Source: Paramoeba atlantica (lineage: Eukaryota > Protista > Discosea). From it: 64,000 nucleotides of DNA. Location of the stretch: NCBI GenBank assembly GCA_977017575.1, contig CDRNVI010000003.1, positions 496,001 through 560,000 on the forward strand, given 5' to 3'. The notes below the pieces were generated by a model. That model saw only the letters and a list, made by a program, of their open reading frames with translations, made no database searches and had not been told where the DNA came from. The translations under genes were made by a program, and so were the position numbers. Position 1 is the stretch's first letter. Each line of letters starts with the position of its first letter. Shown here one piece after another: positions 1-64,000 of the stretch.

Positions 1-3000
1 ACGCATACTGTAATGCAAAACACCATATAGGGGATGTTTCCGAACAAACGTAAGTGATCATGAAGTCCGATAAGGAGTGATGCAAAAGCTTCATGTAGTA
101 AATCAGAATATGACTTGCTGTGTATTTTACTGAAAGGAGATGTCGCTTTCTCCTGTGAGTGGCGATTTATTTGTTTCTGATGAATATGTGAAACCTGATT
201 TGCTTTTTCGTCGACAATATCTGAAGTTGTTCGTTTGTGAGCAGTTTCGCTCTGCTCAAAGCTTTCCATTGCTTCGCAGACCATAGGAGTCTTGAATTCT
301 TCAGTGTCGTTTAGAGATTCCGCATACCGCTTCTGTTCTAAAGAGCTTAAATCGCGACGAATTGACTCTAGATCCTGCTGCTTGCGGAGATGCGAATCTT
401 TCGATATTTGAAAACTCTTTTCTAGAATTTGAAAGTGCGCTTGATCCTCCGAATTTGAAAATTCATCTAGCTTTAGAATACTCTGCGCACGCTCATATTG
501 TTGACGATGAAGCTCATGTTGTGCGAAGGCTAGTCGCTCTTCATCATAGGCCCTGTCCAACGCTTCTTGTTTGTGAACAACGTCATGTTCGAAAGCATAG
601 AATGAGTTATCCTCTGAAGTACCATTTGATGTATTCAACACTTCATTCAAAGTTGGGTCTACTCCTCCTTGAGCAGCAGGGACTGCCAAACTTTTCTGCG
701 CCGCAGTGTTGGAAGTGGAACGGGACCGAGAGTACTCCGTATTGTTAAGGTCTCGAATGTAAAATACTGAGCGTGATGGAGGGCCTGTAATGCCTAATAG
801 TCGATCAAATCCATCACGCGTGAGGCCGAACTGTTGCGAAAAGTGGATAAGCCTCTTTTCCAATCTTTTTAGATTTCGACAAGTTCGGGCTCCATGATCA
901 GTTTCGCCGCAACACAAACAAAAATGAAAACCCGCCGGGACGTGCCTTTCCGAAAGAGTACACATGTTGTCAGCCTTGTTGAAATAGAGGCAAGGGTAGC
1001 CTTGAGGATGCTTACGACGTTGCCAATTGAATGTGTGTGGCTTTAAAAACCTTACCCAATGCGCTGCAGTTAATATGGCCCATAGACGAGGCACGTCTCG
1101 AAACGACGTCTTGTACCAATGACGTGTCATTACCGTCTCAGCGCAACTTTGAGCATCATCACTAGAGGTCACAAACCAAAGACTGCGAAGATCATCTTCC
1201 GAAGTCACAAACACGTCGTAAAATCGAGTTCTAGAAATCGAAATCACTTTTTGGACTTCATCTAACATAAAATTTCTGCGAAAAGATGATTCATCACTTT
1301 CTTCGCCCGCACCTGAATCATCACTAATAGTATTCTTTGATGTCGATGGTGTTATGTCGGCATTCCTTTTTGTCACTGCTATCGTAACAGAGATAGAAAA
1401 ACGATCATTTATTTTTTCCGTCCCAAAGATTTCCGCTACAGCGGCTACCGATGTTCCCAGATCGTGCGCGAATTGTTGTATTGCACTCCGCAAGCCTTTC
1501 ATTGTGGAACAGTTTGCCGCATCGTGGTGAGAATGCCCACAGCAAAGACAAAAATGTTTATTCTGAATATGTTGAACATTCTTGTTAACACAGTTTCCCG
1601 TGTTGTAAGCGAAGCAAGGAGTTTCTGATATGGAGTAGTCCAATTTCACCCAAAACGGCGTAACAACAGACTCTGTCCATACAGCAGCCAGGAGGGTCCA
1701 AAAGAACGGCATAGATGACGGACATTCTCTTAACAATGCGAAAGCCTTCTTTCTCAATCTCGAATTGTTCCCCATTTTCCAAATATCGCGCAATTTTAAG
1801 TTTGATGCAACAAAATTTTGGTAGATGTCTTGTTTAGAGGCAGTTAGTCGAGTTTTCGAAAGTGAAGGATGTTTATCCATATCTTTCATAAGAAAAACAT
1901 CTCGAAATCTGTTTAACGGTGTAAGGCGAGAAGCCGGAGAGCATGATCTCGTGCGCGCTGAAGGCTGTGCCCGATGATTTTCTACGCTCTCAGATGATGA
2001 CACATTATTAATCACCTGGCTTTTAGTATTTCCGTGCGCGTGAAGTGGCATGGCAGTTTCGTTTAATAGCACCACGATTGTTGGAGGAGGTTCACTTTCT
2101 TGCAACCCGAAGAATTGCATGAGAGTCTCTTCAGATACTTTCAAAAGGACCCCTAAGTCACGCAGAAGACGTTCCAATTTGTTTAGACTTGGACAAATAT
2201 GAGCACCGTGATCACCACGGCCACAGCACAAACAAAAATGAAAGCCCTGTGTTTCGTGATCTTCGTTGCGGTTGCACTTATACTTCTCCAGATTGAAGAA
2301 TAAACACGGACTCTGGTGAATCTTTTTGACGAGCTGCCACGTAAATAATTCTTGAATGTTCGACCTTCCTTTAGTACGGTGCATAGTGGTGAGCAGAGCC
2401 CAGTGAAATGGTGCTTGTAGTCCTGTCAGAGACCAGTGATGAGTCACACGTGTCATGGCTCGTGATCGGATGGATTCGTTAGATCCCATGCTCCATAGCT
2501 CCACAAGCGTTGCGTCTCCATGTTCAATGAAAGTGTGATAGAAATCATCATGTTGCATCGTGACCCGGGGATACACGGCTTCTAAGGTATCATCCTTACG
2601 AATTTCATGTGGCAATACTTTTTCTTCGAGATGTACCGCCTTATGGGCCATATCATTGTACATTTCGCCTTGATGTTCCAGGAAATTTTCATCCAATATA
2701 TACATTTCTTTCTGGGCATTGGTAGACATTTCGATCGCAGTTGGTACGATTTCCTGCTTCGCTGGAGACGATATAAAAGCAAATGGTTTGTTTTCATGAC
2801 GAGTGTGTGGCTCAGTGACGTCATCAGGAAGAAGTTCCAGCCAAGAACCAGCAATGTGACTCGCAAGCGAGATCGTGTCCGGGGATGGCGGCACCAAGTG
2901 TACTTTTAAAAACGGAGAATTACTCAAGGGTCGTTTTTCATGAAACTCAGAGTGATTGGCATCACTCTCAAGAAATTCAGAGTATCCCGTACCTTGTTTC

Positions 3001-3944
3001 CGGAATTCTGAAGATGTGTACATTGCGAGATCCCGAAACTCGTCCACATTGGTTGCATTCATTTCATCGTGAATTCTATCTCCTTGTGAGGGTATGTACC
3101 GATTTCGATTTCTTCTACGTTGGGCGTTTGCAGTTTCGTACGGCATCGGTGTGCCTTCCAGACGTGCATTGCTTTCGGCTTCCTGATTTTCTAGTGCATA
3201 GTACTCACCATAGGGCGCACTAGCGGAATTTTCAAATCCGGGTGTCATACCGCGACGAGCTCGAAACACTCTTCCTGCGTCATATTCTGACGTAGATGGG
3301 GGGTACGGAACACGACGACCTCGCATCATCGAGCCATGAAGAGAGCCACGATGGACAGGTGAAATCGAAACGTCAGGTGAAATCGGAGGAGGGAGAGGGT
3401 AAGGAACATCCATCGGGTGGCCCATTCCCCCGCGGTCCATTCGTCCGCGCGTGTTCCTGCCACGGCGAGAAAAGTGGGGGACCGGGTCGCGTCCTAGAGC
3501 GCCTGGCATGGGGTACCCGTGCTCGGTAAATCCTGGCGGGGGATAAAACGACGGGGGGACAGGACCGTAGGGTCCACTGTCAGGGTGCTGTGGGGAGGGT
3601 AGAAAAGGGGGAAGAAAGTCGGAGTCGTGCTCCATTTCCGGAGCAAAGGGCATGCCACCACCGCGTTGAGTCCTGCGGGAAATCCTACCCTCTCGAGGGC
3701 GCGAGTGTGTCAGTCGTTGTGGCCCACTTCGAGAGGTATGTCTGTCACCCCGACGTCTCGGCTCAGGTCGATCGGAATCGTGTTGCCTGTCACTGGGAAT
3801 CTCGGTGTGTGGTTCTTTTGCAAGGTCTTTCGATGTAACACGTTTAAGAACCCGTATGGGTGGAGTGCGTTCCTCAGGCCGCTTCGCAGAGCCCGTCATG
3901 TCGGCGCAAGTTAATTCTTTGTGACTGGGGCTTTCTGAGGTCAT
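1..3944 (-). CDS. Large protein (at least 1314 aa, 3' end outside the window): Pro/Arg/Gly-rich N-terminus, three tandem Cys/His zinc modules each ending in a CCHC knuckle, then a coiled-coil-like stretch
   Basis: I translated the minus frame by hand: no stop from ATG 3944 (upstream TGA at 3954-3956) to position 3. It is absent from the ORF track, probably because it has no stop in the window. Modules: PCLFFNLEKYKCNRNEDHETQGFHFCLCCGRGDHGAHIC (2306-2193), PCFAYNTGNCVNKNVQHIQNKHFCLCCGHSHHDAANC (1616-1509), PCLYFNKADNMCTLSERHVPAGFHFCLCCGETDHGARTC (992-879). Confidence 0.9.
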   Translation of the reverse strand, partial: MTSESPSHKELTCADMTGSAKRPEERTPPIRVLKRVTSKDLAKEPHTEIPSDRQHDSDRPEPRRRGDRHTSRSGPQRLTHSRPREGRISRRTQRGGGMPFAPEMEHDSDFLPPFLPSPQHPDSGPYGPVPPSFYPPPGFTEHGYPMPGALGRDPVPHFSRRGRNTRGRMDRGGMGHPMDVPYPLPPPISPDVSISPVHRGSLHGSMMRGRRVPYPPSTSEYDAGRVFRARRGMTPGFENSASAPYGEYYALENQEAESNARLEGTPMPYETANAQRRRNRNRYIPSQGDRIHDEMNATNVDEFRDLAMYTSSEFRKQGTGYSEFLESDANHSEFHEKRPLSNSPFLKVHLVPPSPDTISLASHIAGSWLELLPDDVTEPHTRHENKPFAFISSPAKQEIVPTAIEMSTNAQKEMYILDENFLEHQGEMYNDMAHKAVHLEEKVLPHEIRKDDTLEAVYPRVTMQHDDFYHTFIEHGDATLVELWSMGSNESIRSRAMTRVTHHWSLTGLQAPFHWALLTTMHRTKGRSNIQELFTWQLVKKIHQSPCLFFNLEKYKCNRNEDHETQGFHFCLCCGRGDHGAHICPSLNKLERLLRDLGVLLKVSEETLMQFFGLQESEPPPTIVVLLNETAMPLHAHGNTKSQVINNVSSSESVENHRAQPSARTRSCSPASRLTPLNRFRDVFLMKDMDKHPSLSKTRLTASKQDIYQNFVASNLKLRDIWKMGNNSRLRKKAFALLRECPSSMPFFWTLLAAVWTESVVTPFWVKLDYSISETPCFAYNTGNCVNKNVQHIQNKHFCLCCGHSHHDAANCSTMKGLRSAIQQFAHDLGTSVAAVAEIFGTEKINDRFSISVTIAVTKRNADITPSTSKNTISDDSGAGEESDESSFRRNFMLDEVQKVISISRTRFYDVFVTSEDDLRSLWFVTSSDDAQSCAETVMTRHWYKTSFRDVPRLWAILTAAHWVRFLKPHTFNWQRRKHPQGYPCLYFNKADNMCTLSERHVPAGFHFCLCCGETDHGARTCRNLKRLEKRLIHFSQQFGLTRDGFDRLLGITGPPSRSVFYIRDLNNTEYSRSRSTSNTAAQKSLAVPAAQGGVDPTLNEVLNTSNGTSEDNSFYAFEHDVVHKQEALDRAYDEERLAFAQHELHRQQYERAQSILKLDEFSNSEDQAHFQILEKSFQISKDSHLRKQQDLESIRRDLSSLEQKRYAESLNDTEEFKTPMVCEAMESFEQSETAHKRTTSDIVDEKANQVSHIHQKQINRHSQEKATSPFSKIHSKSYSDLLHEAFASLLIGLHDHLRLFGNIPYMVFCITVC

Positions 3945-5191
3945 GACATAAAATCACCGATACGCGTAAAGATTCTGATAAGAAACTAGAACACAAAAGG
4001 CAAATTATTGATAGGAGAATATGTTTTGATAACTTTTGCATGTCTATGTGCATGCGTGTAATACAACGTGCGTGCATGTATATCAATAGTGCATCTTACA
4101 AAAAGGTAGGACATTTCGTGAAGCGCAACAGGAAGAATAGAGAACACATAAATTTCATAAATAGAGAACAACTGAAAACTCGCTGATAAGACACTTTTTC
4201 CTATACACCCCCATATAACGATCATATCGATCGTGCAAATCCGTTTAATCAAGATAATGTGAAAACACAAACATGCGCTAACGTTACGAAGCTAGAAAAT
4301 ACACAGCAAGAAAGAATAGCAAACCTAAATAGTTCATATAGGAAAACTAGAGAGGAATGTGGCGCGAGATTAAAGCCCTACGAAAGAAAAATCAGACTCA
4401 AAAGATATAAGGTTGAGAGCGAGTGATACGAAATGCAAAAAATAACACAACTAATCACAAAAGTGACGGTGTTGCATAAAAAGTGCGAGACGTGCAATAT
4501 AGCTTATATTGGCTTTCGCAATATAACATCGGAAAAGGTCTGTATAACATCGAAAAAAAATGGAAGTATCGAGGCTCGTTGAGAACCAAATCAAACAATC
4601 GAGTAACGAAATAACTCACTCCAGAAAAAGAAAGTGCATAGAATAGACGTTTAAAAAATATGGTTCATAGAAAACTATAGCAAACTGGGAGAACATTTAA
4701 CTTTTTTTTATACGAAATCGAAATTTATAAAAAATTAGCAGAATTATTATAAAAAATTGTAAGAAAACCGCCTCGACTCGAAAACCATCTTTGAGATAAA
4801 CAAATTTGGAGAGCCGAGTTTAAGGACCGCACAATCAAGAAATTGCTACTTAAAATAACATAAAGTTCATATCACCTTATGAAAACGCTAAATCATTTAC
4901 TTAACCCCATACTCTTAAAATTCCGTCACACACAACAGACGACATGCGTACCTTATCTAGCTGACCCTTTCAATCTTCTCCACGTCACGTTGTTCTATCC
5001 TGCTTTATCTCTCCTTCCAAACTTCCTCCAAACTCCTTTCTTTCTCAAACACAAGATTTACATCGTAGACCCAAAAAGACCCTGAGGCAAAGTCCCATCC
5101 TAAACCCCAATTTAAAACGACCCTACTACCACAGTACTGTACTCGTCAATACAATACCCCCTTGGTCCCCCCCACCCCCTCCCCCCCCGGC

Positions 5192-5872
5192 TCACCCCCG
5201 GGACTGCACCATCAGCGTCGCCCCGTCCTCCGTCATGTGCCCGTTCATCTCCGACACCGCCGCGTCGGCCTCCGCCTTGGAGGCGTAGTGCACGAAGGCG
5301 TACCGCCCCCGGGCGGGGTTGCGCCCCTCCCGCGGGCCGTCCACCCGGGTGACCGCCCCGAACGGCGCGAACAGCCCGTGCACGGTGCTCTCCGACATCG
5401 CGTGCGGGAGGCCCGCGACGTAGACCGTCGTGGGGTCGGGGTCCGAGGCCCGGGGGCGCTTGTTGTAGCCGTAGTCCACGGCCCCGGGGTAGGGGGCGGG
5501 GCTGCCCCCGGGGTAGGGGGGCGGGGGAACGGCACGGGGGTAGGGGGAGGGGAGGGGAGCGCCCCGGGGGAGGGCGGGGGTGGCGGGGATACTTTGTGCC
5601 ATCATGCGGTCGTCCAGTTCGACGGGGCTTACGGTGACGGTGAGGGGGGTGTTGACGAAGCCCACGCAGTAGGGTTGGTTGGAGAGGAATTGGAGTACCC
5701 GGGAGGCGTTCTCGATGCGGTCGAATCGGGCGTAGCCGGTGCATCCGACGCCTGTGGGACTGGGTAGCAGGGCGGCGTTGACGAAACCGTTGGCGAAACG
5801 AAAGAAGGTGGAGAATTCACGGGGGGTGATGTCAACGGGTAAGCCGGTAACGACGAGGGTGGCAGAAGCCAT
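5192..5872 (-). CDS. Two-RRM RNA-binding protein (N-terminal RRM RBPMS/couch-potato-like) with Pro/Tyr-rich linker
   Basis: RNP2-like LVVTGLP and VYVAGLP; RNP1-like TGYARF and RYAFVHY; the PREF..FF motif resembles RBPMS-type RRMs. Confidence 0.85.
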   Translation of the reverse strand: MASATLVVTGLPVDITPREFSTFFRFANGFVNAALLPSPTGVGCTGYARFDRIENASRVLQFLSNQPYCVGFVNTPLTVTVSPVELDDRMMAQSIPATPALPRGAPLPSPYPRAVPPPPYPGGSPAPYPGAVDYGYNKRPRASDPDPTTVYVAGLPHAMSESTVHGLFAPFGAVTRVDGPREGRNPARGRYAFVHYASKAEADAAVSEMNGHMTEDGATLMVQSRG

Positions 5873-6063
5873 GTAGACGGAGTGATAAAGGTAGAAAAGT
5901 GCGTAGAAGTTTGTAAAGTTTATGAGTTTGGATGAAAAGAGTCGAATAAAGATGAAGGGTAAAATCCAATTATGAGGTGAAGCACAATTATGAGTGAATT
6001 CATCCGAAATACGATGATATTCTGGTATTCCGGAAAGATTGAGCTCCGTCGTACGTGGTCTTG

Positions 6064-7101
6064 CTAGGATTTGAGATGCTCACCCGGTTCACAGGTCTCC
6101 AACAAATGGTACATGCGCCGCAAAGTTTGATTGGCACCACGATTGTAGCGTTGAGCAAAGCCTTCTACAGCCTCGACAACGTCTACCTTTGGGCCCAGGC
6201 CCTGTTCATGCATCGTCTGGCGCAGCTGAACTCCTCGGAGGGCTTCATCCTCTTCATCACTCCACGGTTTACTGGAGTCCCACTTTGTGACATCGATCAC
6301 GGCATGACTGGTGGGATCCTTGCAGTGAGGGCAGCACTCACACCCGGTTTCATCTCGAATCGAAGGTAGTCGCATAGTTCCGTACCCGGTGCAACTGTGA
6401 GTAAATATCGGAACTCCTTCTACGTGACACAGGTGCGTATGATGACGGGGTGAGGTCCAAGACAGGGCATCGCGTTCGGTTTCCCAGTGGGCATCCTCCA
6501 GAGCGTAAGACAATATTCTCTCGTAGCCGGAGTGAGATTTTCCGAATAAGCCCCCAGCGAGCGCCTCTGGGGTAGTATCGTATTCCAGACACCATAGCAT
6601 AATACGTGGAACATCCACGCGAATACGTGAACATGTATTGTATTTCTGATCGTGACAGATAAGAAGAATTCGGGCGTCTTTTGATGCTGGATAGTTGTCC
6701 AAAACTTTCTGAAATTCTATAGCTTCTGCAACCTCTTCTAAAGGATTTTCCGATATTATGGTTCTCACGAATAATAGCGGCTGTATAGGACCTTCAAGCA
6801 GGGCTTTGTACCTTGAGAAGCGTTGCAAATAATCGTTTTGAATTTTTGGATTGCTTATGTCGAAATGAGTAAAACATGTGTGCTTACCACGAAAAAGTAA
6901 CCATATGCCAACTGGGTCTGCCACTGCAGGTTCTGGAAAAAAGTCCGAAAGATTGGAGCGGCGCGTATATTGAGTTATTGCGTCGAATGAGCAACGAACA
7001 AATTCATATGGGGAGAGTGAATCATCTGTCTTCCGCAGCGCAAGTTTCGATATGGCAAGCGAGGGTCCGCACCACCCGCCTATACAGACAAGACGTCGCA
7101 T
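6064..7101 (-). CDS. DUF1796-like (putative papain-like cysteine peptidase) protein with C-terminal Cys cluster and SANT/Myb-like helix
   Basis: N-terminal LVCIGGWCGPSL...LR...SPYEFVRCSF fits the DUF1796 pattern (SLGxxC...LR...PFDW); C-terminal CCPHC...H and WSDEEDEAL. Confidence 0.6.
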   Translation of the reverse strand: MRRLVCIGGWCGPSLAISKLALRKTDDSLSPYEFVRCSFDAITQYTRRSNLSDFFPEPAVADPVGIWLLFRGKHTCFTHFDISNPKIQNDYLQRFSRYKALLEGPIQPLLFVRTIISENPLEEVAEAIEFQKVLDNYPASKDARILLICHDQKYNTCSRIRVDVPRIMLWCLEYDTTPEALAGGLFGKSHSGYERILSYALEDAHWETERDALSWTSPRHHTHLCHVEGVPIFTHSCTGYGTMRLPSIRDETGCECCPHCKDPTSHAVIDVTKWDSSKPWSDEEDEALRGVQLRQTMHEQGLGPKVDVVEAVEGFAQRYNRGANQTLRRMYHLLETCEPGEHLKS

Positions 7102-7206
7102 GTGCCCAAAGGCAATTTACAAAACGATAGTATAATGAACGATTGAATACATTAACTTGCACGCATGACTCCATACAGAGCTGTTATTTGAGAATTTTTA
7201 TTGAGG

Positions 7207-7259
7207 GAGATACGGAGTATGTAACTCGTTGTAACAGCGAGTTACATACTCCGTATCTC
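7207..7259. repeat. Perfect 22-bp inverted repeat (hairpin) with 9-nt loop
   Basis: GAGATACGGAGTATGTAACTCG (7207-7228) is the exact reverse complement of CGAGTTACATACTCCGTATCTC (7238-7259). Confidence 0.95.
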
Positions 7260-7355
7260 ATCCTGTATAGGGTAAATTCAAAATTGTAAACAATAACACG
7301 AAATGAACGGCACAGGTGTGCGCCCGAAATTACAAAGCGCACTCGTACCATATAT

Positions 7356-7488
7356 AGATGTAGCAGATTCCCACTGAAAAGAAATCGTATCTCCCTGCAC
7401 GAGAAATGCTTACCTATGCGCTTGCTAGCTTGGAGCCAACTTCGTGCAGGGAGATACGATTTCTTTTCAGTGGGAATCTGCTACATCT
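7356..7488. repeat. Perfect 47-bp inverted repeat with 39-nt spacer (MITE-like/foldback)
   Basis: AGATGTAGCAGATTCCCACTGAAAAGAAATCGTATCTCCCTGCACGA (7356-7402) is exactly reverse-complemented at 7442-7488. Confidence 0.95.
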
Positions 7489-7656
7489 GTTGCTTCGTAT
7501 CTCCCTCTCCCCTTTATACCTGGATTCTACAAAAACAGTTTTGTCTTATCAATCAGTAAAATCAATCAGTTTCGTCTTAAACTTCGTAAAACGTTAGATG
7601 GTACCAATGGTTCGTTAGATGGTACCAATGTTCACGATCAGTGGCAAACACCCTAA

Positions 7657-8098
7657 GAAAAAGGCCACCCTCTGAAAAAGGGGCCACCTGGCCACACCCT
7701 GAAAAACTGGCCACCTGACCACCCTAAGAAAAAGTGGCCACCTGGCCACACCCTGAAAAAGTCGCCACCTGGCTACACCCTGAAAAAGGGGCCACCTGGC
7801 CGCACCCTGAAAAAGTGGCCCCCTGGTCGCCTTGTGAAAGAGTGGCCACCTGACCACCCTCAGAAAGATGGGCCACCTGACCACCCTCTGAAAAAGTGGC
7901 CACCTGGCCACCCTCTGAAAAAGTGTCTACCCGGCCACCCTAAAAAAAAGTGGCCACCTGGTCGCCCTGTGAAAGAGTGGCCACCTAGCCACCCTCAGAA
8001 AGAGGGGCCAGCTGGCTACACCCTGAAAAACTGGCCACCTGGCCACTCCCCGAAAAAGTGGCCAGCTGGCCACCCACTGAAAAAGTGACCAGCTGTCC
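7657..8098. repeat. Tandem array of 16 x 27-bp units (consensus TGGCCACCTGGCCACACCCTGAAAAAG)
   Basis: Strict 27-nt period without indels; in the + frame 7657-8088 it reads as 16 repeats of (W/G)PP(G/D)H(P/T)LKK with no ATG. Confidence 0.95.
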
Positions 8099-8510
8099 TT
8101 TCGTGCAGGAGGTGGGGAGCTTGCGACTTTTTTTAGACGTCGCTATTCATCTTACGTATAAGAAACATCTTCTTCCCAACAAGTTGATTCGACGTACTCC
8201 TTGGCCTTAGGTCAAGCCATAGGTCAAGCGTACCCGGAACTTCTCTTCATGCACGGACAGCTTCTCGATGATTCTAGACTTTAGATCGGACCGAATCGTC
8301 ACACGCCTTCGATTCAAATCTCCGACAAAGCTATTCCAAATGTTTTTTAATACTGTCACCATGTCACGTTCGTCTTTAGAACTCACAGACAATCGGAACT
8401 TTTTGGGGTAGTTAATGCCTGCCCGCAAAAACTTAGTTCCGTCATCGGCCCAGCCTAAACTTTGCAGAACGCACCGAAAAAAGATTTAAATTGGCTGATA
8501 AAACGAAAAT

Positions 8511-8569
8511 ATGGCTACTCATGCCAACTCATGCCAATTCATGCCAACTTGTGCCAATTCATGCCAACC
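8511..8569. repeat. 10-bp tandem repeat (ATGCCAA(C/T)TC) x5-6
   Basis: atggctactc atgccaactc atgccaattc atgccaactt gtgccaattc atgccaacc. Confidence 0.9.
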
Positions 8570-8589
8570 AAGACTTGCACAGTCTCCAA

Positions 8590-9260
8590 TGCGAACTGTA
8601 TTTTTTAGTAGTCAGCTGGCCATTTTTCCAGGTGGTGGCCAGCTCACCATTGTGCCAGGGGGTGGCCAGCTGGCCACTTTTTCAAGGCCAAGAAAATCAT
8701 ACTTTTTTTTCATTCATTTGTTATGCCGTCGGCGAGTGAAATGCGTTTCAAGAAAAAGATAGTTCTGGAAGTTAGTTTAGGAGCACAAAAATATTCCCCG
8801 AACTTTGAAACAGCTGTAGTCTGTCAATTTTGGGAACATAATCAAGCATCTTCGCGTTTTTTTCGGATTTGAAATGTCCGTCTCTAAGCCGCACTCCGGG
8901 TCGCGTTTTTGGCAAAAGGGTTTGCGTATACGAAACGCAAACTGTATTTTTTGGTAGTGAGCTAGCCATTTTTACAGGTGGTGGCCAGCTCGCCACTGTG
9001 CCAGGGTGTGGCCAGCTGGCCACTTTTTCAGCGCCGAAAAAATCATACCTTTTTTTCGTTCATTTGTTATGCCGTCGGCGAGTGAAATGCGTTTCAAAAA
9101 AAAGATAGTTCTGGAAGTTAGTTCAAAAATATTCCCCAAGCTTTGATACAGCTGTAGTCTGTCAATTTTGGGAACAAATTCAAGCATCTTCGCGTTTTTT
9201 TTGGATTTGAAAATTTCCGTTTCTGAGCCGCATTCCGAGTCTCGTTTTCGGTAAAAGCGT
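8590..9260. repeat. Diverged tandem duplication (~346-bp period) carrying inverted copies of the 27-bp motif
   Basis: gcgaactgtattttt at 8591 and gcaaactgtattttt at 8937 start near-identical blocks (e.g. ttcatttgttatgccgtcggcgagtgaaatgcgtttcaa and acagctgtagtctgtcaattttgggaaca occur in both). Each holds GGTGGCCAGCTGGCCACTTTTTCA, the reverse complement of the array unit. Confidence 0.9.
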
Positions 9261-10056
9261 TCTAAAAACGGCGGACTGTACTCGACTTTTTTCATTTTTG
9301 GAGAATTACAGACATTGATTGATGAGCCATACCTCTGTTTTTAAATTTTTTGAAAAAATCGTTTTTGTGCTCGTTTTATGCCGATTTTGGGCTCGTGGAA
9401 TTAACCTTAGTAAGCGAGTTAGATACTCACCGTATCTCTCTCAACTTTCAGCCTACATTTATACTGCATATTACCCCTTATTGCGGTGGTTGTATAGCTA
9501 CCGCTCTACCCTCGATTATTGAAAAGAAAGTGAACAAAAACAGTGAAAATATAAAGAGGAACACTGTAAAATAATAGAAGAAAAAATAAAAGGGGGCTCC
9601 GGTGAAAGAAATTGAAAAGTTCTGAAAACAAATTGAAAAAAATGGGGGGTCTAGGGGGGGTCCAGGGGGGGGGGGTCATGGTCGAGCAATTTTTTTTGAA
9701 AAAATTATTTTTCGAAAAAAGTCCTCAGAAGGGGTAGCCGAGGTCTTGGCGCCCATTTTCCACCCCCCTTCCCGGGGGTGACCCCCCCTCGTATGCACAG
9801 GACGGGTCTGCCAAATTCGGAAAAAAACGACAAAAAGTAATTTTCGGACCCCAAGGGGCCTTTTCGTGTCGAAAGAATGGTGTGGTTTGAGTCCCATTCT
9901 CTACCCAATACGTTCGGTAGGCTTATATTCATGCCTACGACTGATTTCCCACGCGCAAATATCGGATTTGACCCCATTTATATGACCCCATTTTTACCCG
10001 AAAATCGGCTATTTTTGGCTATAATCTCTCCGTTTTCCTTAGCTTTCCGGGCCAAA

Positions 10057-10173
10057 TTTTCTTTTTTAGGCTCTTCGTTAAACGCGGTGGTAGTTTTCAA
10101 CGCGAAGAGCGCAGCATGAGTGACTTCGAAGTTGAAAACCACCGCGTTTAACGAAGAGCCTAAAAAGAAAAAT
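10057..10173. repeat. Long imperfect hairpin (~28-bp perfect core)
   Basis: TTTTTAGGCTCTTCGTTAAACGCGGTGG (10063-10090) pairs with CCACCGCGTTTAACGAAGAGCCTAAAAA (10139-10166); the stem continues inward (TTTTCAAC/GTTGAAAA) after a 3-nt bulge. Confidence 0.9.
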
Positions 10174-10447
10174 CTTAATCCGACGAACTGGAAGATGAAT
10201 ACAATCGCAATTGTCTTCGGTGATTCAAGCTTTTCGGCAACTTTTGGACAAATAGTGGTTTTCAGACATTCTACGCATACCGCTTCAGTATAAATGGAGA
10301 CTTAGAGTAAGTTCTCGACGATAGGAAACCAAATTTCTAATTTATGTCCAAATGAGGAAGTTGATCCTTTACCCCAGTCATTTATTATCGTAAGCCTTAA
10401 GATTGTTTTTGCTTTGGAAGGAAGAAATACAAAGTAGCGGACATCAA

Positions 10448-11170
10448 TCAAGTTAGAGATGCGCCTTGATTTTTAATACAGACGACATTGGGAACAGACA
10501 TTGGAATGAACTCCCGAATAAAATTTTGTGACAAATCTAGGCACCGTAACGTCGAAGGCAAATTTTCGAGTTTTACTACACCAGAAATCAAATTCATTTG
10601 CATAAAAACGTAGCAGATCCTCGGCGGCATCGCGTCTACGACTAGCGCCCCCGAAAACTTATTGGAATACAACGAGAGAGTATTCAGTGTATGCGGTAGT
10701 TGATTTGCATTTATCGTACCATTAAAATGGTTCTTATTAAGCGACAGATGAGTAAGGGAAGACGGAAACTCACTCCAATCTACGGGCCCAGAAAGGTGAT
10801 CTTGCACCAAGTAAACACGGCGAAGCGTCCGAGGAAGGTAAGCGGCGAGGAGTCCTCCGTCCATTGTAGCACCAGCGATTGCAAGGCTCAAAAGAGTATC
10901 GGGCAAGTGGTGCCAAGGAACGCTCCCGACGTAATGGGAGACGTAATGCCACCCTATCGATTCTACTGAGCCGTCGTCCTTAGTTTTCACCCCGAGCCAC
11001 CCGTGAGCGGGATAATCTGCGGACCACGAAGCGTGCGGATGGCGAACAGTGGCAATGAATCGTCCGAGCTGCACCTCCGGTGGGAGTTGAGCTCCACGTA
11101 CCCTGGAAAGACGTGTAGCGCCGTAGCTTTCCGCAGTGTTGAAGCAAAGGGTGGTGCGGGTAAAAAACAT
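10448..11170 (-). CDS. Short leucine-rich-repeat protein (expanded family, copy 1)
   Basis: Repeats LP..L..L.L..N.(F/L)SG.(V/L); shares the N-terminal RVRGAQLPPEVQL motif with three other ORFs in the window. Confidence 0.85.
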   Translation of the reverse strand: MFFTRTTLCFNTAESYGATRLSRVRGAQLPPEVQLGRFIATVRHPHASWSADYPAHGWLGVKTKDDGSVESIGWHYVSHYVGSVPWHHLPDTLLSLAIAGATMDGGLLAAYLPRTLRRVYLVQDHLSGPVDWSEFPSSLTHLSLNKNHFNGTINANQLPHTLNTLSLYSNKFSGALVVDAMPPRICYVFMQMNLISGVVKLENLPSTLRCLDLSQNFIREFIPMSVPNVVCIKNQGASLT

Positions 11171-11692
11171 TTTTCTGTGCAGAATAGAACTCGTAAAATG
11201 AGAACCTTCATAGTTATTATCAATAAGACTACAGAAACGTTTTATGCTATGTAGACTTTCCTAAACATGTGTCTTCCCAGGGTACTGGAAAACGTTGTGG
11301 TGGTTACATACACCCCTGAGCAGCAACATTTACCCCCCTTGCAGGTCTCGTATTTTGTTCGATTTCGGAGTTTTTTTTGCATGGGACTGATTTGTGCCAC
11401 TAATGTCTCGAATCCGTAGTTAAATTGGATCCGCTTGTAATAATAATGTACTCATCACATATTCTCCAATCCATCCTAAAATTGCGACTTTAAACGAAAA
11501 TCCTACTCAGCCCTTCTCGAAGTACAGACTCCATAGATTGCTATTCGGAGCGCGTGGGAAGGCTTCAATCCTCTGTTACTTGGAAATATTCTCTTCGTAT
11601 AGCTCTAGATTTCCGTTTGTACTATAAACCTTATAGTACCGTCCCCCACACGTTGTTAGTTTTGGCCAAACGGCACTGTACATGTAAGTAAC

Positions 11693-12736
11693 TACTGTCC
11701 CCCCCCCCCCTACATAAGAGTCCGCGGTGTACCCCCCCTACTTCAGAGTCCTTTTTGACGGAGCCTCGGGCTGCCTGCGGCGCGAAGCGCCGCCAGATTT
11801 TTTTTTGTGTCTTTTTATTTTCTTTGATTTTTTTTAATAGTGTCCGCCCATTGCGTTTAGTTTTAATATTTCCAAGCTATTTATACTTGATGGTACACCG
11901 AGCAAGGAGCAGACTACGGGCAGGCATGGTAGACAACTATGCCAATCTGCCGACCAACCCCCTTCATCTATCTCCCCACCTAACCACGGTAACCTTCCGT
12001 TACTCCATTCCGGTAGCCAACCCCGTTCTCTTCTATCCCCATTTTCCCATCAAGGTAACGATCGTCTTCAGCGCTTCTCACACCCCCACCATCCCAACCC
12101 GCCCGCCCGACCGAATTATAATACTAATTATAATCTCTGCGTTAAGGGTAATTATAATCTCTGCGTTAAGGATGGGTGCCTTATTGGTGCGGAGGGGTTT
12201 ATATAGTACTATAATTATAGATTTTGTAGATTTTCAGACCCCTGCTTATTTCTCACTTAGAAATACGCTCAAAGGATCCTTACTGGATGTATTTTGCCAA
12301 ATGCCCTCAGCAAATGCCTGGCGAAAATACGTGCGGACTACACGTAATAAATAACTTATGTTCTCCATTTGGTGTCGAAAAAGGGTATATTAGCAGATCA
12401 ACACTATGCGAAGATTGGTCTCCACACCTTAACTAGACAATAGCTTTTATCAAATTCATAAACTTTACCACTCCTGATGTGAGTGCGTAATGGGGAAGTA
12501 TGGTCGGGACCTCCTCGTGGTCTTCCCTGGCACTGCTATCTTATCGATAGTACAGATGCCGACCTTCATTAGACCAAAATAGAGAAAAAAACATAGACAA
12601 AAAAGGAACCGGCCATACTGAAATTTTATGAAAAAATGCTGACCCCTCCACTTAAGAGTCCGGAAAATTGTGACCCCCCCTACTTAAGAGTCCAAATGCC
12701 CAAAATCGGCGGACTCTTAAGTAGGGGGGGACAGTA
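11693..12736. mobile_element. Non-autonomous TA-flanked DNA transposon (MITE) of the pogo-like family
   Basis: Left end TA-CTGT-C12-TACATAAGAGTCC (11693-11723); right end GGACTCTTAAGTA-G7-ACAG-TA (12711-12736). Subterminal CCCCCCTACTT(A/C)AGAGTCC repeats. Shares a 31-bp identical block with the pogo element at 23935. Confidence 0.85.
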
Positions 12737-13823
12737 CTATAAGGGGATTACTCAAATTTATAAAAAAACAAAATTCGTCAAAATTCTTTCCAATATGATA
12801 CATAGTCAACTAGCATTTTAGTACGTACTAAAAGGAATGTTCCCTTAGACTCATATACACTTTGTGCCGGGGCTTTTAGCCTGTTTTAAAACTTTAAATA
12901 AGTTTGGGAAAATCATTTTTTGCCAATAACTTTTTGCTTGAACTCGAGGCTCTTTTCCTTGCTTTTAACGCGAACTCTGATCAAGCGAATATTGGCAAGT
13001 GTGTACAGGCGTGCCGCGAAAACGTGGGTCTTCTTCCGAAGGTGGATCGAGTAATACTGCCCCCGCCTGTTCTGAGCGTGAACGGCTAAATACCACAAAA
13101 GACGGAATGGACCCCTTGAAGAATCTAATCGACTAAAGAGGTTCACATTCAGAGGCTACCGCAATGTGAAATTTAGTCGGAGTCATGCAAGCGGGCAAGG
13201 TAATGTGCGACGATCCGGTCACGCAGCCACTGAAAATACAGCGAAATCTCAAAAGAAGAACTCAGGAAAACGAAAATTCGTCGTTGCTACGCTACGATGT
13301 TTATTACGATAAGGGTTAGGGAAAGATGGTTATGTTTTCGAGGTTTCAAAAAGTAAAACTTCCTGAGCTAATCGTATCGAAAGGATTTTTTTTAAAACCA
13401 CGCATCACCTGTAAAATACAGGTAGGTGAAAAATCACCGATTTTGCTAACATTATTAATGGCGGATTTATAAACTCCCCTTATAAACTCCCCTTCATCAA
13501 TAAAACACCCCACCTTATTTTTGGCACACAGCGGCATGGATAGGTTATAGAACCACTTCGTCATGTAAAATTTTGAGATCTGCACGTTCTCGCATATTTT
13601 AGGTCTTTTGAGAATAAGAATTCAAAAAAAATACCTTTTTTCACATGCTCAAATGACCTTCTAAAAGCAGTCAATGAGTAAGCCCACAAACTCTGTGATA
13701 GCTCTCTAACGCGCTTTTACTTTCCAAAATTGGACACGATTTACGAATTTTAGGCCTTTTGACGCGTACTCCTGTATGTGGAGAGGTCACATTATATTTT
13801 CCCCAGCTGTATCATCATTAGTT

Positions 13824-14846
13824 TTATAAGCTAATGGTTTCATCGGGAGTATTCTTTTTGCGTGGTTTTTGCGGAGTTATTGAGTTATTATGCGAAAGTT
13901 TTTCTGTTTTAGTTGATTTTGAGAAAAATGACATAAGGTCTTTTGGTCGGTATTCGTCCAGAGCAGATTTCCGTGCCGGGTCTCGGGTATTAGATTCTAC
14001 GCGCTTACTGAAATTAGGGTTAATCGGATGCCATTGCACTTCATCAGACGGCGTGAGTACGTGTTTTACTTCATGGAATGGTAGAGTATTATCCAGCCAC
14101 AAATCTACGGTCTCTGGAGTATCCAATATGGCGGGCATTCGATTGTGACACCACTTCAACGAGTCGGATGCGTCCACAGTAAGTATTGTGCATCGCTCAC
14201 TGTCATAGAGACCTGCAAGAGGCATCAAACGAGATTGAATGGGATTATCATTCAGAACGTTTGCGCTGCGCAGTACATCATCCTGCGAGAGCTCTAGCTC
14301 TCTTTTTGGATATATATAGTACGGTTGAGGATGTGTTTTCGGAGAATTGGGAAAATGCTTCCACTCAATAAAGCCTGTTACTAACACTATGCACCGATTT
14401 TGTAAATGGTGTCGAAAAGAAGCACGTTCAGAAACGGAATCCGAACGAGCATTAAACAATAGCGAAGACATTTGTGGAACTCTAAATCCCCATGGAAGAG
14501 TCTGCAGAACGAATGCCTTTTTGCACGTGTTCGGCGAAACAAGAATAGTTAAGTAGCCACCAGGACTGATGTTACATGAATGTGGACGAAACGCTTCGCT
14601 ATTTATCCACGATATCTCACTCGCTGCAGAGTCAGAATTCTTTGTAGGTCGCACTGTACCCGTTTCATTACATTTTGCAAAACTATGATTCAGTGCGAAA
14701 TCAACGGTATGCGTACTTTGTTCTTGCGAGGTAGCTCTGTTGCTTTGAAGACGCACTGCTTCTCTTCGTCTTCTACGTGCTGTCACCCTTTGAGCGTATT
14801 GAATGAGTACAGGCGCTTCAACGTCGACGGCTGCTCTGCCGCACAT
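13824..14846 (-). CDS. HMCES: SRAP-domain (HMCES/YedK) abasic-site DNA-protein crosslinking protein
   Basis: Starts MCGR (catalytic Cys2), with LFNARSD, RCIV...GFIEWK and HNRMPAIL motifs. Confidence 0.93.
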   Translation of the reverse strand: MCGRAAVDVEAPVLIQYAQRVTARRRRREAVRLQSNRATSQEQSTHTVDFALNHSFAKCNETGTVRPTKNSDSAASEISWINSEAFRPHSCNISPGGYLTILVSPNTCKKAFVLQTLPWGFRVPQMSSLLFNARSDSVSERASFRHHLQNRCIVLVTGFIEWKHFPNSPKTHPQPYYIYPKRELELSQDDVLRSANVLNDNPIQSRLMPLAGLYDSERCTILTVDASDSLKWCHNRMPAILDTPETVDLWLDNTLPFHEVKHVLTPSDEVQWHPINPNFSKRVESNTRDPARKSALDEYRPKDLMSFFSKSTKTEKLSHNNSITPQKPRKKNTPDETISL

Positions 14847-15039
14847 TATAAAATTATCTTACTTTCGTATTAAAATAAACATAAAACTGTGTCAGCTCAA
14901 ATAGTAAAATGGTGATACAAGAATTGCTTACCTTTGTAAGCTCTTGTGTAAACTCTCTTTAGTGGCAATCATGAAATTCATTCGGTCCATAATGTGAAAA
15001 TGTCGAGTGCCCGTTTCTGAATGAGCTCCCGGACTCGAC

Positions 15040-15498
15040 CTACTTACTCCTACACTTAGCAGAATTACTGGATATTACTCTATTGGTGTTGTTGAAGTTA
15101 CTGTACGAATTAGTGCTCAGGTTGTCAGTGAACGGAGGATGTGTCTTGCTGAAGGAATTTACCTCAACAAAGGTCTCTCTTTTCACAGTGTGTAGATTCT
15201 TGAAAGTAAGGGCAGATGACTTGGGCTCTGCTAAGTACGATTCGTTCTGTGATAGTCGTTCCCCCTTTTGATTGGTAACGAAATCAGATTTCATAACACG
15301 AGTTGGCTTCAGTTTAATTTTAACGGAACTTGGTGGCTTCTTTGTATCTGCCTCTAAATCACTATCAGCAAGTTGCAGCAAAGGATTCATGCGACCACTA
15401 CAATATGTCAGATCTTCTCGTATTGAACCCATTAATCTCCGCAGTTGTGACCGCAAAGGGTTCGTTTTGCAACGAAAAGCACGGCTACCAATCCCCAT
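15040..15498 (-). CDS. Hypothetical protein (152 aa), Ser/Asn-rich
   Basis: ATG-initiated ORF on the polycistron strand filling an intergenic gap; no motif recognised. Confidence 0.3.
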   Translation of the reverse strand: MGIGSRAFRCKTNPLRSQLRRLMGSIREDLTYCSGRMNPLLQLADSDLEADTKKPPSSVKIKLKPTRVMKSDFVTNQKGERLSQNESYLAEPKSSALTFKNLHTVKRETFVEVNSFSKTHPPFTDNLSTNSYSNFNNTNRVISSNSAKCRSK

Positions 15499-16084
15499 GA
15501 CTTATGGTGCAGTGCATAGATGAGAGAATGATATCCGCAATATTACCTGTCTGACTGGCAAGGGAGCAATTTCTTGTTCAGAGAAAGTTCATGTACTTGC
15601 AAAATAGATAGACAATTTTTTTTCTCACTGAAAATTTTCAACTGCGTAAAAATGCCAAAAAATTTTAGAGTTCAAGAAGAAAAAAATGATACCTGAGTAT
15701 TCCGGCGCATATGTTATGTACACTTACATTATACCTGCACAGTATGCATCTGAAGAAATCTTCAAGAAAACTTTTCAAAACGAGTGGATGTGCCTTGACT
15801 TTCTTCGGTTTGAAGCCATAAATAATTGCGGAATGAAGCATGACCAAAATAATAATAATGTATACGGAGTAAATCTAACGGCTTCCCAATGTATATTTGG
15901 AAGTCGAAAATGAAGTTTCACAGTGTCATCATGTTCCGCTTCCAACTTAAATACGTTCGATTACACGCACATAAAGTAATGAAGCACAATATAAAGTTGA
16001 TGGTTAGATATGACAAAAGGCTTTATGTTTTAAAAACATTAAGCAAGAACGCAGCAATCGCCCAAAAACAATGTTTCTGCATGG

Positions 16085-18559
16085 CTACTGAGCCCAAAAT
16101 TCATCGTTGACCTCAATGAATCCATCAAGGTTCGATGGATGGGATGCCCCAATGCGCAAAGTACCGGCGAAAAAGCGTCGGTACACTTCGAGTCCGTCTT
16201 CTCCACTGTGGACAAGGTAGACAACATTGCTAAGCCACTCGGAACCTTTCACCACCCCCGCTTCAAGATTCGCTCTCCATCGAGGCGTAATTTTCTCCTT
16301 CCAGTGCTTCTTAGGCCCAAAGATTAGTATGGGGTTTGGAGGAGTCGTACCAATTTTTCGTCGGACCTCTTCCAGGGCGTATTCGAAATCAGTGCCAACT
16401 CCGCCAACGCAAATAATCGGGAAGTCTAAGTTAAAGTCAGACTGTCTCTCTACAAGTTTTTCCAATCGGTAGGTCATCCAGGCGTCAACAAAACTATTTT
16501 GCTTCTGCTCATTAATAACAACACCTGCTTTTCGTTTTCCGGCACCAAAGTCCACGAACAAGCCGCAAGACAAAATACCCAGATTATGTGCGACGCGATT
16601 TCCCAATTCCATGATGCCTGGACCACCACCAGTGACGACGCAAAGACCTTTTTGGGATACCTCGGGATTTGGAGAAGTTGTGACGATCTGTTTAAGACCA
16701 CTGAATACTGTTTTGAGGTCGGACTCGAAATCGCCTTCCACAAGATTTGAGCCGTACACTCCGACGTAGAAGGCTCGGAGATACTCCTCTTTCCGACCCA
16801 TTGGGACAAACATACCGCTGTCTGTGCCCATTCGATGTACGTACTGAAAGATTTGTCGACGGCGAACATCTACGTGGTAGACTCGAACTCCAAACAACAT
16901 CAGATCTTGCAACATGGCACGATCGCTTTGGCTAAAGAAAGAGCCCGTGGACTGACTGGCTTCGAGAAAATAGATCGCACGTACACATTGGCACACATAC
17001 CCCGAGAGTAAAAAGTGTTTCAGAATTGGTGAGATAAAGTACTTAGTGAGCAGTACGCCTTGGCTTGTAATCTCGCCCTGTGCAATTGCTTTCAGAAGTC
17101 CGTACTGACATTGCTGCACCAGATACTGTCGAGCCTGACTCAACTGCTGCTGTGGGTGAACCGAACCAACGTATGGCACAGGTTGAGGTCGGGACGTAAT
17201 CCACGAAGATTCCGTCAGCTCACTCATTTGACTCCCTTTGCAAATATACACGCACGCCTGAACATCGTGCTCCGTGGGTGCCGTCGCAAATGCCGCAGAG
17301 GCCTCCTCAAAGTTCATCAAGAGTTTGTTAAGCGCGGTGCGGTCCTCAAAAGCAATTCCCTCCCGATACGGCTCCACGGTGTAGAACTCAATCGGAATGC
17401 GGTCAAGCTCCTTGTCCGAGTCCCCGTAGAACACAAACGTGCGCCCGCACAGCGTCTCCTCCTCACTGGAGCCGTAGGGCTCGAGTACACTGGCGGAGGT
17501 GCAGTGAATCCCCGGAGGGAGCAACTCATCGACAACACGGGCGAACATCGTATGAATGTGCATCGCTTTCGAACGTACCATTAACATGTCTCCCTCCCGG
17601 GCGTAGCGAGAGTTACTCCCTTTGTGGTTCTGGTGCAAACGTAGCATGGGACGAATGTGGGTGGTGCTTTTTGATCGCAGTGCCTTGCCAACGGTAGGAA
17701 GAAACCCCGTGATTTCAAAATCATACGTAATGGCCCCTGGTTTCAGCTTGATAAACGCCACAAGACGACCGTCCCTCTCCTCAAGCTCCCAATCCTCCTC
17801 ATCCTGGGCGCCATACACCAACAAGGGATCTCCAAACCGCGTGGTGCGTCCCTTAAGCTGTCGGATATACTGTTCATGGTGAACCCGGCGTGCGGCACAC
17901 ACCGCAAACAGTTTCCCCAACTGTGTACCCATCTCCACAAAATCTAGCGCCAGCACCCCCATGGTTGCAATCGCCACCAGCCGTATCACACAAGATGCCG
18001 AGCGTGTCTCCTTATCCAGCACCAACTCATCCGTTACACTGTGCAGCCCAAGCTGAGACAGTGTGGACTTTAGATTAAAACTTAGTCGGTCGTTGGGCCC
18101 CAGGCACCATCCCAGGAATTGCGGGGAGATGTCGGTAATCGAAATCTCGCAGCGCAGTGTCTTGCGGTCCTCCCGGGTGAGCCCGACAACACGGCCATCG
18201 GGGGAGACGAGATCGAAGGAGGTGTCGACGAGGACACGACTGGCCTGGGAGTGCGGGATGTGGTGCGCCCCGCGTAGGGCAGGGGACATGGGGAGGACGG
18301 AGTAGGTGGGGGTGGGGGGGAGAACGGGCTGGTGGACGAGCGCGGGTTTGTCTTCCACGGGTTTGTCTTCTTCTGGGGTGGGGGAGGAGAAGGGGGTGGG
18401 ATCTTGGGCTTCGTCTTTTCCGGTGGGGGGGAGGGCGAGATCTGGGGGGGAGGCGTCCTCGGTTTGAAGTGGTGTGTCGTCGTTGCGAACCCAGCTGGGT
18501 ACCCAATTGCTTGCGGAGGTGTTGGGTCGGGCGGATAAAGGGGTTGTGTTACCGGACAT
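16085..18559 (-). CDS. Large LOG-family (misannotated 'lysine decarboxylase') nucleotide hydrolase with long N-terminal domains and Pro-rich leader
   Basis: C-terminal LOG motifs VVTGGGPGIMELGNR, ERQSDF and VGGVGTDFEYALE. The upstream FNLKSTLSQLG, FYTVEPYRE and ITSQGVLL blocks resemble the long Chlamydiae-type LOG proteins as I recall them. Confidence 0.8.
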   Translation of the reverse strand: MSGNTTPLSARPNTSASNWVPSWVRNDDTPLQTEDASPPDLALPPTGKDEAQDPTPFSSPTPEEDKPVEDKPALVHQPVLPPTPTYSVLPMSPALRGAHHIPHSQASRVLVDTSFDLVSPDGRVVGLTREDRKTLRCEISITDISPQFLGWCLGPNDRLSFNLKSTLSQLGLHSVTDELVLDKETRSASCVIRLVAIATMGVLALDFVEMGTQLGKLFAVCAARRVHHEQYIRQLKGRTTRFGDPLLVYGAQDEEDWELEERDGRLVAFIKLKPGAITYDFEITGFLPTVGKALRSKSTTHIRPMLRLHQNHKGSNSRYAREGDMLMVRSKAMHIHTMFARVVDELLPPGIHCTSASVLEPYGSSEEETLCGRTFVFYGDSDKELDRIPIEFYTVEPYREGIAFEDRTALNKLLMNFEEASAAFATAPTEHDVQACVYICKGSQMSELTESSWITSRPQPVPYVGSVHPQQQLSQARQYLVQQCQYGLLKAIAQGEITSQGVLLTKYFISPILKHFLLSGYVCQCVRAIYFLEASQSTGSFFSQSDRAMLQDLMLFGVRVYHVDVRRRQIFQYVHRMGTDSGMFVPMGRKEEYLRAFYVGVYGSNLVEGDFESDLKTVFSGLKQIVTTSPNPEVSQKGLCVVTGGGPGIMELGNRVAHNLGILSCGLFVDFGAGKRKAGVVINEQKQNSFVDAWMTYRLEKLVERQSDFNLDFPIICVGGVGTDFEYALEEVRRKIGTTPPNPILIFGPKKHWKEKITPRWRANLEAGVVKGSEWLSNVVYLVHSGEDGLEVYRRFFAGTLRIGASHPSNLDGFIEVNDEFWAQ

Positions 18560-19154
18560 GTATCAATGGATGGAAGGGTAGTGAAAAGAGAGATGGATTG
18601 TTACGGATAAATAAGAAAATAGGAGGAAATAACAGGCGTACATACTTTAGTCCTGATACTACATACTGTAGTCCTGATACTATAGATACTTTGATGTTTA
18701 GATACATTTACATACAAGTATGTATGATCAACCTGATAGGCAAATGTGCAAGTAGCATCTAAAAATGGGATGCAAATGTGTCAAATAGAATGTGACTTTT
18801 CCATTATGGATGGCGGGAGATCGTCAAAGTAATTCGATGTCTAAGATTTACACACAAGCGTACGACGCTACTCTAAAGGGAGCAAACTGCACACCAAGGA
18901 TAGAAGACTTCAGTGCGAGAATCGCTCGAGTAGCTTAGTTGAATGGCCTACATGCTCTTAAATGTGTGGGACGGTCTATTCACCGAGGTACATACGTAAA
19001 ACTACATACGGTAGGTATACATCGGCACACGTACAATATGGCACACACATATTCATGCACATGAAGAAAAACAGTACATGCGCTTTGTCACAGTATAGCT
19101 GTGGTATACGCACCTTATTCCCTTTAAAAGCAATAGATTCGAACCCCAGTATTC

Positions 19155-21560
19155 TTAACCTCGGGCATCCTCTGATGCATTTCGTAGGTACACATTTCGA
19201 GCGTCGAACCCGACAACTACTTCCCGCACCTCCAGTATGCGCACCGCATTTGCAATCTCTTCCATACTAGTAGACCTCCCGCGCCCTAGCACACGGCGAA
19301 GTTCATCCATTGACACCGTACTTCTCTCGCTTACGGTGCGGAGATACTCCTCGATTCGACGTACAAGCAAATCGGCGCCGCCCTCGGAAACGTGACCACC
19401 AAATACGCGAGCAAAGTTTACCCCGGTGTCACCGGATCCCGCAGTGAGGTCCACTCCGGCACTTCCCCAAGCGGCGTGCATTAGATCACGCGCGTCCTCA
19501 GCGTCGCGTAATGTCACCTGCACACTCCATCGCATACGTGCCCTGGCCTCCGCCAGTCGTATGAGCGACTCCAGCGTACGGAGAGTTGGGCTCATGGAAC
19601 CAAACGAGCGCACTCCCCGCATGGTGCAGTAGGTATTGGTAAGGGAGTTCTGAGCCTCAGCCGAGAGCACAGGATGGATCTGTGAGCGGGCGTACACAAT
19701 AAATTTAGTGAGGTCTGTGGAAGACATAACTTCCTCACCCGTGTTGACGATTCCATCCGTGTCCATCGCATCCGCTGCTTTTTCGTTCTCCTCCGGACCT
19801 GTGGCTCCAAACATGCGAATGAGATGACGAGTTAAGGAGCGGTGAAACTCCTCAGGGTGGTCATCAAGCATTAGATAGATGAGATCAAATCGACTGAGTA
19901 GACCGGGGTCCAAATTTAGATTCTCAACAACGGTAAGATTTTTATCCCACTTACTCTCGCGAGGATTCGCCGCGGCCAATATTGAGGTTCGCGCATTCAA
20001 CTGGCACACAATACCTGCTTTCGCAATACTTAACGTGTGCTGCTCCATGACTTCCTTTAGCACATTTCGCTGTTGCGTGTCCATCTTATCAAACTCATCA
20101 ATACAGCACACCCCACCGTCGGACAAAACCAACGCACCGCTCTCCAGTACGCGATCCCCTGTGTCAGCGTCGCGCACAATGTACGCTGTGAGTCCGACAC
20201 TACTGCTACTTCGACCACTCACATAAACCCCACGATGGGACACACGGTGCACATGCGCCAGGAGCTGCGATTTCGCCAGCCCGGGATCACCACAAAGCAG
20301 AATATTAATTTCCCCACGACAGGAGCTGTTGGAGAATTGTTTTGCGGTTCCACCAAACAGAAGGGTCAGTAGCCCATCTTTCGCGCTCTCCATCCCAAAC
20401 ACGGAGGGGGCCAGGGACTGTCGCAGGAGGTCATAAATATCCGGCCGGTCCGCCATCTCCCGCAAACGCTGCACCTCACCCAAAAAATACGCACTCTCGG
20501 TATCCTTATTCTCCAGACAGCTCAGAAACCTCTCCGTGCCCTCATTCATACGATCGTGTGCATTCCTCTTCTTCAGCCTTTTCAAGTGAATACAATCCAT
20601 ATGGGAGCGTACCACGGCATGGCACAAATACCGGTTCTGCTGGATCCGTGCGGGGTGCACGCGATACACCCCGGTGGCCACCACCACATCCCCGGGCACC
20701 ACACTGTCCACGAGGGCGTTGTACACCGAGAGCGCGATCGTAATCGGGGTCTCCCCGGGACGCATATCCTCGGGGGTCTCCTGTAGCCGAATCACCTGTT
20801 TGTCCTCGTAGGTACACAGGTGGTGCATGAGACGGAAGGTGCCGTGGGCGCCACACCCGGGACAGCGCGGGGGCTCGTGGATTTTACCCCGATCCACGCT
20901 GGAGTGGGTGGTGAGCGCACACTTCTCACACTGGAACTCCGCGTGGGCCATCTCGGGGATCACCGTGGAGGTGCGCACGACAATACCCCGGACCGCGGTG
21001 AGACGCTCCACGTGGAGGTGGGAGAGCGCATTCATCGCGGTCTCGGGGACGTTGTAGGGGCAGAGGACAAGGGGGCGAACCGAGGGGGCGTGGGGGGAGG
21101 TCGAGGAGGGGAGCTCACGCACGCCGGCAGGGGGGGTTGTGTGGATTTGATACCAGTGCTCCCCGAGGGCGAGCTCGAATACCGGGATACAGGTCGTGGG
21201 GTGTTCCATCATGGATTCGTGAAGAAAGGGGTGGGTGTCCGCGAGTGTGGACATGTCCACCTCCAGGCCGCACCCGGGTTGTGTGAGCTCTCGCAGTCGG
21301 CTGTGAAGTGCGGTCTCGGCGTACTGCCGACAGCTACGCTCGAGTTCTTGGATATCGATGGAGGTTCCCCATATGACGGTGCGAGTCTCGGCGGCCGGTA
21401 GTCCGTGCGCCACGGTCATGTTATCTGGAAGGGCGCCCGGACCCTCGACATCGTACGACTCTGGTTCCGGTTCTGCATGGATGGGTGGTGGTGGAACACT
21501 GTCAAAAGGGTCCACGAAGGCTCTTGAGCGAGGCATGCCGTACGTCTCGTCGGGGTCCAT
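19155..21560 (-). CDS. MCM4: DNA replication licensing factor MCM4
   Basis: Walker A GDPGLAKSQ, IDEFDKM, SRFDL Arg finger, CEKC..CPGC zinc finger; N-terminal VIWGTSI and VLESGALVLSDGGVCCIDEFDKM are MCM4-like. Confidence 0.92.
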   Translation of the reverse strand: MDPDETYGMPRSRAFVDPFDSVPPPPIHAEPEPESYDVEGPGALPDNMTVAHGLPAAETRTVIWGTSIDIQELERSCRQYAETALHSRLRELTQPGCGLEVDMSTLADTHPFLHESMMEHPTTCIPVFELALGEHWYQIHTTPPAGVRELPSSTSPHAPSVRPLVLCPYNVPETAMNALSHLHVERLTAVRGIVVRTSTVIPEMAHAEFQCEKCALTTHSSVDRGKIHEPPRCPGCGAHGTFRLMHHLCTYEDKQVIRLQETPEDMRPGETPITIALSVYNALVDSVVPGDVVVATGVYRVHPARIQQNRYLCHAVVRSHMDCIHLKRLKKRNAHDRMNEGTERFLSCLENKDTESAYFLGEVQRLREMADRPDIYDLLRQSLAPSVFGMESAKDGLLTLLFGGTAKQFSNSSCRGEINILLCGDPGLAKSQLLAHVHRVSHRGVYVSGRSSSSVGLTAYIVRDADTGDRVLESGALVLSDGGVCCIDEFDKMDTQQRNVLKEVMEQHTLSIAKAGIVCQLNARTSILAAANPRESKWDKNLTVVENLNLDPGLLSRFDLIYLMLDDHPEEFHRSLTRHLIRMFGATGPEENEKAADAMDTDGIVNTGEEVMSSTDLTKFIVYARSQIHPVLSAEAQNSLTNTYCTMRGVRSFGSMSPTLRTLESLIRLAEARARMRWSVQVTLRDAEDARDLMHAAWGSAGVDLTAGSGDTGVNFARVFGGHVSEGGADLLVRRIEEYLRTVSERSTVSMDELRRVLGRGRSTSMEEIANAVRILEVREVVVGFDARNVYLRNASEDARG

Positions 21561-21643
21561 TGATCTCTAAATTATTTTCTTATCCGACAAGTTAAAGGGG
21601 ATATACGTTGAAGAAATGCGCACGATTTACAGGATGAATGAGC

Positions 21644-24154
21644 TACCGTCACCCCCCCCCTCACTTGTCCTACCACGTGACATATCCGCTTTTGAGAATT
21701 TGAGGGCGGATATGTCACGTGGTAGTCCCCTGCCCTTGATCATTTTTGAAAAATTATATTTTTCGTATTTTTTAGTTGCAGATACAGTTGTATTTAATAG
21801 AAACCAGTTACGACTATCTCCACAAAGTACGACACTCAGTCTACAGATATTATCTCTTTAAAAACTATTTGAATCATGATGTCTAGAAAGAAGCGAAACT
21901 ATGAACCATTCAACGCTAGTCAAGTACTAGTACCCATCACTTCGAAAACTGAAAACACAGCGGTGATACCCTATGTGGGAGACACGTCTGGAAGTGTAAT
22001 AAATGCTCAACAGGTTTCCGCATCACAGAGTGCATCTGAGCGAAAAATACGCGTTGACATCACCATCCAGCAAAAGCGTAATATTTGTGCTGCGCTTGAC
22101 AACGGAAAAAGTCAAGCGAAAGTGGCACAAAAATACAAGGTTGACTGTAGCACTGTACGCAAAATTTATTCAAAGAAAAAAGAATGGCAGCAACTTGTGC
22201 ATCTCGGGTACGGAAACAAATTCCAATATCACCCTCCACTCCGAAATCGTGAGGTGTATCAGGGTGGATTGGAAACTGTGCAGGTGTTGAGAGAGTCGCT
22301 AGTTTCAGTGACCAAGAGCATGATGGTCAAATACTTCAACGAAGTTTCTGATCACTTCCGGAACCTTACTGACCGAGGCCAACAGGCATTCTGGTTGCGC
22401 TTTTGTAAGTGGGCAAACATTTCTGTTCGCCGGGTGAACGGTTGCACCCAGTTACTTCCTGTGGATGCAGAAGAAAAAGTGCGAAACTGGAAAGATATGC
22501 TTTCTCTCATGAATGCTGACTGTGGCGGTTACAAAGTAATTGTTCATGGAGACGAAACACCTGTTGCCTGGGAGGCTGTGGCAAATCTAACATATGAATT
22601 TCGTGGAACCAAGCGCGTCAAGATATGTACAACTGGAAAAGAGCGTAACATTACAACTTGTTGGATGTGGTGTCGTTCTTCGAAAAATTGTGATGACACC
22701 TGGTCGCACCTAATGAACCCACCTCACCTGATTTGGAGCGCGCAATCAGAGGTTGGACCCATTGCACAAGAAACCAAGCGAGCCAGCGTGAAATGTAAAT
22801 GTACCAGCACTGCGTCGAAACGGTCGCTACTCGCGTATTATATCTATCAGATATGATAGAGCGATATATAGATATATCGCGCTAGTAAAACGGTCGCTAC
22901 TCGCGTAACTCGAGGTTACGCGGCACATCGCACTAAGGAACTGCTTCTGTACTTGAAGGAAAGGCATATCGATGTTTTGTTTATTCCTGGCGGATGTACC
23001 CCATTAGTACAACTTATGGACACAAGCGTTAACAAAACTTTTAAGAAGAACTACATGGACAAGTTTGCATACTGGCGTGCGGCACGCAGCTTTAAGGCCC
23101 TTGAGGCACCGGAACGCATGCTAATTACTCGTTTTGCGGTTGAAAGCCTTCGTGAAGTGGATCTCGGTGAGCTTAACTCGTGCTTTGAGAAACATTATCT
23201 ACCAGCACTATTCCGAGGACATGAAGAAATATCTTTATCAGCAGTCGACGAGCTGCGTTCAAGCACATTAAGTATAACCTCAGGAATGGAAGAGGCGGAG
23301 CATGAGGCTAGTGCAGTATCTGAGGTGACAAATTTGGTTGAATCTTCTGAAGGAGGTGATAACGAAAGGGATATAGTACACGTTGCGAGTGAGTTGTCAC
23401 AGTTAAGGGTAGAGAATAATAGTTTTTTTGCTGTACCATTTCCAAAATCAAGTGACGTGGCAGTTGTACAAGAGTGTTGCTATTGTACACTTGTGAATCT
23501 CGTCAGACGTGAATGTAGCGAGTATGGTTGTAAACGAACCTTCCATCATATGTGCGCGATTGAAGTCAAGGGGGAGGAAAATGATGACCGTTGTATACTT
23601 CATTAAAGATCAGAAACTGTTTTATTAAAAATGATAGCTGTATTATAATAAAGCAGAATAAATTTAAAGTGCATTTTCTGTTTTAGCGTTATACGTTTTC
23701 CTATATTTCATAAAATTAATATTCGCGCACTTTTTGTTTACTTGGGTTTTTTTACATGCTTTAATTCAGTTGATATTGTTTTTCCCTTGTAAACACCATT
23801 TGTATTCATATACAATGTATTTAATCTATTGTTACGTGGTCTCACGTTATATCTATCGTTCGCGTTATATTCGGAAAGCTGTTCAAACGATAAAGCTACC
23901 GTTTCTGTAAAAAAAACAACTTCCTCTGAAAGTTGGGACCTCCTCGTGGTCTTCCCTGGCACTGCCATCTCGCTGATGGTACTGAAGCCGACCTAATAAG
24001 TTCGAAAAAGAGTTTTTCCATGTACACGGATGTATACAAAAATGTGCCATACAATTCCTCTTGATACTACGTGACTTGTCCTACCACGCGACTTATCCGC
24101 CTTTTCCGCTTTTTTGGCCTTTTCGTCGGGACAAGTGAGGGGGGGGTGACGGTA
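21644..24154 (+). mobile_element. Full-length pogo-like (Tc1/mariner superfamily) DNA transposon with TIRs and TA target duplication
   Basis: Left TA-CCGTCA-C9-TCACTTGTCC (21644-21670); right GGACAAGTGA-G8-TGACGG-TA (24129-24154). Subterminal CTTGTCCTACCACG repeats at both ends; encloses transposase ORFs. Confidence 0.93.
21876..23606 (+). pseudogene. pogo/Tigger-type DDE_1 transposase, broken into two ORFs; C-terminal PHD-like Cys cluster
   Basis: N-terminal HTH (QKRNICAAL...AKVAQKYKVDCSTVRKI), GDETP (first Asp), YAAHR...FIPGGCTPLVQLMDTSVN (third Asp). The site of the second Asp is disrupted at about 22820-22915. Confidence 0.9.
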
Positions 24155-24316
24155 ATCTCTTCACACCAAAGAGATTTGGGTCACCCCAAAATCAAGGTTA
24201 AATAATTTAACTTAAATTTGAAGATTGTAGGTGGAGATTGTAAGAAATTTTATATTTAGAAAATCAGATACAGATAAGGACACAATGATATTTGTGTGTA
24301 TTGCATGCACGTATTC

Positions 24317-25069
24317 TTATTGTAGACCCCATGGCATATGGCTGCGTGGACCATCTGCAGGATGTCGCTTTTGCTCAAGTTCTAAATCTGGGAGAGCGAA
24401 TTCCTGCAGCTCATATTCTCTGTCAAAGGGTCCCGTTCGTGTCAGAACTTTCCTCTTCGACCAATTATCCGTAAATATACCGGACCAGGGGTAGGGTCCT
24501 TTCCAGGGTTTTAATTTCGGTCTCGGTGGGAAGTCATAGTATTGCTCCCCGAAAAGTTCATTTGTTCCCATGCGGTAATTGTACACGTGCTCGAAGTGTG
24601 CCTTTTTGAATTCCCAACCGGCTTGCTCGGACATGAGTCCATTGTGGGAGACAAGAATGACGTCAAATCCTCGATTGGGCTTCTCCACGGCATACATTTC
24701 GCGAAATTCTTTTTCATTTAGCTGGAGGGCGTAGTCAATCTCGTCTCGAGGAATCCAAATTGAGTGGGGAATCCAGAAATGCATTTTCTCCACCTCCATT
24801 CTACAGTCCACTATGTACGTCGTGGGCTCGGGGTATTTCGTCAGCTGGATCAGATCCGCTTTGTATACCTGTCGGCACAACATGTGACGCATGTGGGCCC
24901 AGTGACGCTGTTCAAATTCGAACTTGTGAGAATCATAATACCAAGGCTGAAATTCTCGAGGGTGCCAATTAAACCATTCTCGCGGATTAATCTCCCCGTC
25001 TAGCATAAAGTGATGCCGTGTGCGTCGGTCGGGCCCTCCGAGCAAGAGTTGGCGCACAGGCTTTAACAT
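24317..25069 (-). CDS. Rhodanese-like domain protein, probably mitochondrial and catalytically inactive
   Basis: IVDCR...WIPHSIWIP..EI..AL.L...F...Y...KP....VILVSHNGLMS follows the single-domain rhodanese pattern with His in place of the active Cys. I chose the start at MLKPVRQLL (25069) because it looks like a presequence. Confidence 0.7.
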   Translation of the reverse strand: MLKPVRQLLLGGPDRRTRHHFMLDGEINPREWFNWHPREFQPWYYDSHKFEFEQRHWAHMRHMLCRQVYKADLIQLTKYPEPTTYIVDCRMEVEKMHFWIPHSIWIPRDEIDYALQLNEKEFREMYAVEKPNRGFDVILVSHNGLMSEQAGWEFKKAHFEHVYNYRMGTNELFGEQYYDFPPRPKLKPWKGPYPWSGIFTDNWSKRKVLTRTGPFDREYELQEFALPDLELEQKRHPADGPRSHMPWGLQ

Positions 25070-25521
25070 GAAGTCAAAACAAACACCGAAGAAATAATCG
25101 AAAACTTTTGATATAAATAGAACGTGTCCTGGAGAACGTATTTCTTTGTTCACCATGAAGACCACATTGATAGAGCGTGATAAATTTTTGTAACAAAAAA
25201 AGCGTCTAGATGTGCCTAACTCTCGCATGCGTATCTCTAAAGAAGCAAACATTATTTTTAAAGAGAGCCCAAAAACTTGAATTATAACTTTTAGGGTTTT
25301 AATTACACTAAATTAGGGTAAAAACTGCCTCAAAAAAGATAGATGAATTTAAAGATAATTTATTCAAAGCTGTCATAGTATTCGATTTGGCTGTCCGTAA
25401 GTCTTCTACGGGACGTCACATATTCCTTTTTTTTGGATCCTTTTCAGTAGACCCCTTTCTATAGAAATTTTTTCTATGTATTATTTACCACGTACCGTAA
25501 ACAATTCTACCGAAATTATAC

Positions 25522-27501
25522 TTAAATATTGCAGAGCACGAACCCTGCCGTTACTGTCAGCGCTCCTCCAAAATAAAGAGGCGTAAATGTGTGCGATTTT
25601 ATAAAGAAGTCTAGCACCATAGCGAGGGGAATGGTAAGTGATAGCCCCACAGTAGCAACGAGTGGTGAAGTCAGCACCACGCCTCGGGCCCATAATACAT
25701 CGGAAAGACTGGTACCGACCAGGGCGTTAACAACAAGGGGCCATATCGTGTGCTTCGGCGGGAATAAAAAGGTTTCAGTACCGGTGTAGTGAAGAATCAG
25801 AAATCCGGGCCAGAAAATCAGAGTGTTCACTACCCCCAGTAGTCCAAACACCATCCCCATGCTGTAGTGCCGTTCATCAGGAAGCTGTCGTTTTAGCGCG
25901 ACGGTATAGGCCGCATAGAAAAACGCAGAAACACTCGCGGCCGCCATGCCATATGGTGTGGAGTGCCCTTGATTCGACCCGGTGGCAAATCCCACCATAA
26001 TGGAACCACCAACACAGAGAAGAACGGCACCAAAATGGTGGATGCGGGCCCGCTGACCGAGAATAAAAAAGCTCAGCACGAGCGTCCACACCGAGCTTGT
26101 GGAGCTTAGAATCGTGTTTGTGGACACTGTGGTGGCCGTAAGCGAGGCATTGAACAGCGAGTTGGCGATAAACCACAGAGGACAGAAATACAAGGTGGCC
26201 CACCACAGCCGACGCATGTGGTAGGGCTCTGTGTCCGGCATCACACCCGACTCCTCCCCCTCCGCGGCGTCGTACTCCTTCGTTCCCGGACACGTGCGAG
26301 CCAGGCACACCCGACAGGAGTCCCAGCAACGAGCCCCAGACCGTGGAGTCGCCAGCTCAGCGGTAGGATAACTTGATCGCCCCGTACAGGGCTCCGAGGT
26401 GGGTGGGTTGGTTCGCGTAGAGACCTCTTCCATAGGATCCGGTACCGGTTCCTCCTCCACGCAAGCCCCCACCTTTGGGGTCTTCGCCACCGTATCCCTC
26501 CGACCACACAGCACCCCACGCCAACGGCGACGAAAGATGTACCCGAAATTCCACACGGAGAACCCAAACGTGTTGAAGTAGGTCAAAAAGTACGGCTTGT
26601 TGTATTCCAAATTCCCATAGATGTACTGAATCCACAACGAGGACACAACCCAGATAATCGCCACCGTCACAATCAGAAACACCCCAAAAGCATAATTCGA
26701 GTACGGCAACCACAGACCACACCAGGAAACCGCCCGTTTCACCCCCTCCCACGACCTTTTCACCATCCCTCCCTTTCCACCACCTTCTCCCTCCTCCCCT
26801 CCCCCACCCTTCCCCCCCTGCTCCCCCGTCCCATTTCCCTTTCCCTCCCCATACGACCCCACCGCGGGGGGGAGGTAATACGACGAAGACCCTAACGGGG
26901 ATCGTCCACCACCTCCCCCTCCCATCATCCCTCCCCCACCCATCATCCGTACCCCACCCCCTCCACCACCCCCCATCCGCGCACTCTCCAACGCGTCACA
27001 CGACAGCGCGGAGCGTGCCGTGAGCAGTGGACTACGGGGCTCCGAGGGCACTCCCCCGCCTGTGAGGATATCATCAAAGGAGTGAGCCCCGGGGAGCGTG
27101 GCGGAGAGGGCGCAGGGGACTCGACGCGTGGTGGAGTGGTGGGGAGAGGAAGAGGAAGAGGAGAGGAAGGGGAGACGGGGGAGCAGACGGGACGCGGCAC
27201 TGGTACTCCCCCGGGTGGTACTTGCGGTGGAGGAGCTGCGACTGGGGGCGTAGATGCGGTCCGTGGGGTCGGTGGGGGGTGGGTGACGACCGCTCAGGAT
27301 GTGGTGGGGGTGGTGGGGGTGGTGGGGGTGGTGGGGGTGGTGGGAGAGGGTGAGACCGGAGGGGAGGTCGGAGGGGAGGGCGAGCTCATCGACGGAGAGG
27401 AAGGCGGCGGCGGAGGAGGGGGAGCCGGCGGAGAGGGTGTCGGCGAGACTGGAGGCACCGCCCCAGGGTTCGTCGGGGTCGTTGCTGGTGGTGGGTTTCA
27501 T
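25522..27501 (-). CDS. SLC35F/EamA (DMT superfamily) transporter with long low-complexity N-terminus
   Basis: About 10 hydrophobic segments; YNKPYFLTYFNT, FCPLWFIANSLFNASL..TTVSTNTILSSTSS and LTSPLVATVGLSLTIPLAM..D motifs are typical of SLC35F5/THI74. Confidence 0.88.
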   Translation of the reverse strand: MKPTTSNDPDEPWGGASSLADTLSAGSPSSAAAFLSVDELALPSDLPSGLTLSHHPHHPHHPHHPHHILSGRHPPPTDPTDRIYAPSRSSSTASTTRGSTSAASRLLPRLPFLSSSSSSPHHSTTRRVPCALSATLPGAHSFDDILTGGGVPSEPRSPLLTARSALSCDALESARMGGGGGGGVRMMGGGGMMGGGGGGRSPLGSSSYYLPPAVGSYGEGKGNGTGEQGGKGGGGEEGEGGGKGGMVKRSWEGVKRAVSWCGLWLPYSNYAFGVFLIVTVAIIWVVSSLWIQYIYGNLEYNKPYFLTYFNTFGFSVWNFGYIFRRRWRGVLCGRRDTVAKTPKVGACVEEEPVPDPMEEVSTRTNPPTSEPCTGRSSYPTAELATPRSGARCWDSCRVCLARTCPGTKEYDAAEGEESGVMPDTEPYHMRRLWWATLYFCPLWFIANSLFNASLTATTVSTNTILSSTSSVWTLVLSFFILGQRARIHHFGAVLLCVGGSIMVGFATGSNQGHSTPYGMAAASVSAFFYAAYTVALKRQLPDERHYSMGMVFGLLGVVNTLIFWPGFLILHYTGTETFLFPPKHTIWPLVVNALVGTSLSDVLWARGVVLTSPLVATVGLSLTIPLAMVLDFFIKSHTFTPLYFGGALTVTAGFVLCNI

Positions 27502-27823
27502 GAGGGTGGTGGAGATGTGTGGAATGGAGTTGTGTGGGTGTGGTTCGAGGTTGAGGTGTGTGGGTGGAGGTTTTAAGCCAGGAACATGTGTTGGGTGAAA
27601 GTGAATGCTGAATAGAGAAGAAACCTAACGAGTATTTGGGATATGTTCTTGTGGTAGGAATGGCATCTCAGTAAAAATTAAAATAAAATGATAGGGTCTG
27701 AACATACATCTCCCTTGTACGACAAACGTGTATACAAGCGTGTATAAGCTCATGTTGAGAGAGACACATCGTTTACCAGAACTACTATCATCTGAATTAC
27801 GATCCTTACACTAGTTTAATCTT

Positions 27824-29098
27824 ATGGTGGATACTATTCCTGAGCTTGTCCCTGTGGTGAACAACGCTCCTTCCCCAAAGGTCTCTTATATGGAGCTTTG
27901 CTCCATGAAGCAACTTGGCTTGACCGTGCAATGGAACCTCTTTGGGGCCCTTCCCGGAGCCACTCAGTTTGCTAAAGAACTCGTCAACATTGATCCCGTA
28001 CTGGAGCGCGCATCCGCATGCGCGGACAACTCTATTCACGGTACCCAAGTGATTCGTCGTAACTTGAGTGCCTCGCAACGAGGTGACTTCTCCAGCACGG
28101 ACATAACGCCCCAAGTCAAACTGCGAGATGAACTGTGCGGGGAGGAATCTGTTCTGTTTCGCCCTCCGAGCACCGTTACTGTCCCCGTCGGAGAGTTGGA
28201 AAAGAGCACCCCAAAAAGACATCTGTGAAACGTTCCCATCCTTGTTCGGAACCTAGGAACCCTCGTTGTGGCCCGGAGTTGCACGCATGCCTAACGCGAA
28301 CGGGGTTTAGCGGTGAGGCATGGCTAACACAAGAAGTAAAGCGTCGCGTCTGTAACGCAGTGGGGGGCAGACTGGATATGGTCCACTACGACAAACGTTT
28401 GGCTAGCATGCCGCCGGACACGCGATTCCCGAGCATCGAGGAGGACGGCCTCTGAACCCTCTTCTGCAAATTGGGGTCAATTCTTTTAACGCATCGCCTT
28501 CATGAGGGCGTTGGGGTTGCCGTGAAGACACTGAAAAAGCTTATGGTGAGACAAGCTGCGGACAAGAATAACCTTTTCGCGGATCAGTTGTTGGCAGCAT
28601 GCATGATGCCAAAATTTATAAGAGTACTAGTGTGCATCGTACTCCGCTGTTCACTCACCACAGGATGAAATGTTCTTGGCCGATCTAGGGTACATAGGTT
28701 GTGTGCACTGCCTTGTATCCTATAAGAAAAGTGGCCGTGGTCTCACCGATGATGAAAAACGTGTGAATGAAAGGATTTCACTGATTCGCTCTCGAATTGA
28801 GCGACGTTTTGCACACTTCGACAAGTTTCGTTTTCTTCATGGTACTGATCATGATATGCCATGGGTCAGAGATGCTTTTCAAATTGTTTTTGTAGTTGCG
28901 TATGGACTGCTGGCTACTCAGCCGCAGTATGATTCCATTATAAATTTAAGTTTGAAATCTACAAGTGATGAAGGTGAGTGTTTGTGTAGTAAAGGGTGCG
29001 GTGTAGTTGAGGGTATCGAAAGCGGCAGAGAGTGGGTTAAGGAAAATATAGATGGCGTTGCCTATGAGCCCAAAAAATCAAGTAAGTGCGCTAAATAA
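27824..29098 (+). pseudogene. Decayed PIF/Harbinger (DDE_Tnp_4) transposase
   Basis: C-terminal FLADLGYIG...YKK...LTDDEKRVNERISLIRSRIERRF. The GSMHDAKIYKS motif is readable in a shifted frame at about 28590-28625. Multiple stops and frameshifts upstream. Confidence 0.75.
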
Positions 29099-30585
29099 TA
29101 TTTATGTTCAAGGCTCGTGGTGATTTTGTAGTTATAAATAAGTGTATCAGGGTTACCCATTTCTTTGGTAAAATCACTCGTATATTCCTTTTAGTAGATT
29201 TGTTACTAACCGTATTGATTTGTTACTAACCGCAAATTTCATTCAGATTTACTCTCCAACAATGTCCGGATTCATGAGGCCACGCCTTCGCCTTCTACGC
29301 CCCTGCCCCCCACCCCTACCCATTCTACACTCCGCATTCCTGTTCTTGCACTGAGATAAGTAGGTACACCGCACCGAGATCGCACCGAATCCCCACCCGC
29401 AGCCCCTCACATGTATGCACCTCCGGTAATTCTTTTTTTTATTTGGGTCATTTTTCGACTTTTATAAAAATATATGATTCATAAAAAAATGTTTCATTGA
29501 ATAAATTATGAAACTTTTTTTGAAAATTGTATACCGTTTTTTTATCGAATGGATCGAAAGCGTCATTCCGAAAGTATGGGGAACATTGATCTGCTCCCCT
29601 GGTTTATCGACCAGCACCGCGGTGGATTCCTGAGAAAAAGAGGAAGTGGTTTGCGGAGCTTTTTTTAAATAACTGTGAAAATACATATTTTCTGAAGTGT
29701 TTTCCATTTTTGAGGAACGTCCGTATAAAAAAATATATGAGAAAATTAAGAGTTTGCCAATATCTAGGTGTTGAGAAAAAATACAAGAGAAAAAATATAA
29801 AAACAATTCACCCCTCCCCTAACTCAGCTGCACCCAGACGCACCCACTTGTTTCAACCCTCTGGCTGTAGGTATTTTTAGATATTTTCAAAATGCCTAAA
29901 ATATCGATTACCTAAAACATCAGCACGCATGGTGTGCCAAGGAAAACTATCACGAGGAGCTTGTATCCTGTGATCGTACTGAAAATTGTTGGTTGTGCCC
30001 AATGCAAAACAACCATTCCTGTCGAGGCCACTATGGAGTTCTAGAACCCCCGCTTATCAACTGCGCTCAGCGCAACGTGAAGAGTAAGTTTAAAATGATT
30101 CACGCCCTCACAGGTATTCTAAACCGGCCCCTCGTTTAGGTTAAAAAACAGTTTTGATTTTAGAATTTGGGCAAAAAAATTAAAATTAAATTTCCATTTT
30201 TAAAAATGATGCACAATAAAAAAGTCACAAATTTTTGTTTTCCTGTGTTTCGTTACACAAATAATTGTGTTGAGTGTATTGTCCTTTCCCAATGAAACAC
30301 TAGATTCTATAATTCGGACCGACAAAAGTACAATACATGTGGCTTCCCTCTTCTTTCTTGCTTCTTGAATATTGGCTTCATATCGTGCCTTCCATAATAG
30401 CATCAACAAATATTCCGCTCTCCGTGGAAGCGTTCGTCATTGGACCCAATGCAGTCCCCGGGTGGCCCGTAGTGGACTAAGTGGCACAAGACGACCCACA
30501 GTGGCCCATAGTGGCCCCAAAAATCGAGCGTCGCCGGAGAATCGTGACGACATAGAGGCAAGTGATTCTCTGATAAGTAGCGTAC

Positions 30586-31679
30586 CTAGCTAAGTATAGT
30601 GAGGAGGGGCAACTGTATATGAGCGTAGAGTGTATGATCATAGGGGGTTATTGGTTGAGTGCTGGTGGGGGGATTGTTGTTCACGAAAAAAACATATGCA
30701 TCAAGATTTTTAGGATACGTGTATTTGTCCATCGGACCTGTGATAGTAGAACTGTCAGATACTCCATATCTGGAAGATTGTCCTTTGTGTTCTATTATCT
30801 TCTTTTTAACTGCTTCCACTTTCTCAGGGGTAAGAGGTGGACATCTTCCTTGATGTCCATGTTTATGAAACACTTCCATGTTATGAACCATGAGAGTGCA
30901 CGAAAAAGCATAGTAAAGAAAATCTGGACTACGAGTCCACTGCTTAAAAGCCAGCCATTTGCCACAGCACGAACGAGAAAAAATGTGTTCGACCCGCGAT
31001 CTAAAATGAGCCAACTTTTCATTGAAGCACATTTTACCCTCTGCTTCTGAATCATGATGTTTCTGCACAGACTTAGATTTTGGGCGCTTCGAACACCAAA
31101 TTTGTCTTTAGAATGGGGTACTATTAATCTATCAGTAAGACCATCGTAAAATCCCCCGTCAGCAAGAGCGCGAACACGATTGTGTGCCAGAAAATCCAGA
31201 ATACCACTACAGTCCTGAATAACGGCGTCGGATGAGGCTCCACAGTACAATGTGTCTGCTGTGAAGCAAACATACCCAGACATTGTAGATGCTACGAGCG
31301 CTTTCACGACGTGTGTAGCATATTTGGGTTGATAGCAGTGAGGCAAGCTATCAACGTACAGTGGCACTGTGTCCATCACCACCTTTATGTCCTTATCCCA
31401 AAAAGGAAGAACTGCGTTTGATTCATGGTGCAAAATATCAGAATCCAAACAAAGCCATGTATCCTTCATATCGGAATGCAGTTCTTTAAAAAACGCGGGT
31501 ATCTTGTCAGAACAAGAACGTTCAGACCAACCGGTTCCGAATTTCAAGGATATGAGTTCTGATACAATGTCGTAGCTACCCCCACACCGTAAAAAAAGAA
31601 AGCTCGCAAAAATTTCTTCAAAGGGATAAAATTGTTTTAGAAAGGTGAGAGCGCGATGAGTTAAACCGCATAAAGACAA
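30586..31679 (-). pseudogene. PIF/Harbinger/ISL2EU-type (DDE_Tnp_4) transposase split by a single frameshift
   Basis: Frame 1 has VVMDTVP, YQPKY..HVVK, GASSDAVI and ALADGGF; frame 2 has FNEKLAHFRSRVEHIF. The shift lies between about 31110 and 31050. No ATG seen at the 5' end of frame 1. Confidence 0.85.
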
Positions 31680-31761
31680 CTCTGAATATTTATTTTCGTA
31701 GGGAGCATCAGGTTCAGGTGCATCGCGGGATGTATCAGGTGGTGCGTCACGGGTTTCAGCT

Positions 31762-32225
31762 ATAAACCCCTCACAGCGAATAAGTCACCCCCCTCTTTGT
31801 TTTGTACAACGAGGCTTCGGGGGGTTGCGGCACCACTTTTTCGTTCAAAATTTTGAGATCTGCACGTTCCCGCTGTTTTTAGACCTTTTCACAGATAAGA
31901 AATTAAAACTCATTTTTTTGATGACGCTTTTACAGAGAACGAGATTTCTCGTTTGCAACAAAACTCAGCAAAAACGGACAGAAATAACTGATTTCCTCAT
32001 GGGAGGAAAATATTTAATTAGTTAAAGTGTGAGAAATTGGTCTCTTGAAAAATGTGAAGAAAGTGATAATCCATCTATCGGATGCACGCATTTGAGAGTT
32101 TTGGTTCCATGCTTTAACGCACAAAGTCTTTGTGTTGGGAACAGCAAAATGCAACAAAAATGAGCTCAAACGGACACTTGGCTGAAAAGTTAGAGGGGGG
32201 TGACTTTTCGCTGTGGGGGGTTTAT
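31762..32225. mobile_element. MITE-like element bounded by ~34-bp imperfect inverted repeats
   Basis: ATAAACCCCTCACAGCGAATAAGTCACCCCCCTCT (31762-31796) versus the reverse complement at 32192-32225 (one mismatch, one indel). Internal AAATTTTGAGATCTGCACGTTC also occurs at about 13568-13589. Confidence 0.65.
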
Positions 32226-32584
32226 TAACGGATGCGTCATATTCCGGGGTGTCAATACGACCAAGCATCAGTATCAAGTAGAGGAAAATTATTATGATTT
32301 TATTAGAGGAAAGAAAGATTCTATATTAAATAAAATTCTTTGATTTACGATTTTTTTTGAATTCCTTACTTCCAAATTCCTTACTTGCAACTTTTTCACT
32401 TACAACATAACCGCTTAAAACTTACTTGCGATTTACAGGCCTACAACTTACTTACGACTTTTAAAATGCAAAGTGTTCGAATTTGAAGTTGAAGCAATGC
32501 GGGAAACGCGTTGCCTCTTCGGATTGCTGACCAGGTTTTCATCGTTCCGAACTTCAACTATCTCAACTTCCTGATCTGCGGCAG

Positions 32585-33343
32585 TCAAAGTTTGACGAGG
32601 AGGTCGGCAACGTGAATAAGATGAGCATTCGAAGTCTTTCCCTTCTTGAGAATCCGCAGTTGAACAAGGTCGTCCCGGATAGAAAGAAGTTCAGTAGGAT
32701 CATTCTCCTCCATTGAATTGCCAAGTTTGTCCATAATCTCACCCTGAACTTGGTGAACAAACTTTCGATCAATTTCAAATCTTGAGTCACCTAGAACCGA
32801 CAAAAAACTTGCTACCAACGCAGTCTTTGTGTCTCTCAGAACCTTCTTTTCATTGGCGCGCTTGCCCTCATACAAGTTCCAGAGGTTTCGCAAAAACTCC
32901 TGCAGAGAGCCCCGCTCCTCTGGATGCAACGCATGGTTAAAATACGAGCAAACTGCTTCGGCCGAACGCGAGATATATCTTTTTATAGAAACATCTTTTG
33001 CCCTTTTGATAAGAATAAGGACGTGGGCCACATGTCCGAACGCAAGCTTCGTACCGCAGAGCATGCGACCCACGTACTCAGCACATGCGCTAAGAACATT
33101 TTCTTCCTTCAGACCACGAGCATAAATGTGGTCTAAGGTGTTGGCGGGAAGTCGTTCTCCATCTTGAGGGGAATTGCACAACGGGCAGTAGTTTGAACCT
33201 ATGAGAACTGAAACCCTGTGACACTGAATACAGGGGTCCTTTACATCGCATTCGATGGGACAGGCACACATTACACACGTTCGGGGGTCTCCAAGACTTA
33301 CGTTACGGTCTGCTTTGCAGCGTGGACAAAACATTTTTTCCAT
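32585..33343 (-). CDS. Hypothetical protein with N-terminal double zinc-ribbon (four CxxC) and helical C-terminus, embedded among transposon relics
   Basis: CPRC, CVMC, CIQC and CPLC within the first 56 aa; intact 252-aa ORF with ATG. Confidence 0.65.
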   Translation of the reverse strand: MEKMFCPRCKADRNVSLGDPRTCVMCACPIECDVKDPCIQCHRVSVLIGSNYCPLCNSPQDGERLPANTLDHIYARGLKEENVLSACAEYVGRMLCGTKLAFGHVAHVLILIKRAKDVSIKRYISRSAEAVCSYFNHALHPEERGSLQEFLRNLWNLYEGKRANEKKVLRDTKTALVASFLSVLGDSRFEIDRKFVHQVQGEIMDKLGNSMEENDPTELLSIRDDLVQLRILKKGKTSNAHLIHVADLLVKL

Positions 33344-33560
33344 TTTAGTAGCCTTATTACTGTGAAACAGACGTTTAATTCTAGATGTACATAGTTACTT
33401 CATTTCGTTCTATTTTACAACTGCTGTACGTGGTCGACCAAAAATACATGAGAACGAAATCCTTACGAACTCAATATACACAACTTAAAAGCAATCAAAA
33501 TGCACAACTTAAACTTTGAAGTGTCCAATCGTGGCACCGATTGTCCCATAGTGGCCCACA

Positions 33561-34956
33561 GTGGCCCCAGAAATGTACCGAAGTTGCTGGGGGTCCATTG
33601 GAAAAATGGAGGAATGGCGCCACCGTCTTCCGCCGAATATTCCCATCGAAGCCATGGACAAAGGTACCCCCAGAACATCGGAGGATTTAGAGAATGACAT
33701 AGGCTTACTCGCACGTGATCTGTGGGGTAAAATTAAGAACAGTATTGATGATTCCGAAATTTTCGGCATTGCTATGGACGGCGGTACTGATCAACTGCTA
33801 GGTGAACACATTATGCTGGTCGTGCTTTATGCTGGACCTGACCACTGGGTATTACCTCCAATGTACCACAACAGGCACGGTGCATTCAATGGTCAGGAAA
33901 TTGGAACGTCGATTGTACATGATCTGCGACGACACCTCGGCGTTCAACGTCTTCTGAAGTGGGCCTATATAATTGTAGACGTTGCCGCCGTTAACCACGT
34001 AGCACGGGACGAGGCTGAGAATGAGTTGCGAGAACTCTACTTACCACTGTGCATTCTGGGGAACCAAGATTGGATCAATTTAAACAACGCCATTAACAGT
34101 GAAGTTTTGCGGATCGCGCATAATGGAATACGGTTGATACAGCACACATGTAGCTCTCATCCCATGCGTCGGTCACTTCCTAAACAACGTCTCTAAAACC
34201 GCACTCTCTCCCTGGACAAGTACTCCACTATTTAAATTAGACAAGTCCTTTACGAACGCTTTCTGGGGTGGAGGAACAACTTCTTCAAGAGGGCAGTACA
34301 AAGGGGTCGTTTTCGAAGTCCGACTTTTGGAATACGATAAAGCTGGAGTTAGATTGGTACAGAGGTCTTCTTGATGATCAAAGTATGAGCACAACAGAGA
34401 AAGCAAAAGTTGTCAACACCTTGATAAGTTGCTTACAAACGTTACGTCAATTCAACAGAAACATGGTGAGTCTCTAATTGCACATCTTATGTCGGATGAA
34501 AGCTTTCAGGAAAAAGAAAACGCGCTAAATGTTTCTGCCGTGCTAGACGAATTTGAAAGGGCCAAGCAAGCCAAGGTGAGGGCTACCCCTGTACTGGGAG
34601 GAGTTGCACGATGGATTTCCGATAAATTCACTTCCGTTGAGTATATCGCGCAAAAAGCACCGACAATTGCAAAATTTGTGGTGGAAATTTGCGCCAAGAA
34701 CAGGGCTCCACCGTCTTCGATCGAACAGTACTGGGTAATTCTAAAAGAAGAGGGGGCCATTGACGCGATCGCGGTGGAAGGGCATCGATTCCTTAAGCAA
34801 TGCGGACCTATTCGTGACGTTCTGAAGCATTTTTCGGATGTACCAGCGTTTCCAACAGTAGCTCGCGTTTCGAGCGCGTTGAATGAACTCGAGGCATACC
34901 TACAAACGGAACCCATCATATTAGAAGCCTTTCAGCGTCATCGATCCCGATTGTAA
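33561..34956 (+). pseudogene. hAT-like transposase, frameshifted and C-terminally truncated
   Basis: FGIAMDGGTD (first catalytic Asp), YIIVDVAAVN (second Asp), HTCSSH (CxxH), VARWIS (TRW-like). Spread over three frames; no C-terminal SERxFS motif seen. Confidence 0.7.
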
Positions 34957-35212
34957 AGGAAATTTTGAAACCAGAGAGTAAAAACAGCTCCGGAAGGCAA
35001 TAAAGAAAGCCTTTGCGATACTTAGCGTCATCCTTATCGACGCCGAGTCTTAAATTGTATAATTCAGTTCCTTTTAATCTTCCATCGCCCCCCCCCTTTA
35101 TAGGTTCATTTGGGCAAAATCGAGGCTATTATAAACGGGGGGGGGGTACAGTAAAACGAAGTGAAGCAAACATGTTAATGTCACTGCACTCCTAAATGAC
35201 TGCCTCGTGCCA

Positions 35213-35866
35213 TCAAGATAATCTAAGAATACTTCGGACTCTTCGCCCTAATCGGGTGAACCAAGATGCATCTGCCAAGGCGTCATTTTTTCTCTTCAAC
35301 CGCACGTCAACTTGAACAATGGGATTCGTTTCCAAATAACCGAAATATAGACTATATGGCTTCATATCGAACAAAGAAGTATCAATAGGACAGTGTACCA
35401 TTTCATAGTCTTCATTTCTCGACCTCAAGCATACTATTCGACGAGATATATCTCGCATTGAAAGATCGCCTTCTAGTGTGTCATCCGTCAAATTTGTTGT
35501 GCGAAACCTAATGGTGGGATGCTTTCTAGCGTCCAGAACGTAGCTCGAGATGATTTCATAATCAAGAGCAGCTTTCTGGGCTTCAGACAATGGAGTATAT
35601 TCACTATTCGGTCGCCACGAGTTATGAGAGTTCGCCACTTCGTGTAGGGAGCCTACATTCTTTTGGGTAGAAGAGTCCGGGATCGCCCCTAGCGTACGTA
35701 AAGAAAAAGTGTCGAACCAGGCCTCCGGCAGTCCCCTTACTTTGGATATGTCTATGGAAAAGTTCTTGCAAGCTATCCTAAAGTTATTACCCCAACTTGC
35801 CAGTCTGCCTTGCTTAAATACGGACACCTCCACTTCTGCTTCGGGGTATATCCAATTCGTAGTCAT
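35213..35866 (-). CDS. YceI-like (polyisoprenoid/lipid-binding beta-barrel) protein
   Basis: VLDARKHPTIRFRTT...LEGDLSMRDISR matches the YceI signature (LD..KYP.I.F.ST...GDLT..GVT); also FDMKPYS and VSVFKQG.LA. Start taken at MTTNW (35866). Confidence 0.7.
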   Translation of the reverse strand: MTTNWIYPEAEVEVSVFKQGRLASWGNNFRIACKNFSIDISKVRGLPEAWFDTFSLRTLGAIPDSSTQKNVGSLHEVANSHNSWRPNSEYTPLSEAQKAALDYEIISSYVLDARKHPTIRFRTTNLTDDTLEGDLSMRDISRRIVCLRSRNEDYEMVHCPIDTSLFDMKPYSLYFGYLETNPIVQVDVRLKRKNDALADASWFTRLGRRVRSILRLS

Positions 35867-36220
35867 AAATAAAGAAGCCAAAAAACAAGAGACGTAACAA
35901 GAAAATCTGTACCATATTGAATGAAGCTCACTAGTACGGATACACAGGCGTGGTAAGTAATGACACACAACATTAATTCGACGAAACGCTTCTGAAAAAA
36001 AATGTTGCTCACCTCTAGGCCTCAAGGCCTAGAATGTGACCATGTCAAACATCAGTTCCCTTCTATTCACATCGTTTTCGAGGCATTCAATCCACTTGAA
36101 TCTACACGTTAAAAACAACATGTGGAGATCATAGAACTATAAAACAATGGTCTTGAAAATCCAAGTGTGTCTGGAGTGATAGTATGCGAGAAGAATTTCG
36201 TAAGAACATTCCGCCTGGTA

Positions 36221-39200
36221 TTACCTAGGCCATGAGTGTTCTGTGCCATGCGGCGGGGTAGCCTCGTGAGGACCTATTTTATATTCCTGCGTGGGCTTCT
36301 CCGTCCTAAATTTATACTCCGGACTTCCCCATCGTTCCACCGGCTGGTCTCGCTTCATCGACTCCACAGTCTGGAGTTTGTGTTGAACGTTCCGCGCGGC
36401 TAGCTGGTAGCAATAGTTAATCGTCCGCAGGTACTTCCCTCCCCAGGAGGCAAACCCATGCACGCTGTGCTGACGCTCCTCTACCCCTTGCCGGACCTTT
36501 TCATACAGCGGAGCCAGCTTGGCGTGTGCCAGAAAGTTTAGCCGGGTGTGAGCGTTGTGCATGGCCCCTAGAAGCGCTTTCTGTGCCTCCGCAATCCCCA
36601 GACTCCCTTCAGAAGTATTATTCAAACGGAGGTCGGTGACAATTCCGGAGCCGTCCACCTCCGCCACCGCAAGGGCTTGTCCAACAGCATGCTCGTAATC
36701 CCCCCTCGCGGACAGACTGGTCACCTTGTCCTGGGCGTACCACACAGGGCCGTTCAGGTTTCGCATATCTACGTCCTCCTGTTCGAGTTCGTCATAAATC
36801 CACCACCCCGACTCGGAACCCTCAAAGGATCGAGTAAACAGCGCGCGGCGTCGGGACATCCACTCATCGAGCAGTAACCCGGGATGAAGCTGCTCGTGTA
36901 CGGCAAACAACGACCGTTCCGTGTCAATCTCATCCTCAGAGATGCCGCGGACGTTGGGATCCTCCACACCCACTGCAGAGCGCAATGTATGTGCAACATA
37001 CGCCATACTCACCTCCCCCTGCGGAGTCACGCGTTGTCCGAGCTCAAATTCCTGATCAATCGGGATATCATACTCCCGAGAACGTAAAAACCGCACCAGT
37101 CCGGGAAGCTCTTGCTTCGGAAAAAACTCCTCATCCACAAGTGTATCCCCGACCCCCTCCTTAATATCCTGCTCCAAGGCATCCTGCACCACAAAAGCCT
37201 CGGAATGGCCCTCCACACAACATGCGGGGTGTCGCGTTGGGGTGACACTCCTACGGTAGGCTCGTATCCGAATCCGGTATGTCCCCCCAGGCAACGAGCT
37301 CGGGTCCCCCCCAAGCCCTCGCCCCACATACGGCAGCAGCACCTCCACACGCGGTTCCCCCGTGAGCTCCACGTTATCGTGCAATACCGCCGCAAACACC
37401 CAGCCCTCGTGTTCCGTGTCGTCGGGGTGCTGGTCGGAGTCCACAAAGGACTGCGTTAATCTCATGTCCTCTTCGGGTTCTGTGTCGTCCAGTAATCCCA
37501 CAGAGGGGTCCGTGAGATACGCATGGGCGGCATCACACGCAGCCGGGCGGCGTAACACGTGCTGACAGAACCACAGGGTGTACCAGGAGACGTCCCGTAG
37601 CCGGGGGTCTTGCGCACACAGCGCTGTGGCCTCGGAGTGGGTCGCGGCGGAGGCTGCGCGGTCCTTTGGAGTTTTCTTTCGCCACAGGGTGAGCTCGAGA
37701 GTTGCTTTTTGTCGTCGATGGAACGCGGCAAGGATGCGATCCTTGCCGGAAGGGGGGAGGGGGGTGTCGAGCTCTGGGGGATGCCAGTGGAAGGCGATGG
37801 TGGCCTTGGTGCCGAGTTTCCAAGCCAGCGCGGGGTGGTCCCCGGTGGAGGTACGTCGTAGGGAGATATCCGTGAGGGGACCCCCACTCTCGGTGGAGGC
37901 AGCAAACTCCTCACGGGCCCTTTCTAGGTAGCGTCGCCGGAGTTTTCCCAGTCTCGAGCGAGCGGAGCGTAGCACCTTTGCGAGGTTTTCTTCCCAATCG
38001 ACCATTTGTACTGACGAGGCACTCTCTTTGGAGTGGTCTTCCAGGGCATCCACTCCGGCCTCGGCCATAATGTCAGCGTGGCTCTGCCGATAGGTAAAAG
38101 GGGATGAGTAGTCAATAGCGTCCGCATGGGGACGTGATAGGAAATACGCCTTCGCTAAGGCACGGACCTGCGTGGGCGTTCCATGTTGGAAAACGTACTC
38201 CCTACTTCCGTTGGGTGTGTGCTGGACGTAATTTCCTGAACCAAAGAACGTCCAATTGAGTTTGCACCAGATTTCATTCATACTCGGAATGATGGTTCCG
38301 CTTCCGAAGTCAAATGTGCTCTTGCGTAGGCTGTCCAAAAGCGCTTTTACAATTACATCCTCTGCTCCTGCGTTCTCGCATCGTACCCGTTGCCATGAGC
38401 GTGCAAAGCGCAGCTTGTGGGCATAGGTGGTGTACATGTGTTCACGCTGCATTTCATTCACGCGTTCATAGGTAGACCAGTACTCGTTGAGAGTAAAGGA
38501 ACATCCAGGAATCGTTTCATTTAACATTGCGGTTATGGACTCGTGTTCCGACTTCCACTCGGGCGTTGTGTCTCTCGGATCCGTAGGGTCAAAAGATCCT
38601 TCTAGAATTCGGATTTCTTCAAGCGAACGTTCATGGAGACACATCTGAATTTGCTCCTCCTCTGTCATTATTGACCAAGCCTTTCGTACATTCTTTTCTA
38701 TTTGTCTGATGCGTCTATTAGCATAAATGTCATGAACCTTCGAATATTGCGACGCTATGCGATCTGCAATAAACGCCCAACTTTTGGCTCTTTCAATATC
38801 TTTACTCAGCATTGCAACGAAATCCTTGCGCTCGTCGTTTAAAGGCTTTACACGATAACAAAAATCTTTAAGTTCCGCGCCATCGTAGTATGCAAACGCA
38901 GAGAGATTCAAATTTGAGTGAGGTTGATCGCCTTGAGAGTTTCTCGCAGTAGACCAAAACTGGTAAAGCTTTTCAGCATCCGCGTTTTCTAAAAGGTGTT
39001 CGAAATCCTTCATATGACGAGGCCTTGTGCCGAGTAGGCTATCAATCCCCTTCGCGGTTTCCTGAAAAGTGGGGCAGTCTTCCCATCGTGTAGCTTCTAG
39101 ATCAGCAGGATCTGCTAAAGGCGTTTTTTCATCACCCGCAAAACTCAGTTTTCCTACGTCGCTTGGGGCTCGGGAATGCTGTCGCATGTCCATTAAAATG

Positions 39201-39634
39201 CGTTCTTTGAAAATGCGCCGGTAAAAATCTTTAGATTGTTTGCGATGAGATTCGTCAGGACTGGCAAGATCCGTTCCAAGAAAGTCCTCACGCAGGATGT
39301 TGCGTCGGCGAGTAATTTCTTCGGGTGTTAGTGAGAGTGGGGCATCCACTACAGGATCCTTACCCACTTGAAGCCATCGTGCTATAACTTGATCTCGTGA
39401 GAGTCCGAAAACTGACCCCTCCGGACCCCAGGAAAGGCTGTGGTCCATATCCGTAGCCAGACTTTTAATAATGTTCACGGGTGGCTCTTTTTCCTTCGCG
39501 TCTGCATCCGCCGGAGATGTGGTAGATGTGGAGCACCAGCGACTCTCCCTTGATAGTGTACCTAGTGGAGACGAAGGCGCGCAATGATGCACCAAACTTC
39601 TCTCTCTGCGTTGCACAAAGCGTCTTATACTCAT
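36221..39634 (-). CDS. Large (1137 aa) probably mitochondrial protein, lineage-specific; possibly a mitoribosomal or RNA-processing subunit
   Basis: Long intact ORF with an Arg/Ser-rich presequence-like N-terminus (MSIRRFVQRRERSL...RWCST); no catalytic motif recognised. The function is a guess. Confidence 0.75.
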   Translation of the reverse strand: MSIRRFVQRRERSLVHHCAPSSPLGTLSRESRWCSTSTTSPADADAKEKEPPVNIIKSLATDMDHSLSWGPEGSVFGLSRDQVIARWLQVGKDPVVDAPLSLTPEEITRRRNILREDFLGTDLASPDESHRKQSKDFYRRIFKERILMDMRQHSRAPSDVGKLSFAGDEKTPLADPADLEATRWEDCPTFQETAKGIDSLLGTRPRHMKDFEHLLENADAEKLYQFWSTARNSQGDQPHSNLNLSAFAYYDGAELKDFCYRVKPLNDERKDFVAMLSKDIERAKSWAFIADRIASQYSKVHDIYANRRIRQIEKNVRKAWSIMTEEEQIQMCLHERSLEEIRILEGSFDPTDPRDTTPEWKSEHESITAMLNETIPGCSFTLNEYWSTYERVNEMQREHMYTTYAHKLRFARSWQRVRCENAGAEDVIVKALLDSLRKSTFDFGSGTIIPSMNEIWCKLNWTFFGSGNYVQHTPNGSREYVFQHGTPTQVRALAKAYFLSRPHADAIDYSSPFTYRQSHADIMAEAGVDALEDHSKESASSVQMVDWEENLAKVLRSARSRLGKLRRRYLERAREEFAASTESGGPLTDISLRRTSTGDHPALAWKLGTKATIAFHWHPPELDTPLPPSGKDRILAAFHRRQKATLELTLWRKKTPKDRAASAATHSEATALCAQDPRLRDVSWYTLWFCQHVLRRPAACDAAHAYLTDPSVGLLDDTEPEEDMRLTQSFVDSDQHPDDTEHEGWVFAAVLHDNVELTGEPRVEVLLPYVGRGLGGDPSSLPGGTYRIRIRAYRRSVTPTRHPACCVEGHSEAFVVQDALEQDIKEGVGDTLVDEEFFPKQELPGLVRFLRSREYDIPIDQEFELGQRVTPQGEVSMAYVAHTLRSAVGVEDPNVRGISEDEIDTERSLFAVHEQLHPGLLLDEWMSRRRALFTRSFEGSESGWWIYDELEQEDVDMRNLNGPVWYAQDKVTSLSARGDYEHAVGQALAVAEVDGSGIVTDLRLNNTSEGSLGIAEAQKALLGAMHNAHTRLNFLAHAKLAPLYEKVRQGVEERQHSVHGFASWGGKYLRTINYCYQLAARNVQHKLQTVESMKRDQPVERWGSPEYKFRTEKPTQEYKIGPHEATPPHGTEHSWPR

Positions 39635-40060
39635 GAGTAATATTTCTATACTCTAATAAATGTAATAAAAGATTGAAATATATTTATAAACATAATGAGT
39701 ATGTACACATGTGCATAGTATAGTTTCAATACTACAGGTATTTCATTGGCTCCCAACCTTGTCAGCTGTAGTGTATTCCTAGTATGGGAGAACGCAGTAT
39801 AGAAGAACCCTTCGTAATGTACACCAAAAATAAAGACAAAAACCAATGAGTCACCAAGTTATTATGAACAAGTCGAAGAAAAAGAAAAGAGAAACGGCAA
39901 GCAAGAAACGAGGTGAGACAGAAAAATAAAACTACGCAAGCAGCAAAACAATAATTTTTAATTAATTTTTATTGATTAAAAGTAGGAAAACTTACTGTAC
40001 TAAAGCAAAATCCTATACTCTCGTGCCCTCCGTCGCTGAGCGCAGTTCCTCGCTTGCTTC

Positions 40061-41968
40061 TTAGCTTGCTTTCCTTCCAATACGAAACATCCTTCGGACA
40101 CCCCATGGAAGAACCACACCCACAACCAACACAACCCCCACAATCGTAATGGAGTACCTCACTACCTTGCGCACCACCCCACCCGCTACTTTACACAACG
40201 GGTTGTACCACGGACAAGACCCTCTCCTGCGAGACCCCTTCTCCTTCGCCACAACATACTCCACTCGATCGAACCGAACCGGAACTTGCAACTGTGGCAT
40301 TTTCGGAGTTATTCCCTCACTTTCCCACCGCAGTGTAGCCTGACAGTAGTCCTCCCCCTCCACAAAGACATGTAAAAAACACGTCTGTGTCCCCGCGGGT
40401 CCGAGGGTGAGACTTAACTCCACCTCAGCCTCCTCCCCGGGCCCGAGGCTCTGGTGCACCGCGGGGGTGCGTACCGTACTACTGGCATTACACCCCATAG
40501 TGAGCGACCCGGCAGTGTCCTTCTCAAAGTTACGTACCCTCACTTTTAGCACCCCCCGGCCCTGGGCAAAGCCATGGCCATGGGGAGTCATAGTAGTACT
40601 CACCGTATTCGTACTCTTAGTCGTAGGACTCGTAGCCGTAGGACTCGTAGTCGTAGGACTCGTAGCCGTAGGACTCGTAGTCGCAGGACTCGTAGCCGTA
40701 GGACTCGTAGTCGCAGGACGCATAGTCGTAGGACTCGTAGCCGTAGGACTCGTACTCGTAGGAATCGTAGTCGTAGGACTCGTAGTCCCACTACCCGTAC
40801 TCACAGGACGCGTAGTCCCCCTCCTTGTCCCCCTCCCCACGGTGGCCCCCACCAAGACCACGTGCATGCGGCCGGAGCCTACGGCATGGATCTCGGTGAG
40901 GTGCTCGGTGGCATCAATCGTGAGGGTGACCAGAGAGGTGTGCCGCTGGGGGGGCAGCCCGTAGCTGAGGGCGTTGTCCCCGTCGCGGTACCCCAGGAAG
41001 GGGCCGAAGTCCGCGGGGAAGAACGAGGTGGTGTTGCCCACCCGCGCGGAGGCGGTGGCCTCGGAGAGGAGGTCGGCGAGTTGGTTGTGGAGACCGTGCC
41101 CGGCGGGGGCACGGCAGCGCTCGGGTTGGTGGACGTAGGCGGTGGGGGAGACACCGATTTTGTTGCACTGGGAGCCGTCCAGGGAGAATTTGGTTTTGTC
41201 AATCAGCGCGGGGTTGGTGCCGTTTTGGGAGACGACGAAAAATTTGTCGGAGAAGGTGGGGGGGTGGACGGGGGTCGCAAAGTCAGCGTGGTACTCTAAG
41301 GTGAGGTTTTCTTTTCGTACGGTCGGGGTGGAGGTGCTGACCTGAATGAATTCGCGCCAAGTGGTGGACAGATTCGCTGCAAGGGAGATCGTGGATTCGA
41401 TTTGCGGGGGTTGAACCTCAAAGACGTGATACCAGGTGTGGTTGTACCGTAGACAGGTCACCAGAGAGCGCATGGTACCCATCCGGCAGCGGAGATCTCC
41501 GCGAAACAGTCGTGGGGGACAGAGACCGGCAACCGCACAGGCCGAACACCGGCAGCAAAACCCATGGCGTGAGCCACACATTTCCTCTACTACCCTATCA
41601 CAGTCTATGACATTGGTGAGGATGTGAGTCTCATACGGCGCCGCATCCACAGTTTACTGATAGACGAGGGGGTAATGCAAAACCACCGCAGGCTTTTTAA
41701 GAGATAACTCAATGGGAGAACGAAATTGGCGAGAGACACCACTGGAGGTATCCGTCGCCTTGGTGAGCAGAAAAGTCTCCGTTCCGTAAATGGCGCCTTC
41801 CTCCACAGAAAGGGTAACTTTGAGTAGGTGTCGCAACTTGCTAGGGGTTTTCTTATCCAAGACCGACGTAACGGAGGTCGCAACAATAGGGCACTTCGCG
41901 AAAGAAAGGTGTGTCGCAAGGACACACAATATCAACAAAGGTGGGGGACTATTTGATTTTTCACCCAT
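40061..41968 (-). pseudogene. HAP2: HAP2/GCS1 gamete fusogen, full length (635 codons) but with one in-frame TAA at codon 105
   Basis: Track ORFs 41654-42061 and 40061-41650 are the same frame: signal peptide MGEKS..LLILCVLATHLSFA, LKVTLSV, PIELSLKKPAVVLHYPLVYQ*TVDAAPYE, GFCCRCSAC, TCLRYNHTWYHVF, QCNKIGVS..AY..QPERC...LHNQL, Ig-like domain III, TM and basic tail. Confidence 0.9.
40618..40812 (-). repeat. 15-bp coding tandem repeat (11 good + 2 degenerate units) encoding (A/T)TSPT inside HAP2
   Basis: TAG(T/C)CGTAGGACTCG units start at 40618, 40633, ... 40768. Confidence 0.95.
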
Positions 41969-42439
41969 TACAAGGAAATATGTATTTAAGTGAAACTGAT
42001 TGAAGTACTTAAAAGTGTATAAATTACTTACACTGTTCGTATGTAAGATGTACATTTGCATTTACACCTCCCTACAACCCGGGAAACTGCCTAGTCCACA
42101 ATATACTAGTACTACTTTGCGAGAGCTCTCCGATGAGCTATTATTTTCGAGGATTAGCTAAATTTTACAAAATTTAGACCCTCCCAGCATCTGCTTTGCA
42201 CCCCTGTATGCCTTGCAAGAAAATATTTAACTGGAGGTGTTTGGTTACGTTGCAATCGTGAGGGTTACCAGTCCGTTTCGAACTTCGAACACCATGATTT
42301 ACAATGCGTATGCTTTCACACTTTATCTACTATCTCAAACTGGGGATATCTTGACTTGCATGTGCACGCAGTTATTTTTTTAGCGGTGCTCAGCAAAATC
42401 CCATGAAACTACCCCAAGTGCTGAAAATGGTAGTGCATA

Positions 42440-43939
42440 TTACGTTTGTGGTGCATTTTCGCTTCGTTTACCGTCGATGTAATAATATGCTGGCACCCGC
42501 ATCGAGCATAGCTCCTCGGAAGAAGTCGGATGCACACCAATCGTATTGTAAAAATCTTTTACTTTTGCTCCAAGACGCACAGCCACAGCTACCCCTTGAA
42601 TCATTTCCGGGGTATCGGAACCTAGCAAATGTACTCCAACGACTAACCCAGTATCGTAATCCGACACCAGTTTCATGAGGACTGCCTTGTGTGAAGCACC
42701 CGTCAGCTGGTGCATCATGGGCGTAAATCTAGTTTTGTACACCGCAACGCGGGAAAATTTGCTTGCAGCATTCTCCTCAAGAATGCCGACAGTAGCAATG
42801 GGAGGAATAGAAAATACCGCAGATGGGATATTCGTGTGATCTACCGGAACTTGTGAATTGCCAAACATATTACCAGCAACGCGAAATCCTTCATGAATGG
42901 CTACAGGAGTAAGATTGACTCGGTCTGTTATATCTCCCACAGCCCAAACGTTGGCCAATGAGGTTTGACTAAATTCATTGACGTTTACAGCTCCATTTTT
43001 GGCTATATGAACACCTGCCTCTTGCAGACCTAGAGCTGCCGTACGTGGCTGTCGTCCTGTTGCACAGATAATAAGATCCAGATCCCGAAAAATGTTTCCC
43101 TTATTGGTAAACACACACTTTTTTCCTGAAGTTGACTGTATCGCAGTAGCTTGTTCATTGAAATGAATTTCTACTCCCGGACATTTGCTTAATTGTGCCT
43201 TGAGCTCTTGACGACAATCAACATCAAACCCACGAAGAAATAGTTCACCGCGATAAAGCAAAATAATGTTAGGAACACCTAGCCCATGTAGAATGGAGGC
43301 GAATTCGACGGCGATGTATCCTCCCCCAATTATTAGAACTCGGTTGGGTTGCTCAGATAAATAAAAAACTTCATTGCTTGTCACGACATGCTCAATACCC
43401 GGAATTGCAGGCTTGATAGGCCAACCACCGCAACTGAGCAAAATGTGTTCGCTCTTCACCGTGTGCTCTATAGCTGATTGTTCATTCCTTTGATCAATAT
43501 CTTCTGTGATATATACACTCTTTCCGTCGCGACCAAGTGCTCCCCAACCTTGCACCAGGTCCATCTTAGCATCCTTGAACATTTCAATATAGGACTCGTT
43601 TATGCTCCGGATTGTTTTATCCTTCTTCTGCATCAGAGATCCCCATTCAAGTTTCGGAAAAGCAGGAAAATTCCAACCAAATCCTTTGGCATCTTGAAAA
43701 TTGTGATAAAAATTAGCCGCTTGTACCAAAAGCTTTTTAGGAACACAACCAACATTGACGCACGTACCTCCAACGGCCGAGAAATGAGGCGGTCCATGAA
43801 AAATTTGTGGCTCCACAACCAGAACTTTTGCTCCGTACAGGGTCGCACTGTAGTATGCTGCCTCCAGCCCACCAGACCCTGCACCGAGCACTATGAGATC
43901 GTACGAACGAGCAGCTGCGGCTACTAGAGGTAGAGTCAT
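42440..43939 (-). CDS. TR: Trypanothione reductase
   Basis: GAGSGGLEA FAD motif, kinetoplastid-type HGPPHFSAVGGTCVNVGCVPKKL redox loop, IGGGYIAVEFA, and C-terminal TIGVHPTSSEELCSMR. Confidence 0.95.
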   Translation of the reverse strand: MTLPLVAAAARSYDLIVLGAGSGGLEAAYYSATLYGAKVLVVEPQIFHGPPHFSAVGGTCVNVGCVPKKLLVQAANFYHNFQDAKGFGWNFPAFPKLEWGSLMQKKDKTIRSINESYIEMFKDAKMDLVQGWGALGRDGKSVYITEDIDQRNEQSAIEHTVKSEHILLSCGGWPIKPAIPGIEHVVTSNEVFYLSEQPNRVLIIGGGYIAVEFASILHGLGVPNIILLYRGELFLRGFDVDCRQELKAQLSKCPGVEIHFNEQATAIQSTSGKKCVFTNKGNIFRDLDLIICATGRQPRTAALGLQEAGVHIAKNGAVNVNEFSQTSLANVWAVGDITDRVNLTPVAIHEGFRVAGNMFGNSQVPVDHTNIPSAVFSIPPIATVGILEENAASKFSRVAVYKTRFTPMMHQLTGASHKAVLMKLVSDYDTGLVVGVHLLGSDTPEMIQGVAVAVRLGAKVKDFYNTIGVHPTSSEELCSMRVPAYYYIDGKRSENAPQT

Positions 43940-44165
43940 AAACCTTAAATTTAATTTTTAAAAGTGATATACAGAGAGGAAAAATATCTTCCTGTTAAGA
44001 AGACTTTTAGTTAAATAGTGCTAACGGCATACTAATGGCAATTACTAATGCCTATTCGGAGAGCTGCTTCCTTTCTTTTTTGAGCAACTTTTTGCCCTTT
44101 TCAGCTTCAATCACAAATCCCAATATCCGCCCCTGATTTTATCTTATACCGTCCCGTTGCTAATG

Positions 44166-44235
44166 CTTTTCAGCTATGTTTAAGAGTCGTCATGAGTGTA
44201 CGATAGGGATAACTTTCTATATGCATCATATAAAG
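44166..44235 (-). ncRNA. Candidate box C/D snoRNA (possible guide for the LSU rRNA G equivalent to yeast Gm2815)
   Basis: Minus strand: CTTT/AAAG terminal stem, box C-like ATGATGC, box D CTGA, 70 nt. Carries AGTTATCCCT, complementary to conserved LSU AGGGAUAACU. The D' box would be a degenerate CGTA. Confidence 0.4.
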
Positions 44236-44673
44236 AGGCTAGAATTTCCGTTTGCACTATAGCTAGAGATTTACCCCCAGTATAAGAAAGGTGATCAATT
44301 TTTTTTCTTTTAGCCGCTTTATTAAGCACGCTGTTTGTTTTCAAAGTGAAATACGAGACAGTGGTGCATTCGAAATTGCAAACAACTGCCGCACTTAATG
44401 AAGCTGCCCAAAAGAAAGACTATTACATCATGAACCATTCCGCACAGAATGGCCCAAATGATGTACAAGATTGTTTTTTCATGCAGGACAAGACCTGCAG
44501 AGATATTTAGGCCCAGTAGGGGTAGGCGCAATCAACACTCCCATCTGGACCTTTTCGCCTTCCGCGGCGACACAGGGAAAAGCGCGGGATATCATCCCCA
44601 GGAAAGCGAAAAGAAACGGTCCCATCGGGCAAACCATGTGTAATCAAATTGCAACCGTACCGATCCTCAGTAA

Positions 44674-45348
44674 TTAGTATCTCCTAAGCACCACGAATAT
44701 AGGAACTGATCCGTCAAAAATAATTCCTTCTTCGTCAATGTACAATGTGCTCATACCCTTAGGAAGGTGATCAAAGGTCACGGCGCCACTAAAACGATTA
44801 TACGCAAGGCGGAGGCGAATTAGTCCATCTGGCAAGCGCGTGAAGTCCAATGAACCCGATAACTGGTTCCCGCAAAGATTTAAGCTGCACAGTGCAGGAG
44901 GAAGTTGTGTTAGATCAATTGGCCCTGAAAAGCGAGTGCTCGGAGATGAGAATTCTTGTAGCCCTCGTGGTAGAAGGGAAGTTTCAATTCTACCCTCTAG
45001 GTAATTTTTTGCCAGTAGACATCCCTTAAGAGCAGCCCCAAGATGAAGGTCTGTAACGGTGGAGGGGAGGTGTGCCCAGTCCAATGTCCCATGTAAGGCG
45101 AGACCACCCCAACGAATCGCTATGACTGTAGCAGGATACGTACAATCGACTCCAGCCCACTCCGTCACAGACTTCTCTGCCGTCCAAGTCTTATGGTATT
45201 TGGAATAACGCGGTACCGTGACATTTGATATAAAGCGAGAGAGCTCATACTCTGGGGGAAGAATGTTTCCTCTAACTTTGCCTGGGCGAGACTGGGTGGT
45301 GTCGGCGCAGAATGGTAAAAAATAAATGCGAGGTACTCCGTTCATGAA
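44674..45348 (-). CDS. Short LRR protein (expanded family, copy 2)
   Basis: GKVRGNILPPEYELSRF, W.GVDC cap, then LP..L..L.L..N.(L/F)SG.LD repeats. Start at MNGVP. Confidence 0.85.
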   Translation of the reverse strand, partial: FMNGVPRIYFLPFCADTTQSRPGKVRGNILPPEYELSRFISNVTVPRYSKYHKTWTAEKSVTEWAGVDCTYPATVIAIRWGGLALHGTLDWAHLPSTVTDLHLGAALKGCLLAKNYLEGRIETSLLPRGLQEFSSPSTRFSGPIDLTQLPPALCSLNLCGNQLSGSLDFTRLPDGLIRLRLAYNRFSGAVTFDHLPKGMSTLYIDEEGIIFDGSVPIFVVLRRY

Positions 45349-45579
45349 CTCATTCAGAAAATGTAAGCACAACTTCAATCAAAAGTTACGTAAAAAATTA
45401 TTCTATCCCAATTGCACACTTAAAAACCTGGACAGGGTTTAAAAATTTGTATTCCTGACAGACGATTATTTTCGGGTGCCCGCCATAAGATTTTTAAATT
45501 TTAAACAGGTTTTATACTGTAGATTCCGCCCGAAATGTGCTACCAGCATAAATAATTGTTACAAAAAAAGTAGCGTTAG

Positions 45580-46143
45580 TCAATTTTTTTTCACTCCCTG
45601 AACCATGAGGTCTAAAAATTTACGATTGTTTTGGCCTTTCATACTACTCGCCCCTTTTTTAAGCGAATTATCATCGTCGTCGGATGACCACATGTCCTTC
45701 GTACCGCTGCTATCCCTTTCATTTGTTGCTTCCTGAGATCTCACGCCTTGGCATATTGTATTAAATAGTTGAACAATACCCAAAGTTGCTACACGGCGAA
45801 GTCGGGTTTCCAAGTCAGGGATCCTGCTGTGGTGTGGCAATACTCGTAAATATGATTGCCTACGCACCTCCTTTCGAAGAAGCTCTGATGCCTTATTTTC
45901 CTGCTGTTTTAATTCAGGAAGGTCAATGAAGACATCTGCTTCGCTTTCCGAACCTTCAGAAACGATTTGTAACTCGGAAGCGTCTTTTTTCGCTACCTCA
46001 ATTCTTTTCCTCTGCCGTTTATTTCGAATTTTTTCACGCGCAGTGTCTAAAGTTTTTTGGGCTTCATCGCGACGTAAATGTGATAGAAAGGTGCCTTTCG
46101 ACTGCAATATTTGTCGAACTTTGTCTTCGGCAATGGAGCTCAT
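45580..46143 (-). CDS. RRP15: rRNA-processing protein RRP15
   Basis: DLETRLRRVATLGIVQLFNTI is the RRP15 core motif; KFLDL near the C-terminus. Confidence 0.82.
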   Translation of the reverse strand: MSSIAEDKVRQILQSKGTFLSHLRRDEAQKTLDTAREKIRNKRQRKRIEVAKKDASELQIVSEGSESEADVFIDLPELKQQENKASELLRKEVRRQSYLRVLPHHSRIPDLETRLRRVATLGIVQLFNTICQGVRSQEATNERDSSGTKDMWSSDDDDNSLKKGASSMKGQNNRKFLDLMVQGVKKN

Positions 46144-46330
46144 TGAGAAATTATAAATGTGCTTATATTTTCAGTTCAATATATTACGTTACTAATTGGA
46201 TGAACAGAATAAGCTGAAAACTTAATAGTATTAGCCCGTATACACATGTACATGACCCAACTCGAAATCAAGTAAACAAAAATCGGTTGCAAATACCGGA
46301 AGTATTACAGTAGTAGTTCCAATAAGCAAT

Positions 46331-47548
46331 TTACCTATTCGAGGAAACTGATTTTACCGCACTAAGACGTCGCCGAACTTCGCATAAACTCTGCAGTATT
46401 TCGCAAAAATTCTTCTTTGCTTCCAGAAACAACTCTTTCGCTTTTTCTAGTTTTGGAAGTGAGGATTCCTCCAAATCAGTAGATGCTTGAATTATTTTTA
46501 CGAGCTGTTCACTATCCGTAAGCGTCTTCTCCAACCGAGTTTTTTTCGAATTGAACTCAGCATGGATTCCTTTGAGTTGCGAAACGCCATGCTCTGTAAA
46601 TGTTGATTCAGAGGGATTGTACAAAGAACACACTTCCAATGGGGTGCAAGGTGAAATTGTTACTTGAGGCTTTCCGAAAAGAAAATATGGTGTATCCAGG
46701 AGGGCTTCTACTGCTGGAAAGTTGAGGAATCGAACCATGGCACACATACGCATCTCGTCGCATTGTATGGCACATACGGTTGCGTAGTCCATAAAGAAAG
46801 GGATCAATTCATTTATATCCGTTACGTCGCAGGGAATGTGCTCCACCGTGACACACGTTCTCGGTACCATCCATTGGTGCGAAACAGAGACTGTGCAAGT
46901 ACAGGAGGCTGCGTACTCCTTCGGTAGCATTTCCCAGTTGGACTTTAGAACTGTGTAAGGAAAAAGAGCGGGTGAAGAGTGCTCTCTTTCACGGTACTTC
47001 TCAATGGCATGAGGTCGCAAAGACCTTTTAGCATGGCGAGAAGCAGAGATTGCTATCGGTGCTGTTGTAGAGGGAAGGATTGCGGCTTCCTCCAGATTCC
47101 TACCGCCTAACACACTCTTCTTTTCACCGGCCACTATGGTTTCCCTTCCTTCATTTCTCGCAGGAGAAGAAATCGCAACGTTGCTCGTCCGAGCAGCTTC
47201 CGAAGCCGGAATTTGAGGAAAATATTGTAGGGTGTGCTTTTCAGAGGCATCAACTATTACAAACCAATTTTTTTTCAACAATTTTGTCACGAGATTCAAT
47301 ATTTCTGGATCGTCTATGAGCGGGAGTAAAGCCTCCCGCAGAGTGGCCTGTGGATCACTTCCTGCGCGTTGCATGAGGAGTACGTGGTTGCAAACCACAT
47401 TCGCAATCATACCCGCAGAACCGGTCATTTCTGCGTCGTTCTTTTGTGACCTGTCAGACCAATTATTGATCAGTGGCTCCACAAGATCCATGGCAGCTCT
47501 TTGTATGTGCCACCGGATCTCCTCTTCATTGTACGGACCGTAAGTCAT
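46331..47548 (-). CDS. RRM protein with possible N-terminal PWI-like domain and C-terminal coiled coil (RBM26/27-like)
   Basis: TCVTVEHIPCDVTDINELIPFF..YATVCAIQ....AMVRF resembles the RBM26/27 RRM (LEVRKIP.ELNNI..L..HF..FG.IVNIQ); heptad-rich C-terminus. Confidence 0.55.
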   Translation of the reverse strand: MTYGPYNEEEIRWHIQRAAMDLVEPLINNWSDRSQKNDAEMTGSAGMIANVVCNHVLLMQRAGSDPQATLREALLPLIDDPEILNLVTKLLKKNWFVIVDASEKHTLQYFPQIPASEAARTSNVAISSPARNEGRETIVAGEKKSVLGGRNLEEAAILPSTTAPIAISASRHAKRSLRPHAIEKYREREHSSPALFPYTVLKSNWEMLPKEYAASCTCTVSVSHQWMVPRTCVTVEHIPCDVTDINELIPFFMDYATVCAIQCDEMRMCAMVRFLNFPAVEALLDTPYFLFGKPQVTISPCTPLEVCSLYNPSESTFTEHGVSQLKGIHAEFNSKKTRLEKTLTDSEQLVKIIQASTDLEESSLPKLEKAKELFLEAKKNFCEILQSLCEVRRRLSAVKSVSSNR

Positions 47549-47712
47549 GAAAATATTTCATACTAATGAAAGGGCATTAACACTTGCTAAATAACGTAGT
47601 GGTGAAACGGGTATAAATATTTCTCTCTCAAAGGTATGTCTTGATATTGCATAGTGATAAATTTAGAATGAGAGATCCACATAGGTTTACGAATACGCAT
47701 CCTTCGTATCAA

Positions 47713-49608
47713 CTATTTCCTCCGCTCTTTTTGCTGAGATAAAAAGCCTCTCTCTGAGAATCGTTCGAGAGCCAAATTTTGGTTGTCATCTATGGTTCTG
47801 CCTTTCTTCGACATAACTTTGCGTGCCTGTGGACTCTCCTCGGATAGGCCAATGGGTTCGTCGTCGGAATTTCTTTTCTGCTCCTCGGTTTCATCTTCGC
47901 CCAACGTAATATTCTGTTCTGCGTGCTTGAGTCGCCATCGTGCTGTGCGAACCTCCTTGCGTCCATGTGTTCTTTGTCGGAGTTTGTATCGTTCAACGCC
48001 CTCCATCTTGTTCAACCGTTTTTCTCTCTTGTGCTTCCTTTCAAGTCGGTGACGATTGGCCTCGGCAATCTCCTTGTGCTTCTGATTTTTGAATTTCTCG
48101 ATTACGTTGATCTCTTCCTCCGAATCCTCGGTGCCTGACTTGTCATCCGGAATTCCATTCTCTTCAGCTTTACGCTCTGCGTGGACCCTCTGGCGTTCCA
48201 GCAGCTTCTTTCGTCCTGTCTCGACATGCGCGCTGGCCACGACACCTCCAAGCGAAATGCTATCCGCGGGGAGCTTATCCAGAAGCATGTGAACCGGCCG
48301 CTCCCGCATTTGCTTCCCACTTTCGAAAACATCCGCGTGGTAGAAATCCGGCACCGCACATCCCGCGCCCGGGATCAGAATACTCGAAAACCCCTCACTG
48401 TGACCTATCCCCAACACATCCTCATACGGACAAAACTGCACCTTCCTCACCTGCGTCATCCTCTTTTCAAAATTATACGCCATATACGGCTTCTTTACCC
48501 CACTCCCCCCTTGCGTAAACAACCCCCTCCACACCTCCACCCTCGGCCCCATCCCCACCGCGAGCATATCCTGATCCCCCACCCCCAACGCCGAACCCTG
48601 CGGCGTGTACACCTGCGCCACCCCCCGCATGGTGCGCAGATCCCACACCCGGGTCACGCTATCCCCCCCCTGGGTACACAGGTACCACCCGGTCCCATCC
48701 AACCCCACCCCGGTCACCGCCCCGCGGGACACCGCGATCTTCCCCAGCGCCTCCTTCCCCAGGGGGCTCCACAGCGAGACCACCCCATTACTGTGGCCCA
48801 CCGTAAGCACGTTGGTCCGCGGGTTCCGACACAGCGCCTGGGTCGGCCCCAGCCGCGCGCGGTGTACCCCCACGAGCTTCCCGGTACTCACATCGAGCCA
48901 TGTGAGGAGTCCGGTCTTACTTCCCCCACACAGTAAGAAGTGTTGGGGAAGAAAGGCTAAATGGGTGGTGTTCGCGAACTCCCGGAGTTGGTGGATCTCT
49001 GTGGCCTCGTGGTTGTAGATGTAGGTGTAGGCTTTTTGGGCCACCGCGAACAGTTGGGCGTCGTGGAGATAGTGCAGGTCGTGGGCTCTTTCTTTAAGTT
49101 GGGTCTCGGCTTGGAGGGTAAAGTGTTTCCAGTGGAGGGTGGCGAGATGGCCACGGGAGCCGAGGAGAGCGAGGGTGGAGCCGTTGGGGGGGTAGGCGAA
49201 GGTGTAGGGGCCGAGGGTGGGGAGGGTGAGGTGGAAGTGCTTGCGGGCGGTGGGGGTGGGGGTGGAGGCCAGGAGGGTGGCTTGGGTGAGGGTGTAGGTT
49301 TTTTCGTCGGGGGTTTCGGGGAGGAGGTAGCCCTCGGGTTGCTCGTCGAGGAGTTCGGCACGGGCAAGACGACGGACGGCGGTGCGGATTTTGTGTTCGC
49401 TTTTGCGAAGGGTGGCTTTGAGACGTTTAGAGGAGGGGTCGAGGTGGGTGGTTTCGTTTTCGGTACCGCGGAGGTATTTGGTGCGGGAGGGGGCTGTGTG
49501 GGGTTCCAGTTTTGGTTTTGAAGTGTGTTTGGGGCGAAAGGATGTTTTTTCAGGTTCCTCCTCGCCTTCGGAGTCTGACTTGTACCACCGGGGAAGTGAT
49601 GCGTCCAT
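47713..49608 (-). CDS. UTP7: U3 snoRNP-associated WD40 protein UTP7/WDR46 (BING4)
   Basis: LGPY...Y..NG..L...G.RGHLA..W, VGHSNGVVSLWSP, QFCPYEDVLGIGHSEGFSSILIPGAG and the BING4CT E..V..LLDKLPADSI motif. Confidence 0.93.
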   Translation of the reverse strand: MDASLPRWYKSDSEGEEEPEKTSFRPKHTSKPKLEPHTAPSRTKYLRGTENETTHLDPSSKRLKATLRKSEHKIRTAVRRLARAELLDEQPEGYLLPETPDEKTYTLTQATLLASTPTPTARKHFHLTLPTLGPYTFAYPPNGSTLALLGSRGHLATLHWKHFTLQAETQLKERAHDLHYLHDAQLFAVAQKAYTYIYNHEATEIHQLREFANTTHLAFLPQHFLLCGGSKTGLLTWLDVSTGKLVGVHRARLGPTQALCRNPRTNVLTVGHSNGVVSLWSPLGKEALGKIAVSRGAVTGVGLDGTGWYLCTQGGDSVTRVWDLRTMRGVAQVYTPQGSALGVGDQDMLAVGMGPRVEVWRGLFTQGGSGVKKPYMAYNFEKRMTQVRKVQFCPYEDVLGIGHSEGFSSILIPGAGCAVPDFYHADVFESGKQMRERPVHMLLDKLPADSISLGGVVASAHVETGRKKLLERQRVHAERKAEENGIPDDKSGTEDSEEEINVIEKFKNQKHKEIAEANRHRLERKHKREKRLNKMEGVERYKLRQRTHGRKEVRTARWRLKHAEQNITLGEDETEEQKRNSDDEPIGLSEESPQARKVMSKKGRTIDDNQNLALERFSERGFLSQQKERRK

Positions 49609-50069
49609 GTGTTTGATAAAAAGAGATGCTCTTGAAATAATGTTTTCTAAATAACTTTTGAATTCTACGACGAGTCGATAACCTCAAAACGAAACATGCG
49701 AAATACATCTAAATTTGTGTTTTCGGCCTTTTTTTGCAGAGAAGTCCTCAAGAAAATATACATGGTGTATGCATGTACGTAGGAGCAAGCTATTCGTTGT
49801 CCAACTTCAACAATTTCGTCTTTCCTAAATTCGGTCCTAAAATTTTGGACGGAGTGCTCAGGTATGCTAACTTGACTTCTCAATACGTCTGACACTGTCA
49901 TCGCAAGCGGGTAGTGTAATGCATAGCGCACTAACAATCTAAAAAAGCACATCGGATTATCTTAAACGCCTAAACCTTCCTTTTTACCGCCATACATGTA
50001 TGTTAATCCGCCAGATATATGAAGAACGATGGCCCTTTCTATTCTGTACACACATAACACAAACCAATA

Positions 50070-52295
50070 TCAATGGCGTCGCCTTCGCTTGTCGTCACTT
50101 CTTGGGGCATAGTCGCGATGCCTACTCTTCATGCTTTGCTCTGAAAATTCTTGATGCTTTGATGACTCATCCTCAGGTACGGAGAGTTGACCTTTAGTGT
50201 CGATCTCCACGCCCCAAGTGTGGAAACGGAATCCGGACATTCCTGACCAATTCAGCCTGGGGTCCGTAGTAAGCGGGGAGATGGAGTTTTTGCGGTGAAC
50301 CAAATTCTGTTGCTTTGGTATAGGCGGGGGAGCTTCCAGGTATTTCGGCTGAATGTCTTCCTCCGGCCAGTCAAAGCGGTAGCGATGCACCCCTTTGGGC
50401 AGTTTTCGTGTCTTTTTTGAAGTCTTGTGATCCGCAATGCTCCCAGAAAGACCATGGTGACCACATAGAAGGAAAAATTTCGAAGAATCTGTGTTGGTTT
50501 CATTGCTTGCCCACTCTTCTACGATTAAATTGTCGTTGTGCACGAACAGGCGGATTCCTAAGCGCTCACAACGTCGTTGATCCGCAGGAGAGAGTCGGCT
50601 AATGTGAACTTTTGTCTCCTCCCGTATCTCATCTAGGTTGATTTTCGGAAGAATCGCAAGCTCCATCCACCGTGGGGGGCAATTCGAGCAATCCGATCGA
50701 AACTTCTCAGGGAAATAGCTTTTCAGTGAGGTGTCCATCAACCGGACTAGCCGTGAAGGTAGCAGCTTCTCCGCTCCCTCACGCGGAATCACAATCAGCA
50801 GTTGTTGCAGAGGAAGTAATGGGGTACCCGGGCGGGTAAACGACAGGTCCTCCGGGGTCAGTTTCTCCGGATAGATGGCCTCCAGAGAGGGGCCGTACAG
50901 GTAAGGGTAGCACCAGTCCCAGTCAGGGCAGTCCCGGTGGTAGTAGTGCTGCACCCACTGCAACCCATGGAGGTACTCCCTGTTCACCATCGCACGCGCG
51001 GCGCTCATATCCCCTTCCGGGTCCGTACTGTCTTCCGGTAGACTTTGTGGCCAGTGCGCTTTGTAATACCGGTCCTGCCACCCCGGGACACTTACGCACA
51101 CGGGGTCGTTGGTAAACAGTTTTGCGGTCTTCTTCCACGCATACATCTCTGCTCGTCGTCGTAGTGTGCTCCAGAACACAATCTCTGCGGATCCACCAAA
51201 TGCCTCGTGTTCCTCCACATCTTTTTGGTACTGTTTTTCAATCTTATCGTACCAGCTCACAACATCCCGTGTGGGATCCTGGACGGCGACCAGGACGTGA
51301 TTCAGCGCGCGAACAAACACTTGCAGCCCCTCGACGTTAATATTTCCCGCATAGGTGAGATAATCCCCAATGGTAGGTAGCACGGAGATGTACACCGCCA
51401 GGCACCGTCCAATAGCATTGGATGCAATCTTCATCTGGGGCAACGGGGGAAGAAAGTCATTTCCGACGAAGCAAAAGCAGAGGAGTAAGTCGTCCAACAA
51501 GCGCTCGAAATTCTTCAACATCAACGGCACCTCGGGGTTTAACAAAATTCCGGAAAAACACTGCCGGAAGTACTCCCGGACAATGTTTATACTCACAAAA
51601 ATGTCATCCCGGTAAATCATTATATTCGGGTCATGCACCGAGAGCCCGAGTTGGATTAAATCCGCATCCATCCCCACAAGGCAGTGCGTCAACCGGGGGT
51701 CATACCCCGGCGCCATACGCTGTTTCTTAATAAACTGAATCAGCTTGTGCTCCCCCTCCCCGGGCTCGGAGGTATCCGACAGCAGCCACACCACATCGCG
51801 GTAGGCTGCCCAGGCGGGGTCGGCAATACGCTGGGCGATGTACTGCTCGACGGTCTTGCGCACTTTTACCATAAAGAACGTCCCGGGGGTGATTTGGTTC
51901 GCATCCCACATTGAGGGCATCGAGGGAACACTCATGCCGTACTGCTTCCACTCCTTTGCGAGTAAGTTATACATTTTATAATGCACCCGCATGTTATGTC
52001 GGGAACAGAACCGTCGAGAGCGTTGCTGGGCCATTTTAGCATTCGGCGCGGGGCCGTCAAACGCAAAGTAGATCAGTTTCCGGGGCTGTGCGGCTGAGAT
52101 GATCTCGTCGAGTTTGCTGCAAAAGTTGTTCATCATGACCTCTTCGGAGTCCACGACCCCGGAGACGGCCTCGCTGTGGCAGCAAGGGTGGAGGATTCCG
52201 TTCATGTCGACATAGAGGCAGTCAACTTGCTGTATGTGGACTTGGATGGCGGGGCAATGCGTGACGAGCCATTTGAAATATCCGGGAACACCCAT
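50070..52295 (-). CDS. XRN-family 5'-3' exoribonuclease (compact, Rat1/XRN2-like)
   Basis: MGVPGYFKWL, DCLYVDMNGILHPC, DGPAPNAKMAQQRSRRF, WDANQITPGT, PGEGEHK, GMDADLI, FVGNDFLP and W.W.YPY.Y.P. The paralogue (XRNA-D) was not resolved. Confidence 0.95.
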   Translation of the reverse strand: MGVPGYFKWLVTHCPAIQVHIQQVDCLYVDMNGILHPCCHSEAVSGVVDSEEVMMNNFCSKLDEIISAAQPRKLIYFAFDGPAPNAKMAQQRSRRFCSRHNMRVHYKMYNLLAKEWKQYGMSVPSMPSMWDANQITPGTFFMVKVRKTVEQYIAQRIADPAWAAYRDVVWLLSDTSEPGEGEHKLIQFIKKQRMAPGYDPRLTHCLVGMDADLIQLGLSVHDPNIMIYRDDIFVSINIVREYFRQCFSGILLNPEVPLMLKNFERLLDDLLLCFCFVGNDFLPPLPQMKIASNAIGRCLAVYISVLPTIGDYLTYAGNINVEGLQVFVRALNHVLVAVQDPTRDVVSWYDKIEKQYQKDVEEHEAFGGSAEIVFWSTLRRRAEMYAWKKTAKLFTNDPVCVSVPGWQDRYYKAHWPQSLPEDSTDPEGDMSAARAMVNREYLHGLQWVQHYYHRDCPDWDWCYPYLYGPSLEAIYPEKLTPEDLSFTRPGTPLLPLQQLLIVIPREGAEKLLPSRLVRLMDTSLKSYFPEKFRSDCSNCPPRWMELAILPKINLDEIREETKVHISRLSPADQRRCERLGIRLFVHNDNLIVEEWASNETNTDSSKFFLLCGHHGLSGSIADHKTSKKTRKLPKGVHRYRFDWPEEDIQPKYLEAPPPIPKQQNLVHRKNSISPLTTDPRLNWSGMSGFRFHTWGVEIDTKGQLSVPEDESSKHQEFSEQSMKSRHRDYAPRSDDKRRRRH

Positions 52296-52673
52296 GTAAT
52301 GCGGAAAGTGAGAGAGGTGAGCAAAAAGAGATAAAAAAAATTGAAGCAAAGTTGCGTTTGTGTAGGTACAGTGGTGGAAAAAAAGTTTATTGCATTGAGG
52401 AAGGTGGTAAAATGAGAGTTATGAATTATGCTTCGGTTACTAATAACATCCCGGTTGTAAGGTTCCAGTGATAGTTTCCAGTGCGAGCTTTCATATGTAC
52501 TTAATCCGGAACAGTATTTCGTATGCACATTACTAGAACGCCCGTTGTATACAATTTTTTTCATGAATCACGTTTACTCAAAGGCCACATCGTATTTCCT
52601 CTTTAAACTTTTTTTTATTAGAAATAGTAAATTTATGATTTCATGACAGAACCGACGCCACAGAAGTCTCCGC

Positions 52674-53141
52674 CTATTGTGACTCTGCAACCTCCGTCGG
52701 TCCATCTTTTCCCTTCTCCCAGTGCTTGGAGAAATAGGCCCAACTATTCAATAACAATGCGATCGCTTTCCCCTGGGCGTTCATGATACTGTCCTCGGAG
52801 AGGCTGTTTAGCATTTGCCACGCCTGGAGCTCCATTTGCTTCTTTTCCTGACCCGTGTTTGTGGCCTGGTGAGATCTCTTCAGTCGGTTGACTGCCATTG
52901 CAACCTCCAGGGCAGGACACTCACCTGGAGTTGCGCCTGTTGCCGCAGACTCCGTCGGCTGTGCGGTCTCTGAGGCAGTGCAGTATGAATGCGCTGAGTG
53001 ACTGAAAACAGATTCGCTACAATGAGCAGAGGTTGGAGCAGGTTCGGATAAATGTGAGGTCGGTTTAGAACAGCCCATGACAGCAGGCGAAAGCACCCGC
53101 GGCATTCTGCGCGCAACGTACAGATAGGGAAGTCGTAACAT
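52674..53141 (-). CDS. Small probably mitochondrial hypothetical protein
   Basis: Presequence-like N-terminus (MLRLPYLYVARRMPRVL) and a well-formed helical C-terminal domain (LEVAMAVNRL...LLLNSWAYFSKHWEKG). Confidence 0.7.
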   Translation of the reverse strand: MLRLPYLYVARRMPRVLSPAVMGCSKPTSHLSEPAPTSAHCSESVFSHSAHSYCTASETAQPTESAATGATPGECPALEVAMAVNRLKRSHQATNTGQEKKQMELQAWQMLNSLSEDSIMNAQGKAIALLLNSWAYFSKHWEKGKDGPTEVAESQ

Positions 53142-53228
53142 GAGTGGAAATAAAAGACAGGTGAGGCTAAAAAAATTTTAGTTAGTTCTTATAAAAGGGG
53201 TTTACACAATCAAATAAAGCATATACCC

Positions 53229-53539
53229 TAGACCCCCCCCAGTAATAGACCCCCCCCAGTAACAAGGATTTGACCATTTTTCGGCTGACCCCCAGTAACA
53301 AAGATTTGGCTCGGGAGGGTGGTTGGAGGGGGGAGGGGGTGTTAGGGCGGGTGGGGGTGGCTGGGCGGGGTGAGGGCGGTTGTGAGGGAGCGAATGGCGT
53401 GGTTGCCGGGTTGGGTGGGTTGAAAATCAACGCACCCATGAACAAAAAATATCCTTTCTCACCCAAAAAGCATACCCCCCCAGTAACAAGGATTTGGCCA
53501 TTTTGACCCAAAATCGATTCTATTACTGGGGGGGGTCTA
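53229..53539. mobile_element. MITE with perfect 21-bp TIRs, TA-flanked
   Basis: TAGACCCCCCCCAGTAATAGA (53229-53249) is the exact reverse complement of 53519-53539; internal CCCCCCCAGTAACAAGGATTTG repeats. Confidence 0.88.
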
Positions 53540-53625
53540 CGGTATATGTGAATGACACCAACACAGCACAAACTCTGCAATTTATTCCTCTCTGCATAGG
53601 CGAAGAAAAAATAGTTTGATATACT

Positions 53626-54580
53626 TGAGGGGTTGCGGGTGGTGTCCCGCGAAACAGCGCTGAAACCACGCCGAACCCGCGCGAAACTGTTTCAACCCTC
53701 CAATAATATCAAAAAAAATATCTTTCTTGGGTATTATCATTATCGGTGGAATCTCCCTTTTTTCCCCCATTTTTTTCAGAAAAAAATACTTCGAAGTTTT
53801 TTCGAGTTGAGCGATTTTACCATCCTTCTAGACTCGTATTGGCAAAAGAGAAGACGGACAAAAACAACCTAAATTGCTCAAAAATATATTTTTTTCGAAA
53901 AATAACACCTTTTTCTTTACTATCTTGTGGTTTACAAGTGAACCCAACTCCAAATTTCCACGTCACCCATCCGTCTTCACATCCGAGACATTTTCACATC
54001 CGAGACAATCCATTTCAGCTTAAAAAGATGTTGAAAATAAGCTAAATCAATGAAAAATGTAAAATTCATTATAATTTTTTTTTCAAAAATGTTTTTTTTG
54101 CGCAATTTAGGTTGTTTTCCTCCGAGAAGACACTAACTTATTTAAATCAAGCCATTCGGGGACATTTATAGAAATTAAGAGTTCTACGGCTCAAATTGTG
54201 GCACACCAGGTTGACAAAAGGTGTGATACACTAATAGAGTTCTGTAGGGTATCGATGCTGTATGGACAACACATGAACGAGAGAAATGAGAAATTGAAAT
54301 TACGAATGGCCTTCATTTCAGCCTCAGAAGATGAGCTGATGAAATATAAGTAAAAAATTTTAGTATTTGGAGTGCCCTTCAAAACTTTTAAAATTTTGGG
54401 GGAAAAAAGGGATATTTGACCTCATTATCTTTATTTAATAGTAGTATTTGCGTATTCACGTATAGTTTTCACGGGGGTTTCAGCATTTTTCCCACCTCTA
54501 TCGAGAAAAGGCCTTCGAGTCTCCCTGAAACCGCGCGAAACTGGGCGAAACCGCGCTGAAGCCGCACCAGCAGCCCCTCA
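53626..54580. mobile_element. Putative non-autonomous element with 16-bp imperfect TIRs (possibly Harbinger-derived)
   Basis: TGAGGGGTTGCGGGTG (53626-53641) versus CACCAGCAGCCCCTCA (54565-54580), 14/16 match; GCGAAAC/GCTGAAAC subterminal repeats near both ends. No clear TSD. Confidence 0.55.
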
Positions 54581-54916
54581 CTCGTATGCTGATCTCGTTT
54601 TGTTGCAATATTTACATACGAGTAGCATAAAATTTCAATTTTCACAATATTTCTACTAATTTTCACAAAATTGACTAGCCTTTTTCCATGAAATCTTCTA
54701 TCCAAATTTTTAAAAATCTTAACCACGAGAAACGATTCAAAGAAACACACTTAGTTAGTACGGTCTTTCATACATTCTCGCAACATTACGGTACAAGTGT
54801 AATGTTGGTATTTCTAATGTTGAAATTAAAGTGTGGCTGTTTTTTCTTTCTGATGGGAAGTAGATGCTTTTCTACCTCGCCATGTAGATTTACGTTGTTT
54901 GACAAGTCCAGCTGGT

Positions 54917-55615
54917 TCAATGTATTGGAATGCTTCTTACTTCTATGTCAACGTTTCCGGAAAAATTATTTTCATACAGTCGAAGATAGGATAGGTTTGG
55001 GAGATTGTTTAGATAGAGTTTTCCTGATAACTGATTACGGTCGAGACAGAGATATTTCAACTCTAACGGCAGTTTAGTTAAGCAAACTTCACCTGTAAAT
55101 CGGTTAGCAGAGAGATCCAAATTGCGCAAATTCGGAGGGAGTGATGTCAAGTCCAATGATCCACTGAGCTCATTGTTCCGAAGAACTAAACATCTTAACT
55201 CGCAAGGCAAAATGTTCAGCGGAACTTCGCCAGAAAGATTGGTAACGAAAACATTAAATGTGTGCAACGTCTTTGGGATATAACCAAAACTCAATGAACC
55301 TGTGAGTTGTTCGTCGGACTGACTTATCCCGGACCAATTTATACACTTAATCTCACCCGCTTCGTTGCAGTCCACGCCGTCCCATTTACAAGCAGGGGTT
55401 GATGTTTTCCATGTGGAATGCAGGTTTCCAACATTACGCACAAGTTGTGCGAGTTCGTATTCTGGTGGGAAATTCGCCATGCTCACTCTTCCTGCACGTA
55501 CTTCGTGTATTGACTTTGGTATTTCTTGACGTAAAGCAGAATTCGTTGAAGGATTAATTTGGTGACGATTCGTGGAGGGCTCCAATGTGTCACGCAAAAC
55601 TGCAGTAAGTAGCAT
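54917..55615 (-). CDS. Short LRR protein (expanded family, copy 3)
   Basis: GRVSMANFPPEYELAQL, PACKWDGVDC cap, and LP..L..L.L..N.LSG.LDLT repeats. Confidence 0.87.
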   Translation of the reverse strand: MLLTAVLRDTLEPSTNRHQINPSTNSALRQEIPKSIHEVRAGRVSMANFPPEYELAQLVRNVGNLHSTWKTSTPACKWDGVDCNEAGEIKCINWSGISQSDEQLTGSLSFGYIPKTLHTFNVFVTNLSGEVPLNILPCELRCLVLRNNELSGSLDLTSLPPNLRNLDLSANRFTGEVCLTKLPLELKYLCLDRNQLSGKLYLNNLPNLSYLRLYENNFSGNVDIEVRSIPIH

Positions 55616-56652
55616 GCAAGAGAACGGAATGATGCAAACTAAACGAATGATTTACTCTTGACTACACATTTTCAGAAATGTATTAATGTAAATGTTAAAG
55701 TCCTTAGTACAGTAGTGGGGAACGATATGTGCCCCCTAGAGGTCTTGTGGTGTGTTTTTTTGTTTTTTTTTAATACCACCGTTTTCCGATCCAGTAGCTC
55801 CGAATCCGCTGTACTAACGTCAAGAGCGCGGGTGTGCGCGCGTGTACATGTATAATGGGAAGCTGCAGGAAAAGATTTTTTCTGGATTAGAATTAGGGAA
55901 GGTAAGGCATCGTGCCTATAGGAAACAATTTTCTACGCTACGACGCTTTTTTTTATGGACAACACCCGTATTATGTAATGTAAACCTACGAAGGTTTACG
56001 CGTTTGTCTAACATTACACGTTCGTTAGTCGGTTATGCGTAACAAACCAAACGTCAGCGTGTGTCGTTATTACACGGTTCTGAATTAGCCATAAGTACCT
56101 CCCACACTTCAGTTAAAGAGGATGCTCTCCAGAAGACGAGAAAAGGTAACTATGGAGGGGATTTGCTATCTTGCGGAAGGTTTCGACGGTAATAGAGACT
56201 AATGTTTTTTAAGAAACATGTAAGAAAAAATATGCGAACGATGCGATCTCGGCTTTGAGTCTTTGGGAAAATTGTGACTTCGAAAAAACGCCGCAGGCAA
56301 TAATGATGCTATAGTCCATTCGCAACATCTTCGATGAAACGTTTATGGGTACGTGGCCTATAGGACAGAAAAGAATTTTCTTTGCAAGCATTTTCAAGAG
56401 GTCTGCTCTAAGGCGAAAGCTTAATTCGCTAGAGGAGTACTTCTCGACTTACTGTGACCCCCCTTTAATTGGGATCGATTTTTGGATTCTGTCCGTATTA
56501 AAGGATCAGGGGGGGAATTCAACGTCCCTGACATATCGTCTTCGCAAAATGTCAAAAACTGAGAAACGCAAAACGTCAAAAACTGAAGGGATGCACTTGA
56601 TGATTGTAAGTCAGGGGGTGTAAGGGTATTGCAGGTTTTTTGTTATTGTAGT

Positions 56653-57810
56653 CTAACACTCACTCACGGAAATGTCGGTTCGACTTCCAATTTTACATGC
56701 CTGTTGCCTTAACGGGGTGATAAGCTGCTGTATTTTTTTCATTTCTTCATAGGCTCCCTCTGCACTATAGATAGCTACACAGCTCGCAACACTTTTCGCA
56801 GGCATGGACAACACAGCACGTAGTCTAGAAGTGCTTAGGGCATAAACGTAATCGACGGCCTGAGCCGCACAGGTCTCTGCTACCTTACGACACAATTTAT
56901 CAAGCACGCTCTCCCCACGCACAGGTTCCAGATCCGGTGCAAGGATACATAACTTGACACGATTTCGGTCCAGCCCCTTCAATGCTTGTTTGAGACCCAC
57001 TACATAACGCTGCCGTGCTTTTGTTCGTAGTGGTTGGTGTGTTTTTAATTTCTGTTGATAACTTTGCAACTTCTTAAGAAGTTGAGTCACTGCCTCGTCG
57101 AGTTCCTGGCTAATTGCATTGTCTACGTAATTCCTGATGCGTGGAACCTCGGGTGATCCTATTGGGTTCGTTAGTCGTTTATCCATTTCCGTTGCGTTTT
57201 TGTGAAGATAAGATGCAAGTTCGGATGGAGGGAATAAACTCCAAGAGGCCTCCGGGTGGCGTAGAAGGTGCTGTGAAGCTTCAGGGTTTCGACTTCCTCC
57301 TGCAGATGCCTTCCTACAAAAAAGACCAGCTACGTTAAAAAGTGTATTTAGATGAGGTCGTATATTCCACACGTTCCAGTCATGTAGAGCGGCAGATCCA
57401 TTGTCCTTGTACAAAGCCGTAAAAAGACTTGACAAATGTCGAAAACTCGAAGAGGGGTCTGATTCGTCGTAAATTTCTTGCCGAGAACTCCGGACCTGCT
57501 GTTTTAGTGATGTGGGTTTCGGAGGGCGAATCGTTTTCTGCCTACCAGATTGCACATTTTCCCCGGTCGGGTTGCTTCCCGTATGTGTTTTATTCACCGA
57601 TGATGACACACTAAAAAATTTTGCTGCAGCCTCATTTTTAGCAGAACTACGAGTGTCGCTTTGTCTGCAATGTGACATATCCAGACGGAGAAAATCTTGA
57701 CCCTTCTTCTTGGTTCCCTCGCTAAATGTTGAAGATGACCCACTTAATTGATAAACTCTGCCATGACGCTTCGAAGATGAAATAGAGTGCTCAGCAGCCG
57801 AAGGACGCAT
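56653..57810 (-). CDS. SBP2: SECIS-binding protein 2 (L7Ae domain)
   Basis: RNYVDNAIS.ELD..V..LL.KL..YQ.KL....P...KAR.RYVVGLKQ.LK....VKL.ILAPDLE is the SBP2 SID + L7Ae pattern. Confidence 0.85.
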   Translation of the reverse strand: MRPSAAEHSISSSKRHGRVYQLSGSSSTFSEGTKKKGQDFLRLDMSHCRQSDTRSSAKNEAAAKFFSVSSSVNKTHTGSNPTGENVQSGRQKTIRPPKPTSLKQQVRSSRQEIYDESDPSSSFRHLSSLFTALYKDNGSAALHDWNVWNIRPHLNTLFNVAGLFCRKASAGGSRNPEASQHLLRHPEASWSLFPPSELASYLHKNATEMDKRLTNPIGSPEVPRIRNYVDNAISQELDEAVTQLLKKLQSYQQKLKTHQPLRTKARQRYVVGLKQALKGLDRNRVKLCILAPDLEPVRGESVLDKLCRKVAETCAAQAVDYVYALSTSRLRAVLSMPAKSVASCVAIYSAEGAYEEMKKIQQLITPLRQQACKIGSRTDISVSEC

Positions 57811-58049
57811 TACTTCAAAAAGAAACTAAAAAGACACTCCCAATACGTCGGATTCGTGCTATTCCTTTCATAAATTCGAGTGTTATAAGGAAATGTTTTT
57901 AATTTTGACAATGAGCTCTTCTTAAATTCTAGGAGATCTCCCCACTTTAAAAAAAATGTCCTAGCAGCATGAAACGAATCTATCAAGAAAACCTTAATTT
58001 CTCCAAAACAAAAAATCGCATCATCTGCCCTCTTCGTTGCTGCAACATA

Positions 58050-58709
58050 TCAAGAAAACCCTAATTTCTCCAAAATATCTTGATTTCGCATCATCTGCTC
58101 TCTTCGTTGTTGCTGCAAAGCGGATCCCATTCCCTGATTATAGAATTCCTCCTGTCCTTCGGCGTCGGACTCGGAGTCAGACGTCAATCTCTTTTTTTTT
58201 CTTGCAACTCTACTGGAAATGTGTGTACTGGTCTGTGAAGAGCTTGATTCGCTTATCGATTCGTCCACCGAGCTTTCTGTTTGTGGACATTCCTGTATCC
58301 TGTCATCTGCCTTTCTTTTCCCCCCTTTTCGCCTCTTTGAGTGATCTGATTCTTCTTCCGCCAATGCAGAGGTGCCTGTACCCTCCCCGGAGGAGGCTTC
58401 CTCGCTTGCTTGGGAGGCCTCTATGGAGCGTTGATCCGGAAGATCTCTCTCCGCACGGTTTGAATCGATCCGACTTCGCCTGTTCCTGGGCCTTCGTGCA
58501 TTGCCCCGTCTCACCCGTTCCCTCATCTCGTCGGTGAAGACATCCATGAAATGCCCAATTGCGGTAATGGACCAGGACTGGGGTGTGATGCTGGGGTAGT
58601 GGTTGCAGTAGGGACACTCAACGGATCCATTGGATTGGTACACACAGGCGGAGCACAGGTAATACTCCTTGTCCGATTGATACGCCCCAGAGGTAAGATG
58701 GCTGAGCAT
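58050..58709 (-). CDS. Hypothetical protein with CxxC...CPxC zinc motif and Ser/Glu/Arg-rich disordered region
   Basis: LCSAC...ECPYC; C-terminal RREQMMRNQDILEKLGF. Confidence 0.55.
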   Translation of the reverse strand: MLSHLTSGAYQSDKEYYLCSACVYQSNGSVECPYCNHYPSITPQSWSITAIGHFMDVFTDEMRERVRRGNARRPRNRRSRIDSNRAERDLPDQRSIEASQASEEASSGEGTGTSALAEEESDHSKRRKGGKRKADDRIQECPQTESSVDESISESSSSQTSTHISSRVARKKKRLTSDSESDAEGQEEFYNQGMGSALQQQRREQMMRNQDILEKLGFS

Positions 58710-58882
58710 AGATGCTGGTGTATTAAGAGGTTAAAATGAAAATAAATTTCTTTAAAATGGTTTTTTCTTGCCTCTTTAAACAACTTCTAAAAGCCTATAA
58801 AAATTGAACATGAATAAGTAAAGTTTAGGGTATTTAGTGGAGATAGGTATTTTTTAACAGCATGAATTCCGAATCCATCCAC

Positions 58883-60454
58883 CTACCGTTTAAAATTCCT
58901 CATATTCTGTTTCTTCCCCCTCCCTTTCAGCTTGCTCACCCGCGCGGGTTTATACCCCGGAACGCGTGCCTCAGGCGCCACCGTCCGTCGTTTATTCTGA
59001 TTAAACCGTCTTTGGTTTTCTATTTTTCGTTTTATTTTCTTTTTCATACGGAATTTGGTGTGCAAACTTGTCTTTGTCGTCACCAGCCGCTCCATATCTT
59101 CTTTTCGCTTCTCCGATTCTCTCTTTCGTTTACGCACCGGTGGGGCGGGAGGTGCCCTCGGTTTTTGTACCCTCGACACGCGATCCTGGACGACACAAAA
59201 ATGGGAAGGGTAGGCTTGGAGAAACGACTTAAGACTCGTGGTGAGGAGCCCGTCATAGCGCAGATTAAACTGACCCCAGGGCATGTCGAGACGATCGCCC
59301 AGTGTGCCCAGAGGCAAGGAGCGGCCAGGGCTTGCCGGGAGATGCCCGAGGAGCTCATCGAGCGCCATCGAGCGGTACGCCTCCTTTCGTTCATGCGCCT
59401 CCGCGCGTCGCGGCATGGAGAGCGTTGTGATGCCATCCGCTGTGGCTTTATGGTATTGTTTTTTAAGATGAAGTAATTTGGCTGTTGGGTTGTTGGCTTT
59501 ACTTGTCGTTGTTGCTGGTTTTTGTGCAGTCGAGGTGACGGTAAAATATCCGGATCGATGAAGGAGTTGGGGGAAACTTCCCCACAAGGCATTGAGGTGA
59601 AAGGGAGACCACCCGGAGCGGTGTTCTACTACGGAGAGGGGGAGTGGGGAAGATAACGCGTGGGCGATGGTGTGACAAAAGATTTGAAGAAATTCGCCAC
59701 ATTGGGATCCGTAACGGGCTTCGAAGGGACTGGGAATTGTCCAACTGTGGGGGAGTGTGATGATGTGGGGTACACCAAAAAGTTCTGACAGATCATCGGT
59801 GGTGGTTTCTTCAAGATGTCGACATAAATAGGAAAGAATAGCAATGTGAAGAAGGTCGTGTTCCGAGTGAGTTTTAAAGCTGCTTTTGTTTAAGATGGCT
59901 CGGCAGTGCAGGAGGCAACGAGACAAATGTTTCTGGGAGATAAAGGCTGCATGAAGCGCCCATAGCAAAAGAATTCCTGTTGCCTCTTCGAACTTCACAC
60001 ACATTCCTTCCCATGGTTTCGAAAGAGAATTCCGCGCTGCGGATTCATAATCAAAGCCTTCTAGCCTGGAGCCTAGCTCGTTTGATGATGTGGTGGGCGT
60101 ATATGTTAAGCATCTTTTGCTGTTATAGTCGCCAGATATGGTTAGAAAATATTTACCTTCATTAGAAAATGCATTTTTCAGTCCTGCGTCTTTCATTTTT
60201 CCCTCCACATCCTCCTCAGCATCGTGATTTTTTAAACCAATAGGTGAGGTTCTAAGCTCCACATTCTGGGAATCTGTCGGTTTAATGACCTTGCTTACTT
60301 TGCGTGGAGCTCTATGATGCTGTTTCCTGTGCTCCGGCCAGAGAGAACGAAAACACTCTTGAGAACAGAAGAACCCCTTTTTGGGGTCTGGAAGACAATC
60401 TGGGCATTGGAATTTCGGAGGTTTGCCGCAATTTTCACAAGACACGGAATTCAT
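58883..60454 (-). CDS. Protein with N-terminal MYND-like/zf-C6H2 finger and Lys/Arg-rich (nucleolar-like) C-terminus
   Basis: CENCGKPPKFQCPDC...FFCSQECF...W.EH...H resembles the MetAP1-type zf-C6H2. No MetAP catalytic domain seen. Confidence 0.75.
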   Translation of the reverse strand: MNSVSCENCGKPPKFQCPDCLPDPKKGFFCSQECFRSLWPEHRKQHHRAPRKVSKVIKPTDSQNVELRTSPIGLKNHDAEEDVEGKMKDAGLKNAFSNEGKYFLTISGDYNSKRCLTYTPTTSSNELGSRLEGFDYESAARNSLSKPWEGMCVKFEEATGILLLWALHAAFISQKHLSRCLLHCRAILNKSSFKTHSEHDLLHIAILSYLCRHLEETTTDDLSELFGVPHIITLPHSWTIPSPFEARYGSQCGEFLQIFCHTIAHALSSPLPLSVVEHRSGWSPFHLNALWGSFPQLLHRSGYFTVTSTAQKPATTTSKANNPTAKLLHLKKQYHKATADGITTLSMPRRAEAHERKEAYRSMALDELLGHLPASPGRSLPLGTLGDRLDMPWGQFNLRYDGLLTTSLKSFLQAYPSHFCVVQDRVSRVQKPRAPPAPPVRKRKRESEKRKEDMERLVTTKTSLHTKFRMKKKIKRKIENQRRFNQNKRRTVAPEARVPGYKPARVSKLKGRGKKQNMRNFKR

Positions 60455-60849
60455 GCTAAGGCTGGCTGCGAAATGTAATTATTTTTACGAATTGCTATAG
60501 TTTCATACATATCGCATTTTTAACAAATGTTGAAATAACAAGAATTTATACAATGTAGCACACTTATTCGGCAGAACCTTATGATAACCTAATGATAACG
60601 TGTTGAGACTGAAAAACCTCAGGCAATCATGTCCAATTTTATGAACGCAGCAACTCTTCCCAGTCCTTTTGTTGAGCTGCAATAGTTGAGCTATGTCTCT
60701 TTGTATCTATCTGAAAAACGTACAAATATTACTGTCCTGCATTCACAAAATCTATCAAATCAAATACTTCACAATATCTACATGTTCTTCACCTCCCGAG
60801 CTGCATCTCTACTAAATCACATTCAACCGTAGTTATTTCTATCCTTTGC

Positions 60850-61179
60850 CTAATATCCATACACCCGTTGTCCATTACGTGCGAGAGCGTAAATCACGTC
60901 CTGTACGGACACAGTCCGCGCCTTTCGGTGCTCGCAGCATGCCTCAATAGTCCGAAGGTACCCCTTCAAGCGATCTGCACACAACCGACGCACCTCATCG
61001 TAGATCAGAGAGGACACGCGCTTCACCCCCGCACGTCGCGCCAATCGGCGGATGCAAGGATTCGTCAGACGAGACACATCGCTCGTTCTTGTGCTGTTTT
61101 GTCGCTTCGAGTGACCTTTTTCGCTGGTGGGCTTCTTGCGCAGGCCCTCGGAGTGTCCAGATTGATTCACTGTTACCAT
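60850..61179 (-). CDS. H4: Divergent histone H4 (possible variant)
   Basis: IRRLARRAGVKRVSSLIYDEVR...EH...TV...DVIYAL.R.G...YGY aligns without gaps to the H4 core. Confidence 0.9.
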   Translation of the reverse strand: MVTVNQSGHSEGLRKKPTSEKGHSKRQNSTRTSDVSRLTNPCIRRLARRAGVKRVSSLIYDEVRRLCADRLKGYLRTIEACCEHRKARTVSVQDVIYALARNGQRVYGY

Positions 61180-61284
61180 ATCTTAGAAAGCGTTGAATAA
61201 ATAGAAAAAGATGATTCAATCAAAACGAAATCACTTCACAAAATCTTGTTCTTCTAGAAAAATATGTTTTCAGAAATTTACATG

Positions 61285-61360
61285 AAATCTCGGTAGAGCT
61301 ATCAGCTGCAAAGTCATCGCCTATTTTTAAGACCGACAGAGAGCTAGCGATCTACCTTAC
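61285..61360 (-). ncRNA. H/ACA-like (single-hairpin, AGA-box) snoRNA, copy 1
   Basis: 76-nt near-exact repeat of 61661-61733. Minus strand folds with a GGTAGA/TCTACC basal stem and ends AGA-TTT. Pocket sequences TCGC(T) and GATAG are complementary to conserved LSU CUAUC-U-A-GCGA. Confidence 0.7.
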
Positions 61361-61660
61361 TGCACGCATTGCTATTCCGAGAAAAACGATTGCCCTCGTT
61401 CTCGGAACCAAAGAGCACAGTGCTGCGGGTCAAAAAATGTGTGCGGAAAGGGATATTTGAAAGTGAATCATAAATTATTATTTTTTCAGAAAAATATTTT
61501 CTGCATACGAATACGCAAACTTTAACTTAGCATTCTCATGATAACTCAGTTGCACTTAACAATTTTTTAACAATATTAAGCACAACACAAACTCATTTCT
61601 CAGAAAAGGGATTACCTGTCAAATAATAATGCAATAATAATAATGCAGCACCAGTGCATA

Positions 61661-61733
61661 AAATCTCGGTAGAGCTATCAGCTGCAAAGTCATCGCCTAT
61701 TAAGACCGACAGAGAGCTAGCGATCTACCTTAC
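61661..61733 (-). ncRNA. H/ACA-like (single-hairpin, AGA-box) snoRNA, copy 2
   Basis: GTAAGGTAGATCGCTAGCTCTCTGTCGGTCTTAATAGGCGATGACTTTGCAGCTGATAGCTCTACCGAGATTT; differs from copy 1 only by 3 nt in the apical loop. Confidence 0.7.
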
Positions 61734-61820
61734 AGGTGAGCCGTACGTTTTATGTACAAGAATACACGTTGTATTCAGATAAATACATGTTTCCGTAAAT
61801 TCTTATAAGGAATTCTTTAA

Positions 61821-62732
61821 CTATGACTGTTTCTTCGTAACCTGTTTTTTTGAGGTAATCAGCTGTACCTCTGGCAGGGGTACAGGCTCACGTTTTTCCC
61901 GGTATTTCGTCTTACGCACCATGGGGGGATATACCCCACGGCTTTTGTGTCCCTCAAGCAGGTGTGTCGCCAGCCGGGCGAGTCTTCGGCTGTAGTCCAC
62001 CCGACGCGTAGGCACCGCGCTGTATCGTGGGGGTAAGCCCAGCATCTCACGTCTGCGGCGAACCATGGCTTGTAAATCAAGCATTCGTTGCCGGGCGTAG
62101 GCCTCTCGTGAGGCTCGATATTTATTATGGTCCTGTCGCAACTGCGGTCTCTCCGCGGAGGGGTCACTGTGCTCGTAGCGTCGAGCCGCCTCTCGTCGAG
62201 AGAACTCCGTAACTCGTTTTTTTACAGGAAGCATAGCGAGCTGGGATTTGTGTCGCAGATCTATAGATTTGAGATTGAGGCTCTGTGCGGATAGCAGCCA
62301 TTTGAGACTAGGGGAGGGAAGTTGATGAACCCAAAGGGGGTAAAGTTGTTTCTGTGTTCCGAGCATAAAGGCCTCCCGGCGATCCTCATAACGAATCCCG
62401 TGTGAGTCTTCTAGGCGTCTCAAAATCAGCTCCCTGTCCTTTTGTACTGTGTTGTTTTTTAATGGATTTGGGCTAGGAGACTGACCTTTTTGAGAAAAAT
62501 CTTCCTTATTATTGGTTGAGGACTCGGAGGTAACGCTAGGTGAAGGTGTTGTCGCACCAACAGCAGATATTGTATTTTTCTTTAGATTGCCGTTACCGTA
62601 ATGATCTTGTGATCGATTCCACAATTTAGAAATAGATGGAAATGGAGAGCTGGCATGAGACTTCGAGAACGAGTAGTACAGTCCTCGAGGCGTAAGTGGA
62701 TGCACACCTTCTAAAAGGCAAACTCGTTGCAT
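61821..62732 (-). CDS. Basic, probably mitochondrial hypothetical protein (possible mitoribosomal protein)
   Basis: Presequence-like N-terminus, Ser-rich linker and an Arg-rich C-terminal half. The function is a guess. Confidence 0.65.
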   Translation of the reverse strand: MQRVCLLEGVHPLTPRGLYYSFSKSHASSPFPSISKLWNRSQDHYGNGNLKKNTISAVGATTPSPSVTSESSTNNKEDFSQKGQSPSPNPLKNNTVQKDRELILRRLEDSHGIRYEDRREAFMLGTQKQLYPLWVHQLPSPSLKWLLSAQSLNLKSIDLRHKSQLAMLPVKKRVTEFSRREAARRYEHSDPSAERPQLRQDHNKYRASREAYARQRMLDLQAMVRRRREMLGLPPRYSAVPTRRVDYSRRLARLATHLLEGHKSRGVYPPMVRKTKYREKREPVPLPEVQLITSKKQVTKKQS

Positions 62733-62921
62733 TCCTTATTGACAATTTAGTATCTCCTTCGATAAGTTATTGTTTTGTTCTTTACATGTAGAAAGTTAAT
62801 CAAGGTAAGTAGGAGTTAAAATTCGTATTATGTAAAGCTACAGATCGCTTGTTTGGCTCTGGCGGCATCCCACCTCTTAAATACACTGTAACTTCGAACA
62901 GGTTTGATATAGTGTTATTTG

Positions 62922-63599
62922 TCAAAATCTAAAATCGACTAATGATGGAACACTTGATGTTGCATAAACCTGGTTGCCTCGTAGCTCGATATGTTTTATT
63001 GAATCCGGAAGTTTTGAAAAATCGACTGGACCTACAAAACGATTATTACTTAGAGATAGATAACCCAAGCTTGTAGGGAGTGACGTAAGATCTAGTGTTC
63101 CGCTGAATTGGTTTTCCTGAATTCTCAAATCCTGTATTTCGGGCGGTAGCATCGTCAAGTCGACAGAACCAAAATGCTTGCCACGTGCAATGCTTAAATT
63201 GATCAGTGATGCAGGTAGATACGCAATGGGCAAGGTTCCCGTAAGTAGTCGCTGAAAAGCCGTCGTACAATTCAGAGTAGTGTCCGGCATGTATCGCCAC
63301 AATAAATTACCCGCGAGGCCGGCTGGACCACCAGAAAAAGGGGGATTTGCGAAAGCGATCACCGAAACGCGATAATCGGAATCACAACGTACATATTCCC
63401 AGTCGCATGCAGGTCTTTTGTCTGTCCATGAGTAATGCGGATGGGAAATGTTAGACACGAATTGGGCGAGTCGGTATTCCTGAGGGAGGTGTGCAGCTCG
63501 AACTTTTCCAAGTCTACTGGGCTCTGCATCGCGAAACAGCAAATGGACAATTGTATTTCGACAGCAAAACATGCAAAATGAAGCACCAACAAAAAGCAA
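62922..63599 (-). CDS. Short LRR protein (expanded family, copy 4)
   Basis: RLGKVRAAHLPQEYRLAQF, PACDWEYVRC cap, and LP..L..L.L..N.FSG.LDLT repeats. Confidence 0.87.
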   Translation of the reverse strand: MLFVGASFCMFCCRNTIVHLLFRDAEPSRLGKVRAAHLPQEYRLAQFVSNISHPHYSWTDKRPACDWEYVRCDSDYRVSVIAFANPPFSGGPAGLAGNLLWRYMPDTTLNCTTAFQRLLTGTLPIAYLPASLINLSIARGKHFGSVDLTMLPPEIQDLRIQENQFSGTLDLTSLPTSLGYLSLSNNRFVGPVDFSKLPDSIKHIELRGNQVYATSSVPSLVDFRF

Positions 63600-64000
63600 G
63601 AATCACAAATAGGGAAAGACGTAAACTAAGAGTTATAAACTACAATTCCCATATACTGTATGAAAATAAAATTACGCCTCAACGTCAATGCACGATATGT
63701 TATCTGGGGTGTAGTTCGTAAGTATAAAGTAGAAAAGCAAAAAAAAGACAGCAAAATCGATAAAGAATTAAAAAATCGGAAATAACTCGAATGAGGAAAT
63801 GGTATTTCTCCTCAGAATTCTATTTCTCCCCGCTAATCGCGTGGTGCACTCATAAAGGTTTTCTAAAACCTTTAAAGCTCTGTCTACAAAGTATGTTTAG
63901 TCTACCACTTCATTTCATGCAGCAAGTTTCTACGCTGCACCCGATCCATCATGACCGTTGAATATTCCTCAAAATTAGGACAACTTCAAAATGGGAACTT

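What the first reader, a model, noticed from the sequence alone, without database searches (positions are those of the whole stretch)
1..3944. Hidden 1314+ aa ORF with three tandem composite zinc modules (C-x7/9-C-x5/6-H-x4/5-H-x-C-x2-C-x4-H-x4-C)
Seen: a stop-free minus frame of 1314 codons that the ORF track missed. Three modules 630 and 684 nt apart are each preceded by a Trp-rich segment (W.LL...W) and end in HFCLCCG...H....C. Known: a CCCH-like finger fused directly to a CCHC knuckle (C..FN.G.C....C...H.C..CG..H....C) is typical of gag-like ORF1 of DIRS/Ngaro tyrosine-recombinase retroelements. Here the third ligand is His, not Cys, in all three copies. Inference: either a new multi-module RNA-binding regulator or a domesticated, triplicated gag. 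The C-terminal region beginning at the window edge (DLLHEAFASLL...) may carry an enzyme domain.
Basis: partly seen in the sequence, partly recalled or inferred. Interest (0 to 1): 0.75.

Follow-up and report, generated by a model that had tools for sequence, protein, structure and literature searches.

The report
Tail-anchored protein with three novel zinc modules
This is a real, complete 1325-residue gene of a kinetoplastid protist: a membrane-anchored protein carrying three copies of a rare, undescribed ~150-residue two-zinc domain. It is a cellular gene family, not a tamed retrotransposon gag, and what the domain does is still open.

Summary
Window 1-3944 (minus strand) is a stop-free frame starting at an ATG. 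It ends only 34 nt beyond the window edge, so the protein is complete at 1325 aa. Three ~150-aa repeats (pairwise E 1e-28 and 4e-12) each carry the reported Cys/His pattern.

The C-terminus is a single hydrophobic tail anchor.

The gag/DIRS reading is not supported:
- The module occurs in only two adjacent genes of this genome (six copies per haplotype).
- No RT or YR gene lies nearby.
- A confident AlphaFold model (pLDDT 89.5, pTM 0.86) matches no capsid, no viral protein and no solved fold (best Z 2.6).

A profile search of 1.84 billion representative proteins found 21 hits besides the window's two genes, of which I take 16 as genuine. Named sources are Perkinsela, its Paramoeba host transcriptome and Neobodo. 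These relatives are tail-anchored single-module proteins, or fusions to protein kinases or a UPF1-like helicase. The neighbouring paralogue joins the same three modules to a probably inactive TUTase-like domain and TPRs.

Best reading: a membrane-tethered binding platform, most likely for RNA or RNP. That last step is inferred only.

The scan had already noted the same module and gene pair on another piece of this genome, probably the second haplotype contig (note s1-389436), and reached a similar verdict.

The parts
1..3944 (-). Gene A: codons 1-1314 (plus 2 nt of codon 1315) of a complete 1325-aa ORF. The last 34 nt, stop included, lie left of the window (G000:C3:495967-496000).
   Evidence: both haplotype contigs (C3, C30) carry it with only 3 nt differences
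2955..3944 (-). Residues 1-330: Pro/Arg/Gly/Ser-rich, basic (pI 9.3), low-complexity N-terminal region with 11 RG/GR/RGG motifs.
   Evidence: composition; no Pfam hit
2880..2918 (-). Residues 343-355: short conserved motif SP[FL]LKV...PPSP, shared with the Perkinsela-type tail-anchored relatives.
   Evidence: invariant S343 P344 L346 K347 P353 S354 P355
2085..2546 (-). Module 1 (residues 467-620). Cys/His cluster C547 C557 H563 H569 C571 C574 H579 C584 lies at window 2193-2306.
1401..1829 (-). Module 2 (residues 706-848), the most divergent copy. Cys/His cluster C777 C785 H792 H797 C799 C802 H807 C812 lies at window 1509-1616.
771..1226 (-). Module 3 (residues 907-1058), the copy closest to the single module of Perkinsela-type proteins. 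Cys/His cluster C985 C995 H1001 H1007 C1009 C1012 H1017 C1022 lies at window 879-992. This is the copy that was modelled.
48..569 (-). Residues 1126-1299: charged Glu/Arg/Ser/Lys-rich stretch, ending in a juxtamembrane motif (HSKSYSDLLH) that resembles HTKA[ST]YEA.LH of the relatives.
   Evidence: not analysed further
1..35 (-). Start of the single C-terminal hydrophobic segment (residues 1304-1322, then HML and stop). The rest lies beyond the window edge.
   Evidence: (the only Kyte-Doolittle segment >= 1.8; peak 2.63)
3945..4000 (-). Upstream pyrimidine-rich runs followed by AG at 3987-3986 and 3976-3975. This is compatible with a trans-splice acceptor but is not evidence on its own.
   Evidence: read directly from the sequence

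Best explanation
Gene A is an ordinary, single-locus cellular gene inside a same-strand (polycistronic-type) gene run of a kinetoplastid. Its product is tail-anchored: one hydrophobic helix at the extreme C-terminus, no signal peptide, and everything else facing the cytosol. That cytosolic part has four elements. First, an RG-rich disordered N-terminus. Second, a short conserved SPFLKV..PPSP motif. Third, three copies of a ~150-aa domain. Fourth, a charged linker. In each domain, four N-terminal helices and two C-terminal helices flank a ~40-residue Cys/His cluster. Eight conserved ligands (C, C, H/C, H, then C, C, H, C) most likely hold two zinc ions. The first half looks like a CCCH finger with His in place of the third Cys. 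The second half has retroviral-knuckle spacing. The domain is an undescribed family restricted, as far as can be seen, to early-branching kinetoplastids. Inferred mechanism: the protein is a membrane-tethered multivalent binding platform, and the modules most likely bind RNA or RNP partners and hold them at an endomembrane surface. Shown: the ORF, the repeats, ligand conservation, the tail-anchor topology, the family's distribution and fusions, and the lack of a known fold. Inferred: zinc binding, two sites, RNA as ligand, and which membrane.
For: The ORF is complete. The repeats are significant. In a 21-sequence alignment, six of the seven invariant columns are Cys or His (C79 C89 C103 C106 H111 C116); the seventh is W49, and H101 and N83 are nearly invariant. 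The second Cys of 'CC' is not conserved, so it is probably not a ligand. The AF2 model reaches pLDDT 89.5 and pTM 0.86, with short helices right after the first Cys and before the second His, as in CCCH fingers. There is a single C-terminal hydrophobic segment in A, and likewise in relatives P0004-P0007 and P0013. The family holds 16 relatives that I take as genuine, out of 1.84e9 representatives, from Perkinsela, Paramoeba (its host) and Neobodo. A shares a short N-terminal motif and a juxtamembrane motif with the Perkinsela-type proteins. Hints towards RNA: paralogue B joins the same three modules to a domain related to a trypanosome 3' terminal uridylyltransferase (PDB 5hzd, E 1.7e-7); relative P0018/P0025 is fused to a UPF1-like RNA helicase; A has an RG/RGG-rich basic N-terminus, and 20 of the 21 aligned modules have pI above 7 (A's module 1 is 6.9); both motif halves resemble RNA-binding finger types.
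Against: No assay or structure shows zinc or RNA binding. Four relatives are fused to protein kinases, which fits a protein-binding or regulatory adaptor equally well. The knuckle half has Leu where nucleic-acid-stacking aromatics sit in canonical knuckles. In distant relatives it carries a 7-10-residue insertion, so it may be purely structural. Neither zf-CCHC nor zf-CCCH profiles hit the modules. I could not inspect model coordinates, so the ligand pairing is unverified. No trypanosomatid orthologue with known function or localisation was found.
Confidence: 0.45

Rival explanations
1. The module is a protein-protein interaction or regulatory adaptor domain, not a nucleic-acid binder. Zinc only stabilises the fold. 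Protein A is then a membrane scaffold that recruits partner proteins, for example kinases or the neighbouring TPR protein B.
For: Four of the fused relatives are protein kinases (P0010, P0013, P0017, P0019). The Cys/His cluster lies between helices in a compact, confidently modelled domain (pTM 0.86). The knuckle lacks the aromatic residue used for base stacking, and its spacing is not conserved across the family. The UPF1 CH domain, which occupies the analogous N-terminal place in UPF1 helicases, is a protein-binding Cys/His domain (my own knowledge).
Against: There are fusions to a TUTase-like domain and to a UPF1-like RNA helicase. Protein A has an RG-rich tail. All but one of the aligned modules have pI above 7.
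Confidence: 0.35
2. A membrane-anchored zinc-dependent enzyme-like domain, for example a divergent cross-braced ubiquitin-ligase-type finger.
For: Eight Cys/His ligands lie within about 40 residues. Tail-anchored or membrane E3 ligases exist (my own knowledge).
Against: No RING, PHD or other Pfam hit even at E <= 10. No structural match. There is no initial CxxC pair, and the ligand order does not fit RING or PHD.
Confidence: 0.05
3. A domesticated, triplicated gag (ORF1) of a DIRS/Ngaro/VIPER-type tyrosine-recombinase retroelement.
For: The C-x2-C-x4-H-x4-C spacing equals the Gag 'CH-box'. Some YR-element Gag-like proteins, including T. cruzi VIPER, carry it (PMC6681497, PMC4157794). A helical region precedes the knuckle, loosely like the CA-NC order.
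Against: The genome-wide profile search finds only the six modules of genes A and B on each haplotype. No RT, RH or YR gene lies nearby. There is no capsid, NC or viral structural match. There are no hits in IMG/VR. Relatives are cellular proteins with kinase, helicase or TM fusions. Knuckle spacing is not conserved in the wider family.
Confidence: 0.04
4. A chance ORF or non-functional relic.
For: There is no expression data. The N-terminal third is low complexity.
Against: The frame is 3978 nt long and stop-free on both haplotypes. Homologues are conserved in other genera, with invariant Cys/His.
Confidence: 0.01

Closest known systems
Perkinsela sp. CCAP 1560/4 protein KNH05566.1 (P0007; database name 'aminodeoxychorismate lyase', with no Pfam hit), plus P0004-P0006 including a Paramoeba aestuarina (Perkinsela host) transcript
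   Same: The same module (30% identity to module 3, E 1e-23). The same SP[FL]LKV..PPSP motif and juxtamembrane motif, and a single C-terminal TM. Module 3 of A and of B groups with them in the tree (support 96/96).
   Different: They are 496-555 aa with one module; A has three modules and a different, RG-rich N-terminus. None has been characterised.
Neighbouring paralogue B (2177 aa, G000:C3:488495-495028, minus strand)
   Same: Three modules in the same order. Module 1 of A pairs with module 1 of B, and module 3 groups with module 3, so the triplication predates the gene duplication.
   Different: B has a TUTase-like N-terminus with degenerate catalytic motif, TPRs and a long helical C-terminus, and no membrane anchor.
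Retroviral-type zinc knuckle, zf-CCHC (PF00098)
   Same: Exact C-x2-C-x4-H-x4-C spacing, with Gly after the second Cys, in all three modules of A.
   Different: No profile hit. Leu replaces the aromatic after the first Cys. The motif sits within a 150-aa helical domain. Relatives have a 7-10-residue insertion before the last Cys.
CCCH finger, zf-CCCH (PF00642, TIS11 type)
   Same: C-x7-9-C-x5-6 with [FY][FY]N after the first Cys. Short helices are predicted where CCCH fingers have them (the comparison rests on my own knowledge).
   Different: The third ligand is His (Cys in a few relatives). Spacing to the last His is 4-5, not 3. No profile hit.
Gag-like ORF1 of YR retroelements (DIRS/PAT/Ngaro/VIPER)
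   Same: Some carry a CX2CX4HX4C box (PMC6681497, PMC4157794).
   Different: Here there is no RT/YR, no repeats and no multiple copies. There is no structural or sequence match.
Cys/His modules attached to RNA enzymes: the UPF1 CH domain and the CCHC knuckles of TUT4/TUT7 (my own knowledge)
   Same: This is a functional analogy only. A Cys/His domain sits N-terminal to a UPF1-like helicase (P0018), and modules sit beside a TUTase-like domain (B).
   Different: No detectable sequence or fold relationship.

Membership tests
zf-CCHC zinc knuckle (PF00098) | C-x2-C-x4-H-x4-C ligand spacing | tested here: met
   All three modules of A: C571/C574/H579/C584, C799/C802/H807/C812 and C1009/C1012/H1017/C1022.
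zf-CCHC zinc knuckle (PF00098) | Match to the Pfam profile at or above its gathering score (20.8 bits) | tested here: not met
   No hit on A at E <= 1 or on the six modules at E <= 10. A and B are not among the 150 best genome hits, which reach down to 24.6 bits. Lower scores were not listed, and HMMER filters drop most weak hits.
zf-CCHC zinc knuckle (PF00098) | Spacing conserved across the family, with an aromatic residue after the first Cys | tested here: not met
   Leu follows the first Cys. Distant relatives carry 7-10 extra residues between His and the last Cys.
zf-CCCH (PF00642) | C-x(7-8)-C-x5-C-x3-H ligands and a profile match | tested here: not met
   The third ligand is His, with 4-5 residues to the last His. 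No profile hit. None of the 36 genome candidates lies in A or B.
Gag / ORF1 of a YR or LTR retroelement | Encoded next to RT/RNase H and YR or integrase within a repeat-bounded, multi-copy element | tested here: not met
   The neighbours are B, an RRM protein, DUF1796, SRAP and MCM. The module is found only in A and B, on each haplotype. Terminal repeats were not searched.
Gag / ORF1 of a YR or LTR retroelement | Capsid-like helical fold | tested here: not met
   Best PDB match by VIA has Z 2.6. Foldseek PDB E >= 4.9 and BFVD E >= 2.9, and no capsid is listed. A missing match is not proof of a different fold.
Tail-anchored membrane proteins | A single TM segment within about 30 residues of the C-terminus, and no N-terminal signal peptide or other TM | tested here: met
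   The only hydrophobic segment is 1300-1325 (core 1304-1322), followed by 3 residues. The N-terminus is polar. This rests on a hydropathy scan only; membrane insertion cannot be tested here.
Kinetoplastid two-zinc helical module (undescribed; Perkinsela KNH05566-like) | A ~150-aa unit with W..F.WA.L helix, PC.[FY][FY]N, C, H.C..C, H, C and two C-terminal helices ending in L.G | tested here: met
   All three modules of A align over the full length with 15 other relatives; invariant W49 C79 C89 C103 C106 H111 C116. Profile E-values run from 8e-46 to 1e-4.
Kinetoplastid two-zinc helical module (undescribed; Perkinsela KNH05566-like) | Binds two zinc ions | not testable with these tools
   Inferred from eight conserved ligands. 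Model coordinates could not be inspected.

The most novel reading that the evidence does not exclude
The module is a new zinc-stabilised fold that binds RNA. Early-branching kinetoplastids would use it to tether RNAs or RNPs to a membrane (protein A and the Perkinsela-type tail-anchored proteins) and to target RNA enzymes and kinases (pseudo-TUTase B, a UPF1-like helicase, bodonid kinases). On this reading it is a lineage-specific RNA-localisation and regulation toolkit in organisms that control genes almost entirely after transcription.
Probability: 0.3. Interest if true: 0.65.

Novelty: new variant of a known kind. Interest (0 to 1): 0.5.

Why it matters
Kinetoplastids regulate genes mostly after transcription, and their repertoire of RNA-binding and adaptor domains is only partly catalogued. 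This domain is confidently foldable, yet it has no Pfam model, no solved relative and no fold match. It survives in the much-reduced Perkinsela genome and has been recruited to membrane anchors, kinases, a UPF1-like helicase and a TUTase-like protein. Defining it would add a new zinc-domain family. It would also correct a wrong database name (KNH05566.1, 'aminodeoxychorismate lyase') and give a handle on membrane-associated RNA or signalling biology in basal kinetoplastids. Two limits apply: the family is tiny and lineage-restricted, and nothing here shows its function.

Tried and rejected
- Pfam on A, on B and on each module gave nothing for A or for the modules.
- PDB sequence searches with the protein and with the module profile gave nothing significant. 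TIM and HIV NC appear only at E 0.24-8.
- The word-index protein searches gave the following. A region 460-1070 found only A itself and B. The module profile among short proteins found none at E <= 10. B region 1-420 found only B itself.
- The first AF2 run, with only six sequences, was poor in the zinc region (pLDDT < 50 at residues 57-106). It was replaced by the 21-sequence run.
- Fold searches (PDB Foldseek, VIA wide, VIA second look, BFVD) found no match.
- ESM Atlas returned only unnamed eukaryote clusters at 0.93 and one cluster with 10% zf-CCCH at 0.91. It gave no usable lead, and no sequences were returned to test a DIRS link.
With A1 it found no relatives in IMG/VR or JGI metagenomes.
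- PF00098 and PF00642 genome scans placed no hit in A or B.
- The kinase fusions belong to no informative kinase family.
- Literature searches found no description of the protein or the domain.
- The haplotypes differ by only 3 nt, so no dN/dS test was possible.
- Rejected ideas: a C-terminal enzyme domain, a dispersed retroelement, and a RING/PHD-type finger.
Full report

Translating window 1-3944 on the minus strand gives 1314 codons with no stop, starting with Met at 3944-3942. The ORF lister skips it only because it runs off the window edge. The window is G000:C3:496001-560000.

After fetching the flank, the ORF is L006:467-4444 (minus strand). It is 1325 aa, with its stop 34 nt left of the window. 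The gene is therefore essentially complete inside the window.

The second haplotype contig (C30) carries the same ORF with 3 nt differences: P128L, T996A and one silent change.

The FCLCC cores start at residues 570, 798 and 1008. That is 684 and 630 nt apart, as reported. All three copies fit the reported Cys/His pattern and follow W..LL segments. The repeats are highly significant: module 1 against module 3 gives E 1e-28, and module 2 against module 3 gives E 4e-12.

**2. Anatomy of the protein**

- Residues 1-330 are a basic, low-complexity region rich in Pro, Arg, Gly and Ser, with 11 RG/GR/RGG motifs.
- Residues 343-355 hold a short motif, SPFLKV...PPSP.
- Modules occupy residues 467-620, 706-848 and 907-1058.
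- A charged stretch follows.
- The only hydrophobic segment of the protein is 1304-1322, followed by just three residues.

With no N-terminal signal peptide, this is the topology of a tail-anchored membrane protein.

**3. Surroundings**

All neighbouring genes lie on the minus strand, which is the kinetoplastid polycistronic pattern. They are B (2177 aa, just left of the window), A, an RRM protein, a DUF1796 peptidase-like protein, an LRR/FNIP-repeat ORF, an SRAP protein, an 824-aa ORF with no Pfam hit, and an MCM. No reverse transcriptase or tyrosine recombinase is present.

B carries the same three modules and several other parts:
- TPRs at about 1498-1600.
- No membrane segment.
- An N-terminal region related to a trypanosome 3' terminal uridylyltransferase (PDB 5hzd, E 1.7e-7). 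From memory, this entry is RET1.

In the weak alignment over the catalytic motif, the DxD of the TUTase is replaced by P-L-E. B is therefore probably inactive; this is an inference.

A profile of the six modules finds only these six places in the 45.7-Mb assembly, each twice because there are two haplotypes. This is a tandem gene pair, not a dispersed element.

**4. Relatives elsewhere**

The module profile was scored against 1.84 billion representative proteins. It returned 23 proteins at E <= 0.001. I set five aside as simple repeats or ordinary knuckle arrays (P0008, P0015, P0016, P0020, P0023). I took 16 relatives, besides A and B themselves, as genuine:

- **P0004-P0007** (496-555 aa) have one module and a C-terminal TM. 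They share A's SP[FL]LKV..PPSP motif and juxtamembrane motif. P0007 is Perkinsela sp. CCAP 1560/4 KNH05566.1, named 'aminodeoxychorismate lyase' although it has no Pfam hit. P0006 is a Paramoeba aestuarina transcript; Paramoeba is Perkinsela's host.
- **P0017** (Neobodo designis) and **P0010, P0013, P0019** join the module to a protein-kinase domain.
- **P0018/P0025** join it to a UPF1-like SF1 RNA helicase.
- **The rest** are short or partial proteins from unnamed assemblies.

No trypanosomatid protein appeared. A tree puts module 3 of A and of B together with P0003 and the Perkinsela-type proteins (support 96/96), and pairs module 1 of A with module 1 of B (84/79). The three-module array therefore predates the A/B duplication, and module 3 is the ancestral copy.

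**5. The module itself**

In a 21-sequence alignment the invariant columns are W49, C79, C89, C103, C106, H111 and C116. N83 and H101 are nearly invariant.

The remaining ligand lies between C89 and H101. It is His in most sequences and appears to be Cys in P0006. The second Cys of 'CC' is not conserved.

This gives eight ligands, in the order C, C, H/C, H, C, C, H, C, which is enough for two zinc ions. The first half resembles a CCCH finger with His as the third ligand. The second half has knuckle spacing in the A/B/Perkinsela clade, but carries a 7-10-residue insertion in the distant relatives.

With six sequences AlphaFold failed in this region. With 21 sequences it gave pLDDT 89.5 and pTM 0.86. 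The model has four N-terminal helices, a Cys/His region with two short helices, and two C-terminal helices.

Nothing known matches it:
- No Pfam family.
- No PDB sequence match.
- No solved or viral structure: Foldseek PDB E >= 4.9, VIA over 48,161 chains best Z 2.6, second look none, BFVD E >= 2.9.

The zf-CCHC and zf-CCCH profiles, run over the whole genome, place no hit in A or B. For zf-CCHC only the best 150 of 373 candidates were scored.

I could not inspect coordinates, so the ligand pairing is unverified.

**6. The retroelement idea**

The papers I read confirm that some YR-retroelement Gag-like proteins have zinc-finger motifs, and that T. cruzi VIPER has a CX2CX4HX4C box (PMC4157794, PMC6681497).

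Against a gag origin:
- A single tandem locus.
- Cellular neighbours.
- No capsid-like or viral fold.
- No IMG/VR or JGI metagenome relatives.
- Relatives with cellular architectures.

I put this reading at about 4%.

**7. How it most likely works**

What is shown is a tail-anchored protein displaying three copies of a conserved Cys/His domain to the cytosol. The rest is inference.

The domain behaves as a portable binding module, attached in different lineages to a membrane anchor, kinases, an RNA helicase and a TUTase-like protein. Four things tilt me towards RNA or RNP as the ligand (about 45%):
- The RNA-enzyme fusions.
- A's RG-rich tail.
- Near-neutral to basic module pI (6.9-9.3).
- The CCCH-like and knuckle-like halves.

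Three things keep a pure protein-adaptor role nearly as likely (about 35%): the kinase fusions, the missing aromatic residue, and the variable knuckle. Which membrane the protein sits in cannot be told from sequence.

**8. Novelty**

No paper in the library mentions the Perkinsela protein or such a domain. This is an undescribed, rare zinc-domain family with no detectable known fold. I class it as a new variant of a known kind (Cys/His zinc modules), with unknown function.

The scan had already noted the same module and gene pair on another piece of this genome, probably the second haplotype contig (note s1-389436), with a similar verdict. My searches reproduce that verdict independently. Notes s1-389609 and s1-389610 describe gene B and the shared module, and both claims held when I checked them.

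**9. Limits**

- No AFDB, HHpred or Repbase search was available.

Noticed in passing
G000:C3:488495-495028 (L005:2495-9028, minus strand), 973 nt left of the window: Paralogue B (2177 aa). It has a TUTase-like N-terminus (PDB 5hzd, E 1.7e-7) whose DxD motif appears replaced by P-L-E. It also has three of the same modules, three TPRs at about 1498-1600, and a roughly 570-aa C-terminal region with no Pfam family. No other long relative sharing words with its N-terminus was found.
   Followed up: partly
window 5192-5872 (-), 6064-7101 (-), 13824-14846 (-), 19155-21560 (-): Ordinary same-strand neighbours: an RRM protein, a DUF1796 papain-like protein, an SRAP protein and an MCM helicase. The 824-aa ORF at 16085-18559 has no Pfam hit.
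   Followed up: no
window ~5160-5195 (minus-strand reading): A long G-run (roughly GGGGGGGGAGGGGGTGGGGGGG) at the 3' end of the RRM ORF. It could form a G-quadruplex.
   Followed up: no
G000, many contigs (e.g. C4:432518, C19:595027, C22:92540, C27:225347, C27:254154, C110:21773): At least 150 zf-CCHC hits genome-wide. Many lie in open frames of identical length (322 aa) with identical scores, which looks like a multi-copy element with a knuckle-bearing ORF. It is unrelated to gene A.
   Followed up: no
Relatives P0010, P0013, P0017, P0019 (between module and kinase domain): The kinase-fused relatives share a second small Cys motif ([WF]-C-x-C-x2-C, followed by His) just before the kinase domain. 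It has no Pfam hit.
   Followed up: no
P0007 = KNH05566.1 (Perkinsela sp. CCAP 1560/4): The database name 'aminodeoxychorismate lyase' has no support: no Pfam family hits it. It is a tail-anchored single-module member of this family.
   Followed up: partly
window 957 and 3562 (gene A codons 996 and 128): The two haplotypes differ in gene A by only 3 nt. Two change residues: T996A, which lies next to zinc ligand C995, and P128L.
   Followed up: yes

Follow-up and report, generated by a model that had tools for sequence, protein, structure and literature searches.

A probable loss-of-function allele of the gamete fusogen gene HAP2/GCS1 on one of two homologues of a diploid kinetoplastid

The window analyzed here, a 64-kb stretch of contig C3 of its own genome assembly (G000; 45.7 Mb in 248 contigs), carries a HAP2/GCS1 gene on the minus strand (positions 40061..41968). 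This allele, which belongs to the C3 haplotype, comprises 635 codons plus a terminal TAA, and is interrupted at codon 105 by a TAA nonsense codon (41654..41656, minus strand). Re-reading of the sequence bore out the original prediction of a single in-frame TAA with open frame on either side. The 104 codons that precede the stop (41657..41968, minus strand) begin with the ATG at 41968-41966 and end in ...YPLVYQ; they encode an N-terminus that resembles a signal peptide, followed by the first ectodomain strands. The 530 open codons that follow (40064..41653, minus strand) start with TVDAAPYE and extend to the final TAA (40061-40063), and encode the remainder of domains I and II, a linker insertion, a domain III-like beta region, a putative transmembrane helix, and a short tail. 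A signal peptide, membrane anchor, and tail had also been predicted, and both the signal-like N-terminus and the C-terminal hydrophobic helix are visible in the sequence.

Immediately upstream lies a gene for trypanothione reductase (42440..43939, minus strand), assigned by its PDB matches: the best 20 are all trypanothione reductases (E ~1e-156), with glutathione reductases following at ~1e-93. The downstream neighbor (36221..39634, minus strand) is an open reading frame of 1137 amino acids without a Pfam match, which is syntenic with a 1080-amino-acid gene located downstream of P0001, an ortholog of the HAP2 described here. Almost all of the long open reading frames of the window are found on the minus strand and, on the basis of this arrangement and of the trypanothione reductase neighbor, we read the source of the window as a kinetoplastid.

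The Pfam HAP2-GCS1 profile (PF10699; cut-off 27.4 bits) matched the portion of the gene after the stop with E=4.8e-34 (118.2 bits), while its match to the portion before it is weak, if collinear (profile positions 10-65, E=0.0017); in a six-frame search spanning the stop, this allele and its counterpart on contig C30, which is intact, each scored 143 bits. The intact allele also matched the HAP2 ectodomain of T. cruzi (5OW4; E=1.4e-26, residues 48-405), as well as 7S0K, 5OW3 from Arabidopsis, and the HAP2 entries 5MF1, 6DBS, and 6E18. As first proposed, the site of the stop fits the HAP2 motif without gaps, the corresponding segments being YPLFYERNFNAKPYE in T. cruzi 5OW4 and YPLYYQSDFNNKPYE in 7S0K. 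The stop itself falls on a variable position, which is R, S, or R in the aligned structures 5OW4, 7S0K, and 5OW3 (R in T. cruzi). An AlphaFold2 model of the intact allele, built on a three-sequence alignment, had a mean pLDDT of 39.4 and is too poor for use; at that low confidence, its beta-rich secondary structure, with helices at residues 10-21 and 592-631 and strands at 470-549, is consistent with a class II fold. On its profile and structure matches, the gene is a bona fide HAP2, a member of the class II gamete fusogen family whose role in fusion is known from other species.

HAP2 orthologs occur across the kinetoplastids, Perkinsela among them (PMC5601477), and a second HAP2 gene is reported among trypanosomatids only in Leishmaniinae and Strigomonadinae (PMC10630298). 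A single HAP2 locus, with two alleles, is present in G000. The window gene shares the PF10699 domain with the trypanosomatid proteins (T. cruzi 5OW4; T. brucei Tb927.10.10770; Leishmania HAP2-1), and its alignment with T. cruzi 5OW4 takes in a Cys-rich segment (GFCCRC...GLC) and the CNKIGVS motif. It further resembles them in its predicted type I membrane protein layout and in its kinetoplastid setting beside trypanothione reductase. Unlike them, it has 11 of the 12 cysteines of the T. cruzi-aligned region, bears an 82-residue Thr/Ser/Pro-rich insert before the C-terminal beta domain, and has one allele with a stop at codon 105.

A word-based protein search with HAP2 returned two relatives, P0001 and P0002, both from ENA metagenome assemblies; the nearest database HAP2 proteins are thus metagenomic, at 43% and 34% identity. 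The small yield of this search is probably due to the Thr/Ser/Pro repeat, which takes up search words. P0001, the closer of the two (overall identity 43%, or 48% when aligned locally), also keeps the local synteny, in that HAP2 is followed by an open reading frame of ~1100 amino acids. Both relatives differ from the window gene in being uninterrupted and in lacking the Thr/Ser/Pro insert.

Across G000, the six-frame search with PF10699 returned exactly two loci, one with a single TAA (C3) and one without a stop (C30), both of which sit in 666-amino-acid six-frame frames. Over 3.9 kb, 42 substitutions but no indels distinguish these loci. C3 has A and C30 has G at window position 41656, so that TAA on the former corresponds to CAA (Gln) on the latter, and the uninterrupted frame that the C3 allele lacks is present on C30 over all 635 codons. 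When the whole window was compared with 80 kb of C30, the two were collinear at 98.8-99.8% identity, with 303 SNPs plus short indels; the exceptions were two window-only stretches (21646-24149 and 30445-33595). SPO11, DMC1, RAD51, HOP2, and MND1 are likewise represented by two copies each, on different contigs, and the allelic pairs of these five families and of HAP2, the six with clear matches, are 98-99% identical. Because the window is collinear with C30 and six gene families are paired on different contigs, G000 appears to be a phased diploid assembly with a haploid size of ~23 Mb, in which C3 and C30 would represent homologous chromosomes. Divergence between the haplotypes is uneven, at ~0.19% in positions 1-21645 of the window versus 0.7-0.8% in 24150-64000, a pattern that would be expected if the haplotypes undergo recombination or gene conversion.

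Public sequencing runs were available as assembled contigs only, a form from which minor variants drop out. For positions 40900-43100, run X1 (sample S1) yielded one contig, with a mean k-mer depth of 58.9, that is identical to the window including the TAA. Run X2 (sample S2) yielded one contig, at a depth of 4.1, with the C30 base at 10 of 10 differing sites, including the CAA. The short contigs of run X4 (sample S3) are mosaics of both haplotypes, none of which extends across 41656, and run X5 (sample S4; possibly RNA, its type being a guess) yielded no contig. At the level of contigs, DNA reads at 41654-41656 support TAA in X1 and CAA in X2. Since both bases are backed by contigs independent of G000, the stop is real and a simple consensus error is excluded. 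The haplotigs do differ by many homopolymer-length changes, as well as by a complex deletion of 1 bp in MCM, an essential gene, and residual error in the assembly is plausible; however, the variant at codon 105 is a clean substitution that is reproduced in the X1 contig, at a depth of 58.9, together with all of the adjacent window-type SNPs. We consequently find it highly improbable that the TAA is an error of assembly or consensus and that both alleles are truly CAA.

The same contigs bear on the idea that two strains or sublines were pooled in the assembly, in which case sample S1, the source of run X1, would be a TAA-only, homozygous HAP2-null clone incapable of fusion. Over ten variable sites the X1 contig is 100% of the window haplotype, while that of X2, from another sample, is 100% of the C30 haplotype, and no single run among X1, X2, and X4 had both bases at 41656 in its contigs. 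When reads are assembled into contigs, however, bubbles are popped and a single path survives, and long reads favor the same haplotype over kilobases. In addition, the mosaic contigs of X4, a third sample, are such as a heterozygote would give, and the allelic pairing of HAP2, SPO11, DMC1, RAD51, HOP2, and MND1 at 98-99% identity resembles that of a phased diploid. We regard such pooling as rather unlikely. Rather, heterozygosity within one clone is suggested by three observations: a single assembly includes both haplotypes, contigs are paired throughout the genome, and the X4 contigs are mosaic.

Regulated readthrough had been raised as one reading of the stop. The same prediction had noted that TAA is a normal stop elsewhere in the window, and genes do end with TAA at 13824, 40061, and 42440. 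All three stop codons (TAA, TAG, and TGA) each terminate several open reading frames in the window, with at least seven ended by TAA. Among 19 other allele pairs that were compared without gaps, none contains an internal stop, and the matches to SPO11, DMC1, HOP2, MND1, and trypanothione reductase are similarly free of them. Readthrough found no support: the code is standard, the base after the UAA is A, and comparison with the sister allele shows a plain C-to-T transition.

UAA followed by A is an efficient termination context. There is a precedent for recoding in Blastocrithidia, a kinetoplastid with reassigned stop codons, and this precedent, along with the 530 codons that are open past the stop, could be taken to favor a UAA decoded by programmed readthrough or by a variant genetic code, with full-length HAP2 still being made. 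Nevertheless, the termination of at least seven window open reading frames by TAA, the lack of internal stops in the 19 allele pairs and in the toolkit genes (a weak HORMA fragment aside), and the A that follows the UAA all stand against such decoding, which we consider extremely unlikely; recoding of the Blastocrithidia kind was rejected on stop-codon usage. Nor does the open frame past the stop need a special explanation, since the allele differs by only ~1% from its intact sister.

The direction of the change could be judged from the two relatives, in which codon 105 encodes Lys (P0001) or Gln (P0002). Because the orthologs have Gln or Lys there, TAA is the derived state, having arisen by a transition that reads C to T in the coding sequence and, on the plus strand, G to A at window position 41656. 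Over the whole gene, 16 nonsynonymous and 12 synonymous changes separate the two HAP2 alleles, for a pN/pS of 0.45, as compared with 0.0-0.3 for most neighbors in the window. Nine of the 16 nonsynonymous differences are taken by codons 400-422, which belong to a tandem repeat. Outside the repeat there are 7 nonsynonymous differences (the stop included) and 10 synonymous ones, for a pN/pS that we estimate roughly at ~0.2; as this value falls within the range of the neighbors (0.0-0.3), the counts appear ordinary and argue against a long period of neutral decay. The stretch of conserved ectodomain that separates codon 105 from the repeat has 3 differences, the stop included, which are too few for dating by dN/dS. 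Only two nonsynonymous differences could be polarized with the outgroups, F481 and H505; at each of them the TAA allele has the derived state, a hint that this allele may not be brand new, although two sites prove nothing.

Two features of the protein might be taken for signs of decay, the first of which had been noted at the outset. Codon 292 (41093..41095, minus strand) is GGT (Gly) in both alleles, in place of a conserved Cys, so that the GSCL motif has become GHGL. The predicted loss of this Cys at GHGLHNQL is confirmed by comparison with 5OW4, 7S0K, and 5OW3, which have GSCLADQ, QSCLHDQ, and WSCLHNQ, respectively. As a mark of decay, however, it did not hold up, given that P0001, an uninterrupted ortholog with 43% identity, is also without the Cys (GYGL); P0002 has kept it (GACL). 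Because the Cys is missing from both alleles and from the intact P0001, in which synteny is kept, its loss is old and compatible with a conserved gene.

The second feature is an 82-residue insertion, rich in Thr, Ser, and Pro and mucin-like, at codons ~385-468 of both alleles. It encloses a 15-bp tandem repeat (40613..40817, minus strand) of 11.7 copies, which can alternatively be described by a unit of 45 bp that extends to 40817, and it holds 11 of the 28 HAP2 allele differences. P0001 and P0002 have an 82-column gap at this place, and no part of T. cruzi HAP2 aligns with the insertion. The insertion is situated between the last ectodomain strand that aligns with the T. cruzi protein and the C-terminal beta region and, judging from that alignment, appears to lie at the junction of domains I and III.

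We also examined the genes of meiosis, as the original prediction had offered a recent loss of sex as one reading of the stop. Open frames were found for 8 of 8 alleles of SPO11 (453 amino acids; C34 and C69), DMC1 (TIGR02238, 527 bits; 391 amino acids; C12 and C2), HOP2 (307 amino acids; C32 and C21), and MND1 (244 amino acids; C39 and C40). GEX1/KAR5 (PF04163) had no match in G000, nor did it have any in the control genomes, and it is hence uninformative. The sole match in G000 to HORMA (PF02301, HOP1) is a fragment at C83:202684-202902, minus strand (locus L027, 3684-3902), which covers profile positions 17-81 (E=1.2e-5) and contains an internal TGA; it has no surrounding long open reading frame and no reported allelic partner. 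This weak fragment, which was set aside as evidence, could be (i) a broken gene, (ii) part of an intron-containing gene, or (iii) a reflection of the insensitivity of the profile.

A recent loss of sex is not what these data indicate: one HAP2 allele is intact, neither haplotype has a broken copy of SPO11, DMC1, HOP2, or MND1, and the 7 nonsynonymous and 10 synonymous differences of HAP2 outside the repeat are not those of neutral decay. One could still argue that HAP2 is decaying on both chromosomes of a lineage that is no longer sexual, with the stop as its first visible lesion, by pointing to the lost Cys and the 82-residue insert within the ectodomain of both alleles, to a whole-gene pN/pS (0.45) above that of most neighbors, to the two polarized changes derived on the TAA allele, and to the lack of a clean HORMA (HOP1) match in G000. 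Yet the loss of the Cys is ancient, being common to the intact P0001, and the nonsynonymous excess is limited to the tandem repeat. The C30 allele is open over its 635 codons, as are the four meiosis genes on both haplotypes. Further, MCM and RAD51 have frameshifted alleles too, so that null-looking alleles are not peculiar to the genes of sex. In our judgment, decay of HAP2 on both chromosomes is quite improbable.

Of the explanations originally put forward, it is a polymorphic null, or heterozygous stop, that agrees with the results: the C30 allele has CAA and is fully open, and both haplotypes occur in independent read-derived contigs. We conclude that the window probably carries a genuine loss-of-function allele of HAP2, produced by a C-to-T change of Gln105 to a stop, on one of the two homologues of a diploid kinetoplastid. 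The nonsense allele is either heterozygous or polymorphic in culture, it is masked by the intact C30 allele, and it is an ordinary null. We infer that the two alleles reside together in one cell, that the intact one works, and that the null is tolerated by selection.

The TAA allele would be expected to make only a secreted stub of 104 residues. Such a stub would lack most of the ectodomain (everything past residue 104, including the Cys-rich region and the fusion-loop domain), domain III, and the membrane anchor, and for this reason the allele should be unable to act as a fusogen. The intact C30 allele presumably supplies HAP2 function when it is needed. As HAP2 acts at mating alone, a recessive null would be costless during clonal growth and could persist or drift, as it would be invisible to selection in a clonal diploid until meiosis. 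In Leishmania, promastigotes in which HAP2 genes have been deleted are viable in culture, and mating is reduced or abolished (PMC10630298).

More elaborate accounts of the nonsense allele can be postulated, either that (i) the null is maintained, with meiosis in the heterozygote giving fusogen-bearing and fusogen-lacking haploids in a primitive system of two gamete classes, or that (ii) a long-clonal diploid is piling up recessive nulls, including those in MCM and RAD51, on its way towards obligate asexuality; we consider these very unlikely. For the ordinary heterozygous null that we favor, a stop that is seen in a single haplotig, when the assembly is phased, signifies neither a pseudogene nor a date for the loss of sex. 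With an intact HAP2 allele and SPO11, DMC1, HOP2, and MND1, this little-studied kinetoplastid retains a large part of the core genes for sex, enough for cryptic sex.

Rather than a targeted loss, the HAP2 stop is one of several lesions confined to single alleles. It is comparable to the heterozygous, recessive loss-of-function alleles of clonal diploid microbes, in which a nonsense allele is likewise masked by an intact homologue, and, as in those organisms, further null-looking alleles are found here on one haplotype each (MCM on C30, RAD51 on C51). In G000, essential genes too have variants that look like nulls and are limited to one allele, which calls for caution in annotation and in the calling of pseudogenes. 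The MCM and RAD51 indels may be errors of assembly; the HAP2 substitution alone has independent contig support.

The window copy of the MCM replicative helicase gene (19155-21560, minus strand; MCM_OB, P-loop, and lid domains) is intact. The C30 allele has a 1-bp deletion and two adjacent substitutions near codon 369 (window 20452), at the start of the P-loop domain, and the resulting frameshift leaves 15 downstream stops. This lesion is on the haplotype opposite to that of the HAP2 null, ~20 kb away; unless it is an assembly error, an essential gene is heterozygous for a null here. RAD51 (TIGR02239, 535 bits) is intact on C60 (L015, C60:253970-257692) and frameshifted on C51 (L016, C51:263142-266744) by a C8-to-C7 homopolymer difference; beyond the first ~2.8 kb of the locus, these two contigs are no longer similar. 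C178 carries a third RAD51-like sequence, unrelated to these, which has an in-frame insertion of 29 residues.

Other differences between the haplotypes were noted within the window. A SRAP-domain gene (13824-14846, minus strand) ends with TAA at 13824-13826, where C30 has TAC, and the C30 allele therefore runs on to a later stop. Each of the two stretches absent from C30 corresponds to a clean empty site there: 21646-24149 has terminal inverted repeats of ~25 bp and a TA target duplication in the style of Tc1/mariner elements, and 30445-33595 is flanked by duplicated CATTGGA. Both appear to be hemizygous transposon insertions and, being hemizygous, are likely to be recent. Finally, a zf-MYND / zf-C6H2 gene (58883-60454, minus strand) has 11 nonsynonymous and 2 synonymous allele differences (pN/pS ~1.6); replacement differences are in excess in no other gene of the window.
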